Shown in pieces: positions 1-64,000 of a DNA stretch of 64,000 nucleotides (positions are counted from its first letter, which is position 1; the number at the start of each line of letters is the position of its first letter). The DNA is from Parcubacteria group bacterium GW2011_GWA1_56_13. Lineage in GTDB: Bacteria > Patescibacteriota > Minisyncoccia > Phycocordibacterales > Phycocordibacteraceae. The notes below the pieces were generated by a model. It saw only the letters and a list, made by a program, of their open reading frames with translations. It searched no databases and was not told the origin of the DNA. The stretch lies in assembly GCA_001004905.1 (NCBI GenBank), contig LCRY01000003.1:24830-88829 (forward strand), given 5' to 3'. The translations under genes and the position numbers were made by a program.

Positions 1-38
1 TGCCCGAGGGAAGGGCGAGGGAATGGTACAGCGCGCTC

Positions 39-305
39 ATGGACTACGGCGCCCGTCTGAAGCGTTCCGGCAACTCGCACAATGCGCGAAGCAACGCCTA
101 TGCAAAGCAATCTAGGTTCGCCGGCTCCTTGCGTGAAGCGCGCGGTGCCATTTTGCGCGAGCTTTCCAAAGGAGCGTTGCCGCGCGCTCGTCTCTCCGGC
201 CTCCTCGGCGTCTCACGCCGCGCGCAAGCTACCCGGGCGCTTAAGGCGCTTCAATCGGAAGGGCTAGTGCGCGCGAAGAGAGGAACATTCTCGCTTGCGG
301 ATTAG
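39..305 (+). CDS. Uncertain ORF at window edge; possible helix-turn-helix segment (C-terminal part).
   Basis: Reads through from near the window start. Basic, HTH-like stretch ARGAILRELSKGALPRARLSGLLGVSRRAQATRALKALQSEGLV. No other support. Confidence 0.2.
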   Translation: MDYGARLKRSGNSHNARSNAYAKQSRFAGSLREARGAILRELSKGALPRARLSGLLGVSRRAQATRALKALQSEGLVRAKRGTFSLAD

Positions 306-406
306 CTCCGTCAGATAATTCGCGACAGATAAACGCGTAAAAGGAAATACTAACTGGCACTCGGCGACCGGAACGAGGAGGACAAGGTCGGAGTATCGAA
401 CGAGGA

Positions 407-1561
407 TCATCGAAAATCCTTTATAAGCAGCGTCGATGTCACGCCGGCACTGGCAATGAATCCGCCGGTGAGCGCGAAAAAGAGGGGATAATTTCCGAAG
501 AGGAGGATGATACTTGCGGCGACCGGTGCGACCAGGTTCGCCACGGGCCAAATGCCCCGGAAGACGCTTATCGAGTTGACGTCTTTTTCGCTCACGCGCC
601 GGAAGAAGTGCCCTTCCGTCATGCTTTCGACGAGCGCCGCTCCCGCGCGCGAGGTGACTAGCACCGCGAGGATGAGGATGAGCGGCGTGTTCTGTGTAAA
701 AAGGCTTATCGCCGCGAATGAAGCTCCGGCGAGAATGTAGCCGATGAACATCATCTCTTTGTCGCCGATTACCTTGTCGGCCAATATGCCCGCCGGGTAC
801 TCGATAAGCACGTACGGGACCAGCATGACGGCGAATATCCAGCCGAGGTCGCTCCAGGGAATGCCGATGATCTCGTGCAGATACAGTGGAGTATAGAAGG
901 GTGCCCATGAGAAAAAAAGATAGAGCAGAAAATGACCGAAGGTGACGGCCGCAAGGTCGCGGTCGCGCACCATACATTGCGCCGTATCTTTGACGTGCGA
1001 GAGGAGCGGCGGAGTTCCGGGGGGCAATTTCCGCGCGGCAAACAGAATGATGAACGGCACTGTGGCGGCCGCGGAGGCGATGAAGACGAGGTGATAAGCG
1101 TCACGCGACGCAAGGAGCGCTCCCATGAGAAGCGGGGCGGCGAGCGCCGCCACGTTCCACGCGGTCAGGAAAATGGTCCGTACGCGCCCCGTGACTCCTT
1201 CTTCGGCCACCGTCGCCTCCAAGAGCAGGTCGAGCTGGTATGCGAGGAACGGTCCAAGAGCGATAGCCATTGAAGCGAACACGGATACCGAGAGCGCATT
1301 TGGCACGGCGGCGAGCGCGAGCAGAGATAACATTTCGAGTATTGCGATGATGATGGCGAGTTGCTGCGCACCGTAGCGGGCAACGATGCGGGGGAGGAAG
1401 GGAAAGACGATGCATGAAACAAGTGCGCCGGCGGCGATGACCAATCCGGCGGACACCTCCGACATGAAGGAGAAAAGATAAGGCACAATGATGTAGGTAA
1501 GAGCTGTCGAAAAAAGCGCAAAGAAGAAATTTCCGAGCGACAGAACGACTCGCGGACGCAT
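407..1561 (-). CDS. MFS-type transporter (12-TM permease).
   Basis: About 380 aa of continuous hydrophobic helices, with G/P-rich loops typical of the major facilitator superfamily. Start refined to the internal Met MRPRVV; the ORF could extend to 1621. Confidence 0.65.
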   Translation of the reverse strand: MRPRVVLSLGNFFFALFSTALTYIIVPYLFSFMSEVSAGLVIAAGALVSCIVFPFLPRIVARYGAQQLAIIIAILEMLSLLALAAVPNALSVSVFASMAIALGPFLAYQLDLLLEATVAEEGVTGRVRTIFLTAWNVAALAAPLLMGALLASRDAYHLVFIASAAATVPFIILFAARKLPPGTPPLLSHVKDTAQCMVRDRDLAAVTFGHFLLYLFFSWAPFYTPLYLHEIIGIPWSDLGWIFAVMLVPYVLIEYPAGILADKVIGDKEMMFIGYILAGASFAAISLFTQNTPLILILAVLVTSRAGAALVESMTEGHFFRRVSEKDVNSISVFRGIWPVANLVAPVAASIILLFGNYPLFFALTGGFIASAGVTSTLLIKDFR

Positions 1562-1626
1562 AGTGTTTCGAGCATAGCACACAAAGAACGCGGCTCGCCT
1601 CAGGCGAGCCGCGTTCCGCAAAACGT

Positions 1627-3585
1627 CTACATCCCGATAAGAACCGGGATGACCATCGGCGCTTTATTGGTGCGGGCGAAGAGGAACCCCGCGATGACAT
1701 CGGTCAGGTTGTTCTTCACATAATCGAGGTCGATCGGGTTCATATTGCGCGTGGAATCCTCGATGGTCTTCTTGATGAGGACGCGCGCCTCATTGAGAAG
1801 ATTCTGCGACTCGCGCAGATAGATGAAACCGCGACTGATGATGTCGGGCGACTTGCGCAGTTTCCCGGTCTTGAGGGCGACGCTCGCGATAATGACGAAC
1901 ATACCGTCCTTGGCGAGCGACTGGCGGTCGCGAATGACGACTTCCTGTATGTCGCCGATCGTAAAGCCGTCAACGACCATCGGCGCGGAAGGCACTTTTT
2001 GCTTGTGCACGTTCATCCGCTCGCCGTTCTCAATGTCGATGACCGTGCCGTTGTCCGGCACGATGATGTTCTCCTTCGGAAAGCCCGACTGTTCGACGGC
2101 CTTCGCATGGCAGCGCAGCATTGAGTGGTAGCCGTACGCGGGCATGAAGAACGTAGCCCCGACTTGCTTGTTGATCCAGACCAGCTCGCCTGTGTTGCCA
2201 TGGCCGGTCGAATGGACGTCGCTTGAGCGGTAGTGGATGAGCGTCACACCGTGACGGTAAAGATTGTCCTTCAGTTTCTGCACGGCTATCTCATTACCGG
2301 GGATGACGGAAGAGGACAGCACGATGGTGTCACGCTCGTTCAGGGTAATGTTCTTATGCTGTTCGGTGGCGATGCGCATCAGCGCCGCGAATTCTTCGCC
2401 CTGCGCGCCGGTGGAGAGAATGACGATCTTGTCCGGCGGATAATTGCCGATGTCCTGCGCGGGGATGATCGTCTCCTTCTTTATCTTGAGAAGGCCGGTT
2501 TTTTCCGCGATCTCGAGGTTGTTCCGGATGGAACGACCTTCGGTGACGATTTTTTTCCCGAGTTTTTCCGCCGCTTCCATGATGTGGATCATGCGTTCGA
2601 ACTGTGACGCGAATGTCCCAATGATGAGGCGACCGGAGACCGTCTTAATGATCTCCTCGAGCGTCTGGATGACGCGCTTCTCGGGAATGGAGAAACCGTC
2701 CTTTTCCGCGTTCGTCGAGTCGGCGATGAAGAAAATGTTTTTATCTTTGCCGATGGTGCCCCACGTCTTTACTTCATGCTCGGCGGGTACGCCATCATCA
2801 TGGTCGAGCTTCAGGTCGCCGGTGATGACGACATTGCCCTGCGGAGTCTCGACCGAAACACCCATCGAGTCGGGGATAGAGTGCGTGACCGGGAAGAATT
2901 TGACCCGAGTGCTCCCGATGGTCACGGATTGGCCGACTTCGACGGTGTGTATCTCGGATTTAGGCACGTCCGGATATTCTTCTTGCCGTCGCTGGATCAT
3001 GATACCAGTGAGATTCTGCGTATAGAGCGGAGGCGTTCCGAATCGCGGCAGTGTGAAGGGAATGCCGCCGATGTGGTCGAGATGTCCGTGAGTGATGATG
3101 ACGCCTTTCACGCGGTCGGCGTTCTTCTCCAGATATTTCGTGTTGGGGAGGATGTAATCGACCCCCGGGGAGGTATCCTCGGAAACGAATTGGAAGCCGG
3201 CGTCAAAGACGAGAATGTCGCCGGTCGCGCCCACTTCGACTGCGGTCATGTTACGGCCGACCTCTTCGACGCCTCCGAGCGGGATGATGCGGACCGTCGT
3301 TGGTCCTGCCGGTTCCGGAAAATAATCGGCGGCGCGGGGAACTCGGTTCGACTGGCTCATGGGACGGCGCAGGATGCGCTGAATGCGGCGCGACGCGCCG
3401 CCGGGGCGGGATGTTCCCCTTCCTCCTCGGTTCGAATGGCGGCCGCCTGGTTGCGAGCGGCCTCGTTCAGGCAGACCGCGCTCGAAACGCCGCGGCCCCC
3501 CCGGCCGCGGTGCACGCGATGGCGCCGGACGCGTGTATCCCGGAGTCGGTGCTGGTGCTGGTGCTGGTGCTGGTGCTGGATTCAT
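1627..3585 (-). CDS. rnj: Ribonuclease J (metallo-beta-lactamase / beta-CASP) with an Arg/Gly/Pro-rich N-terminal extension.
   Basis: HGHLDHIGG metal-binding motif; beta-CASP and RNase J C-terminal regions; 652 aa. The N-terminal ~100 aa are low-complexity (PAPAPAPAPAPTPG..RGGRG..). Confidence 0.85.
   Translation of the reverse strand: MNPAPAPAPAPAPTPGYTRPAPSRAPRPGGPRRFERGLPERGRSQPGGRHSNRGGRGTSRPGGASRRIQRILRRPMSQSNRVPRAADYFPEPAGPTTVRIIPLGGVEEVGRNMTAVEVGATGDILVFDAGFQFVSEDTSPGVDYILPNTKYLEKNADRVKGVIITHGHLDHIGGIPFTLPRFGTPPLYTQNLTGIMIQRRQEEYPDVPKSEIHTVEVGQSVTIGSTRVKFFPVTHSIPDSMGVSVETPQGNVVITGDLKLDHDDGVPAEHEVKTWGTIGKDKNIFFIADSTNAEKDGFSIPEKRVIQTLEEIIKTVSGRLIIGTFASQFERMIHIMEAAEKLGKKIVTEGRSIRNNLEIAEKTGLLKIKKETIIPAQDIGNYPPDKIVILSTGAQGEEFAALMRIATEQHKNITLNERDTIVLSSSVIPGNEIAVQKLKDNLYRHGVTLIHYRSSDVHSTGHGNTGELVWINKQVGATFFMPAYGYHSMLRCHAKAVEQSGFPKENIIVPDNGTVIDIENGERMNVHKQKVPSAPMVVDGFTIGDIQEVVIRDRQSLAKDGMFVIIASVALKTGKLRKSPDIISRGFIYLRESQNLLNEARVLIKKTIEDSTRNMNPIDLDYVKNNLTDVIAGFLFARTNKAPMVIPVLIGM
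3548..3580. repeat. Hexanucleotide repeat (GGTGCT)x5.5, encoding (Pro-Ala)n at the rnj 5' end.
   Basis: ggtgctggtgctggtgctggtgctggtgctgg is seen directly. On the minus strand it reads CCA GCA repeats. Confidence 0.8.
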
Positions 3586-3645
3586 ACTGATTGGTTGGTT
3601 ACTGGGCTTGCGAAACGAATAAATGAAACCCGTACGAAAAATGGT

Positions 3646-5367
3646 TCAGCGGCTGCGGTTAGCGAAGAACGGCCACACAGCATCGGTCGAGCGATACCAG
3701 GATGCTGCGGTCGCAAAGCGGTCGGCGGGTACGATGATCTGCGGAAGAGTGACGCCGGAGAGATCTTTCGGCACTGCATACGTGAAATCCGGCGCGTAAA
3801 TGAACGCGGCGGGATACTCGGCGGCGATGATGTCCTCGATCTTTTGAAGATCGTTCGTCCGCTTCGCGTCATCGGTCGAACTGCGGACGTTCGCAAGCAG
3901 AGCATCGACGGTTTTGTTCGCGTACAGCGCGATATTCAAACCGGGGTCATTGCGCTCATGCGAATCCCAAAATGCATAGAGGTCCTGGTCGCGGCCGATG
4001 ACCATGCCATAGAGCAGCGCTTCGTATTTGCGCGGTCGGATGATGTTTTGCGAAAGGTCGCCCGATTCATAGAGCTCGATAGTGACGGGGATACCGAGTT
4101 TCTCCCAATCCGCCTTTACGGCGCTCGCGACGCTTTTGAGCTCAGGTACGTTCGAAGTGCGCAGGGTGATGCCGTCGAGGGTCTGTTTGATGCCCGTATT
4201 CTTCCAGACGCGGTCAGAGCCGTCGTACGTCCATCCTGCCGCTTCAAGTACGCCGGCTGCTGCCATCGTCGGGTTCTGAAGTGCCGGAACCGGCGCCTGT
4301 CGCACCGATCCTCCCGGCGGGACCGGTCCCATGATGGCGGTCGCATACCCGCCGAATATCGAATCAACGATCGCCCGCCGGTCGAGCGCGAGCGAGAGCG
4401 CCTTGCGCACTTCGCTCCGCGCGTACACCTGCTTCTCGCTCGGGTTCCAAAACACGCCGAAGACCCGCGCGTACGGAGCAGTCAGCGCCCCTTTGTATGC
4501 AACGTCATATGCGCTCTCGATGTCCCCCTTGATAAGCGCGTTCGTCAGGTCCCCCGCCCGCGAATAGAAGTTGAAGCGGATTCGGTCGAGATAGGGCCGG
4601 CCAAACACGTAATAGGGATTTGCGGCGAGCGTCACATTCTCGATAAGCCCGGAAATGCCGCGCGAAACGTCCGCAACCTTAAAGGGTCCCGCGCCCACCG
4701 GGTTTGCTTGCAGGGTAGAGAAGGGGAATTCCTCGTCCGAAAGGTTTCTCCAGAGCCTGGCGGGGAGGATCCCGAGGGTCGTGAGCCCGAGGAACGGCGC
4801 ATAGGGCTTTGTGAGCGTGAAGCGCACGGTGCGTTGGTCCACCGCGACGACCAGCACGCCGGACCAGTCGGCATACCTCGGGCTCTTGAGCGCAGGGTCC
4901 TGCGCTTTCTGCACCGTGAAGACAACATCATCGGCATCTACTGGCGTGCCGTCCGAGAATTTCGCATTCTCGCGCAGAACGAAGGTATAGCTCTTGCCGT
5001 CAGGCGACGCTTCGTAGCTTTCCGCGAGCACGGGGACGAGCTCTCCCGTCCCGGAGATACCCATGAGGCCCGCGTAGGTGAGCGACGAGAGGTCGCGGTC
5101 CGCGTCGCTGATGGCAAGCAATGGATTGATGAACCGCGGGCTTCCTATCTCGCCTTCGACCAAAGTCCCTCCATAGGTAGGCACTTCCACGAGAAGCGAC
5201 TGTTCGAGGGCGTAGAGGCCGGAAAGCGAAGCGATGCAGACAAGACCTGCCAGAAGATAAAAGAGCACACGGTCTCCCGAGGACAGAGAGCGCACATGAG
5301 CGCCCGCGCGCTCAAGCGCCGGTATGCTCCGCCAGCGCTTGAGTTTCTCGCGCGTCTCGTCGTTCAT
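3646..5367 (-). CDS. ABC transporter substrate-binding protein, family 5 (peptide/nickel type), N-terminally membrane-anchored.
   Basis: 573 aa. N-terminal TM helix, then a family-5 solute-binding-protein-like domain. The 3' end overlaps secG by 4 nt. Confidence 0.7.
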   Translation of the reverse strand: MNDETREKLKRWRSIPALERAGAHVRSLSSGDRVLFYLLAGLVCIASLSGLYALEQSLLVEVPTYGGTLVEGEIGSPRFINPLLAISDADRDLSSLTYAGLMGISGTGELVPVLAESYEASPDGKSYTFVLRENAKFSDGTPVDADDVVFTVQKAQDPALKSPRYADWSGVLVVAVDQRTVRFTLTKPYAPFLGLTTLGILPARLWRNLSDEEFPFSTLQANPVGAGPFKVADVSRGISGLIENVTLAANPYYVFGRPYLDRIRFNFYSRAGDLTNALIKGDIESAYDVAYKGALTAPYARVFGVFWNPSEKQVYARSEVRKALSLALDRRAIVDSIFGGYATAIMGPVPPGGSVRQAPVPALQNPTMAAAGVLEAAGWTYDGSDRVWKNTGIKQTLDGITLRTSNVPELKSVASAVKADWEKLGIPVTIELYESGDLSQNIIRPRKYEALLYGMVIGRDQDLYAFWDSHERNDPGLNIALYANKTVDALLANVRSSTDDAKRTNDLQKIEDIIAAEYPAAFIYAPDFTYAVPKDLSGVTLPQIIVPADRFATAASWYRSTDAVWPFFANRSR

Positions 5368-5603
5368 GACCCCGCAAGAAGGAAGTTCGCTATCGCAGCG
5401 AGTACGAGGAGCAGCGCGATAACGATGGTCGCGTTGAACAAAAATTTTTCGGCGCCTCTGCGCTTGTAAAACGTTGACGCGAAGTTATCGCCTCCGAAGG
5501 CTCCGCCGAGGGTCGCGCCGCGCTGCTGCAGCACGATGCCGACGATGAGGAGTATTGAGAGGATGATTTCCGCGTACGGCAGTGCCGATACGAGTGCCTC
5601 CAT
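5364..5603 (-). CDS. secG: Preprotein translocase subunit SecG.
   Basis: MEALVSALPYAEIILSILLIVGIVLQQRGATLGGAFGG..., a two-TM SecG signature. Start refined to the internal Met; cat at 5601-5603. Confidence 0.75.
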   Translation of the reverse strand: MEALVSALPYAEIILSILLIVGIVLQQRGATLGGAFGGDNFASTFYKRRGAEKFLFNATIVIALLLVLAAIANFLLAGS

Positions 5604-5706
5604 CTTGATTGGGATGGTACCACGGCGGGGGAATGGGGCGCAAGCCAGTGTGTAAAGAAAACAGAACGCCGCGAGGTTCCCCGCGGCGCCGGACTGATTC
5701 CTTGTG

Positions 5707-6138
5707 CTACTTTTTTGCAGACAGCGCTTCGGCCGGTGCGGCGACGGCGACCGGTTTGCCGATAGCGACCGGTTGGCCGTCGACCAGGGCGAAGTACTCT
5801 GACGGCGGGGCCGGCGCCTTGACGCGGATTGCAAGAAACTGCTTTTTCACGACCCCTTTCACGAGAAGAACCTGATCCCCCCCGTCCTCGGTGGACGAGA
5901 TGACCTGGTACGCCGTCCCTTCCTTGAGCCGTGCCGTGAACTCCTCGGCTGAATACGGAATACGCCCGTAGCCGAACCCGTTGGGACTGAAGATTGCAGT
6001 GCCGAATACCACCAGAGCGAATGCCGTCAATATCCAGGGGAGAATGGAACCCACCTCTTTTTTCCCGGAGAGAACAACGGCTACCACCGTGACAATGACA
6101 CCGATAATGAAAAGAAACGTGACGTCCAACATGCCCAT
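5707..6138 (-). CDS. Hypothetical membrane protein (2 TM plus an extracytoplasmic beta-rich domain).
   Basis: The N-terminal half is hydrophobic; the C-terminal half is an Ala/Pro-rich soluble domain. No family recognised. Confidence 0.4.
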   Translation of the reverse strand: MGMLDVTFLFIIGVIVTVVAVVLSGKKEVGSILPWILTAFALVVFGTAIFSPNGFGYGRIPYSAEEFTARLKEGTAYQVISSTEDGGDQVLLVKGVVKKQFLAIRVKAPAPPSEYFALVDGQPVAIGKPVAVAAPAEALSAKK

Positions 6139-6323
6139 CTCCTCGTATTGATTACCACGGCGTTTCCCGCCGTGAGGAACTTCGTTTTGAAGAACTTTTT
6201 TAAGAATAGCATTCTATTTATTGTGTGTCAAGTCCAACATAGTTGCACGGAGACGGAACTTTCTCTATACTCCCTTCACGTGTGAAGAGGGCGTGATTAT
6301 TCATCTTATTTACATAGGACACT

Positions 6324-6629
6324 ATGGCTAAAAAGCTTTCGCTTGTGCCGCTCGGGGACCGCGTGGTCGTGGCGCCCGCCGACAAAGAGGGCGAGAAGAA
6401 ACTCGCCTCCGGCATCATCATTCCCGAGACGGTGGACAAAGAGAAGCCGGCGAAGGGCGAGGTCATCGCCGTCGGCCCGGGCAAATACGAAGACGGCAAG
6501 CGCATCCCGCTCCAGGTCAAGGTCGGCGATACCGTGCTCTTCAGCAAGTATGGCTACGACGAAGTGAAGATCGAAGGGCAGGAGTACTACATCCTCTCGG
6601 AGTCCAGTATTTTAGGTATCGTTAAATAA
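6324..6629 (+). CDS. groES: Co-chaperonin GroES.
   Basis: [54 protein letters not shown]...; 101 aa, immediately upstream of groEL. Confidence 0.95.
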
Positions 6630-8273
<1,644 letters not shown>

Positions 8274-8310
8274 TTGGCCGGCCGCTCATAGCGGATAGCG
8301 TATAGAAAGA

Positions 8311-8338
8311 GAAAGGCCCTGTGATACGGGGCCTTTCT
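8311..8338 (+). terminator. Hairpin downstream of groEL (weak intrinsic terminator).
   Basis: gaaaggccc-tgtgatac-gggcctttc stem-loop. The U-tract is short. Confidence 0.4.
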
Positions 8339-8540
8339 CGTCGGCGCGCTGGTCAGGGAAGCGTGCCGAGCGTGTGCCGCACGATGAATTGTTGTTGTTG
8401 GAAAAGGAATGCGCCGAACCGGTGCCGAAGGGTCTCCCACACCCCCCGTGCGATTTCGGAAGGTATATCGCCGTCGTTGCTGCGGTCTTTTCCCATCGCC
8501 ATCTTCCTCTTTATCGCGGGAATGTCAATTCGGTTCGGAG

Positions 8541-9053
8541 CTACCAGGAACTGCACGCGGGCTCGCCGCTACAAAGCATCCACGACCAGGTCGGGCGCAC
8601 CGGATCATAAAATGGCTGCCCCACGGCGGGGTAGCTTTCGGGAGTACCGTGCACCAGGAGCTTGTAATTCGTACCGTCGGAATTGTACAGATAGCCGTTG
8701 CAGCTCCCCGGTGCGGCCGGGTCGGTCGGGAGTACGGATATATATTTCGGCGTCAGCCCCCTAATATAGGCCTCCGCACCGCTCGTCTGTCCATTGCCCG
8801 GACCGCAGGGGACAGTGCTTACTCCGCTCCACGCTCCCGGGTGCGGCAACGGATAGGACCCATTGTCGACGTAGTACATGACGATGGCCGTCCGCAACTG
8901 CACCATGTCCTGCACGCGCTTCGTGTCCCGGGCTTTTATCCGCGCTCCGTTGAGGGTCCCGACGACGATGCTCGAAAGTATGCCGATGATGGAGATGACG
9001 ATCAGCAATTCGACGAGCGTAAATCCCCGGGCGCGCCTGTGTGCGTTGGTCAT
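8541..9053 (-). CDS. Type IV pilin-like protein (orphan, outside the main pilus cluster).
   Basis: Prepilin leader MTNAHRRARG|FTLVELLIVISIIGILSSIVVG, with the class III signal peptide and N-terminal hydrophobic helix. Start refined to 9053. Confidence 0.7.
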   Translation of the reverse strand: MTNAHRRARGFTLVELLIVISIIGILSSIVVGTLNGARIKARDTKRVQDMVQLRTAIVMYYVDNGSYPLPHPGAWSGVSTVPCGPGNGQTSGAEAYIRGLTPKYISVLPTDPAAPGSCNGYLYNSDGTNYKLLVHGTPESYPAVGQPFYDPVRPTWSWMLCSGEPACSSW

Positions 9054-9057
9054 ATCG

Positions 9058-9399
9058 TCAGATCTTTTCCAGGCGGGGCGGCGCGTTTGGGGGGTAGAGT
9101 ATCTTCTGCCCCGGCGGCGCTTTGAAAGTGGCATTACCGCCGTTGCCAAAGAGCATCATTCCCATGACAATGGCCAGCACTGCGATGAACGCGATAAGCA
9201 CGTACGCTATCTGCTTCTCGTTCTTGAGAAGGCCGCCGGAATGCTGCAGTATCCACAGAGTCGCTTTCGACGGCTCCGCGTAGGACACCCGACTCGGCTG
9301 CTGCCATTGCTCCTCTTCAAACTGCACTTTTGGGGGTTCATTCAGCGGGTCCATGGGTGCGGGGGTCTCCTGATGCTTCAATGGTAGCACCCGCCGCAC
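9058..9399 (-). CDS. Hypothetical small single-TM protein, upstream of and co-oriented with the orphan pilin.
   Basis: 113 aa, one TM helix (IAYVLIAFIAVLAIVMGMMLF). No family recognised. Confidence 0.35.
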   Translation of the reverse strand: MRRVLPLKHQETPAPMDPLNEPPKVQFEEEQWQQPSRVSYAEPSKATLWILQHSGGLLKNEKQIAYVLIAFIAVLAIVMGMMLFGNGGNATFKAPPGQKILYPPNAPPRLEKI

Positions 9400-9447
9400 A
9401 TGCCGGAGGGCCCCCGGTGGAGAATCGGATGCTTCGCGGAAAGTTAT

Positions 9448-9567
9448 GCCGGCAAGGACGATGCGGCTTCCGCCGCCGCGCTCCTTCTTACCACCGAAGC
9501 GGCAGTCGCTGACATCCCGGAGTCGAAAAAGGAAGCACCCGCAGGAGAAATGGGGATGGACTACTGA
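9448..9567 (+). pseudogene. Truncated duplicate of the groEL 3' end (C-terminal ~39 codons).
   Basis: The gccggcaaggacgatgcgg...ttccgccgccgcgctccttcttaccaccgaagcggcagtcgctgaca segment is near-identical to groEL 8010-8030 plus 8166-8215. It reads [39 protein letters not shown] and is followed by its own terminator. Confidence 0.75.
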
Positions 9568-9576
9568 AAATAAAAA

Positions 9577-9600
9577 GCCCGTGCTCGCGGGGCTTTTGTT
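9577..9600 (+). terminator. Intrinsic terminator after the groEL fragment.
   Basis: gcccgtgctcgcggggc hairpin followed by ttttgtt. Confidence 0.55.
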
Positions 9601-9658
9601 CTGCAGCGAGATAAAAGAGAAAGCCCGCCGGAGCGAGCTGTCTCGCGCGGCGGACTCC

Positions 9659-9940
9659 TTAAGAAGATCCTTTCTTTCGCAATTCCTCCATCAGCAGCAA
9701 GAGACAGCCGGCAGTGAAGACACCGGGAACGATGTAGAAGAGGATAGTGAATCCCATCGCGGCGAACGCCATCTCCCTGTCGAAGCAGCCGCGCTCCAGG
9801 GCGTAGCAGGCCCTGCTCATCTCCAGGATGGCCGCATCTACTCGCGCGGTTCCCAGATACCCGAAAAGGAGCCAAAGCAACACGGCTCCTATGCATATCC
9901 CTGCCACGCTTACAACGACGGCGACCGTTTTCTTCGTCAT
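9659..9940 (-). CDS. Hypothetical membrane protein.
   Basis: Two or three TM helices. Start taken at MTKKTV; the ORF could extend to 10021. Confidence 0.35.
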   Translation of the reverse strand: MTKKTVAVVVSVAGICIGAVLLWLLFGYLGTARVDAAILEMSRACYALERGCFDREMAFAAMGFTILFYIVPGVFTAGCLLLLMEELRKKGSS

Positions 9941-10055
9941 GCGCCTTCCCCTTATCTGTCGTGAATGGCCATCCGGTAAGGATGGATCAAATTTCCTGGG
10001 TTGAGTGTAGAATACTATCAATCACTTGTCAAGTGGCCGCCGCTCACCATACCGC

Positions 10056-10775
10056 CTACGGCTGTTCGTTGTAGGAGACGACTTCCCAGCCGCGCGTGGG
10101 CGACAGTATCTTCCACGGGTGGAATTCGCAGGTGGTGATGCCCGCGTTATCGGATACGTTAAAGAAGGAGAGCTTCACGAAATCGGCGGAGTGAAGGCGT
10201 TCGCGGTAGAGCAGGTACGCGATGAGCATTTTGAGAAAATGGTGGTGGGTAACGACCACGGTCTCGCGCGTGCCCTGGCGAGCGAGCAGGGCGAGGCATT
10301 TGCGCGCCCGCTTTTTCAGGTCGATGAAATTTTCCTCGTCGGAAAAGCGGTAGTCGTCGCCGTGGTACGCGAGGTCCATCTGGTCAACGATACGGATGAC
10401 GTCGGGGTCGCGGGTCGGCTTGCCGACGATTTCCGACGGATTTCTGCGCTCCGCGAAGAGCGGGGAATAGATGATGGGAACATTCAGGTGTTTTTTGAGG
10501 ATATCCGCGGTCTCGCGTGCGCGGGGATACGTACTCGAGATGATGCGCTCTATGGGGAGGCGCTTGAGGACTTCGCCCACTTTCTCCGCCTGATGCCGGC
10601 CGTCCTCGGAAAGGCCTCCTTCCGGGCCTTGCCGGATGTGCTGCGCATTCAAGAGCGTCTCGCCGTGGCGGACGAAATAGAACCGCCGCGTTCGCATGAA
10701 AAAGAACAGGAGTGCGAGCGCGACGAGCGCCAACAGCGGCGAAAGGGCGGAGGCGAGCGCGGAGAGGGGGAGCAT
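10056..10775 (-). CDS. Histidine phosphatase family protein (PGAM/SixA-like) with an N-terminal TM anchor.
   Basis: RFYFVRHGETLLN (RHG catalytic motif), ...STYPRARETA..., and a conserved His near the C-terminus (VVVTHHHFL). Confidence 0.7.
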   Translation of the reverse strand: MLPLSALASALSPLLALVALALLFFFMRTRRFYFVRHGETLLNAQHIRQGPEGGLSEDGRHQAEKVGEVLKRLPIERIISSTYPRARETADILKKHLNVPIIYSPLFAERRNPSEIVGKPTRDPDVIRIVDQMDLAYHGDDYRFSDEENFIDLKKRARKCLALLARQGTRETVVVTHHHFLKMLIAYLLYRERLHSADFVKLSFFNVSDNAGITTCEFHPWKILSPTRGWEVVSYNEQP

Positions 10776-10885
10776 GACGCCCAGTATAGCCCGGCGGTGT
10801 CCGACTTGTTGAGGACCTGTCTGCCTCGTGCGGCGGCTGTTGATAAGGGTTCGCCGTCCCCCCGACCCCCTGTAGAATTACCCCT

Positions 10886-11272
10886 GTGACGGAACAGGCG
10901 AAAAAGGTAGCGCTGGTAGAGGACGATCCGCTCATGTCGGGGATTCTTGCCACACAGCTTATCAGCAAGCAGTTCCAGGTCATTTCCATGAACGATGGGA
11001 CAAAGGCGTTCGAGCGCATCAAGGCCGAACAGCCCGACATCGTGCTGCTCGATATCATTCTCCCCGGAGTGAGCGGCTTCGACATCCTGGACCAGCTGAA
11101 GCGCGACGAATCGACGAGAGCGATTCCCGTACTCGTTCTGTCGAACCTGGGAAGCAGGGAGGATATTCAGCGGGGCATCAGCCTGGGCGCGGAGGGCTAC
11201 CTGGTCAAGGCGAACAACATGGTCGAGGACATAGTAAAGAAGGTCGGTGCCATTCTGGACAAGCCCCATTAA
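10886..11272 (+). CDS. Single-domain response regulator (CheY-like receiver).
   Basis: VALVEDDP...DIVLLDIILPGVSGFDIL...AIPVLVLSN...GAEGYLVK, with the receiver Asp and Lys motifs. Paralog of the receiver at 25559-25969. Confidence 0.8.
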   Translation: MTEQAKKVALVEDDPLMSGILATQLISKQFQVISMNDGTKAFERIKAEQPDIVLLDIILPGVSGFDILDQLKRDESTRAIPVLVLSNLGSREDIQRGISLGAEGYLVKANNMVEDIVKKVGAILDKPH

Positions 11273-11291
11273 CAGCCGTTAACAGAAAAAT

Positions 11292-11849
11292 ATGAACCTC
11301 ACAAAATTCATCCCCGTCTCGCTCATGGTCGCCGCATTTGCGGCCGCGTGGGTGCTTATCGGGCAGTATTACAACCTCGCGCTTTGGGTCCCGTTCATCA
11401 GCTGGCCGCTGTATTTCGTTTACGATCCCGACGCAACGAAGCTGAAGCGCATCCCGAAAGAGATCGTCGGCTTGCTCGGCGGCATAGTGTTCGGTTACGT
11501 GACGCTCTGGCTCGCTCCGCAGATAGGCAACGTCTCGGGCGCCACGTGGGCCCTGCCGCTCACGGTGTTCCTCGTCGCGTTCACCATAGTGATGCTCGAA
11601 CTCACGAACCTCTTCGAGCTCGCGCCCGCGTACTTCTTCTCCTACGCCGGATACTTCGCGTACGTATTTGGCGGATTCGCCGGCGCGTATTCGCTCGGTA
11701 CGGCGTTCCAGGCCATGCTTCCGTACGGAGCGCTCATCCTGGTCGGCCTGGCGATCGGCCTCGTAACGGCATACCTGCGCCGGATCATATTGCAGGCGGA
11801 AGGACTCTACGGCTTCGCGCAGAGGACCGTGTTCGACAAGGAGATCTAG
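11292..11849 (+). CDS. Hypothetical polytopic membrane protein.
   Basis: 185 aa, 4-5 TM helices. No family recognised. Confidence 0.45.
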   Translation: MNLTKFIPVSLMVAAFAAAWVLIGQYYNLALWVPFISWPLYFVYDPDATKLKRIPKEIVGLLGGIVFGYVTLWLAPQIGNVSGATWALPLTVFLVAFTIVMLELTNLFELAPAYFFSYAGYFAYVFGGFAGAYSLGTAFQAMLPYGALILVGLAIGLVTAYLRRIILQAEGLYGFAQRTVFDKEI

Positions 11850-11852
11850 CGC

Positions 11853-13553
11853 TTACTTCGCGGGTATCTTCTCCGAAAATGGCGGGAGGCAGACCGTAAA
11901 GGTCGTCCCGCTATTTTCTTTTGACGCGAAGCGGATGGTGCCGTGGTGATGCTCGACGATGTGCTTCGCGATATAGAGACCGAGGCCCGAACCCTCCGTC
12001 TCCCGCAAGAGCGCGTTCTTGGCGCGGAAGAACTTGTTGAATATGAACGGCTGGTCGCTTTCGGGGATGCCGATGCCGGTGTCGCGAACGTCGAGGCACA
12101 GCACATCCGGTTCCGACCGGAACGCAAGCGTGACCGTTCCCCCTTTCGGCGTGTACCGGACCGCATTATCAACCAAATTCCCGACGGCTACGCCTATCTT
12201 CTCGCGGTCGGCGCCGATCGGGGGCAGCGCACGGTCCGGTTCGGCGAAATGGAGCGCGATGCCGCGGCGTTGCGCGTCCTGTGTGAAAAGGGAGACGGTC
12301 TCCCTGGCGAGTGCGACCGGGTCGATCGGCGCGAACTCGTAGCCGAACTGGCCCTCCTCGATGCGGGACGCGTCGAGCAAGTCATTGGTGAGGCGTATGA
12401 GGCGTTCGTTCGTCCTGGATGTTTCCTCCAGTATATCCTTTTGGGTCGGCGTGAGCGCCTGTTCCTTCGAGAGCGCTTCGAGCGCCCATTTGATGCCGGC
12501 GAGCGGGGTGCGCATCTGGTGCGAAGCGATGGTGAGAAAGTGGGATTTCAACTGCTCGACCTCCCGCTCGCGAGTGACGTCGTGGAGCACTTGCACCGTA
12601 CCGATTTTCGTCCCGGCTTCGTCCCGGACGGGGATGCGGGTCACCAAAAGAACGAGCCGGTGCGGACCCTCCGTGGTGTATTCCTTATCCTCGTAATCGG
12701 ATTGGGGAAGGCCGTATATGGCATAGAGATTCTTGTGGTAAACATCGGCTGTCGCAAACGATGCGGCAGGGTGCTTTCCGATGACGTCCTTCGCCTTGAG
12801 CCACAACAGCTCCTCGGCTCTCGGGTTGAAAAAGGTGATGGTGCCGTCGAGGTCGTACATGATGAGGCCGTCGTTCAAACTTTGCACGATGGAGTGTGTC
12901 TTGAGGCGTTCCGCGCCGAGCTCGTCGAAGATGCGGCTGTTCTCCACGGCGGTCGCGGCCTGATTCGCGACGATGCCCGCGACGGTCATCTCGAACGGTC
13001 CGAATTCGTGCACACTGTCGTAGTAAATGCACATGCCGCCTATCATGCGGTCTTTTATCTTAAGCGGCATGCACATGAGCCCGTGGTACCCCTGCTTTTT
13101 GACCGCGGGAAGCCATGAGCGCGGAAGGCGCGGGTCTTTCTGGACGTTCGAGGTCGCCCATATCTTGCCGTTTTGCATGGCCCGACCCACCCACGCGCTA
13201 CCCAGAGGCAGCGGGTCCTTCTTCGAGTGGTCGATGTACTGCTGCTGCATGCCGTACGCCGCGCGGATATACACACCCTTCTTGTCCGGAGTAAAATTCC
13301 AGAAATTCACGTACCGCGCGTGAGTGGCCTGGCCGACGCTCTTAGCGATACCTTCGAGAATGGTGTCGACGCGCTTTTCGATGGCGAGGGATTGGGAGCT
13401 TTTCGCGAGCGCGGTGAGCAGGCGCTGACGTCCCGCCTGCTCGGCGGGCGTCAGATTGCGCTTGGTATCCGTGAATACGCCGGGAGTAAGGGAAAACGTG
13501 CGATATTCTTTTTTTCGTTTTGCCGACGCCACTGCCGCAATAGTATCACGCAC
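11853..13553 (-). CDS. Sensor histidine kinase with GAF and PAS domains.
   Basis: HisKA H-box (FLTIASHQMRTPL), N, G1 and G2 boxes (DNAVRYT...DTGIGIP...GSGLGLYI) of the ATPase domain, preceded by GAF/PAS-like regions. Confidence 0.8.
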   Translation of the reverse strand: MRDTIAAVASAKRKKEYRTFSLTPGVFTDTKRNLTPAEQAGRQRLLTALAKSSQSLAIEKRVDTILEGIAKSVGQATHARYVNFWNFTPDKKGVYIRAAYGMQQQYIDHSKKDPLPLGSAWVGRAMQNGKIWATSNVQKDPRLPRSWLPAVKKQGYHGLMCMPLKIKDRMIGGMCIYYDSVHEFGPFEMTVAGIVANQAATAVENSRIFDELGAERLKTHSIVQSLNDGLIMYDLDGTITFFNPRAEELLWLKAKDVIGKHPAASFATADVYHKNLYAIYGLPQSDYEDKEYTTEGPHRLVLLVTRIPVRDEAGTKIGTVQVLHDVTREREVEQLKSHFLTIASHQMRTPLAGIKWALEALSKEQALTPTQKDILEETSRTNERLIRLTNDLLDASRIEEGQFGYEFAPIDPVALARETVSLFTQDAQRRGIALHFAEPDRALPPIGADREKIGVAVGNLVDNAVRYTPKGGTVTLAFRSEPDVLCLDVRDTGIGIPESDQPFIFNKFFRAKNALLRETEGSGLGLYIAKHIVEHHHGTIRFASKENSGTTFTVCLPPFSEKIPAK

Positions 13554-13647
13554 GTGTTTTACACAGGGGGCCCGCGTGCGGCCCGAAAACGGGTCATACT
13601 ATACGGAGCGGACCACCACCCCCGCTTTAACCATCTCATTCATCCGC

Positions 13648-13878
13648 ATGAAATTACATGCAATAGAGTTCATCCTCGTCATTGTCGGCGCCCTCAACTG
13701 GGGTCTCGTCGGCATCGGGGGCTTCCTGGGCGGCAACTGGAACGTCGTGAACCTCATCCTCGGCGGCTGGCCGCAGGTCGAGTGGATCGTCTACATCCTT
13801 GTCGGCCTCTCGGCCGTCGGCCTCATGTTTGGCCATAAAAAAGAGTGCCGTTCCTGCAACCCGTCGGGAATGATGTAA
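13648..13878 (+). CDS. DUF378-family small membrane protein.
   Basis: MKLHAIEFILVIVGALNWGLVGIGGFLGGNWNVVNLILGG...; start refined to the internal ATG at 13648. Confidence 0.55.
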   Translation: MKLHAIEFILVIVGALNWGLVGIGGFLGGNWNVVNLILGGWPQVEWIVYILVGLSAVGLMFGHKKECRSCNPSGMM

Positions 13879-14265
13879 GTGCGCGCCTCGCGCAGTTGAA
13901 GAACCGCCGACGCTTCGCGTCGGCGGTTTTTGTGTGCGGAGGGGGAGGGAACGCGATTACGCTTTCGAAACCTACAGTTTCAGTACACCTTGCGGATAGT
14001 TCGCTTCAGGAAATCGCGAACTATGCTCGCAAGGTCTTCGAATCCCCCACGTCCTGCCCCCGGCAGGACTCCCCCGCAGTTTCGCTGCGCTCGTTGCGGG
14101 GACGATACCCGGAACTTTGAACTAAAAACATGGCTCACATTCGAGAATCTTGATAAAAGTATACGCGAATTGAGAGCTATGTTCAAGCAACACCCTCAAT
14201 GGTTTGAGGTGCCTAAACCAAAGTCAGACAAGGGTAAAAACGTGGTTAATTATTCTGTTTGAACA

Positions 14266-14784
14266 TTACATCTGACTTTTTGCTTCCTCGTTCTTCTGTT
14301 TCGCTTTTCTCAAAATAGAAACTAATATCTTGGTATATTCTTTTATCCGTGTGTGCTCTTGATTGTCCACATTACGCATTACATCATCTAGAAAATCGTA
14401 TCTAATTTTCGTGAAATTTTCTATATAAACTTCTTTGTCGTCAGTAGTGATAATTTTATATTGGCTACCATCTTCGGTTATTTCCTTTACATCCAACTCT
14501 TCCAAGTTGGTTACGAGTGCTCCCTTTATTGTTGTTATATCGTGTCCTAACTCTCTTAACCTGTCATTGAGGGCTTTTTTATCGGAAAAACTGTTTAGCA
14601 TTACTACCCTGGATTTTAAAATAAGTTCAAAGTTATGGGATAACAAAATATAGAATGACCTTAGATAAGCTATGTCAGTCACATTATTCATTACTCTAGA
14701 TAAAGAATCTTCTATAAACGAAAGTCCTGTAGAAGCTACACTTGTGAGAGCATAAGCATATTTATGTTTTTCTAAGGGTGTCAT
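14266..14784 (-). CDS. Hypothetical protein encoded in the AT-rich islet.
   Basis: 172 aa, K/E/D-rich, with no recognisable family. Composition differs sharply from the flanking high-GC DNA. Confidence 0.45.
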   Translation of the reverse strand: MTPLEKHKYAYALTSVASTGLSFIEDSLSRVMNNVTDIAYLRSFYILLSHNFELILKSRVVMLNSFSDKKALNDRLRELGHDITTIKGALVTNLEELDVKEITEDGSQYKIITTDDKEVYIENFTKIRYDFLDDVMRNVDNQEHTRIKEYTKILVSILRKAKQKNEEAKSQM

Positions 14785-14789
14785 ATTTA

Positions 14790-16052
14790 TTAATTAATAT
14801 CCTTCCTAAACTGTTTTCCTTCGAAGTTTACCAGCTCGACCACTTTGTAGGCTTTCTGTCGTGCCCCATCGAGACTGCTCCCAGAAGCGCTAACTCCAAA
14901 TACTCTGCCGCCATTGGTTACAATCTTTCCATCTTCAGATTTTGTACCTGCATGAAAGACAACTACATCGTCAATATTTTCCGCTTTGGCGATACCGGTG
15001 ATTGGTAACCCCTTCGGATACTTCCCCGGATAACCTGGTGAAGCCAGTACGACGCAACAAGCTGACTTAGATTCCCATTCAATCTGGGTCGAAGATAATT
15101 TTCCTTCAACACAAGCCAGCAAAATCTCGACGAGATCAGTCTTGAGAATCCGCATGTAAGACTGAGTTTCCGGATCTCCAAAGCGGACATTAAACTCCAA
15201 TACCTTTGGTCCCTCTTTGGTGAGCATGATGCCAGGAAAGAGGACGCCTTTAAACGGTCGGCCCATTCTTTTGAGCTCTTGGAGAATCGGCATAACAATC
15301 TCTTGCTTTATTTGGTCCAAAACATTCTTAGAAACTCCTGGCACAGGTGCAATCGTCCCCATGCCACCCGTATTCGGCCCTTTGTCGTTGTCAAAAATTC
15401 TTTTGTGATCTTGCGCGGATGGGAACATGACCGCCGTCTCTCCATCACAGAAGGCGTGGGTTGAGATCTCTTCGCCTTGCAGAAATTCTTCGATAATTAC
15501 CGTCTCACCAGCAGCTCCAAAGGTCTTTTGAGTCATCATTTCTTCCAAAGCCTGTTCGGCTTCTTCTTGCGTTTGTGCAATAACCACGCCCTTACCCAAA
15601 GCAAGACCACAAGCTTTTATGACCAGAGGATATTCATGATCTCGTATATATTCCTTCGCTTTTTCTATATCAGTAAAAGTCTTAGACTTTGCCGTCGGGA
15701 TATTAAGACGCTCAAGCAAATCTTTAGCAAAAGATTTCGACCATTCTATTTCAGCAGCTTCTTTGGTTGGGCCGAAAACTTTTATCTTTTCGCCCTGAAG
15801 CGAATTCACAATACCTAACGCTAGGGCGTCATCAGGACCGACAACTACCAAGTTTATTTCTTTCTTTTTTACGCACTCAATAATGGCCTGATGGTCTGAA
15901 ATGTCGACCGATATATTTTCTCCCAACTCGGCAGTTCCTGGATTGCCAGGGGCAGTAAATATTTTCTTAACCCTTGGGGACTGCTTTAACTTCCACGCAA
16001 GAGCGTGTTCTCGTCCACCGGAACCAATGACTAAAATGTTCATATTTTTCAT
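14790..16052 (-). CDS. purD: Phosphoribosylamine--glycine ligase (GAR synthetase, ATP-grasp).
   Basis: MNILVIGSGGREHALAWKL...NTGGMGTIAPVP... Start refined to MKNMNIL (cat at 16050-16052). The upstream in-frame extension is antisense to the tRNA (the GFESLP motif). Confidence 0.9.
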   Translation of the reverse strand: MKNMNILVIGSGGREHALAWKLKQSPRVKKIFTAPGNPGTAELGENISVDISDHQAIIECVKKKEINLVVVGPDDALALGIVNSLQGEKIKVFGPTKEAAEIEWSKSFAKDLLERLNIPTAKSKTFTDIEKAKEYIRDHEYPLVIKACGLALGKGVVIAQTQEEAEQALEEMMTQKTFGAAGETVIIEEFLQGEEISTHAFCDGETAVMFPSAQDHKRIFDNDKGPNTGGMGTIAPVPGVSKNVLDQIKQEIVMPILQELKRMGRPFKGVLFPGIMLTKEGPKVLEFNVRFGDPETQSYMRILKTDLVEILLACVEGKLSSTQIEWESKSACCVVLASPGYPGKYPKGLPITGIAKAENIDDVVVFHAGTKSEDGKIVTNGGRVFGVSASGSSLDGARQKAYKVVELVNFEGKQFRKDIN

Positions 16053-16071
16053 AGGTTCAAAGTTGCCAATC

Positions 16072-16163
16072 TGGCGGAGGGGGAGGGATTCGAACCCTCG
16101 ATGCGGTTTTATCCGCATAGCGAGTTAGCAACCCGCCGCACTAGGCCTCTATGCGACCCCTCC
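16072..16163 (-). tRNA. tRNA-Ser (anticodon GCT), class II with a long variable arm.
   Basis: Hand-folded: acceptor GGAGGGG/CCCCTCC; D stem CGCA/TGCG; anticodon stem GCGGG/CTCGC with loop TTGCTAA; variable-arm hairpin ATGCGG-ATAA-AACCGCAT; T arm GAGGG-TTCGAAT-CCCTC; encoded CCA. Confidence 0.8.
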
Positions 16164-16263
16164 CTGCCTGCGCAGGCAGGCGTATGAAGAACCTTAGCAA
16201 ATTTTGTGGGAGACGGCGAATGAAAAACGGCGGCCCGCGCGTTGCGCGGGCCGGAGCCGGAAT

Positions 16264-16683
16264 TCAGCTTGTCTTTCGGAGTTTGGGAGGAACGACGCCG
16301 TAATCGGAGAGCGGTTTCAGTTCGCTGCACGGTCCGAAGGGATTTGCGACCGAAAGTTGGTTCGTTTCGAGCGCCCGTATCGTTGCTTGCCGGTTCATCC
16401 GGTAGAGCTCCTCGATGAACGATATATAGTACCTTTCGACGCTGTCGAGCGCGGCTCCTTGGACGCCAGCCGGTAGTCCGTTGGACTTGCGTATTGTACG
16501 TTTGCACTCTCCACGCAAATCCTGGATTATCTCGGTAAACGGGTAGTCCAGTCGCCGGGCGAGCTGGTCGTCGATGCTTCTGCCGAGATCGATTCGATTC
16601 CTGATGTCACGCACCGCGTTCAGCACTGCCCCGAAGAGCAGAGCAAGCAGGACACCGGCCAACACCAGCTTCCATGGTTCCAT
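16264..16683 (-). CDS. Hypothetical membrane-anchored protein.
   Basis: N-terminal TM helix (LVLAGVLLALLFGAVL) followed by a soluble domain. Confidence 0.4.
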   Translation of the reverse strand: MEPWKLVLAGVLLALLFGAVLNAVRDIRNRIDLGRSIDDQLARRLDYPFTEIIQDLRGECKRTIRKSNGLPAGVQGAALDSVERYYISFIEELYRMNRQATIRALETNQLSVANPFGPCSELKPLSDYGVVPPKLRKTS

Positions 16684-16754
16684 CTGGAACTCCTTCTCCT
16701 GTGGTTGTCGGAACGCTTCTGCCGCAATAATTTACCTATTTCCTAAAAAGTCAA

Positions 16755-16865
16755 CCCGCCGCACCAGGTCACGCGTCATTTTCTGCTGAAAATGCGCGCG
16801 ACCCCGCCTCGCTCCGTCGAGCTCCGGCCCTTCGAACCTCCGGTTCGAAGCTCTATGCGACCCCT
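16755..16865 (-). pseudogene. tRNA-Ser 5'-half-like fragment interrupted by a ~70-nt insert.
   Basis: On the minus strand it reads GGAGGGGTCGCATAGAG-[70 nt]-TGGTGCGGCGGGTTGAC. This matches the first ~35 nt of the tRNA-Ser at 16072-16163 (ctctatgcgacccctcc and caacccgccgcac are repeated). Confidence 0.45.
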
Positions 16866-17171
16866 CCGTATTACGCCACAGTATCAAATTTCGCGTTTAA
16901 GGGCGAGCCCGGAACGCTTGCCAAAAAAATTTCTGAGCGCTAGGTTAAGGGTAGGTCGTCTCTCACCTGCCGGTCGTCGGACATTCCTTATCCGTGGCCG
17001 GTAGAGGGCGCCTGTATGCCATCGCTCGCTCGCCCGGCGACATTGCCCCGCCGCAGAGTGTGGTAAAGCGATGGGACCTGCGGGGGTGCCCACAAAGCTT
17101 TCCCCGCACCTATGCCAAAGTCATGCCTCCGGCATGACTTTCTTTTTTACCATCCGAAGGGAGCGAGTTCA

Positions 17172-17201
17172 GAAAAAGCGCCTTTGACAGGCGCTTTTTG
17201 C
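17172..17201. terminator. Bidirectional intrinsic terminator.
   Basis: aaaaagcgcctttgacaggcgctttttg: a GC hairpin flanked by A- and T-tracts. Confidence 0.6.
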
Positions 17202-17218
17202 TGCCGGGATATGAACCA

Positions 17219-17884
17219 CTACGGAGTCGTAAACGTCGCGGGCATGGTCACCGATACATTCTGCGATGTATCCAAGGACGTAAGGTTGTAGTAGTACGTC
17301 TGGCGCGAGCCGAGTCCGCTCACGACGAGCGAATGGTTCAAGCCCGGCGAGGATTCGGCGAGCACGAAGCCGCTTGTTGTCGGCTCGGTCTTCGGCGCCG
17401 TCGCCTCCGACATAACCAACGCCCCGGTGCTCCAGTGCACTTTGCCGATCGCCGGTTCGTTCGTCGTCCAGGAGATAGTCGCAGTCGTCGGGTTCGTAGC
17501 GACCGCCACATTGCTCATCATCGGCGAGTCCACATCGATGGTCACCGCACCGCTATTGATGATGGCATTCAGTTTCGCGCGCGTGAGCGGTCCCACGCGT
17601 CCCACCGGCGGGAGATTATTTTGGAGCTGGAACTGAATGACGGCCATTCGGGTCAGGGGGCCATAGTAGCCGGTCACGAGCGCCGCGGGGTAGAGCGCAG
17701 GACTCGACGCAAGCAGGGTTTGAAGCGTCGAAACGTCCGTGCCGGTCGAACCGAAATCAAGCTGACGGGTGATCGGCATGAGCGTCGCCGCTTGTGCGCG
17801 CGGAAGCGCCATCGACACTAGTCCCACGGCAAACAGGAGGGCGAACACAGCACCGACGAACCAATACATAGTTCTCGTGTTCAT
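17219..17884 (-). CDS. Secreted protein with a peptidoglycan-binding domain and Ig/FN3-like beta-domains.
   Basis: Signal peptide (MYWFVGAVFALLFAVGLVSMALPRAQA). PG-binding-domain-1 motif LQTLLASSPALYPAALVTGYYGPLTRMAVIQFQ. Confidence 0.6.
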   Translation of the reverse strand: MNTRTMYWFVGAVFALLFAVGLVSMALPRAQAATLMPITRQLDFGSTGTDVSTLQTLLASSPALYPAALVTGYYGPLTRMAVIQFQLQNNLPPVGRVGPLTRAKLNAIINSGAVTIDVDSPMMSNVAVATNPTTATISWTTNEPAIGKVHWSTGALVMSEATAPKTEPTTSGFVLAESSPGLNHSLVVSGLGSRQTYYYNLTSLDTSQNVSVTMPATFTTP

Positions 17885-18164
17885 GGGATTCTTAATTGCC
17901 AATTACGGATAAGGAGGCCGTGGTGAGGCCTGTATGAAAGACGCTGTTGAGACACGGCGCTTACGGCCGCGCATCGGCCGGCGCCCAAGCACGTCGCGCC
18001 GGCACTCTTCATGAGGAAATCATGGTCGCAAAGCTATCCTTCGAAGGAGGGTTTTCGGCGCGTCTTGCGTCTATCAGCCCCAGTAAGAAACGATGAGGGA
18101 CACTCGTCTATATTATTGTGCAGTCCTAATTTTTATGTCCTATTATATGATGTACATGCCACAC

Positions 18165-18815
18165 ATGAAGTACGTATTCGTTCGCGTGGTAGTCGCGCTC
18201 TTAGGAGCGCCGCTGCTACTTGCGCCGGCAGTGGCGTACGCCGAGACGGCGCCGTCTTTGACCGCTGATGCCGGCATAGGCGTTTCGGCCACTGCCTCTG
18301 CGGCAAATGCGGAAGTTACCGTTTTCACGCGCGAGAACGTGCGGGCGCAGCCCGACGCGAACGGCAACAGCACATCGACCGCGGCGCGAGAAGCGGCATT
18401 CGGCACGGCGGTGTCCGCCGAAGCGAAGCTTCTGCGTACGCGCGCGGCGGCAATTCTCGACAGCGACGCGAAAGTATCCGCAGTCGGATTTTCCGCGCAG
18501 GAGGTCTCGCTTGAGTACCGCCAGCCGGCCAGACTGTTCGGATTCGTTCCCGTCCTCATACCGGTCGCGGTTACGGTAAACGCTTCCGGTACCGCGACGG
18601 TACGGTATCCGTGGTATCGATTCCTACTTGCCGGAGACGAAGCGGGCCTCGCGGTAAAAGCGCAGGCCGCGGTCGACAGGGAATTCGGTACAGCCGGCGT
18701 GGCCGCAGAGGCGGGCTTCTCGGCGGCTATGCAGGCGCGTCTCCTTGATTCGCTTCACGCGACGATGGAGAATGAGTTCGGGACAGAAGGGTCCGTGGAC
18801 GCTTCGTCCCAATAA
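18165..18815 (+). CDS. Hypothetical secreted Ala-rich protein.
   Basis: Signal peptide MKYVFVRVVVALLGAPLLLAPAVAYA. Start refined to ATG 18165. Confidence 0.4.
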   Translation: MKYVFVRVVVALLGAPLLLAPAVAYAETAPSLTADAGIGVSATASAANAEVTVFTRENVRAQPDANGNSTSTAAREAAFGTAVSAEAKLLRTRAAAILDSDAKVSAVGFSAQEVSLEYRQPARLFGFVPVLIPVAVTVNASGTATVRYPWYRFLLAGDEAGLAVKAQAAVDREFGTAGVAAEAGFSAAMQARLLDSLHATMENEFGTEGSVDASSQ

Positions 18816-18876
18816 TTATTCTGTGGGCACCTCTCTCACATTGGAGCGTCGCACATTGGGGGATGCGCGAGCACGC

Positions 18877-19422
18877 GTGTCGCATGAGCCCGTTCCTCAT
18901 GAGAACGAATTCATCGGCGCGTTCGACGTGCACGCCGATGCGCTCTTTCGCCACGCCTATTTCCGCATTTCGAACCGCGAACGCGCGCTTGATCTCACCC
19001 AGGAGACCTTCATCAAGGCGTGGGAATATGTGCGCGGCGGCGACGAGATACGCCACTGGAAAAGTTTTCTCTACCGCGTTCTGAACAACCTCATCATTGA
19101 CGAATACCGCCGCAAGAAGGAACAGTCGCTTGACGCGCTCTTCGCGGACGACCCCGTGCGCGCGGAGGAGTCCATCGCGGTCGATGGTCGCGGCGAGATG
19201 GAAGACCGGCTCGACGAGGAACTGCTTCTCGCGCAGATGCGGTCGCTCATACTCGCCCTGCCCGAACGTCACCGGACCGTGCTCACTCTGCGCTACATCG
19301 ACGGTTTCTCGCTCGGAGAGATCGCGCGGACGCTCGGAACCTCGGAAAACGTCATATCGGTGCGCGTTCACCGGGCCACCGCGCGCCTGAGGAAGCTTTG
19401 CAATCAACTGAATACCCTATGA
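18877..19422 (+). CDS. ECF-type RNA polymerase sigma factor (sigma-70 family, regions 2 and 4).
   Basis: Region 2 (FRHAYFRISNRERALDLTQETFIKAWE). Region 4 HTH (LPERHRTVLTLRYIDGFSLGEIARTLGTSENVISVRVHRATARLR). Start probably the GTG at 18877; the ORF is open from 18745. Confidence 0.7.
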   Translation: MSHEPVPHENEFIGAFDVHADALFRHAYFRISNRERALDLTQETFIKAWEYVRGGDEIRHWKSFLYRVLNNLIIDEYRRKKEQSLDALFADDPVRAEESIAVDGRGEMEDRLDEELLLAQMRSLILALPERHRTVLTLRYIDGFSLGEIARTLGTSENVISVRVHRATARLRKLCNQLNTL

Positions 19423-20435
19423 AATCCCGCCCCGCATTTGAAGAATTGATAGCGCGCGCCGGAGCGCGGATAGAACTTTCGGCTTCCGAGCGGGAGAAGA
19501 TGCGTTTCGTACTGCGCGAGTATGCGGCGTTCAGGCCGCGGAGGGCGGCACAAGCTCTCCCCGGCTACTGGGCGGCCATCACCGAACGTATCGAATACCT
19601 GGGCCGGCGCGTTCCGGCGTTCGCGCTCGGCGCGCTTGCGCTCATGCTTGTCTCCGGAGGCGTCGCGGCCGCCGCCGAAGGAACACTTCCCGGCGACCTC
19701 TTGTATCCGATCAAGGTCGCCATACTCGAACCGGCGCGGACATCTCTTACGTTCTCGGCGGCTGCGAAGGCCTCGTGGCAAAGGACACTCGCCGAACGTC
19801 GGCTCTCCGAAGCCGCCACGCTCGCCAAGCAGGGGGCCTTGAGCCCGAACATAGAACAAGTCCTCCTTGCGGGATTTGAACGCAGTGCCGGCGCGGCCGA
19901 CGCATCGCTTCGGGAAAGCGGGTACACCGCAAGCACGACCGATGTTTCCACGGCGGATTTCGCGGCACGCCTGTCGGCGTACGAGAGCATTTTCAGGGAG
20001 ATAGACACGACAGATGAGCGGAGCACGACCGGCGCTCTTGAGAGCGCCATACACGCGCAACTCGAACGCTCTGCGAGCACGACCGCCGCCCTCGAAGATG
20101 ATGCGAACGTCACGCATCTGAAAAAAGCGGCGGACGAAGCACTCGACGCGTCGGCGAATTTCCTCGGCTCAATAAACCGGTCGCTTACCGCCTCCACGTC
20201 GGCGCGCGCGCAAAAAGCGTTCGAAGACGCGCAGGAATTTGCGGCGCACGGGGACGAGCTCCTGAAGAAGAACGATGCAAAAGGGGCGTCGAAGGCATTT
20301 CGGACGTCGCTTGATGCGGCGGCGCGTCTCGAAGTGCTCACGCGCGCGGCCGCGACGCTCAATATAGACGCGTTCGCCGCGACGACGTCCCGCAGCGTTC
20401 CCCATACGGAAGATTCCGCATCGGAAGAGGACTAG
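19419..20435 (+). CDS. Putative anti-sigma factor-like membrane protein (DUF5667-like), 4-nt overlap with the sigma gene.
   Basis: ATGA start/stop overlap with the ECF sigma gene. Cytoplasmic N-terminus, a single TM helix (AFALGALALMLVSGGVAAAA), and a long alpha-helical extracytoplasmic domain. Confidence 0.5.
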   Translation: MKSRPAFEELIARAGARIELSASEREKMRFVLREYAAFRPRRAAQALPGYWAAITERIEYLGRRVPAFALGALALMLVSGGVAAAAEGTLPGDLLYPIKVAILEPARTSLTFSAAAKASWQRTLAERRLSEAATLAKQGALSPNIEQVLLAGFERSAGAADASLRESGYTASTTDVSTADFAARLSAYESIFREIDTTDERSTTGALESAIHAQLERSASTTAALEDDANVTHLKKAADEALDASANFLGSINRSLTASTSARAQKAFEDAQEFAAHGDELLKKNDAKGASKAFRTSLDAAARLEVLTRAAATLNIDAFAATTSRSVPHTEDSASEED

Positions 20436-21052
20436 TGTGCGAGGGCGAGCGGAAGGATATTGTTCGCGCCGGCCTCTCGAAGCGCGTCAATGGCGGCTTG
20501 AAGCGTCGCGCCGGTGGTAACGACGTCGTCGATGACGATGTAAAGGCGCGCGGGCGCGGCGGCGCCCGCGCGGAACGCCTCGCGCATATTTTCCTCCCGC
20601 GCGGCGCGTGGCAGCGATACCTGTGACGCCGTCTCGCGAACGCGCTCAAGAAGCGATGGAAGAACCGCGCCACCCCATTTTTCGCCGAGCTCCGCCATCG
20701 CGCCGTTCACTATTTCCTCCACCTGATTGAAGCCGCGCTCGAAACGCCGCTTTTTACCAAGCGGAACCGGCACGAGCGCGGGCCCCGCGCGTCCGTACGG
20801 CACATCGGCTTCCCGCACGTAGTCGGCGAGCGCGCTGGAGAGCAGACGCAATGCGCGCTCACTGCCGTGATACTTCGCCTCATGAATGACCGCCCGCACC
20901 CGTGCGTCGGAGAACGGGAAAAGCGCAACCGTGCCCGGGCGCGTCATCGGCACGAGGCGCGGCGAAAGAAGCGAGAAAAAAGCATCGTCGGAAAAGTCCC
21001 GGAGCGCGACCTCGTCCACACGCGGCGGGAACAGGAAGTCAAGAAAACGCAT
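20432..21052 (-). CDS. comFC: ComF family protein (ComFC-like phosphoribosyltransferase-domain competence protein).
   Basis: PRTase motif LYIVIDDVVTTGATL at the C-terminus; ComFC-like N-terminal region; 206 aa. Confidence 0.7.
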   Translation of the reverse strand: MRFLDFLFPPRVDEVALRDFSDDAFFSLLSPRLVPMTRPGTVALFPFSDARVRAVIHEAKYHGSERALRLLSSALADYVREADVPYGRAGPALVPVPLGKKRRFERGFNQVEEIVNGAMAELGEKWGGAVLPSLLERVRETASQVSLPRAAREENMREAFRAGAAAPARLYIVIDDVVTTGATLQAAIDALREAGANNILPLALAH

Positions 21053-21066
21053 GGTATCATTCTCTC

Positions 21067-22149
21067 ATGTCGCTCCTCGATTCTCTCTTCGGGAAGAAGG
21101 AAAAGAGCGTGCTGGGCGTGGATATTGGCTCCTCGTCGCTAAAAGTCGTGCAGCTGCGCAAGGAAAAAGGGAAGGCGGTGCTCGAAACATACGGCGAACT
21201 CGCACTCGGTCCGTACGGAGGAAGCGAGGTGGGGCAGGCGACGAACCTTTCCGCCGAACAGATCACCGAAACGCTGAAAGACCTTCTGCGCGAGGCGAAA
21301 GTAACGACGAAAAATTGCGCCGTCTCCATACCGTTCGCCCGGTCGCTCCTCACCCTCGTCGAATTGCCGTACCGCGCCGACCCGAAAGAACAAAAAACCG
21401 TCATCGAACTTGAAGCGCGCAAGTATATCCCGGTGCCCATGAGCGAAGTACAGCTCGATTGGTTCATCGTTCCAAGCGCGGGTTCGCCCACCGAGAAGGC
21501 GAGTGCTTCCGCGGGGAAAACCGTCGAGGTACTCCTCGTCGCGGTCCATAACGACGAGATATCCCTTCTGCAGAAAGTGATAGACGGCGCAGAACTCCAC
21601 TCCACGTTCTATGAAATAGAGATCTTCAGCACCATACGGGCGGTGGTAGACGAGCCGGTCAAACCGGTCATGGTCATCGACGTCGGGGCGGCTTCCACGA
21701 AGGCCTACGTCATCGAACACGGGGTCGTGGCACTCTCGCATTCGATAGCGACCGGAAGCCAGGACATCACGCGCGCCATCGCCATTTCCGGCAATTTCTC
21801 CATTGCACAGGCCGAGGCGCTGAAGAAGAAGGAGGGTCTCGCCGGGGACGACACGCTCGGCTCGCCGGAGCTTGTGTTCTCGCGCATTTTCTCGGAGGTG
21901 CGCCGCGTGCTCATACAGTATGAGACGGCGCATCAGAAATCGGTTACTTCCATCATATTCACCGGCGGCGGCGGGGTCACCAAGGAGCTCGGCATATACG
22001 CGAAAAAGACCTTCTCCATCGATGTGCGCATCGCGGACCCGTTCCTAAAGACGGAAGCGCCCGCGTTCATGCGGCCGGTGCTGGAGGGGATCGGCCCCGA
22101 ATTCGCGGTGGCCGTCGGTCTCGCGCTCCGCAAGCTCGGAGAAACGTAA
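21067..22149 (+). CDS. pilM: Type IV pilus assembly protein PilM (actin-like ATPase fold).
   Basis: VLGVDIGSSSLKVVQL...; 360 aa. Start refined to MSLLDSLFGKKEK at 21067. Confidence 0.85.
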   Translation: MSLLDSLFGKKEKSVLGVDIGSSSLKVVQLRKEKGKAVLETYGELALGPYGGSEVGQATNLSAEQITETLKDLLREAKVTTKNCAVSIPFARSLLTLVELPYRADPKEQKTVIELEARKYIPVPMSEVQLDWFIVPSAGSPTEKASASAGKTVEVLLVAVHNDEISLLQKVIDGAELHSTFYEIEIFSTIRAVVDEPVKPVMVIDVGAASTKAYVIEHGVVALSHSIATGSQDITRAIAISGNFSIAQAEALKKKEGLAGDDTLGSPELVFSRIFSEVRRVLIQYETAHQKSVTSIIFTGGGGVTKELGIYAKKTFSIDVRIADPFLKTEAPAFMRPVLEGIGPEFAVAVGLALRKLGET

Positions 22150-22212
22150 TCCTTCCACTTTTACACAGGCGTCGCACCCCTTCCTTGCGGAAGTGTCGTA
22201 TACTGAACGGAA

Positions 22213-22794
22213 ATGGCTCTTCCTCCGACCATACCGACGTCGTTCGTTCCCCATCCGACCGGAGCGGCTCCGCGCAGGTTCCGCGCAGACCTCACCGGCG
22301 CGTTCGATTTTTTCGCTTACGGCGTTCTCGGCTTCGTTTTCATACTCGCGCTCGGAGTTTTTCTCTACGGGCGCGTCCTTGCCGCGGATAAACTCGCAAA
22401 AGACGCGAAGGTCAGCGCCGCGTTGACATCGATAGACCTGGAGACGGTTGATGATTTCGTGCGGCTGCGCGACCGTTTGACGTCCGGCCAGGTCCTGCTT
22501 GAGAAGCACATGGCGTTCTCGACGCTCTTCGCGGCGCTCGAGAAGCTCCTGCCCGCCACCGTCCGTTTCACTTCGCTCCGCCTCTCGATCGACTCGAGCG
22601 GTGCCACAAGCATGGAGGGTTCCGGCGTTGCGAAAAGCTTCAATGCGCTTGCCGCCACCTCCGCCGCGTTCGCGCAGGATGGCCGCATCAAAGATGCCAT
22701 CTTTTCCAACATAACCGTCAACGCGAAGGACAGTTCCGTCAGCTTCACGCTTTCCGCCATGCTCGAGCCGGACATCACCGCCTTCACGCCATGA
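22213..22794 (+). CDS. pilN: PilN-like pilus assembly protein (bitopic).
   Basis: One N-terminal TM helix (FFAYGVLGFVFILALGVFLYG) and a periplasmic coiled-coil/ferredoxin-like domain. Position directly after pilM. Confidence 0.55.
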   Translation: MALPPTIPTSFVPHPTGAAPRRFRADLTGAFDFFAYGVLGFVFILALGVFLYGRVLAADKLAKDAKVSAALTSIDLETVDDFVRLRDRLTSGQVLLEKHMAFSTLFAALEKLLPATVRFTSLRLSIDSSGATSMEGSGVAKSFNALAATSAAFAQDGRIKDAIFSNITVNAKDSSVSFTLSAMLEPDITAFTP

Positions 22795-23354
22795 ACAGTC
22801 ACCTCCTCCCCATCCTCGCGCTCATGATCGCCGTCGGCATCTTCTTCGTCTACGTACATCCGACCTGGTCCGGTTCCATAGCGCTCACCAAGCAGGCCAT
22901 CGCGACCGACGTTCAGGCACTCGCCGCCGCGGACGAATACAAGGCGAACCAAAATGCGCTCGCCGCCGCGCGGGACGCCATTGATCCGGCGAATCTCGAG
23001 CGCCTGAAGATCTTTCTTCCCGATTCGGTGGATAATGTCGGGCTCATTCTCAACATCAATGCGCTTGCGGCGCGCTCGGGACTTTCTCTCTCGAACATTG
23101 ACGTCGCGAAAGGCAGTTCGATGGGCAACAGCGAGACATCCGGCGCGGCCGCCCTGCCGACCGACGAGGCGAACCCGGTCGGCTCGATCGATCTTTCGCT
23201 CTCCGCAGTCGGCTCCTACGCGGCGCTACAGGCATTTCTCGCCGGCCTCGAAAAAAGCGCCCGTCTCCTCGATATCCGCGACATCACGGTCAAAGGCTCC
23301 GACACGGGCGTCTACAACTACCAGATGACCGTACGCCTCTATTGGCTGCGCTAA
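22791..23354 (+). CDS. pilO: PilO-like pilus assembly protein (bitopic).
   Basis: N-terminal TM helix (LLPILALMIAVGIFFVYV) then a coiled-coil. 4-nt overlap with pilN. Confidence 0.5.
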   Translation: MNSHLLPILALMIAVGIFFVYVHPTWSGSIALTKQAIATDVQALAAADEYKANQNALAAARDAIDPANLERLKIFLPDSVDNVGLILNINALAARSGLSLSNIDVAKGSSMGNSETSGAAALPTDEANPVGSIDLSLSAVGSYAALQAFLAGLEKSARLLDIRDITVKGSDTGVYNYQMTVRLYWLR

Positions 23355-23364
23355 TGACATTACG

Positions 23365-23664
23365 ATGAAATCAAACACCATCACTCTCATCGTCCTGACA
23401 CTCCTTGCCGCCGCGGCCGCGTACTGGTTCTTCTTTTCCGGGTCCGGCAACGAACCGCCCCTGACGGTCGCAATCTCCACCGAGAGCGAGGCCCAGGCGC
23501 GATTTCAGGCGTTGGCGAGCGAACTCCAGCCCCTTACGTTCGATACGGGCATTTTCTCCGAAGCGCGTTTCTTGGCGCTCGTGGATATCACGACTCCCGT
23601 CACACCCGAAACGGCGGGGCGCCTTGATCCCTTTGCTCCCGTTCCCGGCGTCAGCGCAAAATGA
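23365..23664 (+). CDS. Small secreted/anchored protein, possibly PilP-like.
   Basis: 99 aa with an N-terminal hydrophobic segment; context between pilO and pilB only. Confidence 0.3.
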   Translation: MKSNTITLIVLTLLAAAAAYWFFFSGSGNEPPLTVAISTESEAQARFQALASELQPLTFDTGIFSEARFLALVDITTPVTPETAGRLDPFAPVPGVSAK

Positions 23665-23667
23665 GTA

Positions 23668-25446
23668 ATGAACCTTCTCGGACTACTCGTCGATAAAGGC
23701 CTTCTCCCAGTAAAGGAACGTGCCGCGGTCGAGGCGGAAGTCGCGAAGAACCGCCCGCTTGCCGACGTGCTCGCCGAACACAATGTGTCGCTCACGGACG
23801 CCCTTGCCGAAGCGGGGAAGGCGTACGGGCTTCCCGTCCGCACCCTCGGCGATCCGCCCGCCGATGAAGCCGTCTTCCAGTACATCCCGATCGACTCCGC
23901 GCGCCACTACGGATTCGTGCCGCTCGCCATGGCCGATGGAGCGCTTGAGATCGGCATAACCGACCCGGACAACATAGAGGCGCTCGACGCGCTCCAATTC
24001 ATCTCGGGGAAGATAGGCATTCCGTACAAGATATTCCTCATCACGGAACAGGATTTCGACCGCGTTATCGATACGTACCAGAACATCTCCGGGGAGATCG
24101 GCAGAGCGCTCTCCGAATACGATACGACCGCCAAGCCCCCGGTCGCGCAGGGCGCGCCGCCCTCTCCCGATGCGGGTGGGCCGCTCTCCGAGGAGGAGGC
24201 GCTGAACCTGGCCGGCTCACGCGAGAGCCTGAAGGAGGATGCGCCGGTGACGAAGATCGTTTCCACGATACTGCGCTACGCCATCGACGGACGCTCGTCC
24301 GACGTTCATATTGAGCCATCGCCGACGAAAACGCGCGTCCGCTTCCGTATGGACGGCGACCTGCACACATCACTTGAATTGCCGACGAAAGTGCACGAGG
24401 CGGTCGTCGCACGCATCAAGATCCTCGCGAAGCTGCGTCTCGATGAGAAGCGCAAGCCGCAGGACGGGCGCTTTTCGGCGACGGTGGAGAATCGGCGCAT
24501 CGATTTCCGCGTCTCGACATTCCCGACCGAATACGGCGAAAAGGTCGTGATGCGCATCCTCGACCGCTCCGATGCGACGGCGACGCTTACCTCGATCGGG
24601 TTGTCGAACACACAGCTCGCGGCGATCCGCGACATGATGAAAGTCCCGTACGGCATCATCCTCATCGCGGGACCGACCGGTTCGGGCAAGTCCACGACCC
24701 TCTTCGCCATGCTTTCCGAGACCGATCGCGAAACCGAAAACGTCGTATCGCTCGAAGATCCGGTCGAATACGAGATCCCGGGTGTCGCGCAGAGTCAGGT
24801 ACGGCCGGAGATCGACTACACATTCGCCAACGGACTCCGTTCCATCCTGCGGCAGGACCCGGACGTCATCATGGTCGGCGAGATACGCGACAAGGAGACG
24901 GCCGTGCTCGCGGTACAGGCCGCGCTCACCGGCCACCTCGTGTTTTCTACCATCCACACCAATACCGCGGTGGGAGCGATCCCGCGCCTCATTGACATGG
25001 GGGTTGACCCGTTCCTCATCGCGCCGACCCTCATCTCCGTCATCGGACAGCGCCTCGTGCGCAAGCTCTGTCCCGGCGCGGGAAAAGCGTTCCCGGCCAA
25101 GGACAGCATCAAAGTATTTTTGGAGCGGCAATTCGCCGATCTGCCATCCGAATACCGCAAGACGCTGCCCGTCTTTAAGGAGTTCTATCATGCGGCTCCG
25201 ACGGCCGAGTGTCCGAACGGCACGCGCGGTCGTACGGGCGTTTTCGAGATCTTGCGCATGAACAAAAGCCTCGAACAAGTCGTGCTTAAAGAACCGGTCG
25301 AGGAGAACATCTACGCCGCCGCCCGCGCGGGTGGCATGCTCACCATGCGCGAAGATGCGATCGTGAAAGCGCTTCGGGGTGAGATACCCTTCGAGGAGGT
25401 CAACACGCTCGGCGGGGAACTTTTCCCCGAAGGGGACGTCGCCTGA
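23668..25446 (+). CDS. pilB: Type IV pilus assembly ATPase PilB (GspE family).
   Basis: Walker A GPTGSGKST; Asp box; His box (VGEIRDKETAVLAVQAALTGHLVFSTIHTN); N-terminal GSPII domain. Confidence 0.9.
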   Translation: MNLLGLLVDKGLLPVKERAAVEAEVAKNRPLADVLAEHNVSLTDALAEAGKAYGLPVRTLGDPPADEAVFQYIPIDSARHYGFVPLAMADGALEIGITDPDNIEALDALQFISGKIGIPYKIFLITEQDFDRVIDTYQNISGEIGRALSEYDTTAKPPVAQGAPPSPDAGGPLSEEEALNLAGSRESLKEDAPVTKIVSTILRYAIDGRSSDVHIEPSPTKTRVRFRMDGDLHTSLELPTKVHEAVVARIKILAKLRLDEKRKPQDGRFSATVENRRIDFRVSTFPTEYGEKVVMRILDRSDATATLTSIGLSNTQLAAIRDMMKVPYGIILIAGPTGSGKSTTLFAMLSETDRETENVVSLEDPVEYEIPGVAQSQVRPEIDYTFANGLRSILRQDPDVIMVGEIRDKETAVLAVQAALTGHLVFSTIHTNTAVGAIPRLIDMGVDPFLIAPTLISVIGQRLVRKLCPGAGKAFPAKDSIKVFLERQFADLPSEYRKTLPVFKEFYHAAPTAECPNGTRGRTGVFEILRMNKSLEQVVLKEPVEENIYAAARAGGMLTMREDAIVKALRGEIPFEEVNTLGGELFPEGDVA

Positions 25447-25558
25447 CCCCGTGAGATACATAATCCCGATTTTTCATCGAATCCCCGTTATTGTCTTTTC
25501 CCCATGTGGGCGCCGCACGCGGTAACGCAAAGGTATCTCACGAGGTATACTTTTTACG

Positions 25559-25969
25559 ATGGCTTACCGCGTCTATCTCGTTGATGATGACCGATTCTTA
25601 CTCGACCTGTACGCGATCAAATTCCGCGATGCCGGTCATGAGGTAGCCGTATTCAGCGGCGGCGAGGACCTTCTTGCCGCGCTCCGAAAGGAAAGCGCGC
25701 CGGTTCCCGACGTCATTCTGCTTGACCTCATCATGCCGGGGATAAGCGGTTTTGAAACACTTGAAACGATACGGAAGGAGCGTCTCGCGAAGGGTACGAA
25801 GATAGTCATTCTTTCCAATCAGGGCCAGGACTCCGATATCGAGAAAGCGAAACAGCTTCAGGCCGACGGCTACATCATCAAGGCGTCCGCGATCCCTTCC
25901 GAAGTATTTGCCGAGACCCTGCGCACTATCGAGGGAGGTCGTTCCGCCGCTACCGGGGGAATATCATGA
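25559..25969 (+). CDS. Single-domain response regulator (CheY/PilH-like) embedded between pilB and pilT.
   Basis: VYLVDDD...DVILLDLIMPGISGFETL...KIVILSNQ...ADGYIIK. Overlaps the pilT start by 4 nt. Confidence 0.8.
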   Translation: MAYRVYLVDDDRFLLDLYAIKFRDAGHEVAVFSGGEDLLAALRKESAPVPDVILLDLIMPGISGFETLETIRKERLAKGTKIVILSNQGQDSDIEKAKQLQADGYIIKASAIPSEVFAETLRTIEGGRSAATGGIS

Positions 25970-27027
25970 TCGCCGATAAGCGCCTCGGAGAACTTCTGGA
26001 TATCGTCGTCAAAGAAGGCGCTTCCGATGTTCATATTTCCGCCGCCGGTCCGCCGGTCCTGCGCGTGGCGGGCACGCTCATTCCCGTCGCGAAACATCCG
26101 GCGTTTTCGAACGAGGACACCGAAGCGATGCTGAAAAGCATCGTCCCCGAAGAGCGCTGGAATTCGTTCCGGGCGAACCAGACCATTGACCTGTCCTATG
26201 CGCATAAAGCGGATGCGCGCTTCCGCGTTAACGGTTACCGCGCGCAGGGGTCGGTCTCGCTCTCGCTCCGGCTCATCCCGCATGCGATCCAGACGTTCAC
26301 CGAACTGAACCTTCCTCCCGTGCTTGAGGTATTCACCCAACGCGAACAGGGGTTCTTCCTCTGCGTGGGGCCGGTGGGGCAGGGCAAATCCACGACGCTC
26401 GCCGCCATGATCAACCGCATCAACGACTCGCGGGCAGAGCACATCCTCACTATCGAGGATCCGATAGAATATCTCTTTCCGCAGAAGAAATCCCTTATCC
26501 ACCAACGCGAAGTCCACATCGACACGCCCGATTTCCATACTGCGCTCCAAAGCGCGTTCCGCGAAGACGTCGATGTCATCATGGTCGGCGAGATGCGTGA
26601 TTACGAGACCATTTCTTCGGCGGTAACCGCCGCCGAGACCGGTCACCTCGTCTTCTCGACGCTTCACACAAATAACGCCGCGCAGACCATCGACCGCATC
26701 ATTGACATGTTCCCCGCCGAACAGCAAGGTCAGGTGCGCGTACAGCTCGCCGGCTCCCTGGTCGGCATCTTCTCCCAGCGGCTCATCCCGCGCGTCTCGG
26801 GCGGACTCATTCCCGCGTATGAGCTTCTGATCAACAACAATGCGGTCGGCACCTTGATACGCGACGCACGTACGCACGAGATCAGTGCCATCGTCCAAAC
26901 CTCGTCGGAGGAGGGCATGATCGACATGGACCGTTCGCTCGCCGACCTCGTACACCGAGGGGAAGTGACGGTCGAGCACGCCTACGAGCATTCGATGGAT
27001 CCGAAGACCTTCGAGCGCTATCTCTAA
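25966..27027 (+). CDS. pilT: Twitching-motility / pilus retraction ATPase PilT.
   Basis: GPVGQGKSTT Walker A; Asp and His boxes (IMVGEMRDYETISSAVTAAETGHLVFSTLHTN); 353 aa. Confidence 0.9.
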   Translation: MIADKRLGELLDIVVKEGASDVHISAAGPPVLRVAGTLIPVAKHPAFSNEDTEAMLKSIVPEERWNSFRANQTIDLSYAHKADARFRVNGYRAQGSVSLSLRLIPHAIQTFTELNLPPVLEVFTQREQGFFLCVGPVGQGKSTTLAAMINRINDSRAEHILTIEDPIEYLFPQKKSLIHQREVHIDTPDFHTALQSAFREDVDVIMVGEMRDYETISSAVTAAETGHLVFSTLHTNNAAQTIDRIIDMFPAEQQGQVRVQLAGSLVGIFSQRLIPRVSGGLIPAYELLINNNAVGTLIRDARTHEISAIVQTSSEEGMIDMDRSLADLVHRGEVTVEHAYEHSMDPKTFERYL

Positions 27028-27029
27028 AT

Positions 27030-28235
27030 ATGTTATTTAAATACCACGCGATCGACCAAGACGGGCACGAAAGGGACGGGACCATCGAAGCCCCCTCGCA
27101 GGAGGTCGCCGTATCCGCGCTCCAACGCCGCAGTCTGATCATCTCGAAAATTGAATCCGCTGAAAAAACGTCGCTCCTTGAATCCAACTTGTCGTTCTTC
27201 GACCGGGTGAGCAACAAGGACGTTGTCATTCTTTCGCGACAGATAGCGACTCTTTTTGAAGCGCAGGTGCCCGCGCTCCGTGTCTTCCGCCTTCTCGCGA
27301 GCGAGGTCGATAACAAAAAGCTCGCCACCGTCCTCTCGCAGGTCGGAGATGACCTCCAGGGAGGAAGTCCCATCAGCAAGGCGCTCTCGCGCCACCCCAC
27401 GATTTTTACCGTGTTCTATGTGAACATGGTGCGGGCCGGGGAAGAGTCGGGGAGATTGTCGGAGACATTCGTCTATCTCGCCGATTATCTCGACCGCTCC
27501 TATGACATTTTGAGCAAAGCCGAGAACGCGCTCATCTACCCGATGTTCGTCATCGCCACATTCTTCGGCGTTATGGCGCTCATGCTTACGCTGGTTATCC
27601 CGAAGATCAGCGCCATTCTCGTTGACTCCGGTCAGGCGGTGCCGATCTACACCAAAATCGTCATCGGTTTCTCCAACCTGCTCGTCAATTACGGCGTCTT
27701 CCTTCTCATCGCGCTTGTGGCCGGCGGCTTTTATCTCCGACAGCTCGGGAAGACCGAACGCGGGAAACTGATCATGGACAGTTTAAAACTCTCGATCCCC
27801 TATGTCGGCGACCTCTATAAAAAACTCTATCTCGCTCGCATGGCGGACAATCTCTCCACCATGCTCCTGTCCGGCATCCCGGTCGTCGAGGCCATCGATA
27901 TCACGGGTTCGGTCGTCGGCAATGCCGCATACGAGATGGTGCTTACCGAGACGGGCAAGGATGTCAAAGGCGGTTCCTCCATCTCGGGCGCTCTTGGGAA
28001 ACACCCGGAGATACCGGGAATCATGGTCGCGATGACGAAGGTGGGCGAGGAATCGGGCGAGCTCGGCAAGATACTCACGACGCTCGCGAAGTTCTACAGC
28101 CGCGAGGTGACGAACGCCGTAGACACGCTGGTCGGGCTCATAGAGCCGATCATGATCGTCCTCCTCGGTCTCGGTGTCGGCACGCTTCTCGCCGCCGTCC
28201 TCCTGCCTATCTATAATCTTGCGGGCTCCATATAA
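27030..28235 (+). CDS. pilC: Type IV pilus inner-membrane platform protein PilC (GspF family).
   Basis: Two tandem GspF repeats, each with a cytoplasmic domain and TM helices; 401 aa. Confidence 0.85.
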   Translation: MLFKYHAIDQDGHERDGTIEAPSQEVAVSALQRRSLIISKIESAEKTSLLESNLSFFDRVSNKDVVILSRQIATLFEAQVPALRVFRLLASEVDNKKLATVLSQVGDDLQGGSPISKALSRHPTIFTVFYVNMVRAGEESGRLSETFVYLADYLDRSYDILSKAENALIYPMFVIATFFGVMALMLTLVIPKISAILVDSGQAVPIYTKIVIGFSNLLVNYGVFLLIALVAGGFYLRQLGKTERGKLIMDSLKLSIPYVGDLYKKLYLARMADNLSTMLLSGIPVVEAIDITGSVVGNAAYEMVLTETGKDVKGGSSISGALGKHPEIPGIMVAMTKVGEESGELGKILTTLAKFYSREVTNAVDTLVGLIEPIMIVLLGLGVGTLLAAVLLPIYNLAGSI

Positions 28236-28311
28236 GGGACTATCCACACCTTGCTTCCTTAGGGAGCGCTCTAGGCGCTATAATCCAGCTATTAGCCGCA
28301 TACAACATACC

Positions 28312-28773
28312 ATGTACAAAAATCGTTCCCAGGCCCTCATCCTGAGCTCGTCGCGGGGCTTCACCCTTATCGAATTGCTCGTCGTCATCGCAATCATCGG
28401 CATACTTTCGGCGGTCGTGCTCGCGTCTCTCAACACCGCTCGCTCAAAGGGCAACGATGCCGCCATCCAGTCGGATCTTTCAACCATCCAGACGCAGGCG
28501 GAGATCTTCTACGGCGGCGCTGGCGGCAACACCTACACGGGGGTCTGTGCGGAATCGACCGTTGCAAAGGCGATCGCGGCCGCCGAAGTCGCGAACGGCA
28601 GCGGCACCGTCGTATGCAACGTGGCCGCCAACGGCACCGCGTATGCGGTCTCGTCGGGCCTGCAGGCGGGCATAACGATAGGGGGCGCAACCAACATGTA
28701 CTGGTGCGTGGATAGCACGGGTAATGCGAAGTCCCACGCTTCGGCGCTTGGAGCGGCGACGGCTTGTCCGTAA
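28312..28773 (+). CDS. pilA: Type IV pilin (major pilin candidate).
   Basis: Leader MYKNRSQALILSSSRG|FTLIELLVVIAIIGILSAVVLASLNTAR. Start refined to ATG 28312. Confidence 0.8.
   Translation: MYKNRSQALILSSSRGFTLIELLVVIAIIGILSAVVLASLNTARSKGNDAAIQSDLSTIQTQAEIFYGGAGGNTYTGVCAESTVAKAIAAAEVANGSGTVVCNVAANGTAYAVSSGLQAGITIGGATNMYWCVDSTGNAKSHASALGAATACP
28356..28453 (+). repeat. About 95-bp identical DNA segment shared by the two tandem pilin genes (copy 1).
   Basis: cttcacccttatcgaattgctcgtcgtcatcgcaatcatcggcatactttcggcggtcgtgctcgcgtctctcaacaccgctcgctcaaaggg is identical to 28895-28992. Confidence 0.85.
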
Positions 28774-28796
28774 TCTACGTCTCACACCGGAGAATT

Positions 28797-29330
28797 ATGA
28801 AAAGATATAACAAACTCGCGTGGCACGGACGCGGTGCCTATAACCTCTTCGAGGTTCGGGCGTCCGAAGCGTCCATAAGACATGGCTTCGGTGCGGGCTT
28901 CACCCTTATCGAATTGCTCGTCGTCATCGCAATCATCGGCATACTTTCGGCGGTCGTGCTCGCGTCTCTCAACACCGCTCGCTCAAAGGGTCAGGATGCG
29001 GCGATACAGTCCGACCTGGACGGTGTCCGGACACAAGCCCAACTCTACTTCAGCGACAACGGAAATGCCTACGGTACGAACATCGCGGTTGAGAGCGACT
29101 GTGCGGCGACCGACAATCTCTTCAGCGATCCCACTATCGCGAACCAGGTCAGTGCGGCCGATGCGGCAAACGGGAATACGCTCGGTATCACCTGCAACGT
29201 GAGCGCTGGCGGTACCGCCTACGCAGTATCCGCAGCGCTTGTCGCGAGCGCAGGCTCCTACTACTGCATTGATAGTACGGGCGTCGGCACCACCACTACG
29301 ACCGCGCTTGGCACGAACACGAGCTGCTAG
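28797..29330 (+). CDS. Type IV pilin paralog with an unusually long leader.
   Basis: ...HGFGAG|FTLIELLVVIAIIGILSAVVLASLNTARSKGQD. A 35-aa leader if it starts at ATG 28797; the C-terminal region diverges from pilin 1. Confidence 0.7.
   Translation: MKRYNKLAWHGRGAYNLFEVRASEASIRHGFGAGFTLIELLVVIAIIGILSAVVLASLNTARSKGQDAAIQSDLDGVRTQAQLYFSDNGNAYGTNIAVESDCAATDNLFSDPTIANQVSAADAANGNTLGITCNVSAGGTAYAVSAALVASAGSYYCIDSTGVGTTTTTALGTNTSC
28895..28992 (+). repeat. About 95-bp identical DNA segment shared by the two tandem pilin genes (copy 2).
   Basis: Identical to 28356-28453. Confidence 0.85.
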
Positions 29331-29414
29331 CAGGATTCTTCTCCGAAAGCGGCCTCGTTGAGAACGGCGTAGCCGTCATCTCGCGAGGCCGCTTCGCGTT
29401 ATACTGAAAACCGC

Positions 29415-30176
29415 ATGCAATTCCTCCTCGCTTTTTCGTTTTTTGCGCTCGGCGCGATCGTCGCAAGTTTTGTCGGCGTGCTTGTCGAACGGCTTTATAC
29501 GGGACAAGGATTCCTGTCGGGACGCTCCCGCTGCAACGCGTGCAACACGCCACTTACGCCCCTCGCGCTCGTGCCGGTCATTTCCTACGTCGCGCTTCAA
29601 GGAAGGGCGCACTGCTGCGGTGCCCGCCTCCCGCTGCGCGCCCCTCTGACCGAAGCCCTGCTCGGCGTTCTTTTCGTCGGTGCATATGCGGATCTCGGCC
29701 TTTCGTTCGCGCTTCTCTATTTCCTTATCTCCCTTTCAGCGCTGCTCGGCCTCGTGCTGTATGACCTCTCTCATCAAATATTGCCGCCCTCGCTTCTCAT
29801 AATTTTTATCGCGGCGAGTGTCGCGATGCGCTACGCCCTTTCGCCTTCGCTCGCGACCTTTTCCTCCTCCTGCATCACTGCCGCGCTGATCGCGCTTGCA
29901 CTCGCGCTCATACATTTCTTTTCACGCGGACGCGCCATGGGCTTTGCGGACGCGCCGCTCGCCTTCGGTCTCGCGCTTCTCGCCGGCCCGACCGCGCTCA
30001 CCGGCTTTGTTTTTTCATTCTGGATCGGCGCCGGTATCGGGATAGGTCTGTTGTTCACCAGGCCTCGTGGCTCTAGAATGGGAGTTGAGGTGCCGTTCGC
30101 TCCTTTCTTGGCCGCCGGCTTCCTTCTCGCTTACTTCACCCAATGGAACCTTTTCGCTTTCATCGCGATTCCGTAA
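29415..30176 (+). CDS. pilD: Prepilin peptidase PilD (A24 family) with an N-terminal zinc-binding CxxC...CxxC.
   Basis: RCNACNT...HCCGARL tetracysteine, plus the polytopic peptidase A24 core (LGLVLYDLSHQILP...). Confidence 0.85.
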   Translation: MQFLLAFSFFALGAIVASFVGVLVERLYTGQGFLSGRSRCNACNTPLTPLALVPVISYVALQGRAHCCGARLPLRAPLTEALLGVLFVGAYADLGLSFALLYFLISLSALLGLVLYDLSHQILPPSLLIIFIAASVAMRYALSPSLATFSSSCITAALIALALALIHFFSRGRAMGFADAPLAFGLALLAGPTALTGFVFSFWIGAGIGIGLLFTRPRGSRMGVEVPFAPFLAAGFLLAYFTQWNLFAFIAIP

Positions 30177-30910
30177 CAGCCGGAGGGTTCACCCCGTTAG
30201 ATAACGGTCCGGAAAGGGCGATACATATTCAGTGTCCACACTATCTAACGGGGTTCACGCTCGTGGAGCTCATGGTCGTGATTTCCATTATGGCGGTCAT
30301 TACGGCGATCGTGCTCACGAGCCAAAGTTCTTTCAACAAGACGCTCGTACTCGCGAATACCGCATATGACATCGCGCTCTCGCTCCGGTCCGCCGAAACG
30401 TACGGTATCGGCAGCCGCGCGATAACGGGCGGCGCGGTGAATGCCGGATACGGCATTCATTTTGAGAGGGGAAATACGGGTTCCTACGTACTGTTCGCCG
30501 ATATCTCTCCCGGTCCAGCGGCTTCAGGCTGCCACGGATTACCCGCCGGAGGCGCGACTGCTCCGGATGCGCAACCGGGGAATTGCGTATATACAAGCGG
30601 ATCGGACGCGTTGGTACGGACCTATATGCTCGGGAACGGCATAACCATAAAAGATTTTTGCGCATATTCCTCCGGTGCCTGGTCGTGCATGAGGGGGGGG
30701 CTGTCTTCGCTTGATATCGTGTTTGCGCGCCCGAATCCGGATCCTTTCATGAGCAAAGACGGTGCATATTCCCGGCCGTTCCCCGTTACCGCAGCATGCC
30801 TCACCGTCGCCTCCCCGGGCGCGCCCGACGGACCGTTCCGTTTCATTTCCATCGCGCAATCGGGGGCAATCACCGCCAACGCCGCCTCGGACCCTTCCTC
30901 ATGTCATTAA
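30143..30910 (+). CDS. Minor pilin / pseudopilin (FimT/GspH-like).
   Basis: Prepilin motif TG|FTLVELMVVISIMAVITAIVLTS. Start uncertain: the only in-frame ATG gives a 34-aa leader and a 34-nt overlap with pilD. Confidence 0.55.
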   Translation: MEPFRFHRDSVTAGGFTPLDNGPERAIHIQCPHYLTGFTLVELMVVISIMAVITAIVLTSQSSFNKTLVLANTAYDIALSLRSAETYGIGSRAITGGAVNAGYGIHFERGNTGSYVLFADISPGPAASGCHGLPAGGATAPDAQPGNCVYTSGSDALVRTYMLGNGITIKDFCAYSSGAWSCMRGGLSSLDIVFARPNPDPFMSKDGAYSRPFPVTAACLTVASPGAPDGPFRFISIAQSGAITANAASDPSSCH

Positions 30911-30987
30911 CCACCATGAACTACCATCGAGGATACACCCAGCACCAAAGCTTCGTTAAGAATGTTGGTGGCGTTCGAACGACAAAA

Positions 30988-31488
30988 ATGCTGTCAAGGC
31001 GTGGCTTTGGTGCTGGGTACACGCTCATCGAACTTGTCGTAGCGGTCGGGCTTTTTGCCCTCATCATGACGCTCGCTTCGGGAGCGTACCTCGTAATGAT
31101 AGGGGTCAATCAGCAATCCCAGGGCATCGCGACCGGCATCAATAATCTCTCCTTCGCGCTTGAGACCATGACACGCGCCATCCGCACGGGAACGAATTAT
31201 TCCTGCGGCGGCGGGGACTGCACCGGCGGCACGAACTTCTCGGTCCTGAACGCAAGCGGCGCAACGATGACCTATCTCCTTTCCGGAGGCGTGATAACCC
31301 AAAATGGCGTCGCACTCACCGATTCGTCGGTGCAAATTTCATCGCTCAAATTTTACGCATCGGGTACGGCGGGAAGCGATTCTCAACAGCCCCGCGTCAC
31401 CATTGTTGTGTCCGGCACGGTCCCCGGGAAAGCCCCCCAGCAATTTACCGTCGAGACCGGCGCGACGATGCGCGGCTCCGACATATGA
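30988..31488 (+). CDS. Minor pilin.
   Basis: MLSRRGFGAG|YTLIELVVAVGLFALIMTLASGAY. Start refined to ATG 30988; the ORF is open from 30796. Confidence 0.6.
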   Translation: MLSRRGFGAGYTLIELVVAVGLFALIMTLASGAYLVMIGVNQQSQGIATGINNLSFALETMTRAIRTGTNYSCGGGDCTGGTNFSVLNASGATMTYLLSGGVITQNGVALTDSSVQISSLKFYASGTAGSDSQQPRVTIVVSGTVPGKAPQQFTVETGATMRGSDI

Positions 31489-32048
31489 CCATGAAAATGT
31501 CCACGGGCTTCACCCTTATAGAAACGATGGTCGCCGTGACTATTATTACGCTTGCGGTTGCAGGACCTCTCTTTGCGGCGAACCGCGCGTTCGTTGCCGC
31601 GCGCATCGCCCGCGATCAGCTGACCGCATCGCACCTCGCGCAAGAAGGCATCGAATACGTGCGCGCGATGCGCGATAACGAATATCTCGCCGCATATCGG
31701 GCGGGCGGTCCGAACATCTCGAGTACGGCATGGGATAATTTTATCGCGGGCATAGAGTCCGTCTGCCTCAGTCCATCGCGCTGCACGCTTGACCCGGTGC
31801 TGCGCGCGATGGGATACGGCGCGGGTTTCGCGGTCGCACCGTACTCAGGCAATGCGCCACTGTATCTGGCGAACGGTCTGTATACGCAACAGAACCTTGC
31901 GGGCGGTGTACGAACGGTCTTCACCCGAACCATTGAGGTCTCCCGCGTATCGGCCAGCGACGAGCGTATCGTTTCGATGACGTCGTGGAACTATCACGGC
32001 ACCGCATATTCGGTGACGACGACTGCTCACCTTTCCCCATGGCAATGA
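31485..32048 (+). CDS. Minor pilin (PilV/GspI-like).
   Basis: MTMKMSTG|FTLIETMVAVTIITLAVAGPLFAANRAF. 4-nt overlap with the upstream gene. Confidence 0.6.
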   Translation: MTMKMSTGFTLIETMVAVTIITLAVAGPLFAANRAFVAARIARDQLTASHLAQEGIEYVRAMRDNEYLAAYRAGGPNISSTAWDNFIAGIESVCLSPSRCTLDPVLRAMGYGAGFAVAPYSGNAPLYLANGLYTQQNLAGGVRTVFTRTIEVSRVSASDERIVSMTSWNYHGTAYSVTTTAHLSPWQ

Positions 32049-32527
32049 AACAGACACGCCGCGGATTCGCGCTCCTCATCGCCGTCATATTCATGTCGGT
32101 CATGCTCGCGTTCGGCCTCGCACTCGGTTCGCTTGCGTATAAGCAGCAAGTCCTCGCGTCCACGGCCATCCAGTCGCAGTACGCATTCTACGCTGCGGAT
32201 GCTGGCCTCGAATGCGCTCTCTACGCCGATCAGCAGCAGGGACTCTTTGCCTATACGTCCGACATGTCCGCACCCGCCCCGTCCCTGGTCTGCGACGGCG
32301 CTTCGGCCATCTCGGCAAGCGTCCTTTCGCACACAGGGTCGCAGTGGGTCATTTTCAATCGCCTCTCCCTCGATACGAACAAACGATGCGTGGATGTGAC
32401 CGTCTATAAACGGAAAAACACGGGGACGAACTATCTCTTTTCGCAGGGATATGACGTGTCGTGCGCTACCGTCGCCGCCCCGAATGGAGCGCATTTCGTG
32501 TCGCGCGGCCTCAGTGCAGACTACTGA
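32039..32527 (+). CDS. Minor pilin (PilX/GspK-like).
   Basis: MAMKQTRRG|FALLIAVIFMSVMLAFGLALG. Start refined to ATG 32039. Confidence 0.55.
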   Translation: MAMKQTRRGFALLIAVIFMSVMLAFGLALGSLAYKQQVLASTAIQSQYAFYAADAGLECALYADQQQGLFAYTSDMSAPAPSLVCDGASAISASVLSHTGSQWVIFNRLSLDTNKRCVDVTVYKRKNTGTNYLFSQGYDVSCATVAAPNGAHFVSRGLSADY

Positions 32528-34534
<2,007 letters not shown>

Positions 34535-34539
34535 AGTTC

Positions 34540-35733
34540 ATGCGCATACTTTCAAACGATTATCTTTCCAGTGTCCCTGGTTCAGGAATTAATGTGAAAG
34601 GCGGCCCGGCTAGGTTCGCCGCTGATTTTTCCACCGTCGCTATTTCACAAGGGCATGAATGGATAGGACTCTTACATAATCCGGAATCCGGCGAATATCA
34701 AGAGCGTGCCGTCGCTGGGGGAAAGCGATTTTTTTCAATTAATGCACCGTCCGTTACCATTGAAGGTTTACGCGAATTGCGCGAACCCTTGGCGCCAGAA
34801 GCATATTTGGCCGAAGACATTAATTCCGTAAAAGACCTCTTCAAAGAACTGCGGGGAGACGTCCTATTCTTAAACGGTTTTTCGGCGTACGCGTGGCTTT
34901 TGTTTGCTGCCGCCCGTGAAATCGGACTGCCCGTCGTTATACAGCACGCCGGAATTTTCAGTCGAGAAGTGGAAGAATATGCTGATTTATTCACCCGAGC
35001 AGGCAGGGAACTGTGCTTTGCTATGGAAAAAGACGCAGCGGAATATGCTGCAGCAAATATTTTTCTGAACGAATTCAGCAAAAAAGCGTTTGAGCGAATC
35101 GTGCAAACCCGCACGGTCTCCAATCCCCACATCATCCCGCTGCCTCATCCGGGCTGGCCGTTTGAGGACGCGGCAGGGCCAAAAAAGAGAAAAGAGCGAG
35201 TACTGGGCGTCGTCGCAAGGTGGGACCGTATTAAAAATCATGAAGCGATTTTGGCATTAGCTGAAACGCTGCGAGAGACGAACGTGCCGTGGCGCATCAG
35301 AAGCGTCACCTCTATACCCGACACGGCGGTACATACAGAATTCAAGTCCCGCTATCGGAATTGCATTGAGATCGTGCCGCCTATGAGCCATACCGCACTA
35401 ATGGATTTTTACCAGTCAGTTGACGTAATCATCCTCCCTTCACACTTTGATGTTTCGCCGACCGTCGTCATGGAGGCGGCTTCTCTCGGTGTGCCGACGC
35501 TGATCTCTCCGAACGTCGGTTGGGTAAGCGAATACGAGCATTGCGGCATGGAGGAGTGGATTGCCGATTTCAGTCGGCCGCACGATGTCGTTCGTCGCCT
35601 CGAAAAACATTTTATCCGTACGGAATGGCCAGAAACAAAACGATTTGCAGAATATATAAAAAAATGTCATGATCCTGCAATAGTATACAGATCATATTTA
35701 ACCCTTCTCAAGGGAACTTCTATCGCAACATAA
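34540..35733 (+). CDS. Glycosyltransferase, GT4-like (GT-B fold).
   Basis: C-terminal donor-binding region (DVIILPSHFDVSPTVVMEAASLGVPTLIS, the E-x7-E-like motif). Confidence 0.6.
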   Translation: MRILSNDYLSSVPGSGINVKGGPARFAADFSTVAISQGHEWIGLLHNPESGEYQERAVAGGKRFFSINAPSVTIEGLRELREPLAPEAYLAEDINSVKDLFKELRGDVLFLNGFSAYAWLLFAAAREIGLPVVIQHAGIFSREVEEYADLFTRAGRELCFAMEKDAAEYAAANIFLNEFSKKAFERIVQTRTVSNPHIIPLPHPGWPFEDAAGPKKRKERVLGVVARWDRIKNHEAILALAETLRETNVPWRIRSVTSIPDTAVHTEFKSRYRNCIEIVPPMSHTALMDFYQSVDVIILPSHFDVSPTVVMEAASLGVPTLISPNVGWVSEYEHCGMEEWIADFSRPHDVVRRLEKHFIRTEWPETKRFAEYIKKCHDPAIVYRSYLTLLKGTSIAT

Positions 35734-35738
35734 TATTC

Positions 35739-36821
35739 ATGCGCGTTGCCCAACTCGCTCCTAGCTATCATTCCGTTTCTCCGCTCTTCAATAAAGCGAT
35801 TTATTCGCACATTGCATGGCTTGCGAACGGCCTCGTCGATCTCGGACATGACGTTCACCTTTTTGCCTCAAGCGATTCAGAAACAAAGGCGGTATTGCAC
35901 GGCGTGAGCGAATCCTTATCGAAACTCAATCTCCCCGAGGATATCGCCCGTTACTACATGTTGCTCACCATATCCTCTTGTTATGCATACGCGCGCACCT
36001 CATCCGACATCATTCACTCCCATTTCAATCTCCTCTCTTCGTTCGTTTCTCAGATCAGCGATGTGCCGACGGTTACCTCGGTGCACAGCCCCATTACCGA
36101 CAGGACCCGCCCTCTGTTGGAGCACTTCAAGAATGAGCGCTACATTTCTTTTTCTCTAGCCCAGCGAAAACAGATGCCGAATCTGAACTGGTATGCAAAT
36201 ATATACCACGGTGTTGATACGGCGCTGTTCGCGTTTAACCCAGACCCGGAAGAGTATCTGCTGTATCTCGGCAGAGTGACGGAAGAAAAAGGCATTCATT
36301 TCGCTATTGAAGCCGCGAAGGTCACAGGAATGCCGCTCTATATTGTCGGTGCCAGTTATCCCGCAGAAGGGTATTGGCAAAAGCATGTCGAACCGCACAT
36401 CGACGGCCGTATGATCAGATTTTTAGGCGAAGCGTCGTTTGAAAGAAAAATTCCTCTTTTTCAGAATGCAAAAGCTCTCCTTTTTCCGACGCAGGCAGAT
36501 GAAGTATTCGGGTATTCGATGATAGAAGCGATGTCGTGCGGTACGCCAGTCATCGGCTTTGCCAACGGCTCCGTTGCGGAGATTGTCAAACACGGCATTG
36601 CCGGTTTTGTGGTTAATGATGTGGAAGAAATGGTAGAGGCCATTAAACATTTAGATGAGATCGACAGAATGAAAGTGCGCAAACGCGCAGAAATATATTT
36701 CAGCGTGGAAAAAATGGTTTCCGGATATGAGAAAGTCTATAAACGCGTTTTGGACGACGAGACCTTCTTGCAGCGTAAGCGTGACGAGAACGCGAACATG
36801 TCGTCCGATTCCCTAAAATGA
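35739..36821 (+). CDS. Glycosyltransferase family 4.
   Basis: LGRVTEEKGIHFAIEA...FPTQADEVFGYSMIEAMSCGTPVIGFANGSVAEIV, the canonical GT4 C-terminal domain. Confidence 0.75.
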   Translation: MRVAQLAPSYHSVSPLFNKAIYSHIAWLANGLVDLGHDVHLFASSDSETKAVLHGVSESLSKLNLPEDIARYYMLLTISSCYAYARTSSDIIHSHFNLLSSFVSQISDVPTVTSVHSPITDRTRPLLEHFKNERYISFSLAQRKQMPNLNWYANIYHGVDTALFAFNPDPEEYLLYLGRVTEEKGIHFAIEAAKVTGMPLYIVGASYPAEGYWQKHVEPHIDGRMIRFLGEASFERKIPLFQNAKALLFPTQADEVFGYSMIEAMSCGTPVIGFANGSVAEIVKHGIAGFVVNDVEEMVEAIKHLDEIDRMKVRKRAEIYFSVEKMVSGYEKVYKRVLDDETFLQRKRDENANMSSDSLK

Positions 36822-36849
36822 GGACCGAGTTTTTTGCTATAGTTTCCCT

Positions 36850-37140
36850 ATGGCAACAAAAAACGATGTGAAGAAGCTTGCGGCGCTCGCGCGCATCAGC
36901 GTCGAGGACGCGTCACTGGAGAAATTCACGGGCGAATTTGACGCCATACTGGCGTACATCGGCCAGCTGGAGAAGCTCAAGCTGCCGAAAGGAAAGCAAA
37001 CGAAACCCGCATTGCGTAACGCCATGCGGGAAGACGGTGAGCCGCATGCGGCACGCGCGTATACCGAAAAACTCGTCAAACAATTTCCCGCGCAGGAAGG
37101 CGACGCCCTTTCGGTGAAGCAGATACTTTCTCATGACTAG
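36850..37140 (+). CDS. gatC: Glu/Asp-tRNA amidotransferase subunit C.
   Basis: 96 aa; (V)KKLAALARISVEDASLEKFTGEFDAILAYIGQLEKL; immediately upstream of gatA. Confidence 0.8.
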   Translation: MATKNDVKKLAALARISVEDASLEKFTGEFDAILAYIGQLEKLKLPKGKQTKPALRNAMREDGEPHAARAYTEKLVKQFPAQEGDALSVKQILSHD

Positions 37141-37230
37141 GAATGGACTTCGGCTGCGTCCGCAATACGGAAATCGGCCGCGCTCCGGGCCGCTAGGCCA
37201 AGTCCTACGACCGATTTCCGTATCGCGGAC

Positions 37231-38652
37231 TTGCCTATGAAAAAACCGAATGAGATGACCATCGTTGAAGCAGCCCGCGCGCTGCGCGCGCGCTCCTTTT
37301 CGGTCCGAGAGCTCTGGGACGCGTGCATTGAGGCGATACGAGCAAGAGATGGGGAGTTGCATGCGTTCCTTGAGGTCTTCGACGCCGATGAGCGGGCGAT
37401 AGCCGCCGCACAGGCGCGCATTGAAGCGGAAGGCGATTCAGCGCCGCTTCTCTGCGGCATCCCGCTTGCCGTAAAAGACAATATTTTGATAGAAGGGAAG
37501 GTAGCTAGCGCGGCATCGCGGATGCTTGCGAACTACCGCGCGACCTACGATGCGACGGTCGTGCGAAAATTGAAAGAGGCGGGAGCGTTGTTTTTGGGGC
37601 GGACCAATATGGACGAATTCGCGATGGGTTCTTCGACCGAACATTCGGCCTTCGGCCCGACGAAAAATCCGCGCGGCCTTTCCCGGGTTCCCGGCGGTTC
37701 TTCCGGCGGCTCCGCCGCCGCTGTGGCTGCAGACCTCTGCGTCGCCGCCCTCGGCAGCGATACGGGCGGCTCTATTCGCCAGCCGGCGGCGTACTGCGGC
37801 GTCGCCGGCCTGAAGCCTACCTACGGCGCGGTCTCGCGCTCGGGGCTCATCGCACTCGGGTCCTCTCTTGACCAGATAGGCCCGCTTGCAAAATCGGTCG
37901 AAGACGCTCGCATTCTGCATGACGCTATCCGCGGCAAGGACCCGCTTGATTCCACGACTATTCCTGACGGGTTGTATCCGCAAAGAACGGTCCCGAACAC
38001 ATTCCGCATCGGCATACCCGATTTTGTGAACAGAACGCTCCTGCATTCGGACCAGCCACTTGGCATGCTCGCCAAGAAATTGACGGACGACGGCCACACG
38101 CTGGTAGACGTCGCGCTCCCGACGAACCAATACGCGCTTGCCATCTATTACATCATTATGCCGGCGGAGGCCTCGACCAACCTTGCGCGCCTCGATGGCA
38201 TCCGCTACGGCTGTGCCGCGCGCGGAAAGACCTTGCTTGACGACTACGTCCTTTCGCGGACGGAGGGTTTCGGCGAAGAGGTGCGCCGGCGCATCCTGCT
38301 CGGCACCTTCGTTCTTTCCTCCGGCTATATAGACGCCTATTATCACAAGGCGCAGGCCGCACGCTCGCTTTTGCGCACGGAATATGAGAAGGCGTTTGAA
38401 AAAGTCGATGTCATCATGACCCCGACGGCGCTTTCCGCCGCGTTCGCGTTCGGCGAAAAGAAAGACCCGCTCTCCATGTACCTGGAAGATCTTTTTACCG
38501 TGACCGCAAACCTGACCGGCATGCCGGCCATTTCTCTCCCAATCGGTGGAGGCGGACAGCTTCCCGTCGGCGTACATTTCACGGCGCCGCACCAGGCCGA
38601 GAATCTGCTATTCGGCATCGGTGAAGCAGTGGGGAAGGCGCAAGGCGCATAG
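37231..38652 (+). CDS. gatA: Glu/Asp-tRNA amidotransferase subunit A (amidase signature family).
   Basis: GGSSGGSAAAVAA...GSDTGGSIRQPAAYCGVAGLKPTYG amidase signature. Confidence 0.92.
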   Translation: MPMKKPNEMTIVEAARALRARSFSVRELWDACIEAIRARDGELHAFLEVFDADERAIAAAQARIEAEGDSAPLLCGIPLAVKDNILIEGKVASAASRMLANYRATYDATVVRKLKEAGALFLGRTNMDEFAMGSSTEHSAFGPTKNPRGLSRVPGGSSGGSAAAVAADLCVAALGSDTGGSIRQPAAYCGVAGLKPTYGAVSRSGLIALGSSLDQIGPLAKSVEDARILHDAIRGKDPLDSTTIPDGLYPQRTVPNTFRIGIPDFVNRTLLHSDQPLGMLAKKLTDDGHTLVDVALPTNQYALAIYYIIMPAEASTNLARLDGIRYGCAARGKTLLDDYVLSRTEGFGEEVRRRILLGTFVLSSGYIDAYYHKAQAARSLLRTEYEKAFEKVDVIMTPTALSAAFAFGEKKDPLSMYLEDLFTVTANLTGMPAISLPIGGGGQLPVGVHFTAPHQAENLLFGIGEAVGKAQGA

Positions 38653-38676
38653 TATTTTTCGTTTATACTAGGAGCG

Positions 38677-39246
38677 ATGGCTCCCCAGCAGGCAAATATC
38701 GAATATTTCTTCCGCCTCCTGTACGAATGGATATACGGAACGCACGGGGCAAATTATGAGGAGTTGCGCGTACTCGCCTCGCACATTTGGCTTTGGATCA
38801 TCGCTGTCGGCTACCTGCTCTCGGTCATTGCGCTCGTTTTCATCGTCTACACGACCGTGCGGCTGTTCGAATTACGCAAGCGAGAGGACGCATACTATGG
38901 CACGCTCGTTTCTCCGCCGGAGAGCGGGGGAGAAAACCCGCGATGGAAGCACATCGAGTCGCTCGCCAACAGCCAGAGCGCAAGCGAGTGGCGCGAGGCG
39001 ATCATCGAGGCCGACATCATGCTCGACGACATCCTGGCGCGGCAGGGATATGTGGGTGCCGGCGTAGGGGAGAAGCTGAAGGCCGTCGAGCCCTCCGACA
39101 TGGGCACGCTTCAGGATGCCTGGGAGGCGCACAAGGTGCGCAACCAGATCGCGCACGAGGGTTCGGCCTTCAAGCTTTCCGACTCGCTCACCCACCGCAC
39201 TATTGCGCGCTACGCGGCCGTGTTCCGCGAACTGAAGGCAATCTAG
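38677..39246 (+). CDS. Hypothetical membrane protein.
   Basis: One or two TM helices (IWLWIIAVGYLLSVIALVFIVY), then a soluble helical domain. Confidence 0.4.
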   Translation: MAPQQANIEYFFRLLYEWIYGTHGANYEELRVLASHIWLWIIAVGYLLSVIALVFIVYTTVRLFELRKREDAYYGTLVSPPESGGENPRWKHIESLANSQSASEWREAIIEADIMLDDILARQGYVGAGVGEKLKAVEPSDMGTLQDAWEAHKVRNQIAHEGSAFKLSDSLTHRTIARYAAVFRELKAI

Positions 39247-39358
39247 CCAATTGCACATTAGGAGAGTAAGATATACGTAGCGGGGTAGAGGAGAGCCGTG
39301 TCCTACGGGCGGGAGGGCAAGTGTGCAAACCAACTGCGAAAAGAGTAAACTAGTACAC

Positions 39359-39429
39359 AGCGGGGTAGAGGAGAGGTACCTCGGGAGGCTCATAACCTCC
39401 AGACGCCGGTTCGATTCCGGCCCCCGCAA
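39359..39429 (+). tRNA. tRNA with anticodon CAT (Met, or Ile2 if lysidinylated).
   Basis: Hand-folded: D stem GAGG/CCTC; anticodon stem GGAGG/CCTCC with loop CTCATAA; T arm GCCGG-TTCGATT-CCGGC; acceptor AGCGGGG/CCCCGCA (an A1.A72 mismatch). No encoded CCA. Confidence 0.7.
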
Positions 39430-39442
39430 CACGATTGGAAAT

Positions 39443-39470
39443 GGCGCCGTGAGGCGCCTTTTCCTTTTCT
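39443..39470 (+). terminator. Intrinsic terminator directly after the tRNA.
   Basis: ggcgcc-gtga-ggcgcc hairpin followed by ttttccttttc. Confidence 0.6.
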
Positions 39471-39473
39471 TGT

Positions 39474-39705
39474 TGCGGGGGAGCGAAGCGCCTGCGCGCT
39501 TCGCGTCCGGAATCGAATGCCGGAACATGTTTCAGTCGGCAGACTGAAACGGTGAGGCTGTGCCCAGACCTCGGCGAGCGACGGCGAGCCGAGAGTCGAG
39601 GGAGATAAGTCGTAATCGACGGTCCGGCCCCCGCAACACGGTTGTGACGCCAGGAACCAGTACCGACAGGGGTCAAACCCAGTACAGTACCGGCCCCCTC
39701 GGTCA
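39474..39705 (+). ncRNA. Unassigned structured-RNA candidate between two terminators.
   Basis: No plausible ORF: the only long frame is antisense and carries tRNA-antisense GIEPAS motifs. It starts at a 5' GCGGGGG. At 39626-39632 there is a CCCCCGC complementary to it, inside an 18-nt 3' segment (tccggcccccgcaacacg) that duplicates the tRNA 3' end. T-arm-like hairpins are present. It ends just before the terminator at 39709-39743. Confidence 0.25.
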
Positions 39706-39708
39706 CCA

Positions 39709-39743
39709 GAAAAAGCGCCTACATGCTAGAGGCGCTTTTTCTG
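39709..39743. terminator. Bidirectional intrinsic terminator.
   Basis: aaaaagcgcctacatgctagaggcgctttttctg. Confidence 0.65.
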
Positions 39744-39893
39744 TTATGCAGCAAACGCAACATATTTCCAGTTCGATTCCGACTCTCGTATTCGCCGCAC
39801 CTTCGTGTCGCAATCACAGAAATCCGGTTCAATAGTTCCGTCCCCCTCTGGGGGGCGGGAATGCTCGACTCGCGCTATACTGCGGACAAATAC

Positions 39894-40436
39894 ATGACCC
39901 TCCACTTCATCACAGGTAACAAAAACAAGCTCGCAGAAATGCGGACGATGCTTGGGAGTGTCGAGCAACTTGATATTGAACTGCCGGAGATTCAGGAGAT
40001 CGATGCGCACGAAGTTATCAAAGCGAAACTCAAAGCAGCTACTCAGCACCATACGGGCGCACTTATTGTCGAAGACACTTCGCTTTCCCTCGACGCCCTT
40101 AACGGTCTCCCAGGACCACTTGTTAAGTGGTTTTTAAAAACGATTGGGAATGACGGTCTTTTTAAGATTGCGGAAGCTTTTGGTAACTATGGTGCTGAAG
40201 CGAAGACTATTATTGGCTATACCTCTGGCGACGGAGCAATCCAATTCTTTGAGGGGTCAGTCAGGGGTACGATAGTCGCTCCTCGGGGTGATACTGTCTT
40301 TGGCTGGGACCCGATCTTTCGGCCTGAAGGAAAAGATAAAACCTACGCTGAACTATTTGATGCAGATGAGGCCGAGAAGAATTCAATAAGCATGCGCAGA
40401 CTCGCCGCCGAGAAATTAAAGGCACATTTATCATGA
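39894..40436 (+). CDS. rdgB: Non-canonical purine NTP pyrophosphatase (RdgB/Ham1 family).
   Basis: LHFITGNKNKLAEM...EDTSLSLDALNGLPG...FGWDPIF; start refined to ATG 39894. Confidence 0.85.
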   Translation: MTLHFITGNKNKLAEMRTMLGSVEQLDIELPEIQEIDAHEVIKAKLKAATQHHTGALIVEDTSLSLDALNGLPGPLVKWFLKTIGNDGLFKIAEAFGNYGAEAKTIIGYTSGDGAIQFFEGSVRGTIVAPRGDTVFGWDPIFRPEGKDKTYAELFDADEAEKNSISMRRLAAEKLKAHLS

Positions 40437-40846
40437 CGGACTATTCCAAGTTCCTGGTCAAAGAATATAAACACTGGCTGGTGAACGTTCACGAGAACCA
40501 GGGCTATCTCGGCAGATGCATAGTGTGGTGTAAGCGGGAAGATGCTCTCGACTTGGCCGATGCAACTAAAGATGAACAGAAGGAACTCATAACTATCATT
40601 GGCGAACTGCGAGAAGCGACGAAACGAGTGTTTCAAGCCGACTGGTTCAACTACGCTTTCTTAGGTAACGAAACGCGACATCTCCATGGCCATTTCATTC
40701 CGCGTTATTCATCGCAGCGAACATTTGAAGGAGTAACTTTTACAGACGAGCGTTGGGGTCATAACTATCGAACAAATCACGAGTTTGCTACCCCTCCTGG
40801 CGTATGGGAGGCAGTACGGCTACGGCTGAAAGAGGAGCTTGGCTAA
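40433..40846 (+). CDS. HIT-family hydrolase (histidine triad).
   Basis: HLHGHFIP histidine triad; 137 aa; 4-nt overlap with rdgB. Confidence 0.75.
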   Translation: MTDYSKFLVKEYKHWLVNVHENQGYLGRCIVWCKREDALDLADATKDEQKELITIIGELREATKRVFQADWFNYAFLGNETRHLHGHFIPRYSSQRTFEGVTFTDERWGHNYRTNHEFATPPGVWEAVRLRLKEELG

Positions 40847-41927
40847 AAATATGGAGGGACAAATAGGTCGACAAGCAACCGCAGCGATTAAAAACAAAGT
40901 GTTTCCGGGATGCGTGGTTGGCGTCGTGAGGAAATCTGGCGAGCGCCTCGTGCTCCCCTTCGGGAGATTCACTTACGAGCATGATTCTTGGAGCGTCGAG
41001 GAGAACACAATGTACGATATTGCCTCAATCACAAAATCCATTCCCACGGCCAGTCTCGCCTTGATGTTGATTGATCAGGGGGAGCTTAAGCTGACGGATA
41101 AGCTTATCGACCACGTTCCGGAATTCAATAACTCTGATCGTGAAAATGTGCTTATCAAGCACCTTCTCACCTACACACTTGATGGCTACAAATTGGCGAC
41201 TGCTCTCGATGGCGGAAAATTCGACATCAATAAAGATAAGACTGCGACGCAACTGCTGAATATTCTGCTTACGCATGATTTTGAAAAGCGTCCTGGAACA
41301 GTATTTAATTACACGAACATTCCTGCCGCCCTCCTCGGGCTGGTAGTGGAGCGAATTTATGGGAAGACTCTGGATGTGCTTGCCGATGAGCATTTCTTTG
41401 TCCCACTAGGAATGACTCGGAGCACGTTTTATCCCGAAAAGTTCCCGACCGAGGACATACCGCCTACAGAAATAGATAGCTGGCGCGGAGAAGTGCGCGG
41501 CGTGGTGCATGATGAGAGTGCTTACATAGCCAAACGCGATGGCAGGATCGTTGGTCACGCAGGCCTCTTCTCTACCGCCGGCGACATTCTTACTTTTCTT
41601 GAAATGCTCCTCAATGGAGGGATCTTCAATGGGAAGACATTCTTTTCAGAAGAAATTCTCCAGCAGATGGAGACGAATCAGATCCCAGAACTTAATAACT
41701 TTACCGGACTCGGCTGGGAATTAAACCAACCGCGCTACATGGGAAAGTACTGCGGCGAACATACGTTCGGCAAAACTGGCTTTACGGGGACGCTCTGTGT
41801 TGCTGATCGCCAGGAGGAGGTTGCATATGTGATTCTTTCCAATCGTGTTTATCCGAAACGAACAAAAGATTCTGCAGCGATCAACGCTTTTCGAGCGGCT
41901 GTAGGCGAAATTGTATTGGCTTCATGA
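40839..41927 (+). CDS. Serine hydrolase, beta-lactamase / PBP-like family.
   Basis: SxxK active-site motif (SITKS); overall class-C-like fold length (362 aa). Confidence 0.75.
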   Translation: MAKNMEGQIGRQATAAIKNKVFPGCVVGVVRKSGERLVLPFGRFTYEHDSWSVEENTMYDIASITKSIPTASLALMLIDQGELKLTDKLIDHVPEFNNSDRENVLIKHLLTYTLDGYKLATALDGGKFDINKDKTATQLLNILLTHDFEKRPGTVFNYTNIPAALLGLVVERIYGKTLDVLADEHFFVPLGMTRSTFYPEKFPTEDIPPTEIDSWRGEVRGVVHDESAYIAKRDGRIVGHAGLFSTAGDILTFLEMLLNGGIFNGKTFFSEEILQQMETNQIPELNNFTGLGWELNQPRYMGKYCGEHTFGKTGFTGTLCVADRQEEVAYVILSNRVYPKRTKDSAAINAFRAAVGEIVLAS

Positions 41928-42045
41928 CGAGGGCCGGAATCGAACTACGGCGCGCAAGGTAAAAAATGGGGGCGGGAATCGAACTTGAGCATCTAGGCCG
42001 TAGAAAGTCCAATTCATTTCGGGCGCCCCCAACACGTTGTAGCGA
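41928..42045 (-). other. Two degenerate tRNA 3'-end-like motifs (T-loop plus acceptor) that do not fold into full tRNAs.
   Basis: ggaatcgaac occurs twice on the plus strand; this is the antisense of GTTCGATTCC. One copy pairs GGGGGCG...CGCCCCC but lacks a complete T stem. Confidence 0.3.
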
Positions 42046-42064
42046 AACGAAAGGGTCTATACTT

Positions 42065-42808
42065 ATGCGTATGCAGGTCCAGAAGGTGATCGAGCAGCTT
42101 GGCTACACCCGCGACGAAGCGAAGGTCTATCTTGCTGCCCTGGGACTTGGCGAAAGCCATGTTTCCGATATCGCCCAGAAGGTCCGGCGGCCGCCAAGCA
42201 GCGTTCAGGTCATCATCAACAAGCTCCACAAGGACGGTTTGATGAATTTTTATGTCCGCAAGCGCTATAAATACTGGGTTGCCGAGAACCCGACACGCCT
42301 CATCGCGCGGCTTCGCGAACGCGAGGATTCGGTGCGCTCCGTGATGCCGCAGCTCGAGGCGCTCCAGCATGAGCGGGAGCAAAAGCCGCGCATCAAGATA
42401 TTCGAAGGAGTTGACGAGATACGGCTCCTGTATGACGACATGCTTGAGACGAAGACGCATATCCTCGCCATCATTCCCTGGGACGATTGGATACGCCTCC
42501 TCGGCCGCGGCTTCATGGAGGATTTCATAGAGAAGCGGGTCAAGCATTATCTGCACATCCGGCTTCTTATACCGAACACCGCGGTGGCGGCGGAACTCCG
42601 GTCGCGCGATGCGAGCGAACTGCGCGAGACGCGGTACGTGCCGGACGACGCGCCCATCCGGACAACGGTGCTCTTGTACGGCGCGAAGGCCGCCGTCGTG
42701 TCGCTTAACAGAAAACTGCCGACGGCGGTCCTGATCGAGGACGCCGACGTGCACGAAACACTCTCGGTATTTTTCGAGGAATTATGGGCTCGGAGCGCGG
42801 CCGCGTGA
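42065..42808 (+). CDS. TrmB-family transcriptional regulator.
   Basis: N-terminal winged HTH (LGYTRDEAKVYLAALGLGESHVSDIAQKVRRPPSSVQVIINKLHKDGLM) plus a C-terminal TrmB-like domain. Start refined to ATG 42065. Confidence 0.65.
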   Translation: MRMQVQKVIEQLGYTRDEAKVYLAALGLGESHVSDIAQKVRRPPSSVQVIINKLHKDGLMNFYVRKRYKYWVAENPTRLIARLREREDSVRSVMPQLEALQHEREQKPRIKIFEGVDEIRLLYDDMLETKTHILAIIPWDDWIRLLGRGFMEDFIEKRVKHYLHIRLLIPNTAVAAELRSRDASELRETRYVPDDAPIRTTVLLYGAKAAVVSLNRKLPTAVLIEDADVHETLSVFFEELWARSAAA

Positions 42809-42853
42809 ATCGAAGCGGCCGGCGACAAGATTTTTGCTGTCGTCGGCGCCGCA

Positions 42854-42884
42854 AAGCGCCCAGCATCTGCCTAGGCGCTTTTCG
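42854..42884 (+). terminator. Intrinsic terminator after the regulator gene.
   Basis: aagcgcccagcatctgcctaggcgcttttc. Confidence 0.5.
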
Positions 42885-43166
42885 GCGAAGTGCAATGCAC
42901 CCCTTTTTGTAGTGACAGTGGGCAGCATCAGGCGAGAATGATGATAGTTCGTTCTCACCAGAAACGTCCTTGCCGTATACCAGGTCCGCTTACAGATGTG
43001 GATGGGAATCCGCTCTACAGGACCACCTTACAACATAAAGGATCCGTCTTCTTCGAAGAACGAACGGGGCAAGCAAGAAGGTCCCGCCATGTGCGGGGCC
43101 TTCTGCGAAAAGGTAGCGGGACCTTATCTCCGCTTTTATTATTAACAGCGTTAATGTATAACAATT

Positions 43167-43349
43167 ATGTGGCAAGATTACGTAAATGCATTGCTCGGGC
43201 TCTGCGTCTTTGCGGTCGCTTTTCTCGGGCTCACGGGCGCAACCCTTAGTTGGACGCTTGGCATTCTCGGCGCAGCAATTCTGGTTCTCGGTTTGTGGGG
43301 CGCAAGCAGGACATCGTCTGCATCGGAATTTGAGCACAAGCATGCCTAG
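43167..43349 (+). CDS. Possible small two-TM membrane protein.
   Basis: 60 aa, two hydrophobic helices. Weak support. Confidence 0.25.
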   Translation: MWQDYVNALLGLCVFAVAFLGLTGATLSWTLGILGAAILVLGLWGASRTSSASEFEHKHA

Positions 43350-43383
43350 TTTCCGGCATTACCAGCCCTAACACGAAACTACT

Positions 43384-43803
43384 ATGCCCATCATCAAGTG
43401 GGAGCCGCTCAGCGAATTGGACCGCCTTTTTGAGGGGCGTCCGTACATCTCAATGTTCCCGAAACTGGGATGGGACCTCGCCATTGACCTCTACGAAGAG
43501 GACGGCACTGTGGTCGCAAAGATGAATTTGCCGGGCGTGAAGAGCGAAGAACTCGACATCGCCATCGATGAAGATTCGCTCAGCGTCTCCGGGAGCCGCG
43601 AAGAGGAGGAGGAAACAGAAAAAAAGGACTACTACAGCAAGGAAATCCGTCGGGGGTCGTTTTCGCGCTCCGTGAGTTTGCCGAAGCCGGTCAACGCGTC
43701 AGGAGCCGAAGCGGAGTATGCCGACGGCATCCTCACCATCACCATGCCGATCCTGGAGGGGAAGCAGAGGGAAACCGTGCGGGTAAGGGTCGCCGCGAAG
43801 TAG
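43384..43803 (+). CDS. Small heat-shock protein (Hsp20 / alpha-crystallin family).
   Basis: Alpha-crystallin-domain hallmarks: DLYEEDGTVVAKMNLPGV...GILTITMP. Confidence 0.9.
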   Translation: MPIIKWEPLSELDRLFEGRPYISMFPKLGWDLAIDLYEEDGTVVAKMNLPGVKSEELDIAIDEDSLSVSGSREEEEETEKKDYYSKEIRRGSFSRSVSLPKPVNASGAEAEYADGILTITMPILEGKQRETVRVRVAAK

Positions 43804-43962
43804 ATACGATCATGGGGAAGCGAGATTTTCTTGATTGGAAACGCATCCTGCGCGAGCAGGACCGTCTCACGCGCCCGCCGCGGCTTGAGGGGAAAGTGAA
43901 GAATGCGATGATGAACCCGGTCCGTAAGAAAAAGAAACAGGGATTCCGAGCAATAGTCGCTC

Positions 43963-44610
43963 ATGAAAACCGACAACAGATCGCCTCTGCATTTTGAAGA
44001 TCGCCGTGACGCGGGCGTGCGGCTTGCCAAAGCGCTCGCGCGATACGACAGCGAAGACGCGGTGATTTACGCTTTGCCGCGCGGAGGCGCGGTGCTCGGG
44101 GCCGAAGTGGCAAAACAGCTGGAACTCCCGCTTGCACTCGTCATTCCGCGCAAGATCGGCCACCCCGAAAATCCCGAGTACGCCGTCTGCGCCGTAACCG
44201 AGGAAGGAGAGCTCGTCTGCAACGAGGAGGAGTCGAGCAAGCTTGACCCGAAATGGCTCAAAGCGGCGGCGAAGCGCGGACAAAACGAGGCGAAGCGCCG
44301 GCGCGCCGCCTACGGCGGCGCGCGCCTCTCCGCTACCGGCAAGCTCGCGATAATCGTCGACGACGGTATCGCGACCGGCCTCACCATGCGCGCGGCTATT
44401 CGCTCGCTCCGCCGCGAGCTGCCGAGCGAGGTCGTCGCAGCCGCCCCCATCGCTCCGCGCGAAGTCGCCGAGTATCTGCGGGGAGAGGCGGATGATGTCG
44501 TGGTCCTTGACGACACCGAACCCTTCCTTGGCGCCATCGGGGCTTATTACAAATCCTTTCCTCAAGTGACCGACGAGGAAGTTATCAGGATTATGAAAGC
44601 GGCAGTATGA
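43963..44610 (+). CDS. Phosphoribosyltransferase-domain protein.
   Basis: PRPP-binding motif LAIIVDDGIATGLTM; 215 aa. Confidence 0.7.
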   Translation: MKTDNRSPLHFEDRRDAGVRLAKALARYDSEDAVIYALPRGGAVLGAEVAKQLELPLALVIPRKIGHPENPEYAVCAVTEEGELVCNEEESSKLDPKWLKAAAKRGQNEAKRRRAAYGGARLSATGKLAIIVDDGIATGLTMRAAIRSLRRELPSEVVAAAPIAPREVAEYLRGEADDVVVLDDTEPFLGAIGAYYKSFPQVTDEEVIRIMKAAV

Positions 44611-44891
44611 CTCGTAAACCTGTGAAACGCTGGTCGGCGAAAGTAACGCGCGAGAGCGCCGCGCTCTCGCTCATGCCGGGCATATTCACCTGGGACGATC
44701 CGAAGAAGATCGCGCGTTCGCTCAAGCGTTCGGCCGAAATGAGCCGCGCTCGGAAAGGGTCGTCGCGGCAAATCGCGATGTCCATGCTTACCTTCTACGT
44801 CAATCGCGCGGGCGCGAATCTCACCGCGAGACAGAAGCGCATTCTCGGGCGGGCGAAGCGAGAACTGCGCAAGCTTTCCACGCACGTATGA
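44607..44891 (+). CDS. DUF3175-family protein.
   Basis: TWDDPKKIARSLKRSAE...SMLTFYVNRAGANL pattern; 94 aa, basic. Confidence 0.55.
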   Translation: MTRKPVKRWSAKVTRESAALSLMPGIFTWDDPKKIARSLKRSAEMSRARKGSSRQIAMSMLTFYVNRAGANLTARQKRILGRAKRELRKLSTHV

Positions 44892-45081
44892 AAAGGCGCA
44901 TGGCAACAGAACGGCTCACACTCGTCGCGGCAAATCGCGTGTCCTTGGAGGAAGGGCTTGCCATACCGGAAGAGGTTGACGTGCCGCTCCGGCTCAAAGA
45001 CCGCACGGAAAAACCGACACGTCCGCCCGGCAAAATCCGCGCCGGGGCAAAAGAAGGATACCGGCACTTGCACCGGAAATA

Positions 45082-46062
45082 ATGCAACGGATCATGCGGT
45101 TGCTTCTTATTGGAGACGTGATGCTCGGAAGAGGCGTGAACGAACGGCTCTCCGCCGCGCCGCCGGAGCGCCCGTGGGGCAATACGCTTGCGCTCATTCG
45201 GGAAGCCGACGTCCGCATCTGCAATCTCGAATGCGTGCTGTCGGACGGCGGCGCTCCCGCCCGGAAAGAATTCACGTTCCGCTCCGATGCCAAGAATGTC
45301 GAGGTTCTCAAGACGGCGGGGATCAATCTTGTTTCGCTCGCCAATAATCATTCGCTTGACTATGGCACCGAAGCGCTCGCCGACACGCTCGGAATCCTCG
45401 ATTTTGCCGGCATCGCGCATGCCGGCGCGGGCGGGGACTCTGCGGAAGCGCAGGCGCTCGCGCAAGTCCGTCTCGACGGAGCGTCGACCGGCATGCTCTC
45501 GGCGACCGACAGCGAGCCCGGATGGGAGGCGCGCGCGGACAAGCCCGGGACCTGGTTCGTCCCCATCTCGCTCGATGAACCGCGCGCGCAACGACTCCTT
45601 GCCCGCGTGCGGGCGGGCAAGCGCGAGGTCGACGCGCTCATCGTCTCGCTCCACTGGGGAGCGAACCGGGGATGCCGCCCCGAGGCCAGGCATCGCGAAT
45701 TCGCGCACGCGCTCGTCGACGCCGGGGCCGATATCGTGTTCGGGCACTCGAGCCATGTGTTCCGGGGCGTCGAGCTATATGCGGGCCGCCTCATCATTTT
45801 CGGCGCCGGTGATTTCATCGACGACTATGCCGTGGACGAGGCCGAACGCAATGACGAGTCGTTCGTCTTCAGCGCGGAAATGGGCGACGGGCTCGTGGCG
45901 CGCGTCCGCCTCTACCCGGTCGTCATAGAAGAGCTCGCGACGCGGCTCGCGGAAGCATCGCGCGCCAGGCCAGTCGCGGCGCGCATGGAGACGCTCTGCC
46001 GCGAATTGGGGACGGCGACGGAATGGATCGAGCGGGAAGGGGCGCTCGAGGTGCGGTTCTGA
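45082..46062 (+). CDS. CapA-family metallophosphatase (PGA_cap).
   Basis: LLLIGDVMLGR...CNLECVLS...VSLANNHSLDYG...HWG, the CapA/YwtB motifs. Confidence 0.8.
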   Translation: MQRIMRLLLIGDVMLGRGVNERLSAAPPERPWGNTLALIREADVRICNLECVLSDGGAPARKEFTFRSDAKNVEVLKTAGINLVSLANNHSLDYGTEALADTLGILDFAGIAHAGAGGDSAEAQALAQVRLDGASTGMLSATDSEPGWEARADKPGTWFVPISLDEPRAQRLLARVRAGKREVDALIVSLHWGANRGCRPEARHREFAHALVDAGADIVFGHSSHVFRGVELYAGRLIIFGAGDFIDDYAVDEAERNDESFVFSAEMGDGLVARVRLYPVVIEELATRLAEASRARPVAARMETLCRELGTATEWIEREGALEVRF

Positions 46063-46079
46063 ATCACAGGAGTGCACAT

Positions 46080-46481
46080 ATGCCGTACACGTTCAAAGCG
46101 CATGTCGCCGATGTCCGGATGCAGGTTTCGGGCAGGACGCTTCGCGCTGTTTTTAAGGACGCGCTCGCCGGCATGACCGCGCTCGCGAAGCCGCGCTCGC
46201 CAGGCGCGCGCGTTACGCGCGACATCGCGCTCTCGGCTCCGGATGCGACCGCGCTCCTTATCGATTTTCTCAACGAGGCGCTCGTACTCATGCTCACGCG
46301 GCGCGAGGCATACTCCGCGGTCGTATTCGAACACCTCGGCGAGCGCGGGCTTGTCGCGCGGCTCGCGGGGAAGAGTGTCGAAGGATTTGGCGAAGATATC
46401 AAGGCGGTGACGTATCATGAAGCCGCGCTCGCGCGCGCCCCTTCCGGCTTCTGGCAGACGACCATCATCTTTGACGTATAA
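46080..46481 (+). CDS. Archease (RtcB activator).
   Basis: MPYTFKAHVADVRMQVSGRTLRAVFKDALAGM...; 133 aa. Start refined to ATG 46080. Confidence 0.8.
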   Translation: MPYTFKAHVADVRMQVSGRTLRAVFKDALAGMTALAKPRSPGARVTRDIALSAPDATALLIDFLNEALVLMLTRREAYSAVVFEHLGERGLVARLAGKSVEGFGEDIKAVTYHEAALARAPSGFWQTTIIFDV

Positions 46482-46487
46482 ATCGCC

Positions 46488-47048
46488 ATGAAGGAAACAA
46501 AAAAACCGCCGCGCCGCGTCTTCGTCGGCATCAAAATGCCGGACGAGGTCGCTCGCGCGCTCGTCAAGCTCCAAGCGCGGCTTGGAGGTCTGCCGGTGAA
46601 GCTCATCCCGAAGGAAGACCTCCATCTGACTCTGGCGCCGCCCTGGCAGGAGACGATGGTCATTCGCGCTTCGCAGAATCTGCGCAAATTGCTCGCTAAC
46701 GTGCCGATGTTCACGCTCACGCTGCGGACGCTTTCATACGGCCCGGACCGGTGGCGCCCACGCCTTGTGTGGGCGACGTGCTCCGACACCGAACCCGTCG
46801 TCGCCTTCAAGAAGAAGCTTCTCAAAGCGTTCGGCGTGCGCGAGCATGTACCTTTCACCCCGCACGTGACCGTCGCGCGTTTCGAGCTCCAGGACGAGAC
46901 TGCGCCGCTCCGCATCCCACTCGATATCCCGCTCGATATTTCCCTATCGGTTGAGCGGGTGCAGATGTTCGAATCGCCGCACGAGGGCGGGAGCGGCTAC
47001 AAGGTTCTCTACGACTTCCATCTTTCCTTCGATGGCCTGCCCCACTAA
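46488..47048 (+). CDS. 2H phosphoesterase (LigT/ThpR-like RNA 2',3'-cyclic phosphodiesterase).
   Basis: Two H-x-T-x motifs (HLTLAPP and HVTVARF) at the expected spacing. Confidence 0.7.
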   Translation: MKETKKPPRRVFVGIKMPDEVARALVKLQARLGGLPVKLIPKEDLHLTLAPPWQETMVIRASQNLRKLLANVPMFTLTLRTLSYGPDRWRPRLVWATCSDTEPVVAFKKKLLKAFGVREHVPFTPHVTVARFELQDETAPLRIPLDIPLDISLSVERVQMFESPHEGGSGYKVLYDFHLSFDGLPH

Positions 47049-47054
47049 ATCTCC

Positions 47055-48455
47055 GTGGACATCGCACGCCTTCAGAAGATCGAGGACTACCTGTGGGAGA
47101 TACCGCAGGATTTTCGAGGCGATATGCGCGTGCCAGCGCGCATTTTCGCGACGGAGCGGCTGCCCCGCGACATCGCCAGCGACCGCTCTCTTGAGCAGCT
47201 CATGAACGTCGCGGCGCTCCCCGGCATCAGAGAGTACGCGCTCGCCATGCCGGATGTGCACGAAGGGTACGGGTTCCCGGTCGGCGGCGTTGCCGCTTTT
47301 GGTCTTGAGGACGGCATTATCTCGCCCGGTGGCATCGGCTATGACATAAACTGCGGCGTGCGGCTTCTCCTGTCCGGCCTGCGGAAGGAGGTTGTTGCGG
47401 CGCATACGCATAATCTCGCGCGTACGATATTCGCAGAAGTGCCGTCCGGCACAGGCCGCGGCGGAACGCTTTCGCTTAAGGATGAGGAACTCGACCTCGT
47501 GCTTGCACGCGGTGCGAAGCGCATGGCCGAACTTGGGTATGCGGAGGATGACGATCTCGCGCACATCGAGTCAGGCGGCGTTTTACCCGGCGCCGATCCT
47601 GCCGCCATATCCGTTCACGCGAAATCACGCGGACGCGACCAGCTCGGCACCATCGGGGCGGGGAATCACTTTGTCGAGGTTGGTTTTGTTGACGAAGTTT
47701 TTGATGCAAAAATGGCACACCGCATGGGTATCGCGCTCGGGCAGGTCACGGTGCTCATTCATACAGGCTCGAGAGGGCTCGGACACCAGGTCGCCACCGA
47801 TCACATCCGCGCCATGGTCCGCGCGATGCCGAAGTATCACATTACGCTCCCCGACCGTGAACTCGCCTGCGCGCCCTTTAAGTCGCCGGAAGGGCAGGCG
47901 TATTTCTCCGCGATGAACGCCGCCGGAAACTTCGCGTGGGCGAATCGGCAACTCATCACCGCTCGTGTGCGACGTGCATGGCAGGCGGTGTTCGGAGCGG
48001 GTGAGAAACTCTCCGTCCTATATGACGTCGCGCACAACATCGCGAAGATTGAGTCATACGAAATTGACGGGAAGGTCGAGGGTCTGCTCGTGCATCGCAA
48101 GGGCGCAACGCGCGCGTTTCCCGGTCAGCCGGTCTTGATCCCCGGCTCTATGGGCACTGCCTCTTACGTTCTTGTCGGAGAGAAGAAATCGCTTGCGACG
48201 AGCTTCGGGTCAAGCTGTCATGGGGCTGGCAGAGCGATGTCACGCACGAAGGCTCGGGCGCGGATAGGAGCCAAACAACTTCGCGCCGAACTCGAAGCGC
48301 AGGGCATTGCGATCGCCGCCGGCTCGCGCCGCGGATTCACCGAGGAGGCACCGTTTGCGTACAAAGACATTGATGCGGTCGTGAGCGTTATCCACGACGC
48401 CGGCATTGCGAGCCGCGTCGCGCGGCTGCGGCCGCTCGCGGTCATGAAGGGATAG
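47055..48455 (+). CDS. rtcB: RNA-splicing ligase RtcB.
   Basis: GIGYDINCGVRL; C-terminal CHGAGR; metal-binding His residues; 466 aa. Confidence 0.92.
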   Translation: MDIARLQKIEDYLWEIPQDFRGDMRVPARIFATERLPRDIASDRSLEQLMNVAALPGIREYALAMPDVHEGYGFPVGGVAAFGLEDGIISPGGIGYDINCGVRLLLSGLRKEVVAAHTHNLARTIFAEVPSGTGRGGTLSLKDEELDLVLARGAKRMAELGYAEDDDLAHIESGGVLPGADPAAISVHAKSRGRDQLGTIGAGNHFVEVGFVDEVFDAKMAHRMGIALGQVTVLIHTGSRGLGHQVATDHIRAMVRAMPKYHITLPDRELACAPFKSPEGQAYFSAMNAAGNFAWANRQLITARVRRAWQAVFGAGEKLSVLYDVAHNIAKIESYEIDGKVEGLLVHRKGATRAFPGQPVLIPGSMGTASYVLVGEKKSLATSFGSSCHGAGRAMSRTKARARIGAKQLRAELEAQGIAIAAGSRRGFTEEAPFAYKDIDAVVSVIHDAGIASRVARLRPLAVMKG

Positions 48456-48523
48456 TCGGGCGGAATGTGTGCGTTCTGGCCCCGATGTGCTGAGGCGGCG
48501 GTTGCGGCGATGGAGACGATGCT

Positions 48524-49297
48524 ATGATGAAACGTATGGAAACTACACCGCTGAAGCAGATTATGGACCTTACCGGGAAGACAGCTATCATTACGGGCGG
48601 CGCGATGGGCATCGGATACGGCATTTCCTACCGGCTCGCGGAAGCGGGTGCGGCGGCGGATGCCGCGGCCGCAAAGCTTTCGGAAAAAGGATGGAAGGCA
48701 ATGGCCGTCGCGGTCAATGTGGCGGACGCTCCTCAGGTAGAGCACATGGCCGCCTCCGCTGTCGGAGCGTACGGTTCCATCGACATTCTCGTAAACAATG
48801 CGGGTATTTACCCGAACGTGCCGGTGATGCGATTATCCCCCGAGGAGTTCGACAAGATCATTTCCATAAACCTCAAGGGCGTTTATCTGTGTACCAAAGC
48901 CGCCGCCGCACACATGCTCAAGCAGGGCAAGGGCGGCAAGATCATCAATATTACTTCCATCGACGCCATCCACCCTTCAATGGTCGGCCTTGCCACCTAC
49001 GATGCTTCGAAACACGGCGTCTGGGGCTTCACCAAAAATGCGGCGCTCGAGCTCGCGCCCCATAAGATATGGGTGAACGCCATTGCGCCCGGCGGTATCC
49101 ACACTCCCGGCACCGGCGCGGGTTCGATGACCAAGGAAGCTGAGGAGGCCATGAAGCCATTCATGGAAAAAATCCCGATGAAACGGATGGGAGAACCCGA
49201 CGACATCGGCAAAGTCGCGCTTTTCCTCGCCTCCGACCTCTCAAGCTACATGACCGGCAGCCAGGTCGTCGTGGATGGCGGCGTGCTGCTTGCGTAA
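48524..49297 (+). CDS. SDR-family oxidoreductase (FabG-like).
   Basis: TGGAMGIGYG dinucleotide motif; NNAG; YxxxK catalytic pair (YDASKHG). Confidence 0.85.
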   Translation: MMKRMETTPLKQIMDLTGKTAIITGGAMGIGYGISYRLAEAGAAADAAAAKLSEKGWKAMAVAVNVADAPQVEHMAASAVGAYGSIDILVNNAGIYPNVPVMRLSPEEFDKIISINLKGVYLCTKAAAAHMLKQGKGGKIINITSIDAIHPSMVGLATYDASKHGVWGFTKNAALELAPHKIWVNAIAPGGIHTPGTGAGSMTKEAEEAMKPFMEKIPMKRMGEPDDIGKVALFLASDLSSYMTGSQVVVDGGVLLA

Positions 49298-49300
49298 CCG

Positions 49301-49924
49301 TTAGCGTTTGATTTTTCGGCGGAACGGCACGAACGCAAATCCCGGGAATTTCTGGACGCTGAAAGAGCCGTCAGCGTTTTTTATCTCGAGAAAAAGGGCG
49401 CCATCCTTTGGATAGACCATCCGGCCCCCGCTCGCCAGTTGCGCACGCCACTCTCCAGGCACTTCCACAAGCGATGCGGCCGCGATGATGCGGTCAAATG
49501 GCGCCCTGTCGCTATAACCGCTCTCTGCGCTCTCGCACAGCATTTCGGCGCGGTGCATGAGCGCGGGATATTTCGCGATGTTTTGTTTCCCGAACGCGCA
49601 TAACTCCGGCACGATCTCGAATGCGTAGATACGCCCCCGAGGCCCGACGAGCTTGGCCAGAAGCGCGGTCGCCCAGCACGAGCCATAGCCGACCTCAAGC
49701 ACGCGGTTTCCGCTTTGTGCCTGCAATCGTTCGAGCATGTACACGACCGTATACGGTTGGGAAATAGTTTGCCCGAAACCGATCGGCAAGGCAGTATCTT
49801 TATATGCATAGGCGCGGACATTTTCCGGAACGAAATCGGCGCGGTCAACCGTGGCGAGCGCTTGTGTGATCGGCGGAGAGCGCAGAACGCCGCTTTTTTC
49901 AAGCTCGGCAATGAGTTCATCCAT
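49301..49924 (-). CDS. pcm: Protein-L-isoaspartate O-methyltransferase.
   Basis: TISQPYTVVYMLE; SAM motif VLEVGYGSCW; 207 aa. Confidence 0.85.
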   Translation of the reverse strand: MDELIAELEKSGVLRSPPITQALATVDRADFVPENVRAYAYKDTALPIGFGQTISQPYTVVYMLERLQAQSGNRVLEVGYGSCWATALLAKLVGPRGRIYAFEIVPELCAFGKQNIAKYPALMHRAEMLCESAESGYSDRAPFDRIIAAASLVEVPGEWRAQLASGGRMVYPKDGALFLEIKNADGSFSVQKFPGFAFVPFRRKIKR

Positions 49925-49995
49925 GGAAGTAACTATAACTCCAGACGGTGAGCACAGTGCTTGCGTAATACCCCCAGGGGGTATACCATACGTCC

Positions 49996-50271
49996 ATGGA
50001 GAACAGCAAAGACCTGAGCAAGAAGAAACTCGTGCGCCGACTTCGGATAATCGAAGGGCAGGTGCGCGGGCTTGCCGCGATGATAGACAAGGGCGTCTAC
50101 TGCATTGACGTCATCGCGCAGACCTCGGCAGTGAAGCAGGGGCTCTCGAAAGTAGAGGATCTTCTTCTTGAAAATCATCTCCGGGGGTGCGTGCATGAAC
50201 AAATGACTTCCGGGCAGACGGGGAAAGCCGTAGAAGAAGTGCTGAAAGCGTATACACTGAAGAGAAAATAA
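49996..50271 (+). CDS. csoR: CsoR/RcnR-family metal-sensing transcriptional repressor.
   Basis: LVRRLRIIEGQVRGLAAMIDKGVYCIDVIAQTSAVKQGL...HLRGC, the C-H-C metal-ligand pattern. Immediately upstream of copA. Confidence 0.8.
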   Translation: MENSKDLSKKKLVRRLRIIEGQVRGLAAMIDKGVYCIDVIAQTSAVKQGLSKVEDLLLENHLRGCVHEQMTSGQTGKAVEEVLKAYTLKRK

Positions 50272-50273
50272 AG

Positions 50274-52820
50274 ATGCAGACGAAAACCTACAAGGTAGAG
50301 GGAATGCATTGCGCCAGCTGTGTCGCAGTCATAGAGCGCGTGCTCGGGAAAACCTCCGGTGTGCGTTCCGCCGCGGCAAATGCTGCCGCCGGAACCGTAA
50401 AGATAGAGTTTGACCCGCATGTTGTTTCCGAAGCGGACCTGGCGAAAGCCGTTGGTTCCGTCGGTTATCGCCTCGTCGTGCCCGACTATGCGCCCCGCAC
50501 GGCAAGCGCGGGCACGTTGGAGACCGTTTCAATGAAAGTGCTGGGCATGGACTCTCCCCATTGCGCGATGGTCGTTGACGGTGCATTGAAGAAACTGCCC
50601 GGCGTCAAGCAGACGGACTTAGACTTCGCGAATCAGCGGGCGAAAGTCGCTTTCGATCCGTCGCTGGTGCGGGTACAGCGCATATTCGACGTCATTCTCG
50701 ACGCCGGGTATAAACCGATAGCCGAGGAAGGCAAAGTGGAAGACCTGCTCGACCACGAGAAGGCCGAACGGAAAAAGCAATTGCGGGTCCTCACCACGAA
50801 GCTCGTTGTCGGCGGCATACTTGCCGTGCTCATATTCCTCGGCAGTTTTCCAGAATGGTTCTCGTTCGTGCCCGGCATTCTTGCCGACCGATGGGTGCTT
50901 CTTGTACTTACCACCCCGGTGCAATTCTGGGTCGGTTCCCAGTTCTACAGCGGCCTGCGGCTCCTCGTGAAGTACCGCACCGCCGATATGAACACGCTCA
51001 TCGCCATCGGCACGCTCGCGGCATACTTCTACAGCGCCGCCGTCACGGCCATCCCGTCGTATTTTGCGCAGGGAGGGCTCACGCCGGCGATCTATTTCGA
51101 TACATCCGCCATCATCATCGTGCTCATCCTGCTGGGGAAATACTTTGAAGCCCTCATGAAGGGGCGGGCCTCGGAAGCGATACAGAAGCTCATCGGGCTT
51201 CAGCCAAAAACCGCGAAGATAGTGCGGGAGGGGAAAGAAGTCGAGGTATCCATTGCGGACGTGCGCGTCGGGGATTTGGTGGTCGTGCGGCCCGGAGAGC
51301 GGATCCCGGTTGACGGCGCGATAACGGAAGGGGAATCCGAAATAGACGAATCAATGATCACTGGGGAATCAATGCCGGTCCATAAAAAAATCGGCAGCTC
51401 GGTCATCGGGAGTACGATAAACAAATACGGAACGTTCACGTTCAGGGCGACGAAGGTCGGCGCGGATACGGTGCTCTCGCGCATCATAAAAATGGTGGAG
51501 GATGCACAGGGTTCCAAAGCGCCTATACAGCGGCTTGCGGACTTCGTTTCCTCCTATTTCGTTCCCGCGGTCTTTGTCGTTGCGGTTCTTACCTTCGCGG
51601 CATGGTATTTCTTCAGCCCGGTTCCGAGTGTTACCTTCGCGCTGGTTAATTTCGTCGCCGTGCTCATTATTGCGTGCCCGTGCGCGCTCGGTCTCGCGAC
51701 CCCGATGGCCATCATGGTCGCGTCAGGAAACGCCGCCGGCAGGGGCATGCTGGTGAAGGACGCCGCTTCCCTTGAGATCGCCAACAAGATAAACGCGGTC
51801 ATCCTGGATAAAACGGGCACGCTCACGCAAGGGAAACCGCAATTGACCGACATTGTGGCGTTCGGCAACGGAAGCCAAACGGAGGTGCTCACCTTCGCCG
51901 TTTCCCTGGAACAGCGCTCCGAACACCCGCTCGCACAGGCAGTCTTGCAGTACGCGGCGAGCGTGGACCAGAGATCGTCGCACCCGCTCGATGCCGCGAT
52001 AGCGGCGGAAGCGAAGAGAGAGAAGATGCAGCCGTATGCGCTTGAGAATTTTGAGGCCATTCCGGGCAAAGGACTGCGGGGTACCTTGCGGGTCGGCCCC
52101 GCCTCCTCGCACATCGAGGCGTACCTCGGGAACCGGGCGCTTTTGGCGCATCTCGGCATTGCGCTTGCATCGTATGAAAGCGATATCCAGAAGCTGGAAC
52201 ACCAAGGGAAGACCGTTATGATTCTTGTCGCAGGCAAAAAGGTCATGGGCGCGCTTGCCATCGCCGACGTGCTGAAAGAAGAGTCCTTCCAGGTCGTACG
52301 CGCCCTTAAGGGGCAGGGTATCGAGGTTTGGATGCTTACCGGCGATAATGAACGCACTGCGCGGGCAATCGCGGAGCAGGCCGGTATAGATAATGTCATG
52401 AGCGAGGTTTTGCCGGAACAGAAGTCCCAGAAAGTGCGCGAACTACAGAACCAAGGGAAGATCGTAGCGATGGTCGGCGACGGCATCAATGACGCGCCCG
52501 CGCTCACTCAGGCGCATATCGGCATCGCGATGGGGGAAGGCACGGACATCGCGATGGAATCGGCGAACGTGACGCTCATGCGCGGTGACCTGCGGCTCAT
52601 CCCGGAGATCATCACGCTTTCAAAGCGCACGATGGTCATCATCAAGCAGAACTTGTTCTGGGCGTTCTTCTATAACATCGCGTTCATTCCGGTGGCCGCC
52701 GGGGCCTTGTATCCGTTCTTCGGCATCCTGCTGAATCCCATCTTCGCGGGTGTTGCGATGGCGTTCTCCAGCATTTCAGTCGTAGGAAACTCACTTCGCC
52801 TAAGGACAAGTGTGCTATGA
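50274..52820 (+). CDS. copA: Copper-translocating P1B-type ATPase with two N-terminal heavy-metal-associated domains.
   Basis: GMHCASC (HMA1). A degenerate HMA2 (GMDSPHC). CPC in TM6; DKTGTLT; GDGINDAP; 848 aa. Confidence 0.95.
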   Translation: MQTKTYKVEGMHCASCVAVIERVLGKTSGVRSAAANAAAGTVKIEFDPHVVSEADLAKAVGSVGYRLVVPDYAPRTASAGTLETVSMKVLGMDSPHCAMVVDGALKKLPGVKQTDLDFANQRAKVAFDPSLVRVQRIFDVILDAGYKPIAEEGKVEDLLDHEKAERKKQLRVLTTKLVVGGILAVLIFLGSFPEWFSFVPGILADRWVLLVLTTPVQFWVGSQFYSGLRLLVKYRTADMNTLIAIGTLAAYFYSAAVTAIPSYFAQGGLTPAIYFDTSAIIIVLILLGKYFEALMKGRASEAIQKLIGLQPKTAKIVREGKEVEVSIADVRVGDLVVVRPGERIPVDGAITEGESEIDESMITGESMPVHKKIGSSVIGSTINKYGTFTFRATKVGADTVLSRIIKMVEDAQGSKAPIQRLADFVSSYFVPAVFVVAVLTFAAWYFFSPVPSVTFALVNFVAVLIIACPCALGLATPMAIMVASGNAAGRGMLVKDAASLEIANKINAVILDKTGTLTQGKPQLTDIVAFGNGSQTEVLTFAVSLEQRSEHPLAQAVLQYAASVDQRSSHPLDAAIAAEAKREKMQPYALENFEAIPGKGLRGTLRVGPASSHIEAYLGNRALLAHLGIALASYESDIQKLEHQGKTVMILVAGKKVMGALAIADVLKEESFQVVRALKGQGIEVWMLTGDNERTARAIAEQAGIDNVMSEVLPEQKSQKVRELQNQGKIVAMVGDGINDAPALTQAHIGIAMGEGTDIAMESANVTLMRGDLRLIPEIITLSKRTMVIIKQNLFWAFFYNIAFIPVAAGALYPFFGILLNPIFAGVAMAFSSISVVGNSLRLRTSVL

Positions 52821-53242
52821 TGAAGGCCATGGTTCCTCTTCCGGCAAAAATTATAGCGCCATTCGTTCTCCTGTCATTTTTGACGCTGGCATTCTTCGGT
52901 TTCACCGGCATGTCGTACGGCTCCAACGGACAGATGCAAGGGGACTGCCCGTTTTCCGCGGTGGGAACGTCGCTGTGCCCCCCGAGCGCCCTGCCGGGCG
53001 CGCTACACCATCTCTCCGCATACCAGTCGTTCTTGAACGTGCCGGTGGGTTCCGCGTTCGCCGCGCTCATCATCGGACTGCTCCTCATCGCCTTCGGCCT
53101 TTTGGCATACCGCATCCAGCCGCGCATACTCCCTGTTTCCGCGCGCGGCGCATACTGCACTCACGATCCCCCGGTCTCAGCCCGCACGTGGAAACTGACG
53201 CGCTGGCTCTCTCTTCTTGAGAACAGTCCCGCTCCGCTCTAA
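52817..53242 (+). CDS. Hypothetical membrane protein overlapping the copA stop.
   Basis: Two TM helices flank a Cys/Pro-containing loop (GDCPFSAVGTSLCPPS). 4-nt overlap with copA. Confidence 0.35.
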   Translation: MMKAMVPLPAKIIAPFVLLSFLTLAFFGFTGMSYGSNGQMQGDCPFSAVGTSLCPPSALPGALHHLSAYQSFLNVPVGSAFAALIIGLLLIAFGLLAYRIQPRILPVSARGAYCTHDPPVSARTWKLTRWLSLLENSPAPL

Positions 53243-53339
53243 GAGCACTTAGGAGGCGATCCGCTTTTTGAGTGCTCCCGCTCGCGCCCGTTCGCGAGTC
53301 GTTTGATGTGCGTTCTATAAAACCCCTAATCTCATCACC

Positions 53340-53849
53340 ATGAAATCAATCAGCATCATCTCCATTGTGCTCGTCATCCTCCTCGGGCTTTTCCTATGGG
53401 GATACGGCGGCAGCAAAGGGACCACAGCGTCAGTTCAGGGAGTCACCCAAACGCCCGCATCGGCAAGCGAGCTCACCGCGGCGGAAACCCTCTACGACTT
53501 CGGCACTATCTCAATGAAAGACGGCAATGTCACGAAGGACTTCACGGTGGAAAACACAACCAGCAAAGATATCGTGCTTTCCACGGTGGTCACGTCATGC
53601 ATGTGCACCACCGCGTACGTCGTCGGACCGGATGAGAAAACGAAAGGACCGTTCGGTATGCCGGGCATGGGCTATACGCCTCCGGTAAATGAGGTCATGA
53701 AATCGGGAGAAACTCGGACGGTTCGCGTCGTCTATGACCCGAACGCGCACGGGCCTGCGGGCGTCGGCCGGATCGACCGGTTCGTCACGATCACCGACGC
53801 TACGGGAGGCACTCTAGAACTTGAGGTGAAGGCGCTTGTAACTCCGTAG
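53340..53849 (+). CDS. DUF1573-domain secreted protein.
   Basis: Signal/anchor, then ...TSCMCTT... matching the DUF1573 conserved Cys-x-Cys region. Confidence 0.55.
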   Translation: MKSISIISIVLVILLGLFLWGYGGSKGTTASVQGVTQTPASASELTAAETLYDFGTISMKDGNVTKDFTVENTTSKDIVLSTVVTSCMCTTAYVVGPDEKTKGPFGMPGMGYTPPVNEVMKSGETRTVRVVYDPNAHGPAGVGRIDRFVTITDATGGTLELEVKALVTP

Positions 53850-53871
53850 TCGTGGCGCATCCCATTGAACC

Positions 53872-54651
53872 ATGAAGCGTCTTCTCATTATCGCCGGCAT
53901 CGTCGGGGCGTTCATTCTTGCGGTTATCGCACTGAAATTCAGTCCCGTGACAGCATCACTCATGTGGAATATGAGCCAGGGCGGAGCATGGCTCCTGCCC
54001 CTGGTACTCGTGTCATCGCTTCTCGACAGCGTGCACCCGTGCTCGTTCTCCATCCTGCTCATCACCATCGCGTTCCTCTTCGGTTTGCAGATGACGCGAA
54101 AAAAGATACTGCAGCTGGGGGGCCTGTATATCGCAGGCATCTTCGCAGCGTACCTCCTCATCGGGCTCGGCATCCTGAAGGTGCTGCACCTCTTCAATAC
54201 GCCGCATTTTATGGGGAAGCTCGGCGCGGCGCTTCTCATCATATTCGGCGTCATCAATCTGCTGAACCGGTTCTTCCCGAATATGCCCATTAAACTCGTT
54301 CTGCCCTCCGTGGCCCATCGCCCGATGGCGGCGCTACTCGAGAAAACGTCCGCTGTCGCCGCGTTCGGACTCGGTGCTCTGGTCGGCATCTGCCAGTTCC
54401 CCTGCATGGGCGGCCCGTACCTCATGGTCATCGGCCTCCTGCACGACCAGGTCACATACCTCGCGGGATTCTGGTATCTTTTCCTCTACAATCTCGTCCT
54501 CATCGTTCCGCTCGCGCTCGTCCTGTGGGTCGCGGCGGACAAACTGATGGTGGAAAAGATGCAGGAATGGAAGCTTGCGCACATCGGGCGGGTGCGTCTC
54601 ATCGCAGGCATCGCGATGATACTTATCGGCGTGCTTATCCTCGTCATCTAA
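53872..54651 (+). CDS. ccdA: CcdA/DsbD-like transmembrane thiol-disulfide electron transporter.
   Basis: Six TM helices with one Cys in TM1 (VHPCSF) and one in TM4 (FPCMGGPY), the CcdA arrangement. Confidence 0.6.
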   Translation: MKRLLIIAGIVGAFILAVIALKFSPVTASLMWNMSQGGAWLLPLVLVSSLLDSVHPCSFSILLITIAFLFGLQMTRKKILQLGGLYIAGIFAAYLLIGLGILKVLHLFNTPHFMGKLGAALLIIFGVINLLNRFFPNMPIKLVLPSVAHRPMAALLEKTSAVAAFGLGALVGICQFPCMGGPYLMVIGLLHDQVTYLAGFWYLFLYNLVLIVPLALVLWVAADKLMVEKMQEWKLAHIGRVRLIAGIAMILIGVLILVI

Positions 54652-54655
54652 GCCC

Positions 54656-55090
54656 ATGATCATTCTCGCCACTCTCATCTCGATTCTTGGTGTTACCGCG
54701 CTTGTGTGGCTTGCGAGCCGGTTCCTCCCGCTTACCGTGTGCCCGATCTGCGCGGGTGTATTTCTCACCTGGGTGGGGCTCCTCGTCGCATACCTCTTGG
54801 ACTACCCGATCCCGCAACTTATTCCCGCACTCCTTATGGGCGGATCGGTGGTCGGCGTCACCTCCCTTATGGAGAAGAGATTCACCGGTCCGGCGGGCAC
54901 GCTCCTTACATGGAAGACGTTCTTCATTGTGGCGGGATTCCTCGCTGCATACGCCGTCCTCGAGCGGCTTTGGGGCGTGTTCGTCGGCGCGGCCGCGTTC
55001 CTCATCGTGATATCGTTCGTATTGCTCATGTCCTCGAACCGTGCGGGCGCGGCCGTCGATATCGAGAAACAAATGAAGGATTGCTGCTAG
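54656..55090 (+). CDS. Four-TM membrane protein with a CPIC motif and a C-terminal CC (possible DsbB/VKOR-like oxidoreductase).
   Basis: TVCPICAGV at the edge of TM1-2; terminal KDCC. No firm family assignment. Confidence 0.4.
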   Translation: MIILATLISILGVTALVWLASRFLPLTVCPICAGVFLTWVGLLVAYLLDYPIPQLIPALLMGGSVVGVTSLMEKRFTGPAGTLLTWKTFFIVAGFLAAYAVLERLWGVFVGAAAFLIVISFVLLMSSNRAGAAVDIEKQMKDCC

Positions 55091-55100
55091 CCAACTCGCT

Positions 55101-55994
55101 ATGGAAACCTCATCACACACGCTAGCGGACACCATTCGGCACTATTCCACGCCGCTTAGCATCATTGCCGCCGGCGCGCTCGTCGCGATGGCGATACAGT
55201 ACGCGCCGCCGCCGGGCAGTACGGCGCCGGCGCAAGCGACCGAACTGGAAGAGTCGGTTTTGCCGCCTGCGGGAGTAGTATTGCCAATCACTTGGGGCGA
55301 TCTCGGGGCGCGATTGGCGGAAGTTGGCGCGATCGATGTGGCGAAATTGGAAGCGCTGTATAAGGAGCGCGGAGGATTCTCGTCCGAGTACCGGAAATTA
55401 CTGGAGAAAAACGCAAACGATGCCATCGTCATCACGAGCTGGAACGCGGGATATCTCCTCAACCTTTTCTGGGCGCTCGGACTTGCGAATAAAAATCCGA
55501 TCCTGGAAGACGCTTCGGAAATGCTGAATCCGGTCTATGAAGGCGCTGGCAATTTCGCGTCAACGGGCGGTTGGACGCTCGCGAACGGCAGTGCGATGAG
55601 CCACTACAACATGCACGCGCTCGTGCTGCTTACCGCAGAACAGCAGGCGCTCGTTGACCGCGTGTCGCGCAACATCTTCCGGCCCTGTTGCGGCAATTCG
55701 ACGCACTTCCCGGACTGCAACCACGGCATGGCCATGCTCGGTCTTCTCGAGCTCATGGCGTCGCAGGGCGTGAGCGAAGAGGACATGTACAAGATGGCAC
55801 TCGCGGTGAATTCCTACTGGTTCCCAGATACGTACCTCACCATCGCAAGGTATATGCAACAGCGGAATGTCGCCTGGAAAGACGTCTCGCCGAAGGACGT
55901 GCTCGGCGCGAAGTATTCAAGCGCTTCCGGTTTCGCGAATATCTCCTCGCAAGTAACAGGATCGCCGCAGGGCGGCGGGGGATGTTCGGCATAA
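55101..55994 (+). CDS. Hypothetical membrane-anchored Cys-rich protein (possible metal-binding).
   Basis: N-terminal TM helix; central PCCGNSTHFPDCNHG motif; terminal GGGGCS. Confidence 0.4.
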   Translation: METSSHTLADTIRHYSTPLSIIAAGALVAMAIQYAPPPGSTAPAQATELEESVLPPAGVVLPITWGDLGARLAEVGAIDVAKLEALYKERGGFSSEYRKLLEKNANDAIVITSWNAGYLLNLFWALGLANKNPILEDASEMLNPVYEGAGNFASTGGWTLANGSAMSHYNMHALVLLTAEQQALVDRVSRNIFRPCCGNSTHFPDCNHGMAMLGLLELMASQGVSEEDMYKMALAVNSYWFPDTYLTIARYMQQRNVAWKDVSPKDVLGAKYSSASGFANISSQVTGSPQGGGGCSA

Positions 55995-56393
55995 CCAGGT
56001 TCGTCCGTAATGGGCCGGGTACGGTATATACTAAAGGAGTTAATAACCAACGCTATGATCAACACACAACACCTTCTGAAAGTAACGGCAGTGTGGGTAA
56101 GTATCGTGGACATCATCTGTTTCGCGGGAGTGGCACTGTTCCCGAACATCCGGCCGGCATTCATGCTGTATGGGCTTCATACCACGACCAGCTTGGGCGA
56201 GAATGTCATGACACTCACGACATTCGTTTCCGGTCTCGTGATATGGAACGTCATCGCATTTCTTGCGGTTGGATTGTTCGCTTATTTGTTCAATCGAATG
56301 CACGCTTAACGTCGCCGGAGTGGCAATAGATAACATTCCCTTCGGTCTGTGCGGGTCCGGTGTGTGGTGCCTGAACGAATGCCGAAAACGACT

Positions 56394-57086
56394 ATGCAAT
56401 ACATTTGGCTCGTGTGGAGCTTGGCGCTTATCGCAATTTGGCTCGTTATTTACGCTCTGCTCGACACGCAGGAGAGAAAGAGAGAAATGCTTATTGTCAG
56501 CATATGGACGGCGCTTCTCGGCGTCACGGAACCGTTTTTCGTCCCGCTGTATTGGGCGCCGCCGTCATTGTTCGATCTTGCCCTGCGAACCGGGTTCGAT
56601 ATTGAAAGTTTTCTTTTTTCCTTCGGCATAGGGGGGATTGCGGTCGTCCTCTATGGCATGTTTTTTAGGAATCGTTGCGCTCCCGTATCGGCGAACGAGC
56701 GTCACCGGTCCCGTCACCGCTACCATTGGTGGGCTATCGTATCATCTCCGGTCATTTTCATCGTTCTGTTTTTTGCGACCGCGCTGAATCCGATCTATTC
56801 GGCGATAATCGCTATGACGGTGGGGGGTGTTGCCGCATTGCGCTGCCGACCGGACTTAAAAAAGAAAATGGCAACAAGCGCTCTTTTGTTTTTAGGGCTC
56901 TATTTCGTTTATTTTCAGGTGCTCATCATTCTTTCACCCGGGTATGTCGAACGGGTCTGGAACATGGAAGCCCTTTCAGGCGTCCTGATCGCGGGAATAC
57001 CTCTTGAAGAGCTTCTATTCGCGGTCAGCTTCGGCTTTTTCTGGTCAAGCATTTACGAACACATCGCGTGGAAGAAGTTAAATTAG
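56394..57086 (+). CDS. Lycopene-cyclase-domain-like membrane protein (CrtYcd-type repeat).
   Basis: Two internal repeats, each ending in a P-x-E-E-like charged motif within TM helices (IPLEELLFAVSFGFF). Start ambiguous; ATG at 56394. Confidence 0.45.
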   Translation: MQYIWLVWSLALIAIWLVIYALLDTQERKREMLIVSIWTALLGVTEPFFVPLYWAPPSLFDLALRTGFDIESFLFSFGIGGIAVVLYGMFFRNRCAPVSANERHRSRHRYHWWAIVSSPVIFIVLFFATALNPIYSAIIAMTVGGVAALRCRPDLKKKMATSALLFLGLYFVYFQVLIILSPGYVERVWNMEALSGVLIAGIPLEELLFAVSFGFFWSSIYEHIAWKKLN

Positions 57087-57138
57087 CGGGTGTATAATCA
57101 TCGTACAGTAGTCGCATTATCGGTAACCAAAAACTAAC

Positions 57139-57279
57139 ATGATGGGATACGGGACAACATATGGGTATGGCTCAATGATGGCAGGGTTCGGCTCGTTCGG
57201 ACTCATCACATGGCTCGTCATCCTCGTCGACCTCGTTTTGGTCGGCATCTGGCTCTGGCAGCAGATAACAAAGAAGTAG
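57139..57279 (+). CDS. Small ORF (46 aa) encoding a GYG-repeat N-terminus plus a single TM helix.
   Basis: MMGYGTTYGYGSMMAGFGSFGLITWLVILVDLVLVGIWLWQQITKK. Below the ORF-track cutoff; lies in an intergenic gap. Confidence 0.3.
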   Translation: MMGYGTTYGYGSMMAGFGSFGLITWLVILVDLVLVGIWLWQQITKK

Positions 57280-57295
57280 GACAGGTTCCGGGCGG

Positions 57296-58300
57296 CTACG
57301 AGACGATATTCGTCGGGGAGCCCGCCTCGAATTTCCGTATATTGTCCACGGTGGCGTCGAGGATGCGCTCGACGGCTTCTGTTGTGTTGAATGCCGTGTG
57401 CGGCGTCACGATGACGCGCGGATGCCGGATAAGATAGTGATTCTCAAGCGCCAGTTTCAGTCCCTCCTTGTTCGGGTGGGGAGCCGTGAGAAGCGCCGTT
57501 TCATCGGAAAGCGTTCCTTCTTCCTCAAGCACGTCCAATCCTGCGCCGGCGAGCGTGCCATTCTGAAGCGCGTCAATCAAGGCCTGCGTTTCCACCACTG
57601 CGCCGCGCGATGTATTGATGAGATACGCTCCTTTCTTCAGGAAATCGACATTTTCCCGATTGATGAGGTGGTGCGTGTGTTTGTTGTAGGGGACATGCAG
57701 GGAAACGATATCGGATGCCGCCAAGAGCTCGGGGAGCTCCGCATAGGAAAAGGCGTGTGTCCGGGCGAGCTCGTCATCGCGGCGCACGTCGAATCCGAGG
57801 ACATTCATTCCGAAGCCGTTCGCCATGCGGATGGCGTGGATACCGATGTGGCCGCAGCCGACGATACCGATCGTTTTTCCCGCGAGATCAAAGCCGCGCA
57901 GATTGTCATGCGAAAAAGTGCCGGTCTCGCGCACGCGCTCGTCGGCGTCGATGACCCGCCGGGAAAGCGCGAGGAGGAGCGCGAAGGCGAATTCAGCAAC
58001 GGTGTGCTCGCCGTAATACGGGACATTCGCCACCACAACGCCTCGTGCAGCGGCCGCCTTAAGATCAATATGGTCAAACCCCGTTGAGCGGGTCGCGATG
58101 AGTTTCAGTCCCGGGAACCGCTTGAGCTCGTCCGCACCGATGCGCGACTCGATGAACGTGCACAAAACCTCCGTATCTGCGTCCGACAGGTCCTTGAATG
58201 TAGCAAGGGGACCCGCATGAAAGAAGATGTCTTCATTCGGAAGCTTCGCGCGCACATACGACTCCTCCCACAGTTCTCCCGAGAAATAACGGATTTTCAT
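57296..58300 (-). CDS. D-isomer-specific 2-hydroxyacid dehydrogenase (NAD-dependent).
   Basis: GxGxxG NAD motif (IGIVGCGHIGIH); catalytic R/E/H triad region; 334 aa. Confidence 0.88.
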   Translation of the reverse strand: MKIRYFSGELWEESYVRAKLPNEDIFFHAGPLATFKDLSDADTEVLCTFIESRIGADELKRFPGLKLIATRSTGFDHIDLKAAAARGVVVANVPYYGEHTVAEFAFALLLALSRRVIDADERVRETGTFSHDNLRGFDLAGKTIGIVGCGHIGIHAIRMANGFGMNVLGFDVRRDDELARTHAFSYAELPELLAASDIVSLHVPYNKHTHHLINRENVDFLKKGAYLINTSRGAVVETQALIDALQNGTLAGAGLDVLEEEGTLSDETALLTAPHPNKEGLKLALENHYLIRHPRVIVTPHTAFNTTEAVERILDATVDNIRKFEAGSPTNIVS

Positions 58301-58319
58301 GCGGCAACCGGGACCGGCG

Positions 58320-58931
58320 TCAGAATCGTTGCGAATAAAACTTCCGTTTCAGATACGGTCTCACGTAGCGGTCGAGACCCCAATGACCGGCGACGCGCCG
58401 GGCACTCATGAGGGCGAGCGCGAGTACCATGAGCGTAGGATTGACGCTTACCGTGCCGGCGAGCAGGAAGTTGAGATTCATGAAGAAGCCGAAGAAGGCG
58501 GCGGTGCCGACAAAGAGCCCGGCAAGAAGCCCGAGGCCGACAAGCACTTCGCCGACGGCGATGGCGTTCGACCAAGAAACGAGGTGGGGAAGTACGGCAC
58601 CCTTCAAAAACGCGGCGTACCACATTTGGACATCAGGGTGGCATGCCGCCCCCGGCTGACAGAATTCCGCCGTCTTGCGGAGCGCCCCCTGGATAAAGCC
58701 GTTCATCGCGGCCCCGGCGCCGCTGCCGAACCATGCCGGATTGGTCACTTTTTCCCATCCGGCGATGAGCCACTCGTAGCCGACATAGAGGCGCACGAGG
58801 AACCAGAACGGAGCGCTTTTCGCGCTGGCGAGGAAAAAATGAGAGAACCGCGACTGCTCTAATGTGTAGTTGGGCATGCTGTTATAGTAGGGCAGATGGA
58901 AAAAAGCGAAAGCGGCGCCTGGGGAATACAT
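58320..58931 (-). CDS. DoxX-family membrane protein.
   Basis: Four TM helices with DoxX-like W/G-rich segments (YVGYEWLIAGWEK). Confidence 0.55.
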   Translation of the reverse strand: MYSPGAAFAFFHLPYYNSMPNYTLEQSRFSHFFLASAKSAPFWFLVRLYVGYEWLIAGWEKVTNPAWFGSGAGAAMNGFIQGALRKTAEFCQPGAACHPDVQMWYAAFLKGAVLPHLVSWSNAIAVGEVLVGLGLLAGLFVGTAAFFGFFMNLNFLLAGTVSVNPTLMVLALALMSARRVAGHWGLDRYVRPYLKRKFYSQRF

Positions 58932-58961
58932 ACCCTCGAGTCATGTATCGACCGCACCACG

Positions 58962-60431
58962 ATGTATCGGCTGGTGCTGTATTATGTGCTCGCATTATTC
59001 GCTTCGGCAGTGATTTTCAGCACCGTCGGCGCCTTGCCGTACGCGCCAGCAGAGCTTCTGTGGTCGGCGGGAGTATTCCTGGCAGCGTCATGGCTCGCGA
59101 ATATGTGTTTCGCGCGGATATGCAGGGCGGTGACCAATGCGGAATCCGTCTATATCACGGCGCTCATTCTGGCGCTCATCGTGACGCCGACGACTTTCTC
59201 CGATATAACCGGTTCCTCCGTGCTTGCCGTCATCGCGGTGTTGGCGATGGCGTCCAAATATGTTCTCGCGATAGGGAAGAAGCACCTGTTCAACCCTGCG
59301 GCAGCTGCGGTGGTGATATCGGGATTTGTTTTCGGCCTACCGGCGAGCTGGTGGGCCGCAGAGCACCCCGTCCTCCTTCCATTCATTATCGTGGGCGGCC
59401 TCCTCATTGTGCGCAAATTGCGGACGTACGACCTCGTGCTTGCTTTCGCCACCGCTGCTCTCGCAGTTACCGCGCTTCTGTCATCCGATCTTCTTGCTGA
59501 AGTCCGGGCGTTATTCCTCGAGTCGGCATTTTTTTATTTCGGGTTCGTTATGCTTACGGAACCGCTGACCATGCCGCCGACGCGCGCGCTTCGCATAGGG
59601 TACGGCGCGCTGGTCGGCGCGTTTTTCGTCCCGGTCGCGCACATCGGTTCGTTCTATTTTTCTCCCGAACTGGCGCTTGTCACGGGCAACTTGTTTTCGT
59701 ATATCGTGAGTCCGAAAGGTCGGTACATGCTTTCCTTCATCGGACGTCGTCCGCTTGCGAGCGGCATACACGAGTATCTTTTCCGAAGCGACCGGCCTTT
59801 GCGTTTCCGGGCGGGACAATACCTTGAATGGACGATCCGCACGCTGCAATCCGACGCGCGCGGGAACCGCCGCTTCTTCACCATCGCGTCGGCACCCGAG
59901 GACGAGACGCTTGCGCTCGGCGTGCGTTTTTATGAAAGGCCGAGTGCGTTCAAACGAGCACTGGCGAAACTCCTCGCAGGAGCGGTGGTTTCAACTTCTT
60001 CGCCTGCAGGCGATTTTACGATGCCCAAGGACACGCAGCGGAAACTCGCCCTCATCGCAGGCGGTATCGGCGTTACGCCTTTCGCCAGTATGGCGAGGCA
60101 CTGCATCGCCGCGAGCGAACGGCGGGATGCAGTATTGCTGTACGCCAGCCGGACCTCGGCGGAGGTCGCCTATCAGGACGTTTTCGCGCGCGCTGCAGGG
60201 CTCGGCTGGCGCGCGGTCTACGCGGTTTCAGAAGAGGTGCCGGCTTCTTCTGGCGTGCGTACAGGGACCATAGATGCGGCGTTCATCAAAAGGGAAGTTG
60301 CCGATTACCATGAGCGGATTTTTTATATTTCAGGCCCGCCCGGGATGGTTGATGGCATCAAGCGTATTCTCCGTGGTCTCGGCATATCGCGTTTCTCCAT
60401 AAAAACCGACTTCTTCCCGGGCCTTGTCTAG
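58962..60431 (+). CDS. Fusion of a polytopic membrane domain with a ferredoxin-NADP-reductase-type FAD/NAD(P)-binding domain.
   Basis: C-terminal RFFTIAS (the RxYS-type FAD motif) and GGIGVTPF (NAD motif). N-terminal ~230 aa with 6-7 TM helices. Start could instead be at 58896. Confidence 0.65.
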   Translation: MYRLVLYYVLALFASAVIFSTVGALPYAPAELLWSAGVFLAASWLANMCFARICRAVTNAESVYITALILALIVTPTTFSDITGSSVLAVIAVLAMASKYVLAIGKKHLFNPAAAAVVISGFVFGLPASWWAAEHPVLLPFIIVGGLLIVRKLRTYDLVLAFATAALAVTALLSSDLLAEVRALFLESAFFYFGFVMLTEPLTMPPTRALRIGYGALVGAFFVPVAHIGSFYFSPELALVTGNLFSYIVSPKGRYMLSFIGRRPLASGIHEYLFRSDRPLRFRAGQYLEWTIRTLQSDARGNRRFFTIASAPEDETLALGVRFYERPSAFKRALAKLLAGAVVSTSSPAGDFTMPKDTQRKLALIAGGIGVTPFASMARHCIAASERRDAVLLYASRTSAEVAYQDVFARAAGLGWRAVYAVSEEVPASSGVRTGTIDAAFIKREVADYHERIFYISGPPGMVDGIKRILRGLGISRFSIKTDFFPGLV

Positions 60432-60499
60432 CATTGTCTCGAAGGGATGGTTTTGTTACTGTCTTTGTATCGCTGGCGGTGTGTAGGCATACGTCAGCG

Positions 60500-60646
60500 G
60501 CGTTCGGAGAAAATGCTTACACGAGGACGTGCAGTCATTTTTCCTCGCTCGCTGGCGTAAGCGTTGATTGCACGCTTTCGTTCAGCTCGCTCGGAGAACA
60601 TGCGTGTGCGAAGACGCATCCGCATATTTCCTCGCTCGCTGGCGTA
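60500..60646 (+). repeat. Tandem ~86-87-bp duplication of the tRNA upstream region plus the first ~10 nt of the tRNA.
   Basis: tcggagaaaatgc...ttcctcgctcgctggcgtaag (60504-60561) is repeated as tcggagaacatgc...ttcctcgctcgctggcgtagc (60591-60646). The second copy continues into the tRNA. Confidence 0.65.
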
Positions 60647-60711
60647 GCTCAGGTAGTTAGAGCATGGCATTCATAAAGCCAAGGTCGAAGGTGCAAGTCC
60701 TTCCGCCAGCA
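60638..60711 (+). tRNA. tRNA-Met-like (anticodon CAT) with an atypical T-loop; possibly degenerate.
   Basis: Acceptor GCTGGCG/CGCCAGC pairs perfectly; D stem GCTC/GAGC; anticodon loop TTCATAA with a 31.39 A.A mismatch; T stem GAAGG/CCTTC with loop TGCAAGT (G at position 54). No CCA. Confidence 0.55.
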
Positions 60712-60796
60712 CTTGAATTCAATGGGAAACTTACAAACTTGAACGTTTGTGTGGATGAACAATGGTTATAGTAATATCCTGTCATAAACTGTGTAG

Positions 60797-61483
60797 ATGC
60801 CCATACGCCGTGAACTAGATCAGGATTTTTTTAAGAAATGGTCGCCGCAAATGGCGTACGTGTTAGGATTTTTTGCGGCTGACGACTCCATGCTAAAGAA
60901 TCGTCGGGGTAGCCATTACATTGAATTCACGGTTACCGATAAAAGTGTCTTAGAACAGATACGGGAAGCAATCGGTTCGACGAATCGTATAGCAGAGCGG
61001 AAGCGGATTAGTAAACAAAAAGCAGTGTATCGCTTACAAATTGGCAGCAAAGAATGGTTTAAGGACTTGTCGTGTCTCGGTTTTATGCAAAACAAAAGTA
61101 AAAGACTTGCGTTGCCTGTTATACCCGCAAAATATTTTGGAGATTTTGTACGCGGATATTTCGACGGAGATGGGTGTGTGTATTTCAATCGCCTGAAATA
61201 TGCGGACCGCAAAAATCCTCGCTGGATACTAATGACACTTTTCACTAGCGGATGCCAATTATTTCTCAATTCACTTTGGACCGAACTCAAGATTCGAGGC
61301 ATCCACGGCGGTTCATTAAAGCGCAAAACACGTGGCTTTGAGCTTTGTTTCAGCCATAAAGACAGCGTTGCGCTCTACCGCGTCATGTATCATACTGGAA
61401 AAGCGCCTGAATTATGGCTGCCTCGTAAGCGGAGAAAGATCGAGGAAGCGATTCGGCAGTTAAATCTTGCGGTCGTGGTGTAG
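60797..61483 (+). CDS. LAGLIDADG homing endonuclease (double-motif, single-chain type).
   Basis: Two LAGLIDADG-type motifs: LGFFAADDS and RGYFDGDGCVY. 228 aa, AT-richer than the host. The last 15 nt overlap tRNA-Asp. Confidence 0.85.
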   Translation: MPIRRELDQDFFKKWSPQMAYVLGFFAADDSMLKNRRGSHYIEFTVTDKSVLEQIREAIGSTNRIAERKRISKQKAVYRLQIGSKEWFKDLSCLGFMQNKSKRLALPVIPAKYFGDFVRGYFDGDGCVYFNRLKYADRKNPRWILMTLFTSGCQLFLNSLWTELKIRGIHGGSLKRKTRGFELCFSHKDSVALYRVMYHTGKAPELWLPRKRRKIEEAIRQLNLAVVV

Positions 61484-61543
61484 CCTGGTTAACACGTCTC
61501 CCTGTCACGGAGAAGATCGTGGGTTCAAATCCCATCGACCGCG
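61469..61543 (+). tRNA. tRNA-Asp (anticodon GTC).
   Basis: Acceptor GCGGTCG/CGACCGC; D stem GTGT/ACAC; anticodon stem TCTCC/GGAGA with loop CTGTCAC; T arm GTGGG-TTCAAAT-CCCAT; discriminator G. No CCA. Confidence 0.75.
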
Positions 61544-61686
61544 CAATCAGCGAAATCCGGGGAACGGCCTATTTTGTGTTATGAGCGGGTTTCGACTCCT
61601 GACCAAGCCCGTCCCTCGCGCAAATAACCGTAGATTGGTTCAAAAATGGCTGTCCATAGGGCAGTCATTTTTGTTATAGTTGACGT

Positions 61687-62268
61687 ATGAAAGGAGGACC
61701 CGAGGGACCAAAAAATAATACTGACAGGGTGCCGGAGCCAAGATTTCCTCAAAGAGCTGAAGAGATAGGGCGAATGTTTGCCGTAGATCAAGACATGCGG
61801 GGGAAAAGTCTTCAGGATGATTCTGTTTGGGATGAGGAAGTCGATAGCAAAAATACCGAGGCAATGAAGCAGATTGTCGCAGAGATTGGATGGCCGACTG
61901 TATCTAAAGTTGGCAAGGAGGCATCTCACGCCGCTTGGCTCTTGGTTCAGCATGCAGATCATGATCCAAAGTTTCAACAAGAGTGCCTCGCTCTGATGAA
62001 GCAGGAATCAGAGAGTGAAGTAAGCCCTGTCGATATTGCTTATCTCGAAGATCGAATACGAGTCAATACAGGTCAGGGTCAGGTATACGGAACGCAATTT
62101 CATGAGACGAGAGATGGGGAAGGCAACATTGTCCAATATGGACCCCGACCAATAGAAGATCCAGAACATATCGACGAAAGGCGGGCGAAAGTAGGCCTTC
62201 AACCACATGCCGAGTATTTAAGATCTCTCACAGAAAAGTATTATCCTCATCTGTTAAAGAAGGAATAA
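61687..62268 (+). CDS. Hypothetical protein in an AT-richer segment.
   Basis: 193 aa, acidic. No family recognised with confidence. Confidence 0.45.
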   Translation: MKGGPEGPKNNTDRVPEPRFPQRAEEIGRMFAVDQDMRGKSLQDDSVWDEEVDSKNTEAMKQIVAEIGWPTVSKVGKEASHAAWLLVQHADHDPKFQQECLALMKQESESEVSPVDIAYLEDRIRVNTGQGQVYGTQFHETRDGEGNIVQYGPRPIEDPEHIDERRAKVGLQPHAEYLRSLTEKYYPHLLKKE

Positions 62269-62344
62269 GAATCACATCTTTCTGACTCTCCCGTATCTTA
62301 GTTCCAACAGCGTCCACAAGATTGCGCAAAACAAGAAAGTCGGA

Positions 62345-62557
62345 TCAACCCCGATCCCTTAGGAGGCCACGCAGACCGTAGAGCAGGATCGAAAACCAGA
62401 TCAAAAACGAGCCAAGACCTACGACAAAGAACGTGGCTGCTATTTTGAAATATATTTCTGAAGGGGGGTGAGGACCCCAGATAAAGGAGAGGACCAAGCT
62501 TGCGCACCCTGCGAGACAGATGAAGAATATGCGTACAGTTAGCCGCTCCAACATACT
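62345..62557 (-). CDS. Possible small two-TM membrane protein.
   Basis: Hydrophobic helices (IFFICLAGCASLVLSFIW; FFVVGLGSFLIWFSILLYGL). Start uncertain. Confidence 0.3.
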   Translation of the reverse strand, partial: SMLERLTVRIFFICLAGCASLVLSFIWGPHPPSEIYFKIAATFFVVGLGSFLIWFSILLYGLRGLLRDRG

Positions 62558-62638
62558 ACCGGTAACTCCCGTTCCCCTTGAGAGGTTGCTTGTCCTGCGT
62601 ACAAGCAGTCCCGATCTCGTCAACAAGAGAGTGTGCAA

Positions 62639-63010
62639 TCAAGAACGGCCGTACCGGTCCTCGAGGCGTTTGACGTCGTTCTCATCGAAGTTGCCGAATG
62701 CTATTTCAAGGCACGCAAGCCCGTCAGGGCCGCCGGTAATGCGATGCGCACAGCGCCGCGGGGTAAAGAAGGCATCGCCTGCCTTCGCGTGGGTGTCCTT
62801 TTCTCCGATGCGAATGACGCCCGAACCCTGCAAAACGCGCCAGAATTCGTCGCGGTGGTCGTGGGTCTGTAAACTGAAGGATTCCCCGGCACGGACCGTG
62901 ACTATTTTTACAGTCGTTTTCTCATTCAGCGTGAAGCGTTCAAAATTGCCCCACGGGCGCTCCTCCTTCTCATAATGCGCGAGGCCTTCCATATGGCGAT
63001 AAGTATACAT
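62639..63010 (-). CDS. Cupin-domain protein (mannose-6-phosphate isomerase type II C-terminal-like).
   Basis: E-RPWG-F motif (EERPWGNFERF); cupin metal/His motif (SLQTHDHRDEFWRVLQGSG); ...ENDVKRLEDRYGR C-terminal tail typical of ManC C-terminal cupins. Confidence 0.6.
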   Translation of the reverse strand: MYTYRHMEGLAHYEKEERPWGNFERFTLNEKTTVKIVTVRAGESFSLQTHDHRDEFWRVLQGSGVIRIGEKDTHAKAGDAFFTPRRCAHRITGGPDGLACLEIAFGNFDENDVKRLEDRYGRS

Positions 63011-63118
63011 ATTTTTATTGAAAGTAGCGGAGTTATCCGCTACTATGCGCGAGTGCGATAGGTCCGAGCACATTCAGCAGTTGAATGTTCGAGCGAACGA
63101 TCGCGGACAATCACGTTA

Positions 63119-63194
63119 GCCGAGATAGCTCAGTTGGTAGAGCACGTCCATGGTAAGGACGAGGTCGTCGGTTCAATCCCGACTCTCGGCTCCA
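63119..63194 (+). tRNA. tRNA-Thr (anticodon GGT).
   Basis: GCCGAGATAGCTCAGTTGGTAGAGCACGTCCATGGTAAGGACGAGGTCGTCGGTTCAATCCCGACTCTCGGCTCCA. All four stems pair canonically; encoded CCA. Confidence 0.85.
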
Positions 63195-64000
63195 GTTTCA
63201 AAGTCAGGTCAGTTTCGCCGTCAGAAAATTTCGCGGCGCGGAGCGCCGCATAGGGGGAATGCGCATTTCCGCGCGCTTCGCGCGCGTGAGGGAGGTTCAG
63301 AAATACAAAATCCGAAAATTTTTGGAGGGAGGATTCAAGACGCGAAGCGTCCGAAATCCAATTCCTGACAGGTTCAACCCACGCGGCAGGGGCTCGTTCG
63401 AGACGGACGATTTGTTCCTCAATCGTCTTACGCTCGCTCATTAGCGAACGACGGCGGGACAAGTACTCTTCGCGCTCCAAATCCTCGGCGACATACAAGT
63501 CCGTTAGCCGAGCGTGCGTGCGGGAGATTGCCGCAGCCTTCTCCCGCAGATCTTGAACGGCCTCTGCCGCCGTTTTAGAGGCGTCAGTAGCATCTCTATC
63601 TATCAGTGCAGACAGTGGCGATACCCATTCTTTAGGCATAGCGTACTCGCCGAGAAGCGCCGAAAGTTGCGAATCCAATAATTCGCTTCGTATCGGCGCT
63701 TCGGTACATTTAACCGCTTTAGATTTCCGCGTACAGCGGTAATAGGTATAGAGGTGAATATTGCCGTTCTTTTGGTGTTTCTCTTTCTTCTCGGCCGTGA
63801 TGCTCATACCGCAGGAGCAACGGAGTAAGCCGCAATACGGGCTCGGATCATCCTTGATGTCCGGCACGCGACCGCGACTGTGCAGAACGATATTCGCCTT
63901 ATCAAAAAATTCCTTTGAAACGATAAGTTCGTGTTTCCCCTCGTACACTTCGCCCGCGTAGCGGAAGTGGCCGTAGTAGAACGGGTTTTGGAGATAGAAC
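63130..64000 (-). CDS. Large serine recombinase (partial; recombinase and zinc-ribbon domains plus coiled-coil; catalytic N-terminus lies beyond the window end).
   Basis: Zinc beta-ribbon YCGLLRCSCG...YYRCTRK and recombinase-domain segment HELIVSKEFFDKANIVL. The open frame runs to the window edge. The C-terminal tail is read antisense through tRNA-Thr. Confidence 0.7.
   Translation of the reverse strand, partial: FYLQNPFYYGHFRYAGEVYEGKHELIVSKEFFDKANIVLHSRGRVPDIKDDPSPYCGLLRCSCGMSITAEKKEKHQKNGNIHLYTYYRCTRKSKAVKCTEAPIRSELLDSQLSALLGEYAMPKEWVSPLSALIDRDATDASKTAAEAVQDLREKAAAISRTHARLTDLYVAEDLEREEYLSRRRSLMSERKTIEEQIVRLERAPAAWVEPVRNWISDASRLESSLQKFSDFVFLNLPHAREARGNAHSPYAALRAAKFSDGETDLTLKLEPRVGIEPTTSSLPWTCSTN

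What the first reader, a model, noticed from the sequence alone, without database searches (positions are those of the whole stretch)
39270..39743. tRNA(CAT) followed by a terminator-bounded ~230-nt non-coding region carrying duplicated tRNA-end motifs: an unassigned structured RNA
After tRNA-Met (39359-39429) there is a strong terminator at 39443-39470. A ~230-nt region with no credible ORF follows and ends at a second terminator at 39709-39743. The region begins GCGGGGGAGCGAAGCGCC and contains T-arm-like hairpins (tccggaatcgaatgccgga; gtcgtaatcgac). It also contains an exact 18-nt repeat of the tRNA 3' end, tccggcccccgcaacacg, at 39622-39639, whose CCCCCGC can pair with the 5' GCGGGGG. There are short similarities to RNase P conserved regions (..cugaaacggug.., ..acaguaccggcc..) and to a tmRNA tRNA-like domain, but neither identification can be confirmed by eye. 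The only long reading frame here is antisense and carries tRNA-antisense GIEPAS peptides, arguing for RNA rather than protein. Either this is a small non-coding RNA gene (RNase P RNA, tmRNA, 6S or novel), or it is a ~200-bp integration scar with attL/attR-like cores.
Basis: partly seen in the sequence, partly recalled or inferred. Interest (0 to 1): 0.6.

Follow-up and report, generated by a model that had tools for sequence, protein, structure and literature searches.

The report
Structured swappable cassette behind initiator tRNA
The 230-base "spacer" behind a methionine tRNA gene of a Kaiserbacteria genome holds a 207-base non-coding insert from an unannotated family of tightly folded cassettes, whose ends copy the tRNA's own 3' end and which near-identical strains carry or lack precisely at those copies.

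Summary
The described features are real. The region is composite. Window 39434-39640 (207 nt) is a terminator hairpin plus a ~170-nt element that I call TL. It lies between tRNA(CAU) and that tRNA's usual conserved trailer, "B" (39641-39743).

A contig 99.97-100% identical over 6.4 kb lacks exactly these 207 nt, with the break inside a 22-nt direct repeat of the tRNA 3' end.

TL belongs to a family of about 25 copies in Patescibacteria contigs. None matches any Rfam family, and ARAGORN finds no tmRNA.

- **Folding:** covariation is strong (46 of 53 pairs compensatory), and G.U pairs favour the tRNA strand.
- **Arms:** the left arm is the inverted complement, and the right arm a direct copy, of the neighbouring tRNA's T-arm/acceptor 3' strand. 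They track seven different T-arm sequences, including tRNA-Asp.
- **Arrangement:** copies occur in tandem arrays and combine freely with different terminator modules.
- **Conservation:** TL is 90.6% identical to a copy in a species whose flanking gene is 74% identical, with three compensatory changes.

Best reading: a modular non-coding cassette exchanged by recombination at copies of the tRNA 3' end. The enzyme, and whether the folded molecule is RNA or single-stranded DNA, are unresolved. It is not RNase P RNA, tmRNA or 6S RNA, and it is not an inert scar.

The parts
39279..39358 (+). Upstream unit 'U': an exact copy of tRNA positions 1-17, a covarying hairpin, and a promoter-like TGCAAA-N16-TAAACT that ends 7 nt before the real tRNA
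   Evidence: 17-nt exact repeat. The 80-nt unit is present in 1-3 tandem copies in 13 of 80 relatives, with compensatory hairpin variants. The promoter reading is my inference from the sequence.
39359..39430 (+). tRNA(CAU), initiator-like: A1.A72 mismatch, A11:U24, G30:C40 and G31:C39
   Evidence: ARAGORN and Rfam RF00005, 58.9 bits. The initiator features are read from the alignment and judged from established knowledge of bacterial initiator tRNAs.
39416..39437 (+). Direct repeat copy 1 (the tRNA's T-stem 3' strand, acceptor 3' strand and trailer)
   Evidence: family D2. It is the overlap of the two BLAST pieces against the cassette-free strain L124.
39431..39470 (+). Terminator module of the cassette (hairpin 39443-39458 plus T tract)
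   Evidence: The module is only 59.6% identical between the window and L129, while the adjacent TL is 90.6% identical. Two module types combine freely with TL subtypes.
39471..39481 (+). TL left arm, part 1: complement of the tRNA acceptor 3' strand plus trailer (P1, 5' strand)
   Evidence: 11-nt perfect inverted repeat with 39628-39638 (I4). It also complements the tRNA's own 3' end (I1).
39483..39504 (+). P2 hairpin (GCGAAGCGC-CUGC-GCGCUUCGC)
   Evidence: Fold. All 9 pairs show compensatory changes across the family, with 95.9% of cells paired (helix 3).
39507..39517 (+). TL left arm, part 2: exact complement of the tRNA T-loop and T-stem 3' strand (P3, 5' strand)
   Evidence: I3 (11 nt, 100%). 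The same exact complementarity (9-15 nt) holds in relatives for seven different T-arm sequences.
39519..39558 (+). P4 arm: GGA/GA internal loop and apical hairpin 39528-39551
   Evidence: helices 5-7. The change from A39525:U39553 to G:C in L129 is compensatory.
39563..39602 (+). P5 arm with apical GAGCGACGGCGA
   Evidence: helices 8-9, including a conserved G.U. The change from G39574:C39589 to C:G in L129 is compensatory.
39609..39620 (+). Small hairpin GUCG-UAAU-CGAC
   Evidence: L129 has GCG-UAAU-CGC, a paired loss of one base on each side.
39623..39644 (+). TL right arm, which is direct repeat copy 2 (P3 and P1, 3' strands)
39634..39743 (+). Block 'B': the conserved tRNA trailer (invariant 32-nt core CAACACGGTTGTGACGCCAGGAACCAGTACCG, second block GTACWGTACCG) ending in the bidirectional terminator 39707-39743. 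It is not part of the cassette.
   Evidence: It directly follows the tRNA in about 20 relatives and in strain L124. It shows no covariation. The terminator is the inverted repeat I2.

Best explanation
Window 39434-39640 is one module of a modular, recombination-prone set of non-coding cassettes that sit at the 3' ends of tRNA genes in Patescibacteria. It is a terminator hairpin plus a ~170-nt structured element, TL.

**Shown**
- The module lies between the initiator-type tRNA(CAU) and the tRNA's usual trailer B.
- It is bounded by a 22-nt direct repeat of the tRNA 3' end and is precisely absent from a near-identical strain.
- One strand, the tRNA strand, folds into a closing helix plus hairpins P2, P4 and P5, all with compensatory evolution. 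The closing helix is made of the left arm (complement of the tRNA's acceptor 3' strand and T-arm) and the right arm (a copy of them).
- The arms always match the tRNA next door, whichever tRNA that is.
- Modules occur in tandem and in different combinations. Strain differences break exactly at copies of ...CCCCCGCAACA.

**Inferred**
- Cassettes are exchanged, lost and probably inserted by recombination at these copies. An enzyme encoded elsewhere would do this.
- The most economical mechanism is one in which the folded strand pairs the left arm with a copy of the tRNA 3' end. This rebuilds a duplex imitation of the target site, as in integron attC sites or the CTX-phage attP hairpin.
- In the chromosome the cassette gives the tRNA its terminator.
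- Any TL RNA would arise only by read-through.
For: 1. **Precise presence/absence.** L124 is 99.97-100% identical to the window over 6.4 kb but lacks 207 nt. The two alignment pieces overlap by the 22-nt repeat.
2. **A second breakpoint at the same spot.** L142 is 99.8% identical to L135 up to ...CCCCCGCAACA. After that it carries unrelated DNA instead of B.
3. **A real family.** The covariance model finds about 25 solid copies, all co-oriented with a tRNA. 87.5% of cells are paired against 62.8% in shuffles. 46 of 53 pairs have compensatory changes. The covariation score is 0.50 against 0.15 in shuffles and 0.06-0.11 for slid controls.
4. **Strand choice.** There are 62 G.U cells against 22 A.C cells. 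One pair is G.U in 19 copies. All 16 seed copies fold better on the tRNA strand.
5. **Arms track the tRNA.** Direct repeats of 10-36 nt and exact inverted repeats of 9-15 nt match the neighbouring tRNA for seven T-arm variants, including tRNA-Asp. A copy behind tRNA-Leu carries a ~40-nt direct repeat of that tRNA's 3' end but no clear inverted arm. The same interior subtype sits behind tRNA-fMet and behind tRNA-Asp in one contig.
6. **Tandem arrays.** L105 carries three unlike copies in a row.
7. **Modules recombine.** Two terminator types combine with two TL subtypes in all four combinations: window, L129, L068 and L040.
8. **A very stable hairpin.** The tRNA 3' end, terminator and left arm together fold into one hairpin (DNA parameters: -54 kcal/mol, z = -12).
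9. **No recombinase nearby.** None lies within 3 kb on either side: glycosyltransferases, GatC, GatA, Ham1, HIT, a beta-lactamase-family protein and TrmB. This fits action by an enzyme encoded elsewhere.
Against: - No recombinase has been identified or linked to the cassettes.
- A 22-nt repeat 207 nt apart can also delete by replication slippage. Alleles can also spread by ordinary homologous recombination, so no dedicated mechanism is proven.
- TL of the same subtype sits at the same site in a second species. It is 90.6% identical, against 74% for the flanking gene, and carries three compensatory changes. This shows long vertical persistence under selection for structure in place. It means the cassette-free allele is probably a loss, and it suits a host RNA gene equally well.
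- Co-orientation with the tRNA and the G.U pairs are what an RNA would show.
- No free, circular or dispersed copies were seen. There are none in viral, phage or plasmid collections.
- The metagenome copies were retrieved with a pattern containing GAGCGAYGGCGA and CCCCCGCAAC. Conservation of those two motifs is therefore partly due to how the copies were found.
Confidence: 0.5

Rival explanations
1. TL is a chromosomal, vertically inherited tRNA-like small RNA gene. It is co-transcribed with the tRNA by read-through. Its closing helix imitates the acceptor/T-arm minihelix, for example to recruit RNase P, RNase Z or other tRNA-binding proteins, or to act as a decoy. Presence/absence arises only from accidental deletion between the repeats, and the arms stay matched to the tRNA by gene conversion or quasi-palindrome correction.
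For: - Strong covariation with G.U pairs on the tRNA strand.
- All copies are co-oriented with a tRNA.
- 90.6% identity and three compensatory changes between two species at the same locus.
- The copy behind tRNA-Leu in L084 has no terminator between the tRNA and the element.
- The closing helix reproduces the acceptor 3' and T-stem 3' strands.
Against: - In most copies a strong hairpin plus U tract lies directly upstream, with no room for a promoter.
- A protein-recognition role does not require the arms to equal the neighbouring tRNA's lineage-specific T-stem and T-loop. Yet they do for seven variants, including left-arm bases that are unpaired inside TL.
- The closing helix pairs through the discriminator and trailer, unlike substrates of tRNA-processing enzymes.
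- Tandem arrays of unlike copies and shuffled terminator/TL combinations need recombination anyway.
- The element is dispensable in a near-identical strain.
Confidence: 0.32
2. An inert integration scar: the attL/attR remnant of a degraded genomic island or prophage that once sat in the tRNA gene.
For: - Direct repeat of the tRNA 3' end.
- Other decayed tRNA-3' fragments nearby, at 39679-39698, 39768-39787 and 61585-61625.
- Strains differ downstream of the tRNA.
Against: - Conserved size (143-207 nt), fold and sequence in about 25 copies, with compensatory substitutions.
- 90.6% identity where the flanking intergenic DNA is 60-65% identical.
- No coding remnants.
Confidence: 0.04
3. A divergent copy of a known housekeeping RNA (RNase P RNA, tmRNA, 6S or SRP RNA) or a known ribozyme or riboswitch.
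Against: - Rfam 15 at gathering thresholds and at E up to 10 returns only the tRNA. tmRNA_permuted scores 12 bits against a gathering score of 47.
- ARAGORN finds no tmRNA.
- There is no tag reading frame or G3:U70.
- The element is absent from a near-identical strain, which is impossible for an essential RNA.
Confidence: 0.01
4. An intron-like insertion in the T-loop. The tRNA 5' half pairs with the second 3' copy, and the 207 nt are removed at the RNA level.
For: The minimum-energy fold of tRNA plus TL does pair the tRNA 5' half with the right arm, and the first 3' copy with the left arm.
Against: - The first copy already gives an intact tRNA with its own terminator.
- The right arm lacks the 5' part of the T-loop.
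- No ribozyme signature was found.
- Tandem arrays cannot be explained this way.
Confidence: 0.03

Closest known systems
Integrative elements that target the T-loop or 3' end of tRNA genes (tyrosine-integrase islands and prophages; sublocation classes described by Williams 2002, cited from my own knowledge)
   Same: - A direct repeat of the tRNA 3' portion flanks the insert.
- The gene is restored by an element-borne copy followed by an element-borne terminator.
- A precise empty site exists in a sister strain.
- Copies accrete in tandem.
   Different: - Only 143-207 nt, with no integrase or any gene.
- The interior is a conserved folded structure.
- An extra inverted copy of the site sits next to the tRNA.
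- The same interior serves different tRNAs, with re-tailored arms.
Integron gene cassettes and their attC sites
   Same: - Promoterless modules stacked in one orientation behind a fixed site.
- Modules are separated by imperfect palindromes whose structure rather than sequence is conserved.
- Folding is strand-specific, with extrahelical features (here the P2 hairpin).
- The enzyme would be encoded elsewhere.
   Different: - The RYYYAAC/GTTRRRY cores are not matched; only GCAAC/GTTGC is present.
- No IntI gene or attI lies nearby.
- The palindrome imitates a tRNA gene end.
- Repeats are 10-36 nt rather than a 7-bp core.
- The cargo is a structured non-coding segment.
CTX-phage type integration (single-stranded DNA hairpin attP recombined by host XerCD)
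   Same: The predicted product architecture is identical: target copy, then hairpin loop, then inverted copy, then element, then target copy. The site is created by folding one strand, and the element has no recombinase of its own.
   Different: - The target is a tRNA gene end, not dif.
- There is no phage genome.
- No single-stranded or circular form has been observed. This is an analogy, not a tested membership.
tRNA-like structures (tmRNA tRNA-like domain, mascRNA, viral TLS)
   Same: The acceptor and T-stem strands of a tRNA are reproduced, and they close a larger structured RNA-like fold.
   Different: - No T-loop, no free NCCA end (the helix runs through the discriminator and trailer), and no G3:U70 or tag frame.
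- No Rfam or ARAGORN match.
Bacterial MITEs and REP/BIME-type intergenic palindromic repeats
   Same: Short, non-coding and highly structured, with terminal inverted repeats (11 nt perfect). They lie next to terminators, and presence varies between strains.
   Different: - Not dispersed: found only at tRNA 3' ends.
- The termini are copies of the local target rather than of a transposase-binding consensus.
- The flanking repeats are long.

Membership tests
tRNA (RF00005), for 39359-39429 | Cloverleaf covariance-model score above the gathering score, and an anticodon call | tested here: met
   58.9 bits against a gathering score of 29. ARAGORN calls tRNA-Met CAT.
RNase P RNA, 6S RNA, SRP RNA | Covariance-model match to the Rfam family | tested here: not met
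   No hit at gathering thresholds or at E up to 10 over 39150-39900.
tmRNA | tRNA-like domain with T-loop and G3:U70, plus a tag reading frame; ARAGORN or Rfam detection | tested here: not met
   ARAGORN finds none. tmRNA_permuted scores 12 bits against 47. The acceptor is G:C throughout and there is no T-loop in the right arm.
Known self-cleaving ribozymes and riboswitches (Rfam) | Covariance-model match | tested here: not met
   Only weak chance-level matches to hairpin-rich families.
tRNA-targeting integrative element (attL/attR) | Direct repeat of the tRNA 3' portion at both ends of the insert | tested here: met
   18 nt exact and 22 nt at 95%. 10-36 nt in relatives.
tRNA-targeting integrative element (attL/attR) | An empty site consisting of a single repeat copy in a related genome | tested here: met
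   L124. The tRNA abuts B directly in about 20 relatives.
tRNA-targeting integrative element (attL/attR) | An integrase or recombinase gene carried by the element or adjacent to it | tested here: not met
   The insert is 207 nt with no credible ORF. Neighbours within 3 kb are housekeeping families. The rest of the genome was not examined.
Integron cassette / attC | An imperfect palindrome that folds on one strand, with structure conserved more than sequence | tested here: inconclusive
   The hairpin of tRNA 3' end, terminator and left arm folds at -54 kcal/mol, z = -12. Strand bias is 62 G.U against 22 A.C. RNA and DNA cannot be told apart with these tools.
Integron cassette / attC | R''/R' core motifs RYYYAAC ... 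GTTRRRY, and an IntI gene with attI | tested here: not met
   The sequence has CCGCAAC ... GTTGCGG, which violates the R/Y pattern. No integrase lies within 3 kb.
MITE | Terminal inverted repeats | tested here: met
   11-nt perfect inverted repeat, 39471-81 / 39628-38.
MITE | A short target-site duplication, and many dispersed copies sharing the same termini | tested here: not met
   The flanking repeat is 18-22 nt and is itself the terminus. There is one copy in the 64-kb window. All copies are at tRNA 3' ends, with termini that differ according to the tRNA.
Intrinsic terminator (39443-39470 and 39707-39743) | A GC-rich hairpin followed by a T run | tested here: met
   The scan finds the first site. 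The second is a 14-bp perfect stem with a 9-nt loop and TTTTT; its loop is too long for the scanner's rule.
CTX-phage-like folded single-strand att site | A single-stranded circular intermediate recombined by a host tyrosine recombinase | not testable with these tools
   Only the product architecture is compatible.

The most novel reading that the evidence does not exclude
Patescibacteria carry an integron-like or CTX-like cassette system anchored on tRNA genes. Short non-coding modules (TL and other types with the same arm logic) would be captured, stacked, excised and shuffled at the tRNA 3' end. A recombinase encoded elsewhere in the genome would recognise a site rebuilt by folding one strand, so that the cassette's inverted arm pairs with a copy of the tRNA end. 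The conserved interior would be the part that makes the folded intermediate competent, or it would be a cargo RNA delivered behind strong tRNA promoters.
Probability: 0.25. Interest if true: 0.85.

Novelty: new variant of a known kind. Interest (0 to 1): 0.62.

Why it matters
If the family is real, as the covariation and the strain polymorphism indicate, it adds a new class of structured non-coding element to the poorly charted Candidate Phyla Radiation.

It shows that the flanks of tRNA genes there are modular: promoter-bearing units upstream, and terminator- and structure-bearing cassettes downstream.

It also gives a concrete, testable case of a nucleic-acid fold whose ends co-evolve with a neighbouring tRNA. 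Two outcomes are possible, and either would be new biology:
- a gene-free mobile cassette that imitates its own target site;
- a tRNA-mimicking small RNA tied to initiator tRNA and other tRNAs.

There is a practical point for annotation. Such cassettes cause assembly breaks and spurious ORF calls next to tRNA genes. Here they are the 118-aa antisense frame and a 237-aa over-extended Ham1 call.

Tried and rejected
- **Known RNA families.** Rfam at gathering and permissive thresholds, and ARAGORN for tmRNA, found nothing beyond the tRNA. The same holds for the unknown RNA upstream of B in L073.
- **Viral, phage and plasmid origin.** The B core and the TL pattern were scanned in viral contigs. 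The single hit, L081, lies inside a long protein-coding reading frame of a high-GC viral contig and is a chance match. BLAST of the 207 nt against phage and plasmid collections gave no match.
- **Integrase in larger inserts.** I looked for one in the segments between the tRNA and second copies of B in relatives. By eye only ordinary cargo genes are present.
- **HTH plus LAGLIDADG-like ORFs.** These sit near some tRNA-fMet loci and were considered as the mobilising enzyme. They are absent from the window and also occur at loci without TL, so no link was established.
- **Minus-strand RNA.** Rejected: all copies fold better on the plus strand, and G.U outnumbers A.C by 62 to 22.
- **Structure for block B.** No covariation; the sequence is simply invariant.
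- **'The window's TL is closest to tRNA-Asp-linked copies.'** Only marginally true (64% against 63%), so it is not used as evidence. The firmer case is L117, where one subtype serves both tRNA-fMet and tRNA-Asp.
- **Literature.** Searches for a described tRNA-linked motif in CPR, or for integrons in Patescibacteria, returned nothing relevant.
- **Conserved mini-ORF.** AUG followed by 2-6 codons at hairpin P4 occurs in many copies but not all (by eye, from the sequences). I judged it a by-product of the conserved GAUG and loop sequences.
Full report
**1. The observation**

- tRNA(CAU) lies at 39359-39429/30 (ARAGORN and Rfam 58.9 bits).
- A 6-bp all-GC hairpin at 39443-39458 is followed by a T tract.
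- A second hairpin has a 14-nt perfect inverted repeat, 39707-39720 / 39730-39743.
- The 18-nt exact repeat of the tRNA 3' end is at 39416-39433 and 39623-39640.
- The GCGGGGG/CCCCCGC pairing is part of an 11-nt perfect inverted repeat, 39471-81 / 39628-38.
- No ORF is credible. The 118-aa antisense frame carries GIEPAS.
- 39471-39640 folds at -95.5 kcal/mol, z = -6.75.

One is a 17-nt exact repeat of the tRNA 5' end 80 nt upstream. The other is an exact inverted copy of the T-loop and T-stem at 39507-39517.

The by-eye resemblances to RNase P RNA and tmRNA are not supported. Rfam gives only the tRNA, even at E up to 10, and ARAGORN sees no tmRNA.

**2. Organism and context**

The window is a Candidatus Kaiserbacteria (Patescibacteria) genome.

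- The sequence is identical to GCA_001005015.1 contig LCSC01000002.1 over the 6.6 kb fetched.
- The upstream 189-aa protein carries that name in public records.
- Neighbouring genes are GatC, GatA and a 189-aa membrane protein upstream, and Ham1/ITPase, HIT, a beta-lactamase-family protein and TrmB downstream.
- The tRNA has an A1.A72 mismatch, A11:U24, G30:C40 and G31:C39 (read from the alignment). From established knowledge of bacterial initiator tRNAs, I take it to be the initiator tRNA.

**3. The 230-nt region is composite**

I fetched 80 syntenic loci through the 189-aa protein.

- In about 20 of them the tRNA 3' end runs straight into the homologue of window 39641-39743, which I call block B.
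- B has a 32-nt core, CAACACGGTTGTGACGCCAGGAACCAGTACCG. It is invariant across species whose flanking protein is only about 60% identical.
- B also has a second conserved block, GTACWGTACCG, then a terminator. It shows no covariation.
- So the window carries a ~207-nt insertion (39434-39640) between the tRNA and its usual trailer, flanked by the repeat of the tRNA 3' end.

**4. The insert is a member of a conserved structured family**

*Finding the copies*
- Partial homologues lie at the same place in L068, L040, L074, L014 and L011.
- A pattern scan of metagenome contigs recovered about 17 more. The other hits of that scan, and the single viral hit, fall inside long protein-coding reading frames and are chance matches.
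- A covariance model built from 16 copies found 25 solid copies in the fetched loci, all on the strand of an adjacent tRNA. It found further copies in a sister lineage.

*Architecture in the window*
- Left arm, part 1: 39471-81, the complement of the acceptor 3' strand and trailer.
- P2 hairpin: 39483-39504.
- Left arm, part 2: 39507-17, the complement of the T-loop and T-stem 3' strand.
- P4: 39519-58.
- P5: 39563-39602.
- A small hairpin: 39609-20.
- Right arm: 39623-40, a direct copy of the tRNA's T-stem 3' strand, acceptor 3' strand and trailer.

*Covariation*
- 87.5% of cells are paired, against 62.8% in shuffles.
- 46 of 53 pairs have compensatory changes.
- The covariation score is 0.50, against 0.15 in shuffles (0 of 500 reach it) and 0.06-0.11 for slid controls.
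- The alignment is model-fitted and so leans towards the structure. But P2, P4 and P5 were already visibly compensatory in raw sequences.

*Which strand folds*
- G.U cells outnumber A.C cells by 62 to 22.
- One pair is G.U in 19 copies.
- All 16 seed copies fold better on the tRNA strand.
- The folding strand is therefore the tRNA strand.

**5. The arms follow the neighbouring tRNA**

- Across loci the right arm is an exact 10-36-nt repeat of the adjacent tRNA's 3' end.
- The left arm contains an exact 9-15-nt complement of that tRNA's T-loop and T-stem 3' strand. This holds for seven different T-arm sequences: TTCGATT/CCGG, TGCAAGT/CCCG, TGCAATT/CCCG, TTCGAAT/CCCGC, TTCGAAT/CCCAC, TTCAAAT/CCTG, and tRNA-Asp's TTCGAGT/CCCG.
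- Copies also follow tRNA-Asp (L110, L117) and tRNA-Leu (L084). The tRNA-Asp copies have both arms taken from that tRNA. The tRNA-Leu copy has a ~40-nt direct repeat of the tRNA 3' end but no clear inverted arm.
- In L117 the same interior subtype sits behind both tRNA-fMet and tRNA-Asp.
- The left arm keeps the complement of the whole T-loop even where the right arm has lost most of it. Pairing inside TL therefore cannot be what maintains it.
- The tRNA 3' half, the terminator and the left arm together form one very stable hairpin (DNA parameters: -54 kcal/mol, z = -12).
- In the RNA fold of tRNA plus TL, the first 3' copy pairs with the left arm, and the tRNA 5' half pairs with the second copy.

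**6. Evidence that the unit is gained, lost and shuffled**

- **(a) Precise absence in a near-identical strain.** Contig L124 (ENA ERZ27254728) has one mismatch in 3761 nt upstream and none in 2624 nt downstream. It lacks exactly 207 nt. The two alignment pieces overlap by the 22-nt repeat, and the tRNA abuts B.
- **(b) A second breakpoint in another species.** L142 is 99.8% identical to L135 up to ...CCCCCGCAACA and then carries unrelated DNA instead of B.
- **(c) Tandem arrays.** L105 has three unlike TL copies in tandem, each preceded by a terminator hairpin, plus a fourth copy 1.8 kb away. L110, L117 and L084 have two or three copies.
- **(d) Independent modules.** Two terminator-module types occur with two TL subtypes in all four combinations: window, L129, L068 and L040. 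The type-2 terminator also occurs without TL.
- **(e) Consistent unit size.** Unit sizes are 143-207 nt. As circles they would be 69-79% base-paired, with z from -5 to -12 against mononucleotide shuffles.

**7. Evidence for selection in place**

- The closest relatives found (L129-L134; flanking protein 74% identical) carry the same TL subtype at the same site.
- TL is 90.6% identical between the two species. This compares with 74% for the neighbouring gene's DNA, 65% for the upstream intergenic region and 60% for the terminator module.
- The differences include three compensatory events:
  - A39525:U39553 becomes G:C.
  - G39574:C39589 becomes C:G.
  - One base is lost on each side of the small hairpin.
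- TL is therefore probably ancestral in this lineage, and the cassette-free allele is probably a precise loss. The structure is under purifying selection.

**8. Interpretation**

The data exclude a known RNA and an inert scar.

They establish a family of discrete, structured, non-coding modules bounded by copies of the tRNA 3' end. These copies are where strains and species differ.

I commit to this reading: a modular cassette exchanged by recombination at those copies, by an enzyme encoded elsewhere.

The architecture is: target copy, hairpin loop, inverted copy, interior, target copy. This is what integration of a folded single strand produces in the CTX-phage/XerCD and integron attC systems (from my own knowledge of those systems). 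It would explain four things:
- the arms imitate the local tRNA;
- folding is strand-specific;
- arrays build up;
- no recombinase lies nearby.

These mechanistic steps are inferred, not shown.

The main rival is a host tRNA-like small RNA made by read-through, with repeat-mediated loss and conversion-driven matching of the arms. The in-place conservation and the G.U pairs keep it alive. Three things count against it:
- the terminator lies directly upstream;
- the closing helix runs through the discriminator;
- the arms are needlessly identical to the lineage-specific T-arm.

I give 0.5 to the cassette reading, 0.32 to the RNA-gene reading, and about 0.25 to the specific folded-strand recombination mechanism.

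**9. Limits**

- No transcript data are available, and no recombinase was identified.
- Only 64 kb of this genome was seen.
- The metagenome copies were retrieved with a pattern containing GAGCGAYGGCGA and CCCCCGCAAC. Conservation of these motifs is therefore inflated. Copies found by the model alone have GAGCGGCGGCGA, GAGCGAAGCGA, TGCGACGGCA and GAACTGGTGA.
- Whether the fold acts as RNA or as single-stranded DNA cannot be decided with these tools.

Noticed in passing
window 39279-39358: An 80-nt unit upstream of the tRNA. It starts with an exact copy of tRNA positions 1-17, then a hairpin that covaries among relatives, then a promoter-like TGCAAA-N16-TAAACT ending 7 nt before the real tRNA. 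Relatives carry 1-3 tandem copies (L009 has three). It looks like the 5'-side counterpart of the 3' cassettes: a promoter-bearing module bounded by repeats of the tRNA end.
   Followed up: partly
window 39634-39743; L001-L080: Block B. Its 32-nt core, CAACACGGTTGTGACGCCAGGAACCAGTACCG, has no mismatch in about 30 loci of species with ~60% identical flanking proteins. It is more conserved than the tRNA's own T-stem. Several copies occur per locus, and some carry a ~33-nt hairpin insertion after GCCAG (L129, L145). There is no covariation and no Rfam match. Its function is unknown.
   Followed up: partly
L073 ~7800-8120; also L058, L050, L071, L057, L060: A conserved non-coding sequence of about 330 nt. 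It begins with CAGTACAGTACCG and ends in block B plus a terminator. It matches no Rfam family even at permissive thresholds.
   Followed up: partly
L050 4665-4918, L040 4641-4980, L073 5950-6152, L017 4772-5020, and about 20 other relatives: The orthologous tRNA(CAU) is interrupted in the anticodon loop by a 245-380-nt group I intron in many relatives (Rfam Intron_gpI, 56-84 bits). The window's copy has no intron.
   Followed up: partly
L110 1528-2217 (-) and 3032-3703 (+); homologues in L016, L042, L013, L061, L092, L108, L102: ORFs of about 225 aa with an N-terminal resolvase-type HTH and a LAGLIDADG-like GLALYWGEG motif lie next to tRNA-fMet loci, both with and without TL. They are probably free-standing homing endonucleases. 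The window has none.
   Followed up: partly
window 61585-61625: A degenerate tRNA-Asp 3' fragment (...GCCCGTCCCTCGCGCAAAT) lies 40-80 nt downstream of tRNA-Asp 61469-61544. It is preceded by a T-arm-like GCGGGTTTCGACTCC. This is a second, decayed example of a duplicated tRNA end in the same window.
   Followed up: no
window 39768-39787 and 39679-39698: Two further T-arm-like fragments, 75-80% similar to the tRNA T-arm and acceptor. The first lies after B's terminator and is conserved in relatives with the same class of B.
   Followed up: no
L117 (-) ~3470-3350: A different short cassette lies directly after the TL. It has no P4/P5 homology but the same arm logic: GGTGTGGGGGCGGGACTTGG ... CCAGTCCCCCGCAACACG. 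The arm design is therefore shared by more than one interior type. L055 6860-6954, L026, L065 and L034 7560-7640 carry short palindromic versions in front of second copies of B.
   Followed up: no
L135 versus L142, position 3429: Two contigs 99.8% identical upstream diverge completely, starting exactly after the tRNA's ...CCCCCGCAACA. One continues with B and the other with a plain terminator and different DNA. The L142 contig ends 320 nt later, so assembly effects cannot be excluded.
   Followed up: partly
window 39723-40436: The 237-aa ORF is an over-extended call. Gene calls in the sister contigs L124 and L126 give a 191-aa Ham1-like protein, which corresponds to a start near window 39861. 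The upstream part of the long ORF overlaps B's terminator.
   Followed up: no
L060 5406-5524; L034 4989-5052: A LOOT RNA (77.5 bits) and a fluoride riboswitch in front of an inorganic-pyrophosphatase-like ORF lie in relatives' loci downstream of the tRNA.
   Followed up: no

What the first reader, a model, noticed from the sequence alone, without database searches (positions are those of the whole stretch)
49996..55994. Copper sensor/exporter (csoR-copA) followed by an extracytoplasmic thiol-redox cluster with uncharacterised Cys-motif proteins
Downstream of csoR-copA lie five genes. The first is a small membrane protein with a CPFS..LCPPS loop, overlapping copA by 4 nt. The second is a DUF1573 secreted protein (TSCMCTT). 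The third is a CcdA/DsbD-type electron transporter (Cys in TM1 and TM4). The fourth is a 4-TM protein with CPIC and a terminal CC. The fifth is an anchored protein with the dense motif PCCGNSTHFPDCNHG. Taken together this resembles a system that delivers reducing equivalents across the membrane to protect or mature extracytoplasmic cysteines, or to chaperone Cu(I), under copper stress. Three of the five proteins have no assigned function. The CCx5HxxDCxH motif is a plausible novel copper site.
Basis: inference. Interest (0 to 1): 0.55.

Follow-up and report, generated by a model that had tools for sequence, protein, structure and literature searches.

The report
Copper-pump operon with envelope thiol-redox module
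A copper-export operon in a Candidatus Kaiserbacteria genome carries a strongly conserved set of cysteine-rich envelope proteins, several from undescribed families, that probably bring reducing power across the membrane to deal with exported copper.

Summary
All seven ORFs are at the stated coordinates. csoR has a perfect operator (49968-49984) and copA is a Cu(I)-type pump.

The five downstream genes are not a chance neighbourhood. In 80 species-level Patescibacteria genomes the order is p3, then [DUF1573 + p5] or [DsbD_TM + redoxin], then [p6, a soluble CC-tailed protein, or nothing], then p7. copA lies within 10 kb in 39 of 40 loci with enough flank.

p5 is a divergent CcdA/DsbD_TM homologue (hhalign 96.8%) and keeps both Pro-Cys motifs.

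p7 (297 aa) belongs to a large unannotated family: more than 6,890 clusters at 90% identity, present in at least 592 species genomes. It has no Pfam or PDB relative and a confident AF2 model (pLDDT 91). Invariant residues are C196, C197, N199, D205, C206 and C295; H208 is about 90% conserved and H202 is not conserved. Relatives carry HMA, rhodanese, DsbC_N or CPxC-membrane domains fused to the p7 domain. Its Cys-bearing core weakly resembles CcmH. Homologues sit beside P-type ATPase, cueR and ccdA on Burkholderia plasmids.

Best reading: a copper-linked envelope reducing pathway that ends in p7, working like Scs or CcdA-CcmG-CcmH but built from new parts. The chemistry of p7 is unproven.

The parts
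49968..49984 (.). CsoR operator, the perfect inverted repeat ATACCCCC-A-GGGGGTAT, 12 nt upstream of csoR
   Evidence: It is the only site in the window (0.02 expected). Boxes of the form TACCC-N3-7-GGGTA occur 40 times in 1.26 Mb of related loci against 5.8 expected, and 25 of them lie directly upstream of csoR.
49996..50271 (+). csoR, a Cu(I)-sensing repressor (91 aa)
   Evidence: PF02583 at 8.5e-25. Cys36, His61 and Cys65 are present. From my own knowledge these positions match the Cu(I) ligand triad of M. tuberculosis CsoR.
50274..52820 (+). copA, a P1B-1 Cu(I)-exporting ATPase (848 aa) with two N-terminal HMA domains
   Evidence: TIGR01511 at 610 bits (cutoff 397) and TIGR01525 at 663 bits. 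CPC (C468/C470), N-x6-YN-x4-P and MAFSS motifs read directly from the translation. The second HMA domain has SPHC in place of CxxC.
52817..53242 (+). p3, a 2-TM protein with an outward loop carrying C44-x9-C54 and H65 and a cytoplasmic tail WLxLxENSP. It overlaps the copA stop by 4 nt.
   Evidence: No family found. Present in 62 of 80 loci, and in 54 of 61 with at least 4 kb upstream. Invariant C44, C54, H65, W130 and P138.
53280..53299 (+). Terminator-like hairpin in the 97-nt gap between p3 and p4. Its significance is doubtful.
   Evidence: Found in the consensus scan, but the number of such sites in the region equals the shuffle expectation.
53340..53849 (+). p4, a membrane-anchored or secreted DUF1573 protein (Ig-like) with an invariant TSCMCT motif. 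Proposed extracytoplasmic electron shuttle.
   Evidence: PF07610 at 2.2e-12 and the HYDIN/VesB Ig-like model. Weak match to the OS_HP2 (seleno)protein family. DUF1573 selenoproteins carry a UGC motif (PMC9312934). Invariant C87, M88 and C89, plus M59, M107 and H137.
53872..54651 (+). p5, a divergent CcdA/DsbD_TM-type thiol-disulfide transporter (259 aa) with a 6-TM core plus an N-terminal TM. Motifs HP-C57 and FP-C178.
   Evidence: hhalign against the DsbD_TM family of sister loci: 96.8% probability, E 2.8e-10, 189 columns, both Pro-Cys motifs aligned. Homologues are 76-97% identical, some carry precomputed PF02683 or PF11139 hits, and some are named 'cytochrome c biogenesis protein CcdA' by their source.
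54656..55090 (+). p6, a 5-TM protein with C29-P-I-C32 at the predicted cytoplasmic end of TM2 and a cytoplasmic C-terminal helix ending in C143-C144
   Evidence: The family was found only among Patescibacteria-labelled or unlabelled sequences. Invariant CPxCAGV, MGGSVVG and terminal CC. AF2 pLDDT 72, with no PDB fold match. In P0130 it is fused to p7. It alternates with the soluble CC-tailed s168 family and the two never co-occur.
55101..55994 (+). p7, an N-terminally anchored extracytoplasmic protein (297 aa) and founding member of an unannotated family. Cys cluster C196-C197...D205-C206-N-H208 plus tail Cys C295 (G-G-C-x-x-end).
   Evidence: At least 6,890 clusters at 90% identity, 581 clusters at 50% and at least 592 species genomes. 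Invariant residues. Cys sits at position -3 in 235 of 270 sequences. AF2 pLDDT 91 and pTM 0.83. No Pfam, NCBIfam or PDB relative. Domain fusions.
56010..56309 (+). p8, a DUF5676 2-TM protein and accessory gene of the island
   Evidence: PF18926 at 3.6e-9. Recurs in 10 of 80 loci, and next to distant p7 members.
56349..57086 (+). p9, a membrane protein with a Lycopene_cyc domain and accessory gene of the island. The start codon is uncertain.
   Evidence: PF18916 at 1.3e-17. Recurs beside copA in L001, L023, L054, L066, L089, L093 and L094.
57139..57279 (+). p10, a 46-aa Gly/Met-rich single-TM peptide
   Evidence: An ORF listed. Homologues occur in 7 related loci. Function unknown.

Best explanation
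This is a CsoR-controlled copper-stress operon. When Cu(I) binds CsoR, the operator at 49968-49984 is released and CopA pumps Cu(I) out.

The genes behind copA encode an envelope module specific to Patescibacteria, with scattered relatives elsewhere:
- p5, a divergent CcdA, takes electrons from a cytoplasmic thiol donor and passes them through its two membrane-embedded Pro-Cys motifs to the outward-facing DUF1573 protein p4 (CxC).
- In sister genomes a canonical DsbD_TM plus a TlpA/CcmG-like redoxin does the same job.
- The terminal acceptor is p7, a membrane-anchored extracytoplasmic protein. Its invariant Cys cluster (C196-C197, C206 at a helix N-cap, H208) is served by a flexible Gly-rich tail Cys (C295).
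- Reduced p7, probably together with the Cys/His loop of p3 next to the pump exit, captures exported Cu(I), reduces copper-oxidised thiols in envelope proteins, or does both.
- p6 contributes cytoplasm-facing CPxC and CC sites and is physically coupled to p7's anchor. In relatives this role is filled by the soluble CC-tailed s168 protein, a fused HMA domain or a fused CPxC membrane domain. These may dock p7 to the copper-loaded side of the pump.

Shown: gene content, family membership of csoR, copA, p4 and p5, conservation, synteny, mutually exclusive alternatives and domain fusions.
Inferred: the direction of electron flow, p7 as the acceptor, and the copper-related chemistry.
For: 1. Copper control and pump. 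CsoR family hit with the C36/H61/C65 triad and a unique operator. CopA is a Cu-type P1B ATPase.

2. Synteny in 80 species genomes.
- copA in 39 of 40 loci with at least 5 kb on each side.
- p5 or DsbD_TM in 57 of 61 loci with at least 4 kb upstream, never both.
- DUF1573 or Redoxin in 68 of 80, never both.
- p6 or s168 in 48 of 80, never both.
- Almost all on the same strand as p7, in a fixed order.

3. Reverse control. The loci of the CopA relatives that are at least 64% identical show module genes wherever flanks allow; three of them include p7 (L092, L096, L098). Among the roughly 68 CopA relatives at 40-55% identity, only 2 have p7.

4. p5 is homologous to DsbD_TM and both Cys are aligned.

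5. p7-domain fusions point to thiol or metal chemistry.
- DsbC_N dimerisation domain in P0126 (38 bits, cutoff 25).
- Cytoplasmic HMA in P0127.
- Rhodanese in P0149 and P0151.
- p6 in P0130.
- A 4-TM CPxC domain in about 17 of 150 representative clusters.

6. Distant members keep the same company.
- DUF1573 and CopA.
- DUF411/CopG and a CopY/BlaI-type repressor.
- DsbD_TM, Redoxin, DUF5676 and Lycopene_cyc.
- On Burkholderia plasmids: cueR, ccdA, peroxiredoxin-family protein, thioredoxin, ICMT, P-type ATPase and then the p7 homologue, with the motifs retained.

7. The p7 Cys core resembles CcmH, the thiol reductase downstream of DsbD/CcdA and CcmG.
- Foldseek local match to 2hl7: 61 columns, rmsd 1.6 Å, TM 0.66 normalised to CcmH.
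- hhalign aligns p7 177-230 with CcmH 8-62, score 25.8, against 12.0 ± 2.5 (max 22.2) for 200 column-permuted profiles.
- The secondary-structure pattern matches.

8. The DUF1573 family includes selenoproteins with U in the CxC-type motif, which fits a redox role.

9. Precedent. Copper-induced Scs systems couple a DsbD-like transporter to envelope thiol oxidoreductases that also bind Cu(I) (abstracts of PMC10907172, PMC8900818, PMC5524982 and PMC3322552).
Against: - No experiment exists and nothing shows that p7 binds copper or is redox active.
- The CcmH similarity is weak: hhalign probability 16.7%, Foldseek E 6.8, no Pfam CcmH hit even at E ≤ 10.
- The window's p5 is not recognised by Pfam DsbD_TM directly.
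- A 97-nt gap with a hairpin separates p3 from p4. No CsoR box precedes p4, and only 2 of 50 loci have a box before p3 when p3 is not directly behind copA. Copper regulation of p4-p7 is therefore inferred from operon structure only.
- The predicted topology puts p6's cysteines on the cytoplasmic side, which does not fit a simple role in an extracytoplasmic redox relay.
- Burkholderia homologues carry a Tat-like RRRF signal (my reading). That hints at a cofactor-loaded protein rather than a simple dithiol reductase.
- A SAM methyltransferase or ICMT gene often sits nearby, and the model does not explain it.
Confidence: 0.5

Rival explanations
1. Transmembrane metal relay, Mer-like. The paired and vicinal cysteines of p6 (CPxC and CC tail), p3 and p7 hand Cu(I) or another thiophilic metal from cytoplasm to outside by ligand exchange. 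p5 and p4 only keep the thiols reduced, and p7 is chiefly a high-affinity Cu(I) sink or chaperone in the manner of CueP or CopL.
For: - The p6 and s168 families end in CC, and accessory membrane proteins carry vicinal CC in TM helices.
- An HMA domain replaces p6 on the cytoplasmic side of p7's anchor in P0127.
- Invariant Cys4 plus a conserved His in p7.
- Tat-type signal in Burkholderia homologues (my reading).
- From my own knowledge, the vicinal Cys pairs of MerT, MerF, MerA and Cox17 bind Hg(II) or Cu(I).
Against: - CopA already provides the export path.
- p7 has a single TM anchor, so it cannot conduct metal itself.
- No merA or merR genes are in the loci.
- No homology between p6 and any transporter could be shown.
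- The consistent pairing with a CcdA-type reductant transporter, a redoxin, a DsbC_N fusion and a CcmH-like core points to thiol-disulfide exchange as the central chemistry.
Confidence: 0.22
2. Cuproprotein maturation. p7 acts like Sco or PCuAC and inserts copper into an envelope cupredoxin. The CcdA/redoxin pair plays the TlpA role of reducing the chaperone and its target.
For: - A Cupredoxin_1 gene and an HMA-DsbD_2 gene follow p7 in 25-29 of 80 loci.
- Burkholderia islands contain SCO, TlpA and c-type cytochromes.
Against: - The window has no cupredoxin or HMA-DsbD_2 gene.
- The neighbouring cupredoxin carries a C...CxMxM motif (read). From my own knowledge that is the CupA-type Cu(I) chaperone site, not an enzyme centre.
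- The module tracks the efflux pump and its repressor.
Confidence: 0.1
3. Extracytoplasmic repair reductase for oxidised residues such as methionine sulfoxide or sulfenic acids. This would be analogous to CcdA-Etrx-MsrAB2 of Streptococcus pneumoniae or to DsbG, and linked to copper only because copper causes oxidative damage.
For: - The gene order DsbD_TM, Redoxin, then p7 mirrors ccdA-etrx-msrAB2 (the precedent is from my own knowledge).
- A Gly-rich tail Cys is typical of resolving cysteines in Msr and Prx enzymes (own knowledge).
- Peroxiredoxin-family genes and MsrQ lie in the Burkholderia islands.
Against: - No similarity to MsrA, MsrB or Prx.
- HMA, CopG and cueR/csoR associations point to the metal itself.
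- From my own knowledge many Patescibacteria live anaerobically, where sulfoxide damage is minor.
Confidence: 0.1
4. The genes are unrelated neighbours, or p7 is a true CcmH orthologue left over from cytochrome c maturation.
For: The weak CcmH-like signal.
Against: - Fixed order and strand in 80 genomes, with mutually exclusive functional alternatives.
- None of the genes called around p7 in the inspected loci has a cytochrome c maturation (ccm/ccs) family hit, and no cytochrome c gene was seen there.
- CxxC is replaced by PCC, and the protein is three times the size of the CcmH domain.
Confidence: 0.03

Closest known systems
Scs (suppressor of copper sensitivity) system ScsABCD of Salmonella, Proteus and Caulobacter
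   Same: Copper-induced. A DsbD-superfamily membrane protein carries reductant to extracytoplasmic Cys-based proteins that confer copper tolerance. ScsC also binds Cu(I) very tightly (abstracts of PMC10907172, PMC8900818, PMC5524982 and PMC3322552).
   Different: The window has no thioredoxin-fold partner and uses a DUF1573 Ig-like CxC protein instead. The transporter is a minimal CcdA-like protein without ScsB's periplasmic domains. The terminal protein p7 has no detectable relation to ScsC or ScsD. The regulator is CsoR. The host lineage (Patescibacteria) is different.
Thio-reduction branch of cytochrome c maturation System I: DsbD/CcdA, then CcmG, then CcmH
   Same: The same three-tier logic and, in sister loci, the same kinds of first two components (DsbD_TM plus a TlpA/CcmG-like redoxin). 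The p7 Cys loop and its flanking helices align with CcmH in profile and in 3D, though weakly.
   Different: None of the genes called around p7 in the inspected loci has a ccm/ccs family hit, and no cytochrome c gene was seen there. p7 has PCC...DCNH in place of LRCxxC...DSNA. It is about 250 aa outside the membrane with extra subdomains and a tail Cys. Its context is copper efflux.
CueP (Salmonella periplasmic copper-binding protein kept reduced by Scs/DsbC); own knowledge
   Same: An envelope Cys-containing copper-handling protein that works downstream of the Cu(I) P-type ATPases and needs a reducing pathway to stay functional.
   Different: No sequence or fold similarity. CueP is soluble and its fold differs from the mainly helical p7 model (own knowledge).
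CcdA-Etrx-MsrAB2 of Streptococcus pneumoniae and TlpA-ScoI of Bradyrhizobium; own knowledge
   Same: The operon logic of a CcdA-type transporter, an anchored redoxin and an anchored client protein on the outer face of the membrane.
   Different: The client here is an unrelated, uncharacterised family. The linkage is to copA/csoR rather than to oxidative-stress or respiratory genes.
Mer transport proteins (MerT, MerF, MerC) and the MerA C-terminal CC tail; own knowledge
   Same: Vicinal or paired cysteines in TM helices and at flexible C-termini, as in p6, s168, m96 and m148.
   Different: No detectable homology and no merA or merR genes. The regulator and pump are copper-specific.

Membership tests
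CsoR (copper-sensitive operon repressor) | Match to the Trns_repr_metal model | tested here: met
   PF02583 at 87.4 bits, cutoff 22.8.
CsoR (copper-sensitive operon repressor) | Cu(I) ligand triad Cys-His-Cys, as opposed to the Cys-x-Cys of persulfide-sensing CstR | tested here: met
   Cys36, His61 and Cys65 are present. That these are the ligand positions comes from my own knowledge of M. tuberculosis CsoR.
CsoR (copper-sensitive operon repressor) | GC-rich inverted-repeat operator in its own promoter | tested here: met
   ATACCCCCAGGGGGTAT at 49968-49984 is unique in the window. The same box precedes csoR in 25 related loci.
CsoR (copper-sensitive operon repressor) | Copper-dependent release from DNA | not testable with these tools
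   Needs EMSA or in vivo reporters.
P1B-1 Cu(I)/Ag(I) ATPase (CopA) | Match to copper-translocating P-type ATPase models above cutoff | tested here: met
   TIGR01511 at 610 bits (cutoff 397) and TIGR01525 at 663 bits (cutoff 346).
P1B-1 Cu(I)/Ag(I) ATPase (CopA) | TM motifs CPC, N-x6-YN-x4-P and M-x2-SS, plus an N-terminal HMA domain | tested here: met
   Read directly from the translation (ACPCALG, NLFWAFFYNIAFIP, MAFSS). HMA at 1e-26.
DUF1573 (PF07610) | Model match above the gathering score, with a CxC-type motif | tested here: met
   47.3 bits against 26.1. TSCMCT is invariant in 59 of 59 relatives.
CcdA / DsbD_TM thiol-disulfide transporters (for p5) | Direct match to PF02683 | tested here: not met
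   The window protein has no Pfam hit at E ≤ 0.1. Some homologues at 80-86% identity carry precomputed PF02683 or PF11139 hits.
CcdA / DsbD_TM thiol-disulfide transporters (for p5) | Homology detectable by profile-profile comparison | tested here: met
   hhalign against the DsbD_TM family (itself PF02683 at 3e-12): probability 96.8%, E 2.8e-10, 189 columns.
CcdA / DsbD_TM thiol-disulfide transporters (for p5) | Two conserved Cys, each after a Pro, in core TM1 and TM4 | tested here: met
   P56-C57 and P177-C178 are invariant and align with the template's Cys positions.
CcdA / DsbD_TM thiol-disulfide transporters (for p5) | Transfers electrons from cytoplasmic thioredoxin to an outside partner | not testable with these tools
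   Needs biochemical or genetic assay.
Scs copper-tolerance system | ScsB-type DsbD with periplasmic N-terminal domains, plus thioredoxin-fold ScsC/ScsD | tested here: not met
   p5 has only the TM core plus one extra TM. The window has no thioredoxin-fold protein in the cluster. The resemblance is one of working principle only.
CcmH/NrfF/CycL (for the Cys core of p7) | Match to the family model or profile | tested here: inconclusive
   No Pfam hit even at E ≤ 10 on 8 subdomain sequences. hhalign against a 12-sequence CcmH profile gives score 25.8, P 0.0015 and probability 16.7%, and exceeds all 200 permuted controls.
CcmH/NrfF/CycL (for the Cys core of p7) | Three-helix bundle with the redox loop between helix 1 and helix 2 | tested here: inconclusive
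   Foldseek local match to 2hl7: 61 columns, rmsd 1.6 Å, TM 0.66 normalised to CcmH, but E 6.8 and probability 0.38. The secondary-structure pattern 179-240 fits.
CcmH/NrfF/CycL (for the Cys core of p7) | LRCxxC active-site motif and a ccm gene context | tested here: not met
   p7 has RPCC. None of the genes called around p7 in the inspected loci has a ccm/ccs family hit.
Any described family (for p3, p6 and p7) | Hit in Pfam, NCBIfam, PDB sequences or PDB folds | tested here: not met
   - p3, p6 and p7 have no Pfam hit at E ≤ 0.1.
- In NCBIfam, p7 has no hit; p3 and p6 have only chance-level matches far below cutoff (Opp3C at 12.3 bits against 450; EccD at 13.2 bits against 95).
- The p7 family scan found only scattered single-member hits, apart from the DsbC_N fusion.
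- PDB sequence searches for p7 gave no significant hit.
- Foldseek against PDB gave no match at E ≤ 0.001 for p7 or p6.
- p3 was not searched against PDB sequences or folds.

The most novel reading that the evidence does not exclude
p7 founds a new family of extracytoplasmic Cys4(His) proteins. The family is found across many Parcubacteria-type lineages, with scattered relatives on proteobacterial copper-resistance plasmids. Its fold has no solved relative and is built around a CcmH-like redox core with a swinging tail cysteine. It would be the terminal component of a previously unrecognised copper-stress envelope system in which DUF1573 acts as an Ig-like electron shuttle for a minimal CcdA (a split, DsbD-alpha-like arrangement). 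p3, p6 and s168 would be further new copper- or thiol-handling families.
Probability: 0.35. Interest if true: 0.75.

Novelty: new variant of a known kind. Interest (0 to 1): 0.62.

Why it matters
Patescibacteria have tiny genomes, yet many of them keep this module, and p5 and p7 are unusually conserved for the group (65-97% identity among the closest homologues). It is therefore likely to be a central part of how these episymbionts survive copper or thiol stress at their cell surface.

The locus would give first functions to several sizeable unannotated families: p7, p3, p6, s168 and the widespread DUF1573. It points to a CcdA-fed redox or copper protein with no solved-structure relative.

Homologues sit next to a P-type ATPase, cueR and ccdA on plasmids of culturable Burkholderia. 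The hypothesis can therefore be tested genetically today, which is rarely possible for candidate-phyla proteins.

Tried and rejected
- The p7 profile against PDB sequences returned only noise: designed repeat proteins and All4940. The p4 profile against PDB returned only chance prion and urease hits.
- Pfam on p7 subdomains at E ≤ 10 found nothing.
- A second CsoR operator before p4 or p3 was rejected. There is none in the window and only 2 of 50 related loci have one.
- The p3-p4 hairpin as a terminator is not above shuffle expectation.
- Homology of p6 with the CPxC membrane domain fused to long p7 proteins was rejected (hhalign probability 9.6%). Homology of that domain with the accessory m148 family is only suggestive (43%).
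- A mercury system was rejected: no mer genes, and both regulator and pump are copper-specific.
- A GlyGly-CTERM or sortase-type sorting signal for the p7 tail was rejected, because only two residues follow the Cys and there is no TM segment.
- Literature searches for DUF1573 with copper, for Parcubacteria with copper and CcdA, and for CcmH with copper resistance found no description of this module.

Full report
**1. What is in the sequence**

Ten consecutive + strand ORFs run from 49996 to 57279.
- csoR is 91 aa (PF02583, 8.5e-25) and has Cys36, His61 and Cys65.
- A perfect inverted repeat, ATACCCCCAGGGGGTAT, sits 12 nt upstream at 49968-49984. It is the only such site in the window, against 0.02 expected.
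- copA is 848 aa and exceeds the NCBIfam cutoffs for copper-translocating P-type ATPases. The CPC, N-x6-YN-x4-P and M-x2-SS motifs are readable in the translation.
- p3 (141 aa) overlaps the copA stop by 4 nt. A 97-nt gap follows, and then p4 to p10 are separated by 4-52 nt.
- The GC content of the region matches the rest of the window.
- The exact p7 and p6 proteins are on record as hypothetical proteins of a Candidatus Kaiserbacteria bacterium.

**2. Family assignments**

- p4 is a DUF1573 protein (47.3 bits against a cutoff of 26.1). It has an invariant TSCMCT motif.
- DUF1573 includes selenoproteins with a UGC motif (PMC9312934; weak OS_HP2 match), which fits a redox-active CxC.
- p5 has no direct Pfam hit. 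Its homologues are 76-97% identical and exactly 259 aa long. Some carry precomputed DsbD_TM or SfLAP hits, and several are named CcdA by their source.
- A profile of p5 relatives aligns with the true DsbD_TM proteins of sister loci at 96.8% probability (E 2.8e-10). P56-C57 and P177-C178 fall on the template's Cys positions.
- p3, p6 and p7 match nothing significant in Pfam or NCBIfam.

**3. The p7 family**

- p7 has at least 6,890 relatives at 90% clustering, the top ones 65-82% identical. It has 581 clusters at 50% identity and occurs in at least 592 species-representative genomes.
- In a 71-sequence alignment spanning 32-85% identity, the invariant residues are W124, C196, C197, N199, D205, C206 and C295. 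H208, R194, P195 and ASTGGW are at least 90% conserved. H202 is variable.
- The tail Cys sits exactly three residues from the C-terminus in 235 of 270 sequences, after a Gly-rich stretch.
- The AF2 model is confident (pLDDT 91, pTM 0.83) except for the N-terminal cytoplasmic stub, the linker after the anchor and the last seven residues, which suggests a flexible tail.
- C196 and C197 lie in a loop, and C206 is at the N-cap of helix 207-221.
- No solved structure matches the whole domain.

**4. Comparative genomics**

I annotated 80 genome loci with profiles built from the window and two sister loci.
- The canonical order is p3, then [DUF1573-p5 or DsbD_TM-Redoxin], then [p6, s168 or nothing], then p7. 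Almost all of these genes are on one strand.
- The module is linked to copA and csoR, and often to HMA-DsbD_2 plus a cupredoxin. Accessory small Cys-rich membrane proteins, ICMT, YHS, DUF5676 and a Lycopene_cyc-domain protein also recur.

Counts:

| Feature | Loci |
|---|---|
| copA, loci with ≥5 kb on each side | 39 of 40 |
| p5 or DsbD_TM, loci with ≥4 kb upstream | 57 of 61, never both |
| DUF1573 or Redoxin | 68 of 80, never both |
| p6 or s168 | 48 of 80, never both |

- The mutually exclusive pairs are the strongest functional evidence. DUF1573+p5 occupy the slot of a textbook CcdA-type transporter plus a TlpA/CcmG-like redoxin.
- As a reverse control I fetched 80 CopA relatives from metagenomes. 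The loci of the Kaiserbacteria-like pumps (at least 64% identity) show module genes wherever flanks allow, and three of them include p7 (L092, L096, L098). Only 2 of about 68 more distant pumps have p7.
- The association is therefore lineage-specific and is not an artefact of the profiles.

**5. Fusions and distant members**

The p7 domain is found fused to several other domains:
- a DsbC_N dimerisation domain (P0126, above the Pfam cutoff);
- a cytoplasmic HMA domain ahead of the anchor (P0127);
- an extracytoplasmic rhodanese domain (P0149 and P0151);
- p6 itself (P0130);
- a 4-TM domain with a CPxC motif, in some cases followed by a CxxC pair, in about 17 of 150 representative clusters.

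Distant members keep copper-related neighbours:
- DUF1573 and CopA;
- DUF411/CopG and a BlaI/CopY-type repressor;
- DsbD_TM, Redoxin, DUF5676 and Lycopene_cyc.

Homologues also occur on plasmids of culturable bacteria.
- On Burkholderia and Paraburkholderia plasmids a 38-40% identical homologue retains YRPCCDNST..DCNHG and the SCG tail Cys.
- In B. contaminans it follows a heavy-metal P-type ATPase in a cluster that starts with cueR. The cluster also holds ccdA, a peroxiredoxin-family protein, a thioredoxin and ICMT.
- In B. thailandensis it lies among multicopper oxidase, CopG, DsbD, CcdA, TlpA and SCO genes.

**6. A CcmH-like core?**

- Foldseek's only compact local match was the periplasmic domain of CcmH (2hl7): 61 columns, rmsd 1.6 Å, TM 0.66 normalised to CcmH, but E 6.8.
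- By eye, RPCCGNSTHFPDCNHG...QGVSEEDM resembles the CcmH segment LRCPKCQNNSIADSNS...EGKSKKEI.
- I confirmed the CcmH sequences from the PDB and built a 12-sequence CcmH/NrfF profile.
- hhalign aligned p7 177-230 with CcmH 8-62 at score 25.8, P 0.0015 and probability 16.7%.
- 200 column-permuted profiles gave 12.0 ± 2.5 with a maximum of 22.2.
- The helix-loop-helix-turn-helix pattern of the model fits.
- Pfam's CcmH model does not hit.

I treat this as suggestive only. If it is real, the module reproduces the CcdA, CcmG, CcmH reduction chain. None of the genes called around p7 in the inspected loci has a cytochrome c maturation family hit.

**7. Topology**

- Hydropathy, the positive-inside rule and the AF2 model give p6 five TM helices, with the N-terminus outside.
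- CPIC then lies at the cytoplasmic end of TM2, and the CC tail is cytoplasmic.
- This agrees with the P0130 fusion, where the CC runs straight into p7's anchor.
- The p3 loop with C44, C54 and H65 is predicted to face outside.

**8. Regulation**

- CsoR boxes are strongly enriched in the related loci and lie almost always before csoR.
- When the module is not directly behind copA it usually has no box of its own (2 of 50).
- In a few genomes csoR directly precedes p3 (L066, L079).
- In the window, copper control of p4-p7 depends on read-through across the p3-p4 gap, and this is untested.

**9. Conclusion**

The locus is a real and very strongly conserved copper-associated envelope thiol module. 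It works most like the Scs system and the CcdA-CcmG-CcmH chain. It is not a member of either, because its key proteins (p3, p6, p7 and the alternative s168) belong to undescribed families. Electron flow to p7 and p7's chemistry (Cu(I) capture, thiol repair or both) are inferences.

Noticed in passing
L001 9015-10404; L004 9225-10665 (absent from the window): In 25-29 of 80 related loci p7 is followed by an HMA-DsbD_2 membrane protein and a small anchored Cupredoxin_1 protein. The cupredoxin's Cys...(37 aa)...C-x-M-x-M motif looks like the binuclear Cu(I) site of the pneumococcal chaperone CupA (my own recollection).
   Followed up: partly
L001 7491-7997 and 28 other loci: A soluble, helical, probably cytoplasmic 168-aa family (s168) has invariant W-C88...K-H92 and a C-terminal D-C-C-x-E. 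It occupies the p6 slot in 27 of 80 loci and never co-occurs with p6. It has no Pfam or PDB relative.
   Followed up: partly
L001 5997-6863 and 18 relatives: The DsbD_TM proteins that replace p5 carry vicinal Cys pairs in both redox helices (APCC and TCCAP) instead of the usual single Cys.
   Followed up: no
L001 811-1971; many loci (m96, m148, x143): Accessory island genes recur with copA and p7. m96 is a 96-aa His/Met-rich membrane protein with CC in its TM and a GCCH end. m148 is a 148-aa membrane protein with SCCAH in a TM helix. x143 is a 143-aa secreted protein. m148 may be related to the CPxC membrane domain fused to long p7 proteins (hhalign 43%).
   Followed up: partly
L183 9871-10485; L182 10015-10581; L091 3121-4113; ICMT in L001 4804-5457, L183 4592-5251 and 12 of 80 loci: Outside Patescibacteria, a class I SAM methyltransferase lies directly downstream of p7. 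Both CPR and Burkholderia islands also carry an ICMT-family methyltransferase. No explanation offered so far accounts for a methylation step.
   Followed up: no
L182 8953-9906; L183 8863-9813: The Burkholderia p7 homologues start with a twin-arginine-like signal (GF(T/A)RRRFL) instead of a TM anchor. This hints at export in a folded, possibly cofactor-loaded state. Their tail Cys is followed by about 18 extra residues.
   Followed up: no
window 50517-50717 (CopA residues 82-148): The second HMA domain of CopA has GMDSPHC in place of the canonical GMxCxxC, so it has a single Cys preceded by His. It also matches the NCBIfam 'UxxU metal-binding (seleno)protein' model.
   Followed up: no
window 14266-16163: A low-GC stretch (0.42 against about 0.59) holds a purD-like 442-aa ORF (14790-16118, - strand) and a 172-aa ORF (14266-14784, - strand), abutting tRNA-Ser (16072-16163, - strand). 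It may be horizontally acquired DNA at a tRNA.
   Followed up: no
Contig of P0243 (no DNA held); L090 5800-6405: In distant p7 contexts, DUF2085 membrane proteins sit directly upstream of p7. DUF302, PCYCGC and DUF2933 genes are nearby, so further unstudied families travel with p7.
   Followed up: no
window 56349-57086: The listed GTG start of the Lycopene_cyc-domain ORF is probably too far upstream. Homologues begin near the internal Met at about 56397 (MQYIWLVW...).
   Followed up: no

What the first reader, a model, noticed from the sequence alone, without database searches (positions are those of the whole stretch)
60470..61543. LAGLIDADG homing endonuclease wedged between a tRNA-Met-like gene and tRNA-Asp, overlapping the tRNA-Asp 5' end by 15 nt
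A 228-aa double-motif LAGLIDADG endonuclease (60797-61483), AT-richer than the host, lies 85 nt after an atypical tRNA(CAT) whose T-loop is non-canonical (TGCAAGT). Its stop codon sits inside the acceptor/D-stem of tRNA-Asp(GTC) (61469-61543). Free-standing or intron-borne homing endonucleases typically target conserved RNA genes. Here the ORF terminates within a tRNA, which could mean one of three things: the tRNA sequence is part of the homing site, the endonuclease sits in a degenerate intron or intein-less insertion in a tRNA cluster, or the upstream tRNA-Met-like gene was damaged by the insertion. That upstream gene has an odd T-loop, an anticodon-stem mismatch and a tandem 87-bp leader duplication.
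Basis: partly seen in the sequence, partly recalled or inferred. Interest (0 to 1): 0.65.

Follow-up and report, generated by a model that had tools for sequence, protein, structure and literature searches.

The report
Free-standing homing endonuclease guarding tRNA-Asp
A selfish DNA-cutting enzyme gene sits just in front of the aspartate tRNA gene in this and hundreds of other ultra-small (Patescibacteria) bacteria, and in relatives it almost always comes with a self-splicing intron in that tRNA, which may explain how introns reported to have no mobility gene of their own still spread.

Summary
tRNA(CAT) lies at 60638-60712, a 228-aa double-motif LAGLIDADG ORF at 60797-61483, and tRNA-Asp(GTC) at 61469-61543, with the ORF's TAG inside the tRNA.

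It is not a one-off. The ORF family sits directly upstream of tRNA-Asp in every one of about 80 Patescibacteria species loci that had downstream sequence. In 56 of 76 intact copies the stop codon lies inside the tRNA.

Close relatives with the same synteny lack the ORF. There tRNA(CAT) and tRNA-Asp are 61-174 nt apart, so this is an insertion.

In relatives the downstream tRNA-Asp often carries the 35/36 group I intron described in 2026 as HEG-less. In an unselected metagenome sample, the intron and the endonuclease gene co-occur: 12/13 loci with the intron carry it, against 2/67 without (p≈2e-11).

A conserved 22-bp mimic of the tRNA-Asp D-loop-to-anticodon-loop sequence lies just upstream of the ATG, at 60763-60785 in the window.

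Best reading: a free-standing homing endonuclease cassette that targets tRNA-Asp. Immunity comes from the intron in relatives. In the window it may come from a divergent intron-less tRNA-Asp allele.

The oddities of the upstream tRNA are lineage traits, not damage. Cleavage itself is untested. The window copy uniquely has G30D next to the catalytic Asp.

The parts
60470..60646 (+). Two copies of a tRNA 5'-leader module (repeat copies 60501-60559 and 60588-60646, spacing 87 nt). Each ends in TCGCTGGCG(TA), the first bases of tRNA(CAT).
   Evidence: the repeat finder family D1, 76% identity. The same leader motif (..TTCGGAGAAnAT-hairpin-TTTCCTCGCT) precedes tRNA genes in L207, L209, L110 and L111, and part of the duplication is shared with L207. 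It is therefore old and not caused by the ORF insertion.
60638..60712 (+). tRNA(CAU), elongator type (G1-C72). Whether it is Met or Ile2 is not resolved. It forms the left flank of the insertion site.
   Evidence: ARAGORN and Rfam 61.6 bits. The non-canonical T-loop UGCAAGU and A31.A39 are conserved in orthologues from HEG+ and HEG- loci.
60763..60785 (+). Upstream element TGGTTAT-agtaatatc-CTGTCAT. It mimics, or is a relic of, the tRNA-Asp D-loop (TGGTTAG) + 9 nt + anticodon loop (CTGTCAC). It ends 11 nt before the ATG.
   Evidence: The consensus a.TGGTTAG..tAAT.TcCTGTCAcgtg.TAtaaT aligns in register with tRNA-Asp. A match with <=2/13 mismatches occurs in 42/79 HEG+ loci, against 0/279 control windows, 1/1580 shuffles and 0/67 empty sites. 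In L068 the same position holds a full tRNA-Asp 5' half.
60797..61483 (+). Free-standing LAGLIDADG homing endonuclease gene (228 aa). Its last 4 codons and the TAG are encoded by tRNA-Asp bases 1-15.
   Evidence: Pfam PF14528 at 1.8e-11. AF2 model pLDDT 87, pTM 0.87, with two alpha-beta-beta-alpha-beta-beta-alpha domains. Foldseek top hits are I-Tsp061I, bI3, I-AniI and I-OnuI. There are 2581 homologues. dN/dS is 0.06-0.13.
60857..60889 (+). LAGLIDADG motif 1 (YVLGFFAADDS). The catalytic D29 codon is 60881-60883. The unique D30 (GAC) at 60884-60886 stands where 85/86 homologues have Gly.
   Evidence: Column counts over 86 intact homologues: D29 86/86; position 30 is G in 85 and D in 1, the window. 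The identical protein is found on 11 contigs.
61145..61177 (+). LAGLIDADG motif 2 (FVRGYFDGDGC), with catalytic D125.
   Evidence: R119-G126 are invariant in 86/86 homologues.
61469..61543 (+). tRNA-Asp(GUC), intron-less 'type B' allele (D-stem GUGU/ACAC).
   Evidence: ARAGORN and Rfam 67.6 bits. It is 100% identical to the tRNA-Asp of HEG+ relative L207, but a different allele from that of L207's HEG-less sister L209.
61486..61508 (+). Putative recognition stretch inside tRNA-Asp: TGGTTAA-cacgtctcc-CTGTCAC. Relatives carry the group I intron between 61505 and 61506 (tRNA positions 35/36). The window deviates from the canonical TGGTTAG.
   Evidence: The site regex fails for the window. Among HEG+ loci, a canonical site goes with the intron in 22/29, and a deviant site with the intron in 8/49. 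The role as a recognition site is inferred, not shown.
61641..61673 (+). Terminator-like hairpin followed by a T-rich tail. It probably marks the end of the tRNA(CAT)-HEG-tRNA-Asp transcription unit.
   Evidence: scan_promoters_terminators: 15 pairs, 6 GC. Inverted repeat I1. This is a consensus match only.

Best explanation
The ORF is a free-standing (not intron- or intein-borne) monomeric LAGLIDADG homing endonuclease gene. It belongs to a cassette that lives immediately 5' of the single tRNA-Asp(GUC) gene in many Patescibacteria.

Shown:
- The ancestral arrangement is tRNA(CAT) - short spacer - tRNA-Asp.
- The cassette (tRNA-Asp-like upstream element + ORF) fills that spacer and butts onto tRNA-Asp so tightly that the tRNA supplies the stop codon.
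- Presence or absence differs between close relatives.
- Decayed and deleted copies exist.
- The protein is under strong purifying selection, with invariant catalytic residues.
- In relatives the ORF co-occurs almost one-to-one with an ORF-less group I intron at position 35/36 of the adjacent tRNA-Asp.

Inferred:
- The enzyme recognises the tRNA-Asp gene from the D-loop to the anticodon loop (about 22 bp, TGGTTAG-N9-CTGTCAC) in genomes that lack the cassette, and cuts there.
- The break is repaired from a cassette-bearing copy. This copies in the ORF together with the linked tRNA-Asp allele (intronless homing with marker exclusion).
- The carrier is immune in one of two ways. Either the group I intron splits the site (collaborative or trans homing, which also mobilises the intron), or, as in this window and L207, the linked tRNA-Asp is a divergent intron-less allele (TGGTTAA, different D and anticodon stems).
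- The upstream mimic, which overlaps -10-like boxes in relatives, is a non-cleavable binding site (autorepression operator) or a relic of an old tRNA-Asp half.
- Because the stop codon lies inside the mature tRNA, RNase P processing would leave a non-stop mRNA. That would keep enzyme levels low.

The window's copy carries a unique G30D change beside the catalytic Asp and may be weakened.
For: Family membership and fold.

Universal linkage to tRNA-Asp: all of about 80 species loci with downstream sequence. The stop codon lies inside the tRNA in 56/76, in all three frames, and is TAG in 52/56.

Empty sites:
- tRNA(CAT) lies 0-75 nt upstream of tRNA-Asp in about 29 of 67 HEG-less loci.
- In the syntenic filled/empty pair L207/L209, host proteins are 77-89% identical. 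Homology breaks exactly at the tRNA(CAT) 3' end and resumes at the tRNA-Asp 3' end, and the tRNA-Asp allele is swapped.
- L211 is a second empty site.

Decay series: premature stops in L016, L033, L036 and L057. Partial remnants in L143, L160, L166, L203 and L154.

Intron: Rfam RF00028 hits in L062 and L007. Exact exon reconstruction at 35/36 succeeded in 27 of the 30 interrupted loci tested. Self-splicing of such introns is shown in PMC13011429.

Association: 12/1 against 2/65 after dereplication, p=2e-11.

Immunity pattern: canonical site with intron 22/29, deviant site with intron 8/49, p=2e-7. Within the window's HEG clade, 7 loci have a type-A tRNA-Asp plus intron, and 2 (window, L207) have type B without intron.

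Upstream mimic.

Purifying selection.

Precedents, all in review PMC2988022: SegB, intronless homing, marker exclusion, and the I-TevI operator (15/20 identical to its homing site). mobE trans homing is in PMC2790892.
Against: - No cleavage, binding or expression data exist. The recognition site is inferred only from sequence mimicry and co-occurrence.
- At least 8 loci (L015, L018, L039, L048, L050, L053, L064, L189) have an intact ORF next to an uninterrupted canonical TGGTTAG-N9-CTGTCAC site. L015's site is identical to the spliced exon of intron-bearing L025. A simple 'cuts every canonical site' rule is therefore wrong. Specificity must involve further positions, the enzyme must be tightly repressed, or the true target lies elsewhere.
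- The type-B tRNA-Asp also exists without the ORF (L213), so it is not strictly cassette-borne.
- About half of the family (distant clades) lacks the upstream mimic.
- The Fisher tests are not phylogenetically corrected.
- The window has no consensus promoter and carries G30D, so this copy may be inactive.
- Strong long-term purifying selection is also what a domesticated gene would show.
Confidence: 0.6

Rival explanations
1. Same mobile cassette, different target. The enzyme cuts the empty tRNA(CAT)-tRNA-Asp spacer or the tRNA-Asp 5' junction (its own insertion point), not the anticodon-loop region. The group I intron merely hitch-hikes by co-conversion because it lies about 45 bp from the ORF. 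The upstream tRNA-Asp-like element is just a promoter or a relic.
For: The ORF butts exactly onto tRNA-Asp base 1 in most loci. Intact ORFs coexist with uninterrupted canonical anticodon-region sites in at least 8 loci. The co-conversion block in L207 against L209 spans the whole spacer plus the tRNA. Trans homing of a defunct intron by a neighbouring free-standing HEG is documented (PMC2790892).
Against: Spacers of empty sites are not conserved between lineages. They make a poor target for a family spread across classes. In distant clades the left neighbour is not even tRNA(CAT). This reading does not explain why a 22-bp copy of the D-loop-to-anticodon-loop sequence with exact spacing is kept upstream of the ATG. 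Nor does it explain why deviant tRNA-Asp alleles go without the intron.
Confidence: 0.2
2. A domesticated LAGLIDADG protein with a host function tied to tRNA-Asp. Examples are a splicing cofactor (maturase) for the tRNA-Asp intron or other group I introns, or a DNA-binding regulator of the tRNA operon. On this reading it is inherited mainly vertically.
For: dN/dS is 0.06-0.13 over deep divergence. The family is very wide (2581 homologues, 488+ species loci). It has a fixed genomic position. It is tightly associated with the intron. Structural neighbours include the bI3 maturase and the bifunctional I-AniI.
Against: Both catalytic Asp residues and the surrounding motifs are invariant in 86/86 copies; that is not needed for a maturase. 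The intron persists next to decayed or deleted ORFs (L016, L143, L160, L203, L154). A Patescibacteria tRNA-Asp 35/36 intron (from a Microgenomatia genome) self-splices in vitro without protein (PMC13011429). More than half of the ORF-bearing loci have no intron. Close relatives lack the gene entirely. The ORF is AT-richer than its host.
Confidence: 0.12
3. The window's copy is a catalytically dead or dying endonuclease gene. It is retained because the cassette displaced the native tRNA-Asp promoter, so tRNA-Asp transcription now has to run through it.
For: There is a unique G30D at a position that is Gly in 85/86 homologues, directly after the catalytic D29. In the window the -10-like boxes of the upstream element are degenerate and no consensus promoter is found. 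HEG-less relatives have a conserved TTTTGGTAGGAT promoter-like motif just upstream of tRNA-Asp; HEG+ loci lack it. Embedded promoters are a known retention mechanism for free-standing HEGs (PMC2988022).
Against: The ORF is intact and full length. The protein is identical on 11 contigs from several samples. All other conserved residues are kept. The effect of G30D is unknown.
Confidence: 0.25
4. One reading: the ORF sits in a degenerate intron, or its insertion damaged the upstream tRNA-Met-like gene.
For: The odd T-loop, the anticodon-stem mismatch and the leader repeat are real.
Against: No intron model hit covers the ORF. Both flanking tRNAs are complete and score 61-68 bits. The same tRNA(CAT) peculiarities occur in HEG-less loci.
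Confidence: 0.02

Closest known systems
Phage T4 SegB and other free-standing seg/mob endonucleases (intronless homing, marker exclusion)
   Same: A free-standing HEG inserted between two tRNA genes, with its target in the tRNA region of HEG-less relatives. It is inherited together with flanking markers by gene conversion. Promoter embedding favours retention (PMC2988022).
   Different: SegB is a GIY-YIG enzyme in a lytic phage. Here the enzyme is a LAGLIDADG in bacterial chromosomes and is linked to one particular tRNA (Asp) across a whole phylum. Its stop codon lies inside the tRNA, and a target-like element lies upstream.
Collaborative or trans homing: F-CphI with the cyanophage psbA intron; mobE with the T4 nrdB (I-TevIII) intron
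   Same: A free-standing HEG lies beside a gene whose ORF-less or defunct group I intron interrupts or neighbours the target. The intron gives immunity and is mobilised in trans (PMC2790892 and PMC6083498, listed; the Bonocora-Shub model is from my own knowledge).
   Different: The known cases are in phage protein-coding genes and use HNH or EndoVII-like enzymes. This is a cellular tRNA gene with a LAGLIDADG enzyme. The HEG and the intron are separated only by the 35-nt tRNA 5' exon. An alternative intron-free immunity state (a divergent tRNA allele) coexists, and that is the state in this window.
Group I introns at position 35/36 of Patescibacteria tRNA-Asp and tRNA-Asn (Nakagawa et al. 2026, PMC13011429)
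   Same: The relatives of this locus carry exactly this intron: U35|C36, 196-243 nt, ORF-less.
   Different: That paper looked for HEGs only inside introns longer than 500 bp. It concluded that tRNA introns mostly lack HEGs and have limited mobility. It does not mention the LAGLIDADG gene immediately upstream of tRNA-Asp. The window's own tRNA-Asp has no intron.
Archaeal and CPR rRNA-intron LAGLIDADG endonucleases (I-Tsp061I, I-DmoI type; PMC11270868)
   Same: Monomeric two-motif LAGLIDADG_3 fold of about 200-230 aa. The best sequence and structure match is I-Tsp061I.
   Different: Similarity is only remote (E=0.0017, 17% identity). Those enzymes are intron-encoded in rRNA genes. This one is free-standing and tRNA-linked.
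I-TevI autorepression operator
   Same: A sequence resembling the homing site overlaps promoter elements just upstream of the endonuclease ORF (15/20 identity for I-TevI; PMC2988022).
   Different: Here binding and repression are untested. The element could instead be a decayed tRNA-Asp 5' half, as L068 suggests.

Membership tests
LAGLIDADG homing endonuclease (monomeric, two-motif) | Two LAGLIDADG motifs, each ending in a catalytic acidic residue | tested here: met
   Motif 1 is ..GFFAAD29(D30)S and motif 2 is ..GYFDGD125G. D29 and D125 are invariant in 86/86 homologues. Caveat: the window has D30 where 85/86 have Gly.
LAGLIDADG homing endonuclease (monomeric, two-motif) | Profile match above the curated threshold | tested here: met
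   PF14528 at 44.6 bits, against a cutoff of 22.5.
LAGLIDADG homing endonuclease (monomeric, two-motif) | Pseudo-dimeric alpha-beta-beta-alpha-beta-beta-alpha x2 fold | tested here: met
   AF2 pLDDT 87, pTM 0.87, with the expected secondary-structure order. Foldseek probability is 1.00 to I-Tsp061I, I-AniI, I-OnuI and I-SceI.
LAGLIDADG homing endonuclease (monomeric, two-motif) | Site-specific cleavage of a roughly 20-bp DNA target | not testable with these tools
   Only an inferred target exists (TGGTTAG-N9-CTGTCAC in tRNA-Asp).
Free-standing HEG / intronless homing | The ORF is not inside an intron or intein | tested here: met
   No Rfam intron hit in 60300-61800 at E<=10. The ORF lies between two complete tRNA genes.
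Free-standing HEG / intronless homing | Presence/absence polymorphism at the same site in close relatives | tested here: met
   L207 (filled) against L209 and L211 (empty) share the same synteny, with host proteins 73-89% identical. 65 empty clusters were found in metagenomes.
Free-standing HEG / intronless homing | Co-conversion of flanking markers with the HEG | tested here: inconclusive
   The tRNA-Asp allele swaps together with the ORF between L207 and L209. L207's tRNA-Asp is 100% identical to the window's despite 62% host-protein identity. However, type B also occurs without the ORF in L213.
Free-standing HEG / intronless homing | HEG life cycle: intact, degenerate and lost copies all occur | tested here: met
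   Premature stops in L016, L033, L036 and L057. Remnants in L143, L160, L166, L203 and L154.
Collaborative / trans homing (free-standing HEG plus ORF-less group I intron) | An ORF-less self-splicing intron in the gene next to the HEG | tested here: not met
   The window's tRNA-Asp is uninterrupted. The feature is met in relatives: 30 of about 78 HEG+ species loci, including the window's nearest HEG relatives L007, L206, L008, L010, L011 and L012.
Collaborative / trans homing (free-standing HEG plus ORF-less group I intron) | Non-random co-occurrence of HEG and intron | tested here: met
   12/1 against 2/65, Fisher p=2e-11, in a sample not selected for either feature. Not phylogenetically corrected.
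Collaborative / trans homing (free-standing HEG plus ORF-less group I intron) | The endonuclease cuts the intron-less allele at or near the intron insertion site, and the intron confers resistance | not testable with these tools
   Indirect evidence only: the upstream mimic contains an uninterrupted CTGT|CAC, and a canonical site goes with the intron. Counter-examples include L015.
   both flanks are whole tRNAs.
Canonical bacterial elongator tRNA (upstream CAT gene) | Cloverleaf with a T-loop of the T54-Psi55-C56 type | tested here: not met
   The cloverleaf scores 61.6 bits, but the T-loop is U54-G55-C56 (UGCAAGU). The deviation is conserved in at least 10 lineages, with and without the ORF. 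It is therefore a functional lineage variant rather than a pseudogene.

The most novel reading that the evidence does not exclude
A phylum-wide selfish module consists of three parts: (1) a free-standing LAGLIDADG endonuclease gene fused onto the 5' end of the essential tRNA-Asp gene; (2) a tRNA-Asp-derived target mimic that acts as its operator; and (3) either a protective self-splicing intron at 35/36 or a resistant tRNA-Asp allele. This module drives horizontal replacement of tRNA-Asp genes across Patescibacteria. It is the missing mobility engine of the supposedly HEG-less tRNA-Asp introns. It also provides natural snapshots of every step of the proposed pathway by which endonucleases and group I introns become associated. 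RNase P processing would double as a non-stop-mRNA brake on endonuclease expression.
Probability: 0.35. Interest if true: 0.8.

Novelty: new variant of a known kind. Interest (0 to 1): 0.68.

Why it matters
Group I introns in Patescibacteria tRNA-Asp were reported in 2026 as lacking homing endonucleases and therefore nearly immobile. This locus family shows that a LAGLIDADG endonuclease gene sits 13-25 nt upstream of the intron's 5' splice site, outside the intron, in nearly every intron-bearing tRNA-Asp sampled.

If the enzyme cuts intron-less tRNA-Asp genes, several things follow.
- It would be, as far as I could find, the first cellular (non-phage), tRNA-gene example of collaborative or trans homing, and one that uses a LAGLIDADG enzyme.
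- It would explain intron persistence in extremely reduced genomes without invoking a regulatory benefit.
- It would explain part of the unusual diversity of tRNA-Asp alleles, as an arms race with the enzyme.
- It would offer hundreds of natural variants (HEG only, HEG plus intron, intron plus HEG remnant, empty) for testing how mobile introns originate.
- It would supply a set of compact monomeric meganucleases with a defined, highly conserved 22-bp target.

It also flags an annotation trap. The ORF's stop codon lies in the tRNA, and tRNA-Asp is missed by standard tools when the intron is present.

Tried and rejected
- **Intron models over the ORF region.** An Rfam search at E<=10 found nothing but the two tRNAs and noise. 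The 'ORF inside an intron' idea was rejected.
- **Tandem Repeats Finder on 60000-62000.** It returned no array. The leader repeat is seen only by the repeat finder.
- **Consensus sigma-70 promoter scan of 60400-61750.** It returned none. Transcription signals in the window stay unresolved.
- **tblastn of the protein against the whole window.** No second copy was found. There is no rRNA gene in the window to test for rRNA-intron copies.
- **Sequence search of the PDB.** It gave only a remote hit (2dch, E=0.0017), so no target could be transferred from a characterised enzyme.
- **Syntenic relatives through the upstream FNR-like gene.** L208, L210 and L212 had no tRNA locus downstream and were uninformative.
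- **'The cassette always brings the type-B tRNA-Asp.'** Weakened by L213, which has type B, no ORF and a native promoter.
- **'Any canonical TGGTTAG-N9-CTGTCAC site next to an intact ORF must carry the intron.'** Rejected because of L015, L018, L039, L048, L050, L053, L064 and L189.
- **'The upstream element is a complete old tRNA-Asp 5' half.'** True only in L068. In the consensus, similarity is limited to about 28 nt, and no matching 3' half lies downstream in L068.
- **Published intron-bearing complete genomes (GCA_001029755.1, GCA_023898525.1).** I tried to see whether they have the ORF upstream. The supplement gives only the tRNA and intron sequences, so this could not be tested.
- **Met versus Ile2 identity of the upstream tRNA(CAU).** Not resolved from sequence.
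Full report
**1. What is in the window**

ARAGORN and Rfam agree on two complete tRNA genes: tRNA(CAT) at 60638-60712 (61.6 bits) and tRNA-Asp(GTC) at 61469-61543 (67.6 bits). Between them runs a 228-codon ORF, 60797-61483. It matches Pfam LAGLIDADG_3 above threshold.

The ORF's TAG (61481-61483) is U13-A14-G15 of tRNA-Asp, so the overlap is 15 nt. The ORF is AT-richer than its surroundings, GC about 0.42-0.43 against 0.58.

- T-loop UGCAAGU and an A31.A39 mismatch.
- Two 59-nt leader copies 87 nt apart, ending in the first 9 nt of the tRNA.

No group I or II intron model hits the region at E<=10. The window holds no rRNA gene and no second LAGLIDADG copy.

The organism is a Candidatus Kaiserbacteria (Patescibacteria/CPR) genome. 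The identical protein is on 11 contigs, including GCA_001005015.1 and GCA_003531405.1.

**2. The protein**

An AlphaFold model built on 32 homologues (pLDDT 87, pTM 0.87) shows two alpha-beta-beta-alpha-beta-beta-alpha domains. Foldseek finds monomeric LAGLIDADG enzymes first: I-Tsp061I, bI3, I-AniI and I-OnuI. By sequence, the only PDB relative is I-Tsp061I at E=0.0017.

Across 86 intact homologues, several residues are invariant: the catalytic D29 and D125, K100, G24, A28 and R119-G126. Position 30 is Gly in 85 and Asp only in the window.

dN/dS for 15 pairs is 0.06-0.13, although dS is near saturation.

**3. The arrangement is conserved, not accidental**

The family has 2581 database members.

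In the best 80 loci (41-74% identity; Kaiser-, Lloyd-, Zambryski-, Lipton-, Moran-, Nomura-, Wolfe-, Campbell-, Daviesbacteria and others), a tRNA-Asp 5' end lies at or just after the ORF end in every locus that has downstream sequence.

In 56 of 76 intact copies the stop codon lies inside the tRNA. The overlap is 10 nt in 31 loci (UAG at tRNA 8-10), 15 nt in 14 (including the window), and 21-24 nt in 8. All three frames are used, and TAG is the stop in 52 of 56. The other copies stop 1-110 nt before the tRNA.

A tRNA(CAT) lies 2-220 nt upstream in roughly 50 loci. In distant clades the left neighbour differs. The constant partner is therefore tRNA-Asp.

**4. It is an insertion, and it comes and goes**

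A metagenome scan used only the tRNA-Asp 5' half (GCGGNNGTAGCTCAACTGGTTAGAGC), so it was unselected for the ORF. It gave 120 loci. Most lack the ORF. In those, tRNA(CAT) typically sits 0-75 nt upstream of tRNA-Asp.

Using the upstream FNR-like gene as an anchor, I found relatives with the window's synteny:

| Locus | ORF | tRNA-Asp | Notes |
|---|---|---|---|
| L207 | present (73% identical to the window's) | identical to the window's | same ..LNLAVVV* ORF end |
| L209 | absent | different allele ('type A') | same sample as L207; 174-nt spacer; FNR 77% and 2-Hacid_dh 89% identical to L207 |
| L211 | absent | type A | second empty site |
| L213 | absent | type B, near-identical to the window's | native-looking promoter |

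In the three-way alignment, homology between filled and empty loci breaks immediately after tRNA(CAT) and resumes immediately after tRNA-Asp.

Decay stages also exist. Premature stops occur in L016, L033, L036 and L057. Partial remnants occur in L143, L160, L166 and L087. L203 and L154 keep only the last ~40 nt of the ORF.

**5. The intron connection**

In 30 of the 80 species loci, ARAGORN missed tRNA-Asp because the gene is interrupted after CCUGU. Matching the 3' exon (CAC + stem + T-arm + acceptor) defines ORF-less introns of 196-243 nt between U35 and C36 in 27 of them. Rfam's group I model scores above gathering in L062 and L007.

These are the 35/36 introns described by Nakagawa et al. 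2026, who showed self-splicing in vitro. They searched for HEGs only inside long introns and concluded that tRNA introns mostly lack HEGs and have limited mobility. They do not mention an upstream LAGLIDADG gene. The CPR rRNA-intron LAGLIDADG paper does not mention tRNAs either.

In the unselected metagenome sample, restricted to loci with at least 750 nt upstream and dereplicated into 80 clusters:

| | ORF or remnant | No ORF |
|---|---|---|
| Intron present | 12 | 1 |
| Intron absent | 2 | 65 |

Fisher p=2e-11.

On a neighbour-joining tree of the proteins, the intron state is clustered but needs at least 18 changes.

Within the window's own clade there are two states. L007, L206, L008, L010, L011, L012 and L170 have a type-A tRNA-Asp plus the intron. 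The window and L207 have a type-B tRNA-Asp without it.

**6. A target-like element upstream of the ATG**

Between tRNA(CAT) and the start codon, about half of the family carries the element a.TGGTTAG..tAAT.Tc-CTGTCAc-gtg.TAtaaT. It typically ends 12-23 nt before the ATG. In the window it is 60763-60785 (TGGTTAT agtaatatc CTGTCAT).

It aligns in register with the tRNA-Asp D-loop TGGTTAG, 9 nt, and the anticodon loop CTGTCAC. That is 22-23 bp, the size of a LAGLIDADG site. The middle is replaced by -10-like boxes.

A match with <=2 of 13 mismatches occurs in 42/79 ORF-bearing loci. It occurs in 0/279 control windows, 1/1580 shuffles and 0/67 empty sites.

In L068 the same position holds an entire type-B tRNA-Asp 5' half, while the functional gene downstream is a different type.

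The precedent is I-TevI. Its operator overlaps its promoter and matches its homing site at 15/20 positions (PMC2988022).

**7. Immunity pattern**

Among ORF-bearing loci, a spliced tRNA-Asp with the exact GGTTAG-N9-CTGTCA carries the intron in 22 of 29. Deviant alleles (GGTTAA, shortened or lengthened D-loops, other types) carry it in 8 of 49 (p=2e-7, uncorrected). The window's tRNA-Asp is deviant (TGGTTAA).

There are counter-examples. Eight loci have an intact ORF, a canonical site and no intron. One is L015, whose site equals the spliced exon of intron-bearing L025.

**8. Interpretation**

The evidence best fits a free-standing LAGLIDADG homing endonuclease cassette that homes to the tRNA-Asp locus. 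This is intronless homing with co-conversion of the linked tRNA-Asp allele, as for the T4 seg genes. SegB sits between T4 tRNA genes.

Carriers would be protected in one of two ways:
- By the 35/36 intron, which would be mobilised in trans. This is the collaborative or trans homing known from the phage pairs mobE/I-TevIII and F-CphI/psbA.
- By a divergent tRNA-Asp allele, as in this window.

What is shown: family membership and fold, the fixed linkage to tRNA-Asp, filled and empty sites, the decay series, the intron association, and the upstream mimic.

What is inferred: the cleavage target, the direction of conversion, the operator function, and the idea that RNase P cleavage at tRNA-Asp +1 would strip the stop codon and limit expression.

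HEG-less relatives have a conserved TTTTGGTAGGAT promoter-like motif before tRNA-Asp, and the cassette displaces it. Transcription of the essential tRNA may therefore now depend on the cassette. Embedded promoters are a known retention device.

The unique G30D and the absence of a recognisable promoter leave open that the window's copy is weakened.

**9.

The UGCAAGU T-loop and the 31.39 mismatch recur in orthologous tRNA(CAT) genes of many lineages. These include empty sites (L088, L092, L117, L158, L209, L211).

The leader repeat consists of a hairpin module that precedes several tRNA genes in this lineage. It is partly shared with L207. Neither feature is damage from the insertion.

**10. 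Verdict**

It is a new variant of a known kind: free-standing HEG, or collaborative homing. It bears directly on a 2026 claim about intron immobility. The main gap is the lack of any biochemical evidence for the target.

Noticed in passing
window 63119-63194 (tRNA-Thr GGT) and 63130-63948 (-); also 61650-62550: A 272-aa ORF with a serine-recombinase C-terminal region runs antisense into tRNA-Thr. Sister assemblies carry a full 492-518 aa Resolvase/Recombinase/Zn-ribbon gene here (L002, L003, L005), while L001 lacks it. The stretch between tRNA-Asp and tRNA-Thr (DUF6624 and cupin genes) is AT-richer, GC 0.46-0.50. This may be an integrated element at tRNA-Thr with strain-level variation.
   Followed up: no
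window 60470-60646; L207 3340-3435; L209 5560-5648 and 5850-5899; L110, L111: A conserved tRNA 5'-leader module (..G(C/T)TCGGAGAAnAT - hairpin - (A)TTTCCTCGCT) lies immediately before tRNA genes in this Kaiserbacteria-like lineage. In the window it is present twice before tRNA(CAT), which is the '87-bp duplication'. Its function (promoter, processing signal) is unknown.
   Followed up: partly
window 60688-60698; L007, L008, L014, L015, L020, L021, L061, L085, L088, L092, L117, L158; also L013, L019, L076, L081: Non-canonical T-loops are conserved across lineages. They include U54-G55-C56 (GGUGCAAGUCC) in tRNA(CAU), variants such as GGAUCGUUCCC and GGUCCGAUUCC, and GGGGUCAGCACCC in some tRNA-Asp genes. 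They lack the universal U55 (pseudouridine-55 position). This suggests altered T-loop/D-loop tertiary contacts or modification in these bacteria.
   Followed up: partly
L141, L181, L201 (spacers before tRNA-Asp); L117, L194 (after tRNA(CAT)): Empty and filled sites often contain partial, degenerate duplicates of the tRNA-Asp 5' end or the tRNA(CAT) 3' end in the spacer. One example is GCGGTCGTAGCTCAACTCAAATTAGAC... with a truncated anticodon loop. They look like scars of repeated imprecise recombination or repair at this locus.
   Followed up: no
L115, L145, L153, L178: tRNA-His(GUG) genes in some metagenomic contigs share the first 26 nt (acceptor 5' strand and D-arm) exactly with the type-A tRNA-Asp pattern. 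They were picked up by the tRNA-Asp 5'-half search and were excluded from the counts.
   Followed up: no
L068 2941-2996: A nearly complete type-B tRNA-Asp 5' half (GCAGCCGTGGTGTAGCCCGGTTAACACAACATCCTGTCAT) sits directly upstream of the endonuclease ATG. The functional tRNA-Asp downstream is a different type (GGGCCGG...). No matching 3' half was found downstream.
   Followed up: partly
L209 5790-5815, L211 2925-2960 (rc), L213 5700-5724, L111: HEG-less loci share a promoter-like motif (GACATTTTnAAnGGATTTTGGTAGGATG) 10-100 nt upstream of tRNA-Asp. HEG-bearing loci lack it.
   Followed up: partly
relatives L054, L090, L171, L177, L067 and others (upstream of the ORF): In many relatives an extended -10 box TGGTATAAT ends 6 nt before the ATG and no Shine-Dalgarno sequence is visible. 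This suggests a leaderless mRNA for the endonuclease. The window's copy of this box is degenerate.
   Followed up: no
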